Source of the DNA: Octopus sinensis
Lineage: Eukaryota
Assembly: GCF_006345805.1 (NCBI RefSeq)
Contig: NW_021826533.1
Coordinates: forward strand, 1 to 12,658
DNA: 12,658 nucleotides
Reading direction: 5' to 3'
The translations under genes were made by a program, and so were the position numbers. This document shows, piece by piece, positions 1 to 12,658 of this stretch; the stretch's first letter is position 1, and each line of letters opens with the position of its first letter. Below the pieces are notes generated by a model. The model did no database searches. It was not told where the DNA came from and saw only the letters and a list, made by a program, of their open reading frames with translations.

Positions 1-269
1 GTGGTGGTTGTCATCGTCGTCGTCGTCGTCGTCGTGGCAGCGGCGGTGGCGGCGGCGGTGGTGGCAGCGGGTGTGTTGGTGGCGATGATGGCGGCGGTTG
101 TTCTTGGTGGTGGTGGTGGCGGCAGTGGTGTTGGTGGCAACGATGGTAGTGATGGTGGCGGCTGTTCTTGGTGATGGTGGTGGTGGTGGTGGTTGTGGAG
201 ATGGCGGTTGAAGTGTTGGTGATGATGGCGGCGGTTTTTCTCGGTGGTGATGGTGGTAGTGGTGGTAGA
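1..269. repeat. GC-rich cryptic trinucleotide repeat (GGT/GGC/GTC/GAT)n
   Basis: Runs of gtc, ggc, ggt and gat triplets from the window start to ~269. Confidence 0.9.
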
Positions 270-270
270 G

Positions 271-395
271 GATTTCAGTCGGTTTCGACGATGAGTATTC
301 AATTATCTGATCCATTGAATTACCTGCTCTGAAACGACATACAAGTGGCTGAGTAAACAGACATGTGTACCCATAATGTAATTTCCAAGCAATCT
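271..395 (-). mobile_element. Diverged 3' fragment of family C SINE
   Basis: The reverse complement (aattacattatgggtacacatgtctgt..tactcagccacttg..gagcagg..ctcatcgtcgaaaccgac) aligns by eye to the 3' half of the copy at 4848-5153 (aattacattaagggtaggtatgtctgtggagtactcagccacttg..gagcagg..ctcgtcgtcgtaaccgac). Confidence 0.75.
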
Positions 396-446
396 AGGCG
401 GACGAGATTCTATACAGTTTCCGTCCAACGTTGGCAAGTATGATCC

Positions 447-588
447 TGTGGTTAAGAAGCCCGCTTTGAAACCATGTGGTTTCGGGTTCAGTCTCATTGC
501 GTGTTATCTTGGACGAGTGTCTTCTTGTATGATAGTTTCGGGCCAACCAATGCTGGAGTGTGTGTGTGTGTGTGGTGTGTGTGTGTGT

Positions 589-642
<54 letters not shown>

Positions 643-840
643 TTGCCACCGCTCCACCGCTCGACTTGTGTTAATTTGTTTGCGTCCCTGTAAATCAGCG
701 GTTCGACAAAATAGACCAATGTAATATGTACCACTCTTTAAAAAAATACAGATAAAATACTGAGGTGGATTTGGTCAACTAAATCCCTTGAAGGCGGTGC
801 TTCAGCATGGCCGCAGTTCAATGACTGAAACAAGTAAAAA
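447..840 (+). mobile_element. Family B tRNA-derived SINE (CORE-type, octopus OR2-like), diverged
   Basis: Same layout as 8728-9130: head gtggttaagaagc..gggttcagtc, CORE-like cttggacgagtgtctt, internal (TG)n, tail ggcggtgcttcagcatggccgcagttcaatgactgaaacaagtaaaa. The OR2/CORE label is from recall. Confidence 0.8.
558..640. repeat. (TG)n microsatellite inside the family B SINE
   Basis: Direct reading. Confidence 0.95.
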
Positions 841-1152
841 ACAAAAATGAAATGATATAAAATAAAATAAAATAAAATAAAGGAGCGGCGCGTTAGGATC
901 GAACCTAAATCCCCTGAATATAGTGCCTCAGCATGGCCGCAGTCCAATGACTGAAACAAGTAAAAGAAAAATGAAACAAAATAAAATAAAATACAAATAA
1001 AGGAGCGACGCGTTAGGATCGAGCCTAAATCCCTTGAATGTTGTGCCTCATCATGGCCGCAGTCCAATGACTGAAACAAGTAAAAAAGAAATTTTAATAC
1101 AATATATAAAATACAATATATAAAATGAAGAAGCGACGCGCTAGGATCGAAC
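779..1152 (+). repeat. Three-copy tandem repeat (126, 120 and 128 bp units): SINE-B tail + A-rich linker + antisense tRNA T-arm
   Basis: Units start with ctaaatccc at 779, 905 and 1025. Each contains catggccgcagt.caatgactgaaacaagtaaaa and ends in gcg.cgcg.taggatcga.c. Confidence 0.9.
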
Positions 1153-1206
1153 CTAGAACCGACTGGTTACGACTCGAAATTACGATCCATTCGACCATAC
1201 TGCACC
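1133..1206 (-). pseudogene. Degenerate tRNA-like element (tRNA pseudogene or SINE head)
   Basis: Minus strand reads ggtgcagtaTGGTCGAATGG..gtcgtaa..ctaGGTTCGATCCtag. It has A-box and B-box motifs, a CTAGG/CCTAG T-stem and a T-run shortly downstream. Acceptor and anticodon stems pair poorly, so it is not a functional tRNA. Confidence 0.6.
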
Positions 1207-1419
1207 TACAGTGTAACGGTGTAGCGTTAGTAACGAAACATTGACCGGTGTATGACAAAAGCTATGAAAGAATCGCGTGAGAAACTGCTATATCTCCATC
1301 ATAGCGGAGCCTGTCGAAACTAATTTCTCAGAGACCATTATGAAGTCAATAATATCGTAGCTGATGTGCTGGAAGTAGGAGGAGGTGAGGAGCGGTGGCA
1401 GGAGGAAGACTGCTTGTGT

Positions 1420-1647
1420 TTCGTTATGTAGATGTATGTATGGATGGAGCTGTGTATATGTATATGTATGTGTGTGTGTGTTTGAGTATTCGCTTGTATG
1501 TATGTGTATTCGATTTTGTGCATATGTGTACTTTTTGTGTGTAGGTATTCGTCTCTGAGCAGGCTTGTCCGTGATTGCGTATACGTATTCGTATACAACT
1601 GTACGTATTTGCATATGTGTACACGTATTCATGTCTATACGTATTCG

Positions 1648-1702
<55 letters not shown>

Positions 1703-1965
1703 ATGTATATATATAAGTGTATATGTACGAGTATATGTGTGTACATATTTGCATATTCGTATACATATGTGTATTTTTGTACTTGTATGTGTAATTATTT
1801 ATGTTCATACGTATTTGTGTGTGAGTGTGTATGCGTATTCCTGTATGTCTATATGTATCAGTATACGGACGTGTGTTCGTATGCCTGTACGGTTATTCGT
1901 GTGTTTGTATGCGTAAGTATGTGTGTGAATGTGTGCCGGCTTGCGTGTGTGTTATCGTCTGCATA
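1420..1965. repeat. Degenerate (TG/TA)n low-complexity tract with a pure (TG)n core at ~1658-1698
   Basis: Direct reading. Confidence 0.9.
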
Positions 1966-2513
1966 TTAGAGTAACAACTCATGATAAATCTGAGTTATTT
2001 GAAGCGAAACAACAAGAACAAAGAAATATTGTACCAATTTGGCAGGATTACAGAAATGTGTTCGATTTTAAACTCCATCTGTGGACGCCACCACAGGCTA
2101 TGGCTTCGGCGAGAAAGAGCTTGGATTGTTCATATTCCAACGCATTATCATTGAATAGAGAAAACTGATTGATTTCCATATTAAAGTGTTTTCACAAGTA
2201 GTTTTTCAAGACTGCCTTATTTATATTACCTCCATTACCGACGACTTTTCAAAATTCCTGACAAGCCATGTTGACCGTTTGTTTCAGGCAATTCCATTCT
2301 TGAGACTTACGTGAACATTTCTTGACAGAATGCTGTTATAGTTTGTGCATTTCTTCTTATTAATTTCTTAACCCCTTTGATACTAACACGGCAGGGATAA
2401 CCTCTAGTTCTGGAATACGAAGTGTTTCTACTTTAAAGAGATTAAGGCTAAAACTTTTTATCATAATTCCATGTTAATTTATGTTCCAAACACACCTTAT
2501 TATTGACAGTCAC

Positions 2514-2943
2514 GGATCTTTTCGGTTTGATCGGCAGTTTTTTCTAGCGGTGTCATATGAAATTGTCACCCATAATTATGACCCTAGTATCGATCTATTG
2601 CATTTCAATCTGTTTTAGGGCTTGTTAGGGTTAGGGTTAGGGTTAGGGTTAGAGGTGGGGGCAAGGGTATCTTTTTTTCTTCAGAAATGTAAATAAACCC
2701 AATCTGTTTCTTAAACGAGGGACACCTTCATACGGCACAGAATATTTTCACCTCAATTGACGTCATTGATTGGTTGAAATTGCAGAAATTGAAGAAAAAA
2801 AATCCTACAAACTATAGAATTTTCTCAATACAGCCAAGAGAAAAAGATGTTTTATAAACACATTCTACCAGTATACGAAGTTTAAAAGTGTTTAGTTACG
2901 TGGAAATTATTTTTAAAAACTGCCTTTCAAACCGAAAAGAACC
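2514..2943. mobile_element. 430-bp MITE with 29-bp TIRs and an 8-bp target site duplication
   Basis: Left TIR ggatcttttcggtttgatcggcagttttt (2514-2542) matches the reverse complement of aaaaactgcctttcaaaccgaaaagaacc (2915-2943) at 26/29. Flanked by acagtcac (2506-2513) and acagttac (2944-2951), 7/8 identical. Confidence 0.8.
2615..2652 (+). repeat. Interstitial telomere-type (TTAGGG)n inside the MITE
   Basis: Four perfect tandem TTAGGG at 2625-2648, followed by TTAG, plus one more copy at 2615-2620. Confidence 0.9.
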
Positions 2944-3260
2944 ACAGTTACTTTACCAAATACTTTATTATTTTACGTAATAAATTATAAAGCAAAGATA
3001 ATGTATTTCAACAGGTATAAAGTAACAAAAGTGATCTAAAATTTTAAATTTCATTAAAATTTCATATTAATTTATGCTTGAAACACCGTCTTGATATTGA
3101 CAATGTTATTTTACTAAATTCTTCACAATTTACCAAAATTTATTACATCAAAAGTAACGTATTTAAACTGAAATATGGTAACTAAAGGATTAGAGTGATC
3201 TAAAATAAAACCTTCCATCAAAATATTAATTTGTTTAAAACACCATTTGATAATTATAAA

Positions 3261-4030
3261 GGCGGCGAGCCGGCAGAATCGTTAGCACGCCGGGCGAAAT
3301 GCATAGCGGTATTTCGTCTGCCACTACGTTCTGAGTTCAAATTCCGCCGAGGTCGACTTTGCCTTTCATCCTTTCGGGGTCGATAAATTAAGTACCAGTT
3401 ACGCACTGGGGTCGATGTAATTGACTTAATACCTATGTCTGTCCTTGTTTGTCCCCTCTGTGTTTAGCCCCTTGTGGGTAATAAAGAAATAGGTATTTCG
3501 TCTGCCACTACGTTCTGAGTTCAAATTCCGCCGAGGTCGATTCTGCCTTTCATCCTTTCGGGGTCGATTAAATAAGTACCAATTACGCATTGAGGTCGAT
3601 ATAATCGACTTAATCCGTTTGTCTGTCCTTGTTTCTCCTCTCTGTGTTTAGCTCCTTGTGGGTAGTAAAGAAATAGGTATTTCGTCTACTGCTACGTTCT
3701 GAGTTCAAATTCAACCGAGGTCGACTTTGCCTTTCATCCTTTCGGGGTCGATTAAATAAGTACCAGTTACGCACTGGGGTTGATATAATCGACTTAATCC
3801 GTTTGTCTGTCCTTGTTTCTCCTCTCTGTGTTTAGCCCCTTGTGGGTAGTAAAGAAATAGAAATAGGTATTTCATCTGCCGTTACGTCCCGATTTCAAAT
3901 TCCGCCGAGGTCGAATATACCTATCATCCTCACGAGGTCGATAAATTAAGTACCAGTTACGTACTGGAGTGGATCTAATCGACAAGCCCCATCACCAAAT
4001 TTCAGGCCTTGTGCCTATAATAGAAAGGAC
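3261..4030 (+). mobile_element. Family A tRNA-derived SINE with three internal 184-190 bp tandem units
   Basis: Head ggcggcgagccggcagaatcgttagc (A-box-like). Units begin ggtatttc at 3308, 3492, 3676 and 3866, each with B-box-like gagttcaaattc and central ggtcgactttgcctttcatcctttcggggtcga. Tail is ggccttgtgcctataatagaaag. Candidate TSD attataaa at 3253-3260 and 4041-4048. Confidence 0.9.
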
Positions 4031-4057
4031 ATTTTTAATCATTATAAAGTTATTTAA

Positions 4058-4268
4058 GGCTGCAAGCTGGTAGAATCGTTAGCACGCCGGGCGAAGTACT
4101 TACAAGCATTATCGCCCCACCGTACGATCTGAGTTTAAATTCCGAAGAGCTCAACATCGCTTTTCATCTTTTCGGGGTCGATAAAATAAGTACTAATTGG
4201 GGGAATCGATTAGATCGATTACCACGCCTTCCCCGAAACTATTGGCCTCGTATCAAAATTTTAAGCCA
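4058..4268 (+). mobile_element. Family A SINE, older monomeric copy
   Basis: ggctgcaagctggtagaatcgttagcacgccgggcgaa..gagtttaaattcc..ttttcatcttttcggggtcgataaaataagtac; no 184-bp repeat unit. Confidence 0.85.
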
Positions 4269-4847
4269 ATAATTAGGAAGTTATTTTGCTGAATTCTTTA
4301 TTATTTTCAAAATGAATAACAACAAAGGAAACGTATTCAAGCTAAAATATGGTAACACCAGGGTGAAATGATCTGAAGCAAAACTTTATTCGGAATTCTA
4401 TTTTCATTTCTCTTCTAAATACTAGGTTAATAATAACAACATTATTTTAATAAATCTTATGTTTTTTTTTCAAAATTAATTAAAACATACGTAATGTACT
4501 TTATCAGAAAGAGTTAAGTCAGAGACAACGTTTAAGAAAAATTAAAGTCGATTTGCTAATTATTAAAACGCTCATCAAACGTTTTTTTTTGTACTTGGCT
4601 GTATAATTATTTCTACTTAGCTCTTTAATGCTATTCACTTCATTAAATACATTAACATTAATTTAATTATTCTTTTATATCAGTGATGTCGGCGAAGTGT
4701 TTAATTTCTAAACAATTCTATTTTCTTATGCCAATAAATGTACAAACTTTGGCCGTTGCTGCTCGGACTTGGCTGGACGCGAGCCATTTCTCGATTCAGG
4801 CATTTCCAACCCACCCGTTTCTCCTCCTCTTATCACCCTTGTGTGAA

Positions 4848-5153
4848 GGCGCGTGGCACAGTGGTTAGGATATTTTGCTCACGATCGTTAGGTCGCCAGT
4901 TCGATTCTCGACGGTGCATTATATCCTTATTTCTCGTTACTCCAGTCTATTCACTTGACTGAAATGAATTGTACCAGCAATTCAAAGGGTCAGCCTCGTC
5001 ACATTCTGTGTCGCACTGAAACTCCTTGAGAATTACATTAAGGGTAGGTATGTCTGTGGAGTACTCAGCCACTTGCACGTTAATTTCACGAGCAGGCTGT
5101 TCCGTTGATCGGATCAACTGGAACCCTCGTCGTCGTAACCGACGGAGTGTCAA
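4848..5153 (+). mobile_element. Family C tRNA-derived SINE, near full length
   Basis: tRNA-like head ggcgcgTGGCACAGTGG..caGTTCGATTCtc, and a body shared with 271-395. Candidate TSD ttatcaccctt (4830-4840) and ttatcgccctt (5154-5164). Confidence 0.75.
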
Positions 5154-5580
5154 TTATCGCCCTTCCTCTGTGCAAACCTGTAGGCCCTACTAGCCACACA
5201 TTAACCGCTCCACACAGTTTTTACTTCCAAGAAAGTAGGGCTCCTAGTGCTCTCACCTTGTTAATGTCTTTTCGGCGGATGTTGAAGAGAAACATTAATG
5301 GCATCAATCTCACCGGTCTCAGAACACCGAGGGAGCAATACCCATTGCCTGCAAAGACCAGGAGAGTTTCTCCTTCCATAGACACAAGTCAACAAAAAAG
5401 GGGGTTGGTGGGGGGGTAAGTAATTTACTCATTACTACATCAGAAAGTACAGGGAAGGTAATGATTCGCTGATGATGTGGAAAATAAAGGAAACCCAGAA
5501 ACATGTACAGAGTTATCTCCCATACTTGCCCGAAAGAAATGCATATGACATAGATTTTAACATCATTTATCATTTTTATA

Positions 5581-5792
5581 TTTTATTTCATTTGACTGTG
5601 GCCATGCTGGGGCACCACCTTGAAGAATTTTTTTGTCGAGTGAAGCGAACCCGGCATTTATTTTTGCTTAGGCATTGTACTTATTCTATCGATCTCTTTC
5701 GCCGAACCGCTATGCTCAGGGCCTTAAACACACCAACATCGGTTTTTCTAGCGGTGGTGGTGGCGGAGGGACACACACACACACACACACAC
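5581..5792 (-). mobile_element. Family B SINE, 3' half plus (CA)n; 5' half missing
   Basis: ttcatttgactgtggccatgctggggcaccacctt..gtacttattctatcg..gccgaaccgcta is the reverse complement of the family B tail and body; it ends at (CA)n 5771-5792. Confidence 0.8.
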
Positions 5793-5804
5793 ATGTCCAA
5801 ATTG

Positions 5805-5950
5805 TGGCACGAGGTCAGCATTTTGGGGTGAGGGTTTAGTCGATTACATTGACGCCAGTACGCAACTAGGGTCAATTTATTGCCCCTAAAAGGATGAGAG
5901 GCAACGTCGATTTTTGCGGAATTTAAACTCCCAATGTAAAGACACAATAC
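5805..5950 (-). mobile_element. Family A SINE, diverged 5'-truncated fragment
   Basis: ggcacgaggtc..tagtcgattacattgacgccagtacgcaact..aaaggatgagaggcaacgtcga..gcggaatttaaactc matches the reverse complement of the family A body. Confidence 0.75.
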
Positions 5951-6090
5951 GAACATTATTATTAAGAAGTGAATTATTTTCATGAACCCGTTATTCCGGC
6001 AATAGTCTTCGGTTTCTTCAGATTTTTGCTAATATTTATAATCATAAATCCTATAATTACGTGATATTAACCGAAAGCACGTGATGTTAT

Positions 6091-6222
6091 TTAATTTATC
6101 CTCTTTCAAAAGGACAAAATGAAAATCAGCCCTCAGCGAGATTTGAACTCAGGACGTTAAAACAGACGAGATGCCGTTAAGCATTTCGCTCGGCGTGCTA
6201 ACGATTCCGCCAGCTCGCCGCC
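6091..6222 (-). mobile_element. Family A SINE, 5' part
   Basis: atttgaactcaggacg..gcatttcgctcggcgtgctaacgattccgccagctcgccgcc is the reverse complement of the family A head; more diverged toward 6091. Confidence 0.85.
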
Positions 6223-6289
6223 TTACGCCGCCTTAAACTAATGACCCAAATATTAACTAATGTTAAACTAACCGAATTAGAATATGCTT

Positions 6290-6866
6290 GTCTACTCTAG
6301 GCACAAGGCCCGAAATTTTGGGGGAGGGGGCCAGTCGATTAGATCGACGCCAGTACGTAACTGGTAATCAATTGATCGACTCCGAAAGGATGAAAGGCAA
6401 AGTTGACCCTGGTGGAATCTGAACTCAGGACGTAAAGTCAGACGAAATACCTATTTCTTTACTACCCACAAGGGGCTAAACACAGAGAGGACAAACAAGG
6501 ACAGACAAATGGATTAAGTCAATTATATCGACCCCAGTGCGTACCTGGTACTTATTTAATCGACCCCGAAAGGATGAAAGGCAAAGTCGACCTCGGTGGA
6601 ATTTGAACTCAGAATGTAGCGGCAGACAAAATACCTATTTCTTTACTACCCACAAGGGGCTAAACACAGAGAGGACAAACAAGGACAAACAAATGGATTA
6701 AGTCAATTATATCGACCCCAGTGCGTACCTGGTACTTATTTAATCGACCCCGAAAGGATGAAAGGCAAAGTCGACCTCGGTGGAATTTGAACTCAGAACG
6801 TAACGGCAGGCGAAATACAGCAACGCATCTCGCCCGGCGTACTGACGATTCTGCCAGCTCGCCGCC
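6290..6866 (-). mobile_element. Family A SINE with two internal 184-bp tandem units
   Basis: Tail ctactctaggcacaaggcccgaaatttt at ~6292; units ctatttctttactacccacaagggg..aaatac at 6451-6634 and 6635-6818; head ends gccagctcgccgcc at 6866. Confidence 0.9.
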
Positions 6867-7060
6867 TTACGCCGCCTTAAAATAATGCCCCGAATATGAA
6901 CTAACATTAAACAACCGAATTAGAATATGGTATAAGAAAGTTGAAAGGAAGAAAAAAAAATCTTGTTTATTGAACAGCATAATTGAAATATAGGGCGTAG
7001 GAGAAACGTTTCGATAATATGGAATTAAATTCGAAAGATAAAACAAAAATAAGACAAAAT

Positions 7061-7110
7061 AACAACAGCAATAACAACAACAACAACAACAGCAGCAGCA
7101 GCAGCAACAG
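7061..7110. repeat. (AAC)n/(CAG)n trinucleotide microsatellite
   Basis: Direct reading. Confidence 0.9.
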
Positions 7111-7334
7111 CGTCAATAAATGACGTTCTATGTTAATTTAATAAATTCGCTGTTAATACAATTACTTTTCCTTGGTAGTTAGTTACTCTGTCATATCTTG
7201 GTCTTATTAAACATGGCTTCCCTTTCTTTTGACTTCTTGTTTTTGTTTTTTTCTAATATTCCTTGGTATTTTATGAAAAAGAAAGAAAAAAGAAAAGAAA
7301 AGAACGAAAAGAAAAGAAACGGTTTCATCGTCGA

Positions 7335-7406
7335 CATTGTTATTGTTGTTGCTGTTGTGTTGTTGCTGTCGGTGATAATTACGATGACGATGATGACGAT
7401 GGTGAC

Positions 7407-7466
<60 letters not shown>

Positions 7467-7585
7467 GATGATGACGACGACGACGACGACGACGATAATG
7501 ATATTTTTTAATGCTATTGTTTCGTGTTATTGATATTTATTGTCGTTATTTTCGTTGTTGTTGTTGTTGTTATTGTAGTTGTTTT
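7335..7585. repeat. Compound (GTT)n/(GAT)n/(GAC)n trinucleotide tract
   Basis: Direct reading; long (GAT)n at ~7380-7500. Confidence 0.92.
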
Positions 7586-7949
7586 CAAGTGTATTTTACT
7601 TGCAGCGAAAGAACCGTTTCTCTTTAAGGTGTATACATAAACAAACAAACAACAAACAAATAAATAAAAATAAAATATAATAAATACCAAAAATTCAATT
7701 AAAAATGATAGCGTTACTCATTATTGCGAAACTCAAAAACAGTATTTAAAAAAAATTAAAATCCTGTTTAAGGGTTTTTTTTTTCCGTATTGATGTTCGT
7801 TTGGTTGTTTGTGAAAAGAAAAACAGAATTTAGACAACATACTGACGAGGCAAAAGGTTAAGTTTTATAGAAGACAATCTTATGTGATCGATTAAATTGG
7901 TTATATACTTTTGATCTCGTGTTACAGTTGCACTATTATCGTATAGAAA

Positions 7950-8092
7950 TTGGTCACTTGTCTGTTCATCTTTCACGGGTTGATAGAATTAGTACCAGTT
8001 GAATACTCGGGTCGGTTTACTCGATTATAGCCTTTCTCCTGACCCGGCCTCAAATATGTGGCTTTGTGCCTATAACAGAAATCAATATTATA
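7950..8092 (+). mobile_element. Old family A SINE 3' part; its tail is the target of the next insertion
   Basis: ttcatctttcacgggttgatagaattagtaccagttgaatactcgggtcg..ggctttgtgcctataacagaa is a diverged family A body and tail. Confidence 0.65.
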
Positions 8093-8496
8093 TTCTTTTC
8101 TATTCTAGGCACTAGGCCCGAAATGTTGGGGGGGGGGGGGAGCCAGTCGATTAGATCGACCTCAGAACGCAACTGGTACTTAATTTATCGACCCTGAAAG
8201 GATGAAAAGCAAAGTCGACCTTGGCGGAATTTGTACTCAGAACGTAAAGACAGACGAAATACCTATTTCTTTACTACCCACAAGGGGCTAAACACAGAGG
8301 GGACAAACAAGGACAGATACACGGATTAAGTCGATTATATCGACCCCAGTGCGTAACTGGTACTTAATTTGTCGACCCCGAAAGGATGAAAGGCAAAGTC
8401 GACCTCGGCGGAATTTGAACTCAGAACGTAACGGCAGACGAAACACCGCTACGCATTTTGCCTGGCGTGCTAACGATTCTGCCAGCTCGCCGTCTT
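8093..8496 (-). mobile_element. Family A SINE with one 184-bp extra unit and a perfect 16-bp TSD
   Basis: TSD agaaatcaatattata at 8077-8092 and 8497-8512; unit at 8263-8446; tail ttcttttctattctaggcac and head gccagctcgccgtc both present. Confidence 0.93.
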
Positions 8497-8523
8497 AGAA
8501 ATCAATATTATAGTTACAACAAA

Positions 8524-8700
8524 GGCAGCGAGATGGCAGAATAGTTAGCATGCTGAGTTCGAATTTCGCCGAGGTCAACTTTACCTTTCATCCTTTCGGG
8601 ATCGATAAATTAAGTACCAGTTACGCACTGGGGTCGATGTAATCGACTTACTTCCTCAGCTTCGAGATTGCTGGCTTTGTGCTAAAGTTTGAATATAATG
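8524..8700 (+). mobile_element. Family A SINE with a ~41-bp internal deletion between the A and B boxes
   Basis: ggcagcgagatggcagaatagttagcatgc|tgagttcgaatttcgccgaggtc; the segment equivalent to 3291-3331 is absent. Confidence 0.85.
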
Positions 8701-8727
8701 TTGTCCTTGTTTATAAAAATCTTTCTC

Positions 8728-8889
8728 GGCGTAGGAGTGGCTGTGTGGTAAGACGCTTGCTTCCCAACCACATGGCTCCGGGTTCAGCCTCACTGCGTGG
8801 CACCTTGGGCAAGCGTCTTCTACAATAACCTCGGGTAGACCAAAGCTTTGTGAGTGAATTTGGGAGACGGAAACTCAAAGAAACCAGTC

Positions 8890-8933
<44 letters not shown>

Positions 8934-9130
8934 TTTCTGTGTTTGTCCTCCAATTATAGCTTGTCAACCGATGTTGATGTGGTTACGCCCCTGTAACTTA
9001 GCGGTTTAGCAAACGAAACCTATAGAATAAGTGCTAGGCTTATAAAAAATAAATCCTGGGGTCGATTTGTTCGCCTAAAGGCGGTGCTCCAGCATGGCCG
9101 CAGTCAAATGAGTGAAACAAATAAACGAAT
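8728..9130 (+). mobile_element. Family B SINE (CORE-type, OR2-like), full length, internal (TA)n at ~8891-8930
   Basis: Head ggcgtaggagTGGCTGTGTGGtaag..ccGGGTTCAGCC; CORE-like gtggcaccttgggcaagcgtctt; tail ggcggtgctccagcatggccgcagtcaaatgagtgaaacaa. Confidence 0.88.
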
Positions 9131-9142
9131 GAAGTAAACGAT

Positions 9143-9151
9143 TCTCTCTCA

Positions 9152-9228
<77 letters not shown>

Positions 9229-9255
9229 CCTGTCTGTCTGTCTGTCTGTCTGTCT
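9143..9255. repeat. Compound (CT)n-(CTAT)n-(CTGT)n microsatellite
   Basis: Direct reading. Confidence 0.95.
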
Positions 9256-9539
9256 TTCTACCCTCCATGTTTGCTTTCGTTCGGTTTCCTCGTATGTCTC
9301 CGCTGTCCTGTTTTGTTCTCAACTTTGAGCCTACGTAAATCCTTAATTTTATTTTAGAATTTATGGGAGCAACTGTTTTTCGAAATGAGGAGTAGATAGA
9401 CAACCGACAACTAATGAAGGGTCCTTTCTCTGTGTTTACAAGTCCTGTTTCCCATTTTTCCTCTTGTTTACGAATTTAACTCGTTTGTCTACGTATTTCA
9501 CGTTGCTTACACAGTTGGTGACGTCCTGTATCCATATAT

Positions 9540-9540
9540 G

Positions 9541-9580
<40 letters not shown>

Positions 9581-9702
9581 ACATACATACATACATACAT
9601 ACATACATACACACATATATATATACTATATATATATATATAAGATATAATATATATATATATATAATATTATATAGTATATATATATTATATATATATA
9701 TA
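9540..9702. repeat. Compound (CA)n-(CATA)n-(TA)n microsatellite
   Basis: Direct reading. Confidence 0.95.
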
Positions 9703-9744
9703 ACAAGTAAAGTGTTGTAAGGTACCGCACGAGTAGAATTATAT

Positions 9745-9912
9745 ATGAAAGAAGGTTTGAAAATGCAATTTTATGAGACTCGAACTCACACCTCCGTGAT
9801 TACGCGTCGCGGTGCTCTGAACCATTAAGCTAAACCGGTTCAGGCACCGCGACGCGTAATCACGAGGTGTGAGTTCGAGTCTCATAAAATTGCATTTCAA
9901 ACCTTCTTTCAT
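9745..9912. repeat. Long inverted repeat: 79-bp and 76-bp arms with a 13-nt spacer
   Basis: Left arm 9745-9823 and right arm 9837-9912 are exact reverse complements apart from three single-base gaps in the right arm. The spacer is attaagctaaacc. Confidence 0.95.
9764..9836 (-). pseudogene. tRNA-Thr(CGT)-like Pol III unit forming the left arm and loop of the palindrome
   Basis: Minus strand: A-box TAGCTTAATGG, D-stem GCTT/GAGC, anticodon stem CGCGA/TCACG (one mismatch) with loop CG-CGT-AA, variable loop GAGGT, T-arm GTGAG-TTCGAGT-CTCAT, then TTTT. The acceptor stem does not pair beyond 2 bp and position 33 is not U. Confidence 0.7.
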
Positions 9913-10873
9913 CTTTATATATAAAAAACTGAGAACGTGTGTGTGTCTGTCTGTCTGTGTGTTTCCCCCTAAACTTGAGAACTACACAACCAATTTCATT
10001 CAAATTATACACATGCATTACTAGTCCGCGGGAGTGTCATCGGCAAAAAAAATGTTCTTGCCTAGAGCGAGCCCATGCAATATCATATCTTCCTCCACTA
10101 TTTCAGTATTACGTGTTAAAAGTGAAACAAAAACGCTTCTCTATTTTATGTCAGATACTTTCATTTTAACAATAAAAATAATAATAACAATTCAATTATA
10201 TGTAGTATGTAATAATTAAAATCAAACTAAAGTATAATATAATCGTAACATAACAAAAGTAAAAATAGCAATTGGCATAAAATTGCAACAATGACTTGAA
10301 CTTGAATAAGTGGTTTCACATGAATGAGAATAAATTAAAAATAAAATTAGCGTGCAGAAATAGAATAGTCCAGAGGGATAATAAAAAATTAAGTTAAAGA
10401 AAAGACTATTGTCTATAAAGTATACAATGTAGAGAAAAAAGAAGATTTGAACACATAGAGGACTATGAAAGATATCTAATCAGAGGCGGTAAATTCGCTA
10501 CAATAGAAGCAAGTTTCGAGTCAACGGAGCGTGCAAGGGAGTACTCGACTCGAACTTGCAAAGTGGAAATATTTTATTTTTACCTTTACATCTGGGACGT
10601 AGGACGTCCCGGAAAAAAATTTTAAGCTGGATTGTAGCCACACTTCTATACAAGAGGGAGAACAAGATACAATGATCGAAATTACAGAGACGGGCTAACA
10701 ATTCCAGTCTGTTAGATATTTTGAGTATTGTTATCACTAGCGATATCAAGATATAACTTTTATTTTGTATTTTATTGTGTAGATGTATATATATAGATGT
10801 ACATGTAATATGTACACATGTATACATGCACTAGCACTATGACCCGGCAACGACGGCAATGAGTTTCAGCTCT
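9912..10873 (+). mobile_element. Probable non-autonomous Helitron
   Basis: Starts A|TCtttatatataaaa, then short (TG)/(TCTG)n and an aactacacaaccaatttcattcaaatt motif like DINE-1/Lep1-type Helitron heads (recall). Near the end is a degenerate hairpin ccggc-aac-gacgg (10844-10856) followed by cagctc, where CTAG would be expected. No TSD. Confidence 0.55.
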
Positions 10874-10874
10874 T

Positions 10875-10933
<59 letters not shown>
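10874..10933. repeat. (TA)n microsatellite
   Basis: Direct reading. Confidence 0.95.
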
Positions 10934-10936
10934 GAA

Positions 10937-11170
10937 TTGGGTTGGTCCATAATTATTGCGGCTTTTTTCAATAAATTTTATCCACGAAAAAAATATACAA
11001 TATGTAACAAAAATATCTTTAAAATTATTATTCCGGAGCATATTTCACCATCTACTTCAATTACTGCTTCCCATTTACTTAGCAGACGGTCAGACCGTCA
11101 TTTGAAGGTTTTTGGTAAATTAAATGTTTTTGTTGAAGAAAAGCGGCAATCAATATTATGCACCACCCAA
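10937..11170 (-). mobile_element. Internally deleted mariner (Tc1/mariner) element, ~234 bp
   Basis: TIR ttgggttggtccataattattgcggctttt matches the reverse complement of the right end ttgggtggtgcataatattgattgccgctttt. Both resemble Hsmar1/MADE1-type TIRs (TTAGGTTGGTGCAAAAGTAATTGCGG). The expected TA TSDs read AA and TG. Confidence 0.85.
11028..11091 (-). pseudogene. Mariner transposase extreme C-terminal remnant (DRLLSKWEAVIEVDGE / frameshift / YAPE*)
   Basis: Manual translation of the minus strand fits the mariner C-terminal L..[RK]W..VI...G.Y pattern, with a 1-bp insertion before the Tyr codon. Confidence 0.75.
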
Positions 11171-11201
<31 letters not shown>

Positions 11202-11382
11202 TGTGTGTGTGTGTGTGCGCGTGCGTGCGTGTGTGCGTGTGTGTGGTTGTTTGCGTGGGTGCATGTGTGTAGGAGCATGTGTGTGTGCATGTGTGTGTGC
11301 GCGCGTTTGTTTGCGTGTGTGTGTGTGTTGTTTTGTGTGCGCTTATGTGTTCCGTGTTATGTATGTGTATGTGTGTGTGTGT
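11171..11382. repeat. Imperfect (TG)n/(TGCG)n microsatellite
   Basis: Direct reading. Confidence 0.93.
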
Positions 11383-11734
11383 ATTACAAAGAAGTCTTAA
11401 TTCAAACTCAGTTGCAAAATTTATTCGCACACATCGTTTTCTGAAGTTATCAACGACACACCAAAATATGCCACAGTCCACCTTGAGATAATTTGAGTAC
11501 AGGTCATTTGACAGTCTTACTCGATATCTTAAGAGAAATTTCTTCCATGCCCAATGGAATCTGTACTGATGTACGAGTCCATTACTTGGACTTTCACCAA
11601 ATGCTCGAATGCAAGGCTCGTTTGTGCTTGCACCCTCATGGCCTCTGAAAGACCGCATAAGATTTTGGGGGCCCAGGCTACAAAATACTAAACTGGAGAC
11701 CCAATATAGTATTTAAGGTTCCCTGAAAAAAATT

Positions 11735-12658
11735 TGCTTTAGATGTATTTATTGCAAGAAGCAGCTAGGTTTCATTCTGTAACATTTTTACATAGTTCAA
11801 CCTACGACAAGTTAATGTGTGAAAAACAAATAAGGAATTTGGAAAGAAGTTTCTATACTCCTTACTCTTTTACTCTTTTACTTGTTTCAGTCATTTGACT
11901 GCGGCCATCCTGGAGCACCGCCTTTAGTCGAGCAAAACGACCCCGGGACTTATCCTTTGTAAGCCTAGTACTTATTCTATCGGTCTCTTTTGCCGAACCG
12001 CTAAGTTACGGGGACCTAAACGCACCAGCATCGGTTGTCAAGCGATGTTGGAGGTGGGGAGACAAACAGTCACACAAACATATACACACCACATAATATA
12101 TATATACTATATATAATAATATATATATATATAATATATATATATATATCTATGCGACTTGCTTCTTTCAGTTTCCGTCTACCAATCCACTCCAGGCATT
12201 GGTCGGCCCGAGGCTATAGTAGAGAAGACACTTACCCAAGGTGCCTCGCAGCGGGACTGAACCCGGAACCATGTGGTTGGTAAGCAAGCTACTTACCACA
12301 CCGGCTATAGGGGTTCGCCAGAATGAAATGGTAAGCAAGAAATCCATAGATAAAACGGTTGAGAAACCCTGCTTTAGATGATGTGTTGATATGTATTGCA
12401 AGAAACAACTTGGTTCTTTCTCTAACATTTTTACATACTTCAACCTACGACAAGTTAATGTGTGAATAATGAATAAAATCTATAAAGTAGTTTTTAAACA
12501 TTGAATGGGGGTTCACCAGAATAAAATTGTGATCAAAGGAGTCCTAGATTTAAAAAATGCTTGAGACCCCTGCTTTAGATGTATGTATTGGTAGCTATCG
12601 CAAGGAACAGCTAGATTTCTTTTCTCTAACATTTTTACATAGTTCAACCTACGACAAG
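11735..12658. repeat. ~200-bp tandem repeat (at least 3 units, runs off the window); first unit interrupted by a SINE
   Basis: tgctttagatg at 11735, 12370 and 12571. The block taacatttttacata.ttcaacctacgacaag(ttaatgtgtgaa) is at 11780, 12423 and 12627, and ggggttc.ccagaat.aaat is at ~12310 and ~12507. Confidence 0.85.
11861..12305 (-). mobile_element. Family B SINE (CORE-type, OR2-like), internal (TA)n at ~12095-12150
   Basis: Tail (actctttt)n-cttgtttcagtcatttgactgcggcc; CORE-like agacacttacccaaggtgcc; head gactgaacccggaaccatgtggttgg..cttaccaca. Confidence 0.9.

What the first reader, a model, noticed from the sequence alone, without database searches (positions are those of the whole stretch)
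9745..9912. 168-bp near-perfect palindrome built from a tRNA-Thr(CGT)-like Pol III unit, with the A-box in the loop
The arms (79 and 76 bp) differ only by three single-base gaps and have no substitutions, so the structure is very young, homogenised, or an artefact. The minus strand carries a tRNA-like unit with A-box TAGCTTAATGG spanning the loop, B-box GTTCGAGTC and a TTTT terminator. The plus strand carries the mirror B-box (~9872-9880) and TTT, and the loop gives an A-box-like TAAGCTAAACCGG. The element could therefore be a bidirectional Pol III cassette making complementary short RNAs, or a ~76-bp hairpin in any read-through transcript (Dicer or ADAR substrate), or a cruciform. A fold-back inversion primed at aacc/ggtt could explain its origin. 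This is the most unusual structure in the window; function is inference.
Basis: partly seen in the sequence, partly recalled or inferred. Interest (0 to 1): 0.7.

Follow-up and report, generated by a model that had tools for sequence, protein, structure and literature searches.

The report
Fold-back copy of a tRNA-like fragment
A 168-base near-perfect palindrome really is there, but it is most likely a one-off DNA copying accident that duplicated a broken tRNA-like gene fragment in reverse in repeat-rich non-coding animal DNA, not a working two-way RNA gene.

Summary
Arms 9745-9823 (79 nt) and 9837-9912 (76 nt) flank a 13-nt spacer. They differ by three one-base gaps and no substitutions. The predicted hairpin is far beyond chance (RNA -135.7 kcal/mol, z = -25.8).

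The minus strand of left arm plus spacer is one continuous tRNA-like sequence: Rfam tRNA, 31.4 bits, model positions 6-65. It lacks the 5' acceptor strand. ARAGORN calls tRNA-Thr(CGT) only after I added a hypothetical acceptor strand. The right arm starts inside the D-loop and gives no tRNA match, so it is the derived copy. All three gaps are deletions in that arm.

The flanks are unique and not palindromic. No other copy exists in the window. The palindrome abuts AT-rich microsatellites.

Best explanation (about 0.6): a single fold-back or template-switch inverted duplication during replication or break repair, using AACC/GGTT microhomology.

The "bidirectional Pol III cassette making complementary RNAs" is not supported. 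Divergent transcripts from a palindrome centre are identical, not complementary. The plus strand also lacks a good A box and a TTTT terminator.

Genome-wide copy number, the orthologous site and expression could not be tested, because no collection on hand held this genome. Interest is low.

The parts
9745..9823 (-). Left arm (79 nt). On the minus strand it is the tRNA-like unit from the D-loop to the 3' end, plus a 3' trailer (CATTTTCAAACCTTCTTTCAT). Inferred to be the original copy.
   Evidence: arm alignment; the Rfam tRNA match runs without a break from the spacer into this arm.
9824..9836 (.). 13-nt spacer ATTAAGCTAAACC. On the minus strand it holds tRNA positions about 6-17 (the TT of the acceptor stem, TA, the 5' strand of the D-stem and part of the D-loop).
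9837..9912 (+). Right arm (76 nt). An inverted copy of the left arm that starts in the D-loop (GGTTCAG) and carries three one-base deletions. Inferred to be the derived copy.
   Evidence: gaps only, no substitutions. (no tRNA match on this arm).
9771..9834 (-). Rfam tRNA (RF00005) match, 31.4 bits, model positions 6-65 of 71. The 5' acceptor strand is absent.
   Evidence: In one search, ARAGORN calls tRNA-Thr(CGT) only after a hypothetical acceptor strand CAATTTT is added, and the fold still has a C.A mismatch in the anticodon stem and G at position 33.
9822..9832 (-). A-box-like TAGCTTAATGG (10/11 to TRGCNNAGTGG).
   Evidence: Such matches are common: 46 matches of 9/11 or better in the window, both strands.
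9776..9786 (-). B-box-like AGTTCGAGTCT (9/11 to GGTTCGANNCC).
9872..9882 (+). Mirror copy of the B-box-like motif in the right arm.
9760..9763 (-). TTTT two bases after the would-be discriminator base; a possible Pol III terminator for the minus-strand unit. The mirror run on the plus strand (9895-9897) is only TTT.
9833..9840 (.). AACCGGTT, an 8-bp self-complementary sequence at the spacer/right-arm junction. AACC recurs at 9820-9823. Candidate microhomology for the fold-back or template switch.
   Evidence: Read directly from the sequence.
9739..9744 (.). TTATAT directly left of the palindrome. The same hexamer lies at 9915-9920, two bases beyond the right end. A weak candidate target-site duplication in AT-rich DNA, probably chance.

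Best explanation
A pre-existing Pol III-type, tRNA-Thr(CGT)-like sequence was partly copied in reverse orientation in one event, by fold-back (snap-back) priming or a replication template switch. That sequence is either a decayed tRNA gene or the head of a tRNA-derived SINE, and it lacks the first 5 nt of the acceptor stem. A 3' DNA end paired at the short AACC/GGTT microhomology in or next to the D-loop. It copied about 76 nt back along the tRNA-like unit and its 3' trailer, and then rejoined unrelated sequence at 9912/9913. This happened either in place, or in a displaced strand that was then captured at a break in the neighbouring AT-rich microsatellite. Shown: the palindrome; which arm is original and which is the copy; the sharp ends; the unique flanks. 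Inferred: the copying mechanism; that the three one-base deletions come from low-fidelity copying (or from base-calling error); that the element has no function of its own. The product is a young, probably neutral structural mutation. The minus-strand unit keeps plausible A and B boxes and a TTTT, so it may still give a short tRNA-like Pol III transcript. The long hairpin would form only in a Pol II read-through transcript, or as a DNA hairpin or cruciform during replication.
For: 1. Direction of copying. The Rfam tRNA match runs without a break through the spacer and left arm on the minus strand. The right arm starts inside the D-loop and gives no tRNA match. 2. All three gaps are deletions in the right arm relative to the more tRNA-like left arm: TTTT to TTT, D-stem GAGC lost, CACGG to CACG. 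3. Three indels with no substitutions do not fit ordinary decay after the duplication. If substitutions outnumber indels 5-20 fold (general knowledge), the chance that the first three events are all indels is 0.0001-0.005. They fit slippage-prone synthesis; Pol theta frameshifts in runs are described in PMC11292364. 4. The arms are identical at 76 of 76 aligned sites (95% upper bound on difference 3.9%), whereas SINE copies in the same window are only 67-92% alike. The event is therefore younger than those SINE insertions. 5. Microhomology is available at the junction: AACCGGTT at 9833-9840 and AACC at 9820-9823. 6. Geometry matches documented events. Template-switch mutations of 28 to 83 nt create perfect hairpins in primates (PMC10710096). 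Yeast break repair gives inverted double insertions from one locus with about 50 bp of overlap, 2-20 bp between junctions and 2-11 bp of microhomology (PMC11724301). 7. Context: structure-prone AT-rich microsatellites lie about 40 bp to the left. 8. No second copy of either arm occurs in the 12.6-kb window.
Against: There is no outgroup or ancestral allele, so the event is inferred from one sequence. The genome-wide copy number of the arm is unknown, because no collection available here holds this genome. At 76 nt the copy is at the long end of published local fold-back insertions (mostly 5-34 bp in yeast), although it is within the range of template-switch events and distant inverted insertions. 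The CC at 9835-9836 is explained neither by the tRNA model nor by the copied arm. The raw reads were not seen.
Confidence: 0.6

Rival explanations
1. It is one copy of a palindromic mobile element family (MITE-like or fold-back element) whose long terminal inverted repeats are built from a tRNA-like sequence.
For: The whole element is an inverted repeat with sharp ends in AT-rich DNA. A TTATAT hexamer lies on both sides. Palindromic MITEs such as Made1 exist and give hairpin RNAs (PMC1784062, listed).
Against: There is no second copy or fragment in the window, although other repeat families recur many times there. The right-hand TTATAT is offset by 2 nt and lies in TA-rich DNA, so it is weak as a target-site duplication. 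No TA or other direct repeat abuts both ends. The two arms are not equivalent: one continues into the spacer as a single tRNA-like unit and the other starts in the D-loop. That is the signature of a copying event rather than of two transposase-binding ends. The ends resemble no transposon terminus that I recall (memory only).
Confidence: 0.1
2. A reverse transcriptase snapped back during retroposition of a Pol III tRNA-like or SINE RNA. The first-strand cDNA reached a 5'-truncated end, folded back and copied itself, and the hairpin cDNA was fixed as a palindrome.
For: The geometry fits: the RNA 5' end is at the centre and the RNA 3' ends face outward. The unit is 5'-truncated at tRNA position about 6. 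The site is AT-rich. The window is full of tRNA-derived SINEs.
Against: There is no poly(A), short tandem repeat or LINE-like tail at the outer ends, and no clean target-site duplication. The copied RNA would have to run past its own TTTT terminator at 9760-9763.
Confidence: 0.1
3. It is an assembly or sequencing artefact: a fold-back chimeric read or a mis-polished consensus. In that case only one arm exists in the real genome.
For: The arms differ only by one-base gaps, and two of the three gaps are in short runs of the same base. This is a typical long-read error pattern. Hairpin-forming DNA is error-prone in library preparation and sequencing (general knowledge).
Against: Read-level fold-back chimeras are palindromic out to the end of the read. 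Here the symmetry stops sharply at 9745 and 9912, and both flanks are unique and non-complementary apart from unrelated AC/GT microsatellites. The centre is tRNA D-arm sequence, not an adapter. No gap (N run) or contig end is nearby. A consensus would need two independent chimeric junctions.
Confidence: 0.1
4. It is a functional RNA gene: a hairpin precursor of small RNAs (miRNA or endo-siRNA), a double-stranded RNA substrate for ADAR, or the reader's bidirectional Pol III cassette.
For: The hairpin is very stable. The minus-strand unit keeps A box, B box and TTTT. Template-switch hairpins can become miRNA genes (PMC10710096).
Against: All Rfam miRNA matches are generic hairpin hits far below their gathering scores: 39.5 against 73, 36.8 against 100, 33.1 against 67.5. 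No arm sequence occurs in the held supplementary files of the octopus miRNA survey. Divergent Pol III transcripts would be identical, not complementary, and the plus-strand unit lacks an A box and a terminator. A TTTT in each first-transcribed arm blocks Pol III read-through. A perfect 76-bp stem is much longer than the roughly 35-bp stem of miRNA precursors. There is no evidence of transcription or conservation.
Confidence: 0.05

Closest known systems
Template-switch mutations (TSMs) that create reverse-complement repeats and perfect hairpins in one event (Monttinen and Loytynoja 2022, PMC8794818; Monttinen et al. 2023, PMC10710096)
   Same: A reverse-complement copy lies next to its source, the stem is perfect, both ends are sharp, and the length is within the published 28-83 nt examples. 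The hairpin is created from sequence that previously had none.
   Different: Those cases were inferred from ancestral reconstruction across species, and no outgroup was available here. The source here is a tRNA-like Pol III unit. The stem (76 bp) is longer than the 30-55 nt hairpins those authors counted as miRNA-like.
Fold-back templated insertions at double-strand breaks and 'distant inverted insertions' (Yu et al. [quoted passage not shown]
   Same: Two inverted, overlapping copies of one locus are separated by a short gap (13 nt here; 2-20 bp in yeast), with a few bases of microhomology at the inversion junction. One-base slippage errors are expected from the polymerases involved.
   Different: Local fold-back insertions seen experimentally are mostly 5-34 bp. 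The enzymes involved cannot be identified from sequence. This would be a germline event fixed in an animal genome, not a yeast or cancer-cell product.
Made1 MITEs, the source of the human mir-548 family (Piriyapongsa and Jordan 2007, PMC1784062)
   Same: A short, almost wholly palindromic element able to fold into a long hairpin if transcribed.
   Different: Made1 is a multicopy transposon remnant with TA target-site duplications and mariner-type ends. No copies, no clean duplication and no transposon-type ends are seen here, and the two arms are not equivalent.
tRNA genes, tRNA pseudogenes and the tRNA-derived heads of SINEs (for octopus: Ohshima and Okada 1994, cited in PMC4824008)
   Same: D-arm, anticodon arm and T-arm are recognisable. 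A and B boxes are present and a TTTT follows the 3' end.
   Different: There is no 5' acceptor strand. The anticodon stem has a C.A mismatch and position 33 is G. No LINE-type tail is present. The unit is unrelated in sequence to the SINE families in the same window.

Membership tests
Functional tRNA gene | Complete cloverleaf with a paired 7-bp acceptor stem | tested here: not met
   ARAGORN finds no tRNA in the window or in the isolated region at default settings. The Rfam match covers model positions 6-65 only. The bases in front of TA (ACCGGTT) do not pair with AAAATTG.
Functional tRNA gene | 7-nt anticodon loop with U33 and an intact anticodon stem | tested here: not met
Functional tRNA gene | Internal A and B boxes and a downstream run of four or more T | tested here: met
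   Minus strand only: A box 10/11, B box 9/11, TTTT at 9760-9763. The plus-strand mirror has no A box of 9/11 or better and only TTT.
tRNA-derived SINE | tRNA-related head with Pol III boxes | tested here: met
tRNA-derived SINE | LINE-related or A-rich / simple-repeat 3' tail, and target-site duplications | tested here: not met
   The outer ends are ...CAAACCTTCTTTCAT with no tail. The only flanking repeat is the offset TTATAT hexamer in AT-rich DNA.
tRNA-derived SINE | Many dispersed copies in the genome | not testable with these tools
   There is no other copy in the window. No collection on hand holds this genome.
MITE / fold-back transposon | Terminal inverted repeats | tested here: met
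   Trivially met, because the whole element is an inverted repeat.
MITE / fold-back transposon | Target-site duplication of fixed length directly abutting both ends | tested here: inconclusive
   No TA or other repeat abuts both ends. TTATAT lies at 9739-9744 and, two bases beyond the right end, at 9915-9920.
MITE / fold-back transposon | Multicopy family with the same termini | not testable with these tools
   None in the window. The genome was not available.
miRNA / hairpin small-RNA gene | Match to a curated family at its gathering score, or evidence of processed small RNAs | tested here: not met
   MIR5020 39.5 against 73, mir-2071 36.8 against 100, mir-240 33.1 against 67.5. No arm string occurs in the held supplements of the octopus miRNA survey. 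Expression itself is not testable here.
Template-switch / fold-back inverted duplication | A reverse-complement copy adjacent to its source, with one arm continuous with the surrounding original sequence | tested here: met
   Left arm plus spacer form one continuous tRNA-like unit, and the right arm starts in the D-loop.
Template-switch / fold-back inverted duplication | Microhomology at the switch point | tested here: inconclusive
   AACC/GGTT (AACCGGTT at 9833-9840; AACC at 9820-9823) is available. The exact switch point cannot be fixed without the ancestral allele, and CC 9835-9836 is unexplained.
Template-switch / fold-back inverted duplication | An ancestral or orthologous allele that lacks the inverted copy | not testable with these tools
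   No related genome could be reached.
Read-level fold-back chimera (artefact) | Symmetry continuing out to a read or contig end, or adapter sequence at the centre | tested here: not met
   The flanks are not complementary, the centre is tRNA D-arm sequence, and there are no N runs or contig ends nearby.

The most novel reading that the evidence does not exclude
The palindrome is one member of an undescribed family of tRNA-derived palindromic elements in this (probably cephalopod) genome. Its members would spread as units and supply long perfect double-stranded RNA hairpins, feeding ADAR editing or small-RNA pathways, with a residual Pol III promoter at the centre.
Probability: 0.07. Interest if true: 0.55.

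Novelty: new member of a known kind. Interest (0 to 1): 0.2.

Why it matters
If the reading is right, this is a clean natural example of how one fold-back or template-switch event creates a long perfect hairpin from ordinary sequence. Here the source is a Pol III tRNA-like unit next to structure-prone AT-rich repeats. Such events are the proposed raw material for new hairpin RNA genes, and they are potential fragile sites. As a single neutral instance it adds little new knowledge. It would matter more if whole-genome data showed a family of such elements, or RNA from the hairpin.

Tried and rejected
1. Looking for other copies through pseudo-proteins. The 57-aa ORF that spans the palindrome (9739-9912, minus) is not on record and has no homologues. 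As a control, a 91-aa ORF across an abundant SINE of the window also found nothing. Four further window ORFs are not on record. The protein collections therefore do not hold non-coding ORFs of this genome, and these negatives say nothing about copy number.

2. Exact-pattern scans.
- Metagenome contigs, 24-mer of T-arm plus acceptor: 0 hits.
- Metagenome contigs, 20-mer of the anticodon arm: 1 hit, a chance match inside a GC-rich bacterial coding region with unrelated flanks.
- Viral contigs: 0 hits.
- Bacterial and archaeal genomes: 0 hits. This gives no sign of a prokaryotic tRNA source or contamination.

3. Relation to the SINE families in the window. Sensitive blastn of the arm against the rest of the window gave only chance 8-14-mers.

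4. A larger, older degenerate palindrome around the core. This was rejected, because the flanks align only through AC/GT microsatellites.

5. miRNA family membership was rejected; all hits are below gathering scores.

6. A mitochondrial tRNA reading (because of the A/T-rich acceptor strand) was rejected. The D-loop GG and the GTTCGAGTC T-loop are canonical, and ARAGORN in mitochondrial mode also needs the added acceptor strand.

7. Confirming the organism by searching papers for SINE sequence strings: 0 papers. The cephalopod or octopus assignment rests only on my recollection of octopus SINE sequences and is untested.

Full report
**Context**

The window is non-coding, repeat-rich eukaryotic DNA. 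It holds long microsatellites, trinucleotide runs, a short TTAGGG-type run, and several SINE-like families repeated in both orientations at 67-92% identity. No ORF looks like a gene. From memory, the SINEs resemble those of octopus genomes. I could not verify this with any tool, so the taxon is a lead only.

**The observation**

- Left arm 9745-9823 (79 nt), spacer 9824-9836 (13 nt), right arm 9837-9912 (76 nt).
- Aligning the left arm with the reverse complement of the right arm gives 76 matches, no substitutions and three one-base gaps. The gaps are one A of the A4 run 9760-9763, one C of CC 9793-9794, and T9816.
- The RNA fold is -135.7 kcal/mol against -38.3 +/- 3.8 for shuffles (z -25.8). 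The DNA fold is -91.8 kcal/mol (z -23.9).
- The symmetry ends sharply. The 45 nt on either side are no more complementary than shuffled sequence. Further out, only an (AC)n run on the left and a (GT/GTCT)n run on the right match.

**What the arms are**

Across all Rfam families, the only tRNA match in the window is on the minus strand at 9771-9834. It scores 31.4 bits (gathering score 29) and covers model positions 6-65 of 71. The match runs without a break from the spacer (TT, TA, the 5' strand of the D-stem, the D-loop) into the left arm (rest of the D-arm, anticodon arm, variable loop, T-arm).

ARAGORN finds no tRNA in the real sequence at default settings. When I added a hypothetical 5' acceptor strand complementary to AAAATTG, it called a 75-nt tRNA-Thr(CGT). 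That fold still has a C.A mismatch in the anticodon stem and G instead of U at position 33. The unit is therefore a 5'-truncated, decayed tRNA-like sequence: a pseudogene or a SINE head.

On the minus strand it keeps three Pol III features:
- an A box at 9822-9832 (10/11);
- a B box at 9776-9786 (9/11);
- a TTTT at 9760-9763, two bases after the would-be discriminator base.

It is unrelated to the SINE families in the window. No second copy of either arm exists in the window.

**Which arm is the copy**

The right arm, read on the plus strand, starts at GGTTCAG inside the D-loop and gives no tRNA match at all. Left arm plus spacer are therefore the continuous original, and the right arm is a reverse-complement copy of tRNA positions about 17 to the end plus 20 nt of trailer.

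All three gaps are deletions in the right arm, and each makes it less tRNA-like:
- the D-stem GAGC is lost;
- CACGG becomes CACG;
- TTTT becomes TTT.

**Age and the odd mutation pattern**

No substitutions in 76 sites puts a 95% upper bound of 3.9% on the difference between the arms. The SINE copies nearby differ by 8-33%, so the duplication is younger than those insertions.

Three indels and no substitutions are not what ordinary decay gives. If substitutions outnumber indels 5-20 fold (general knowledge), the chance that the first three events are all indels is 0.0001-0.005. The gaps are therefore either slippage errors made while the copy was synthesised, or base-calling errors in the assembly. 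Low-fidelity repair polymerases do this; Pol theta frameshifts in runs are described in PMC11292364.

**Mechanism**

The junction carries usable microhomology. AACCGGTT (9833-9840) is an 8-bp palindrome in its own right, and AACC recurs at 9820-9823. A 3' end finishing in GG or GGTT can pair 13 nt upstream and be extended back along the arm.

This is the geometry of three described processes:
- Template-switch mutations in replication. These create perfect hairpins in one step, with published events of 28 and up to 83 nt and more than 6,000 such hairpins in primates (PMC10710096; PMC8794818).
- Fold-back templated insertions at breaks (PMC11724301).

The closest described product is the "distant inverted insertion" seen in yeast. 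There, two inverted, overlapping fragments of one locus are captured at a break. The overlap has a median of 50 bp, the junctions are 2-20 bp apart, and the microhomology is 2-11 bp. Here the overlap is 76 bp and the gap is 13 nt.

I cannot tell whether the tRNA-like unit was native to this locus (local duplication) or whether the whole 168 bp was captured at a break in the AT-rich repeat. The TTATAT hexamers at 9739-9744 and 9915-9920 are too weak to decide. A reverse-transcriptase snap-back during retroposition gives the same geometry. It is listed as a rival, but there is no tail or clean target duplication, and the template RNA would have had to run past its own terminator.

[quoted passage not shown] fails on logic and on sequence:
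- In a palindrome, the minus-strand transcript of the left arm equals the plus-strand transcript of the right arm (both printed). Divergent transcription gives two nearly identical tRNA-sense RNAs, complementary only in their short overlapping leaders.
- The plus-strand unit has no A box of 9/11 or better, no tRNA match and only TTT.
- Pol III cannot make the full hairpin. It meets a TTTT inside the first arm on either strand (plus 9769-9772, minus 9886-9889).
- A putative minus-strand Pol III transcript (9840 to 9755) folds no better than shuffled sequence (z 0.15).

The long hairpin could arise only in a Pol II read-through transcript, for which there is no evidence here. The Rfam miRNA hits are generic hairpin matches far below threshold. 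The arm sequence is absent from the held supplements of the octopus miRNA survey.

**Artefact**

The gap-only differences fit long-read error. The structure as a whole does not fit a fold-back chimera:
- the symmetry stops after 76 bp on both sides;
- both flanks are unique;
- the centre is tRNA sequence, not adapter;
- no gap or contig end is nearby.

I give this about 0.1. Only the raw reads can settle it.

**Limits**

None of the collections I could search holds this genome. ORF look-ups, protein searches and exact-pattern scans of metagenomic, viral and prokaryotic contigs were all empty, apart from one chance match. A control search with a SINE-derived ORF was empty as well. Genome-wide copy number, orthologous sites and expression therefore remain untested.

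**Verdict**

This is a real, young, sharply bounded inverted duplication of a 5'-truncated tRNA-Thr(CGT)-like Pol III unit. It was most probably made in one fold-back or template-switch event and is most probably without function. It is a new instance of a known kind of mutation, and its interest is low unless whole-genome or RNA data show a family or a product.

Noticed in passing
window 3250-4260, 6085-6870, 8090-8660: Many copies and partial tandem arrays (unit about 184 bp) of one SINE-like family, in both orientations and 77-92% identical to each other. Two neighbouring copies in opposite orientation form a 98-nt inverted repeat at 93% (8327-8424 / 8553-8650). From memory they resemble octopus SINEs, which is the only basis for the suggested taxon.
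   Followed up: partly
window 447-560, 8720-9130, 11870-12300: A second tRNA-head SINE-like family (GGCGTAGGAGTGGCTGTGTGGTAAG...GGTTCAG...), with copies 70-76% identical, each next to an AT/TA or AC microsatellite.
   Followed up: no
window 779-1155: Three tandem units of about 125 bp, 84% identical, each ending in an A-rich (AAATA)n-like stretch.
   Followed up: no
window 2613-2660: A short interstitial run of TTAGGG-type telomere repeats (about 5 units, decaying into GGTGGGG).
   Followed up: no
window 1-290 and 7040-7580: Long imperfect trinucleotide runs: (GGT/GGC)n at the start of the window, then (CAA/CAG)n followed by (GAT/GAC)n. They give long pseudo-ORFs but show no sign of being a gene.
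   Followed up: no
window 10507-10557: A small inverted repeat, GCAAGTTTCGAGTC ... GACTCGAACTTGC, with a 24-nt spacer and a one-base gap in the T run. It also contains the B-box-like core TTCGAGTC. It is unrelated to the main palindrome beyond that 8-10-mer and is probably chance.
   Followed up: partly
window 10276-10287: An exact 12-mer, CATAAAATTGCA, shared with the T-stem/acceptor end of the tRNA-like unit (E about 0.05 in blastn-short). There is no similarity beyond it.
   Followed up: partly
window 11735-11858, 12307-12454, 12505-12658: Three copies (79-83% identical) of a repeat of about 115-150 bp (…CTGCTTTAGATG…TTTTTACATAGTTCAACCTACGACAAG). The last copy is cut by the end of the window.
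   Followed up: no
window 9612-9702: An AT-rich quasi-palindromic microsatellite (arms of 36 nt, 78% complementary) about 40 bp left of the palindrome, preceded by (AC)n and (ACAT)n. Structure-prone DNA of this kind could have stalled replication or broken here.
   Followed up: partly
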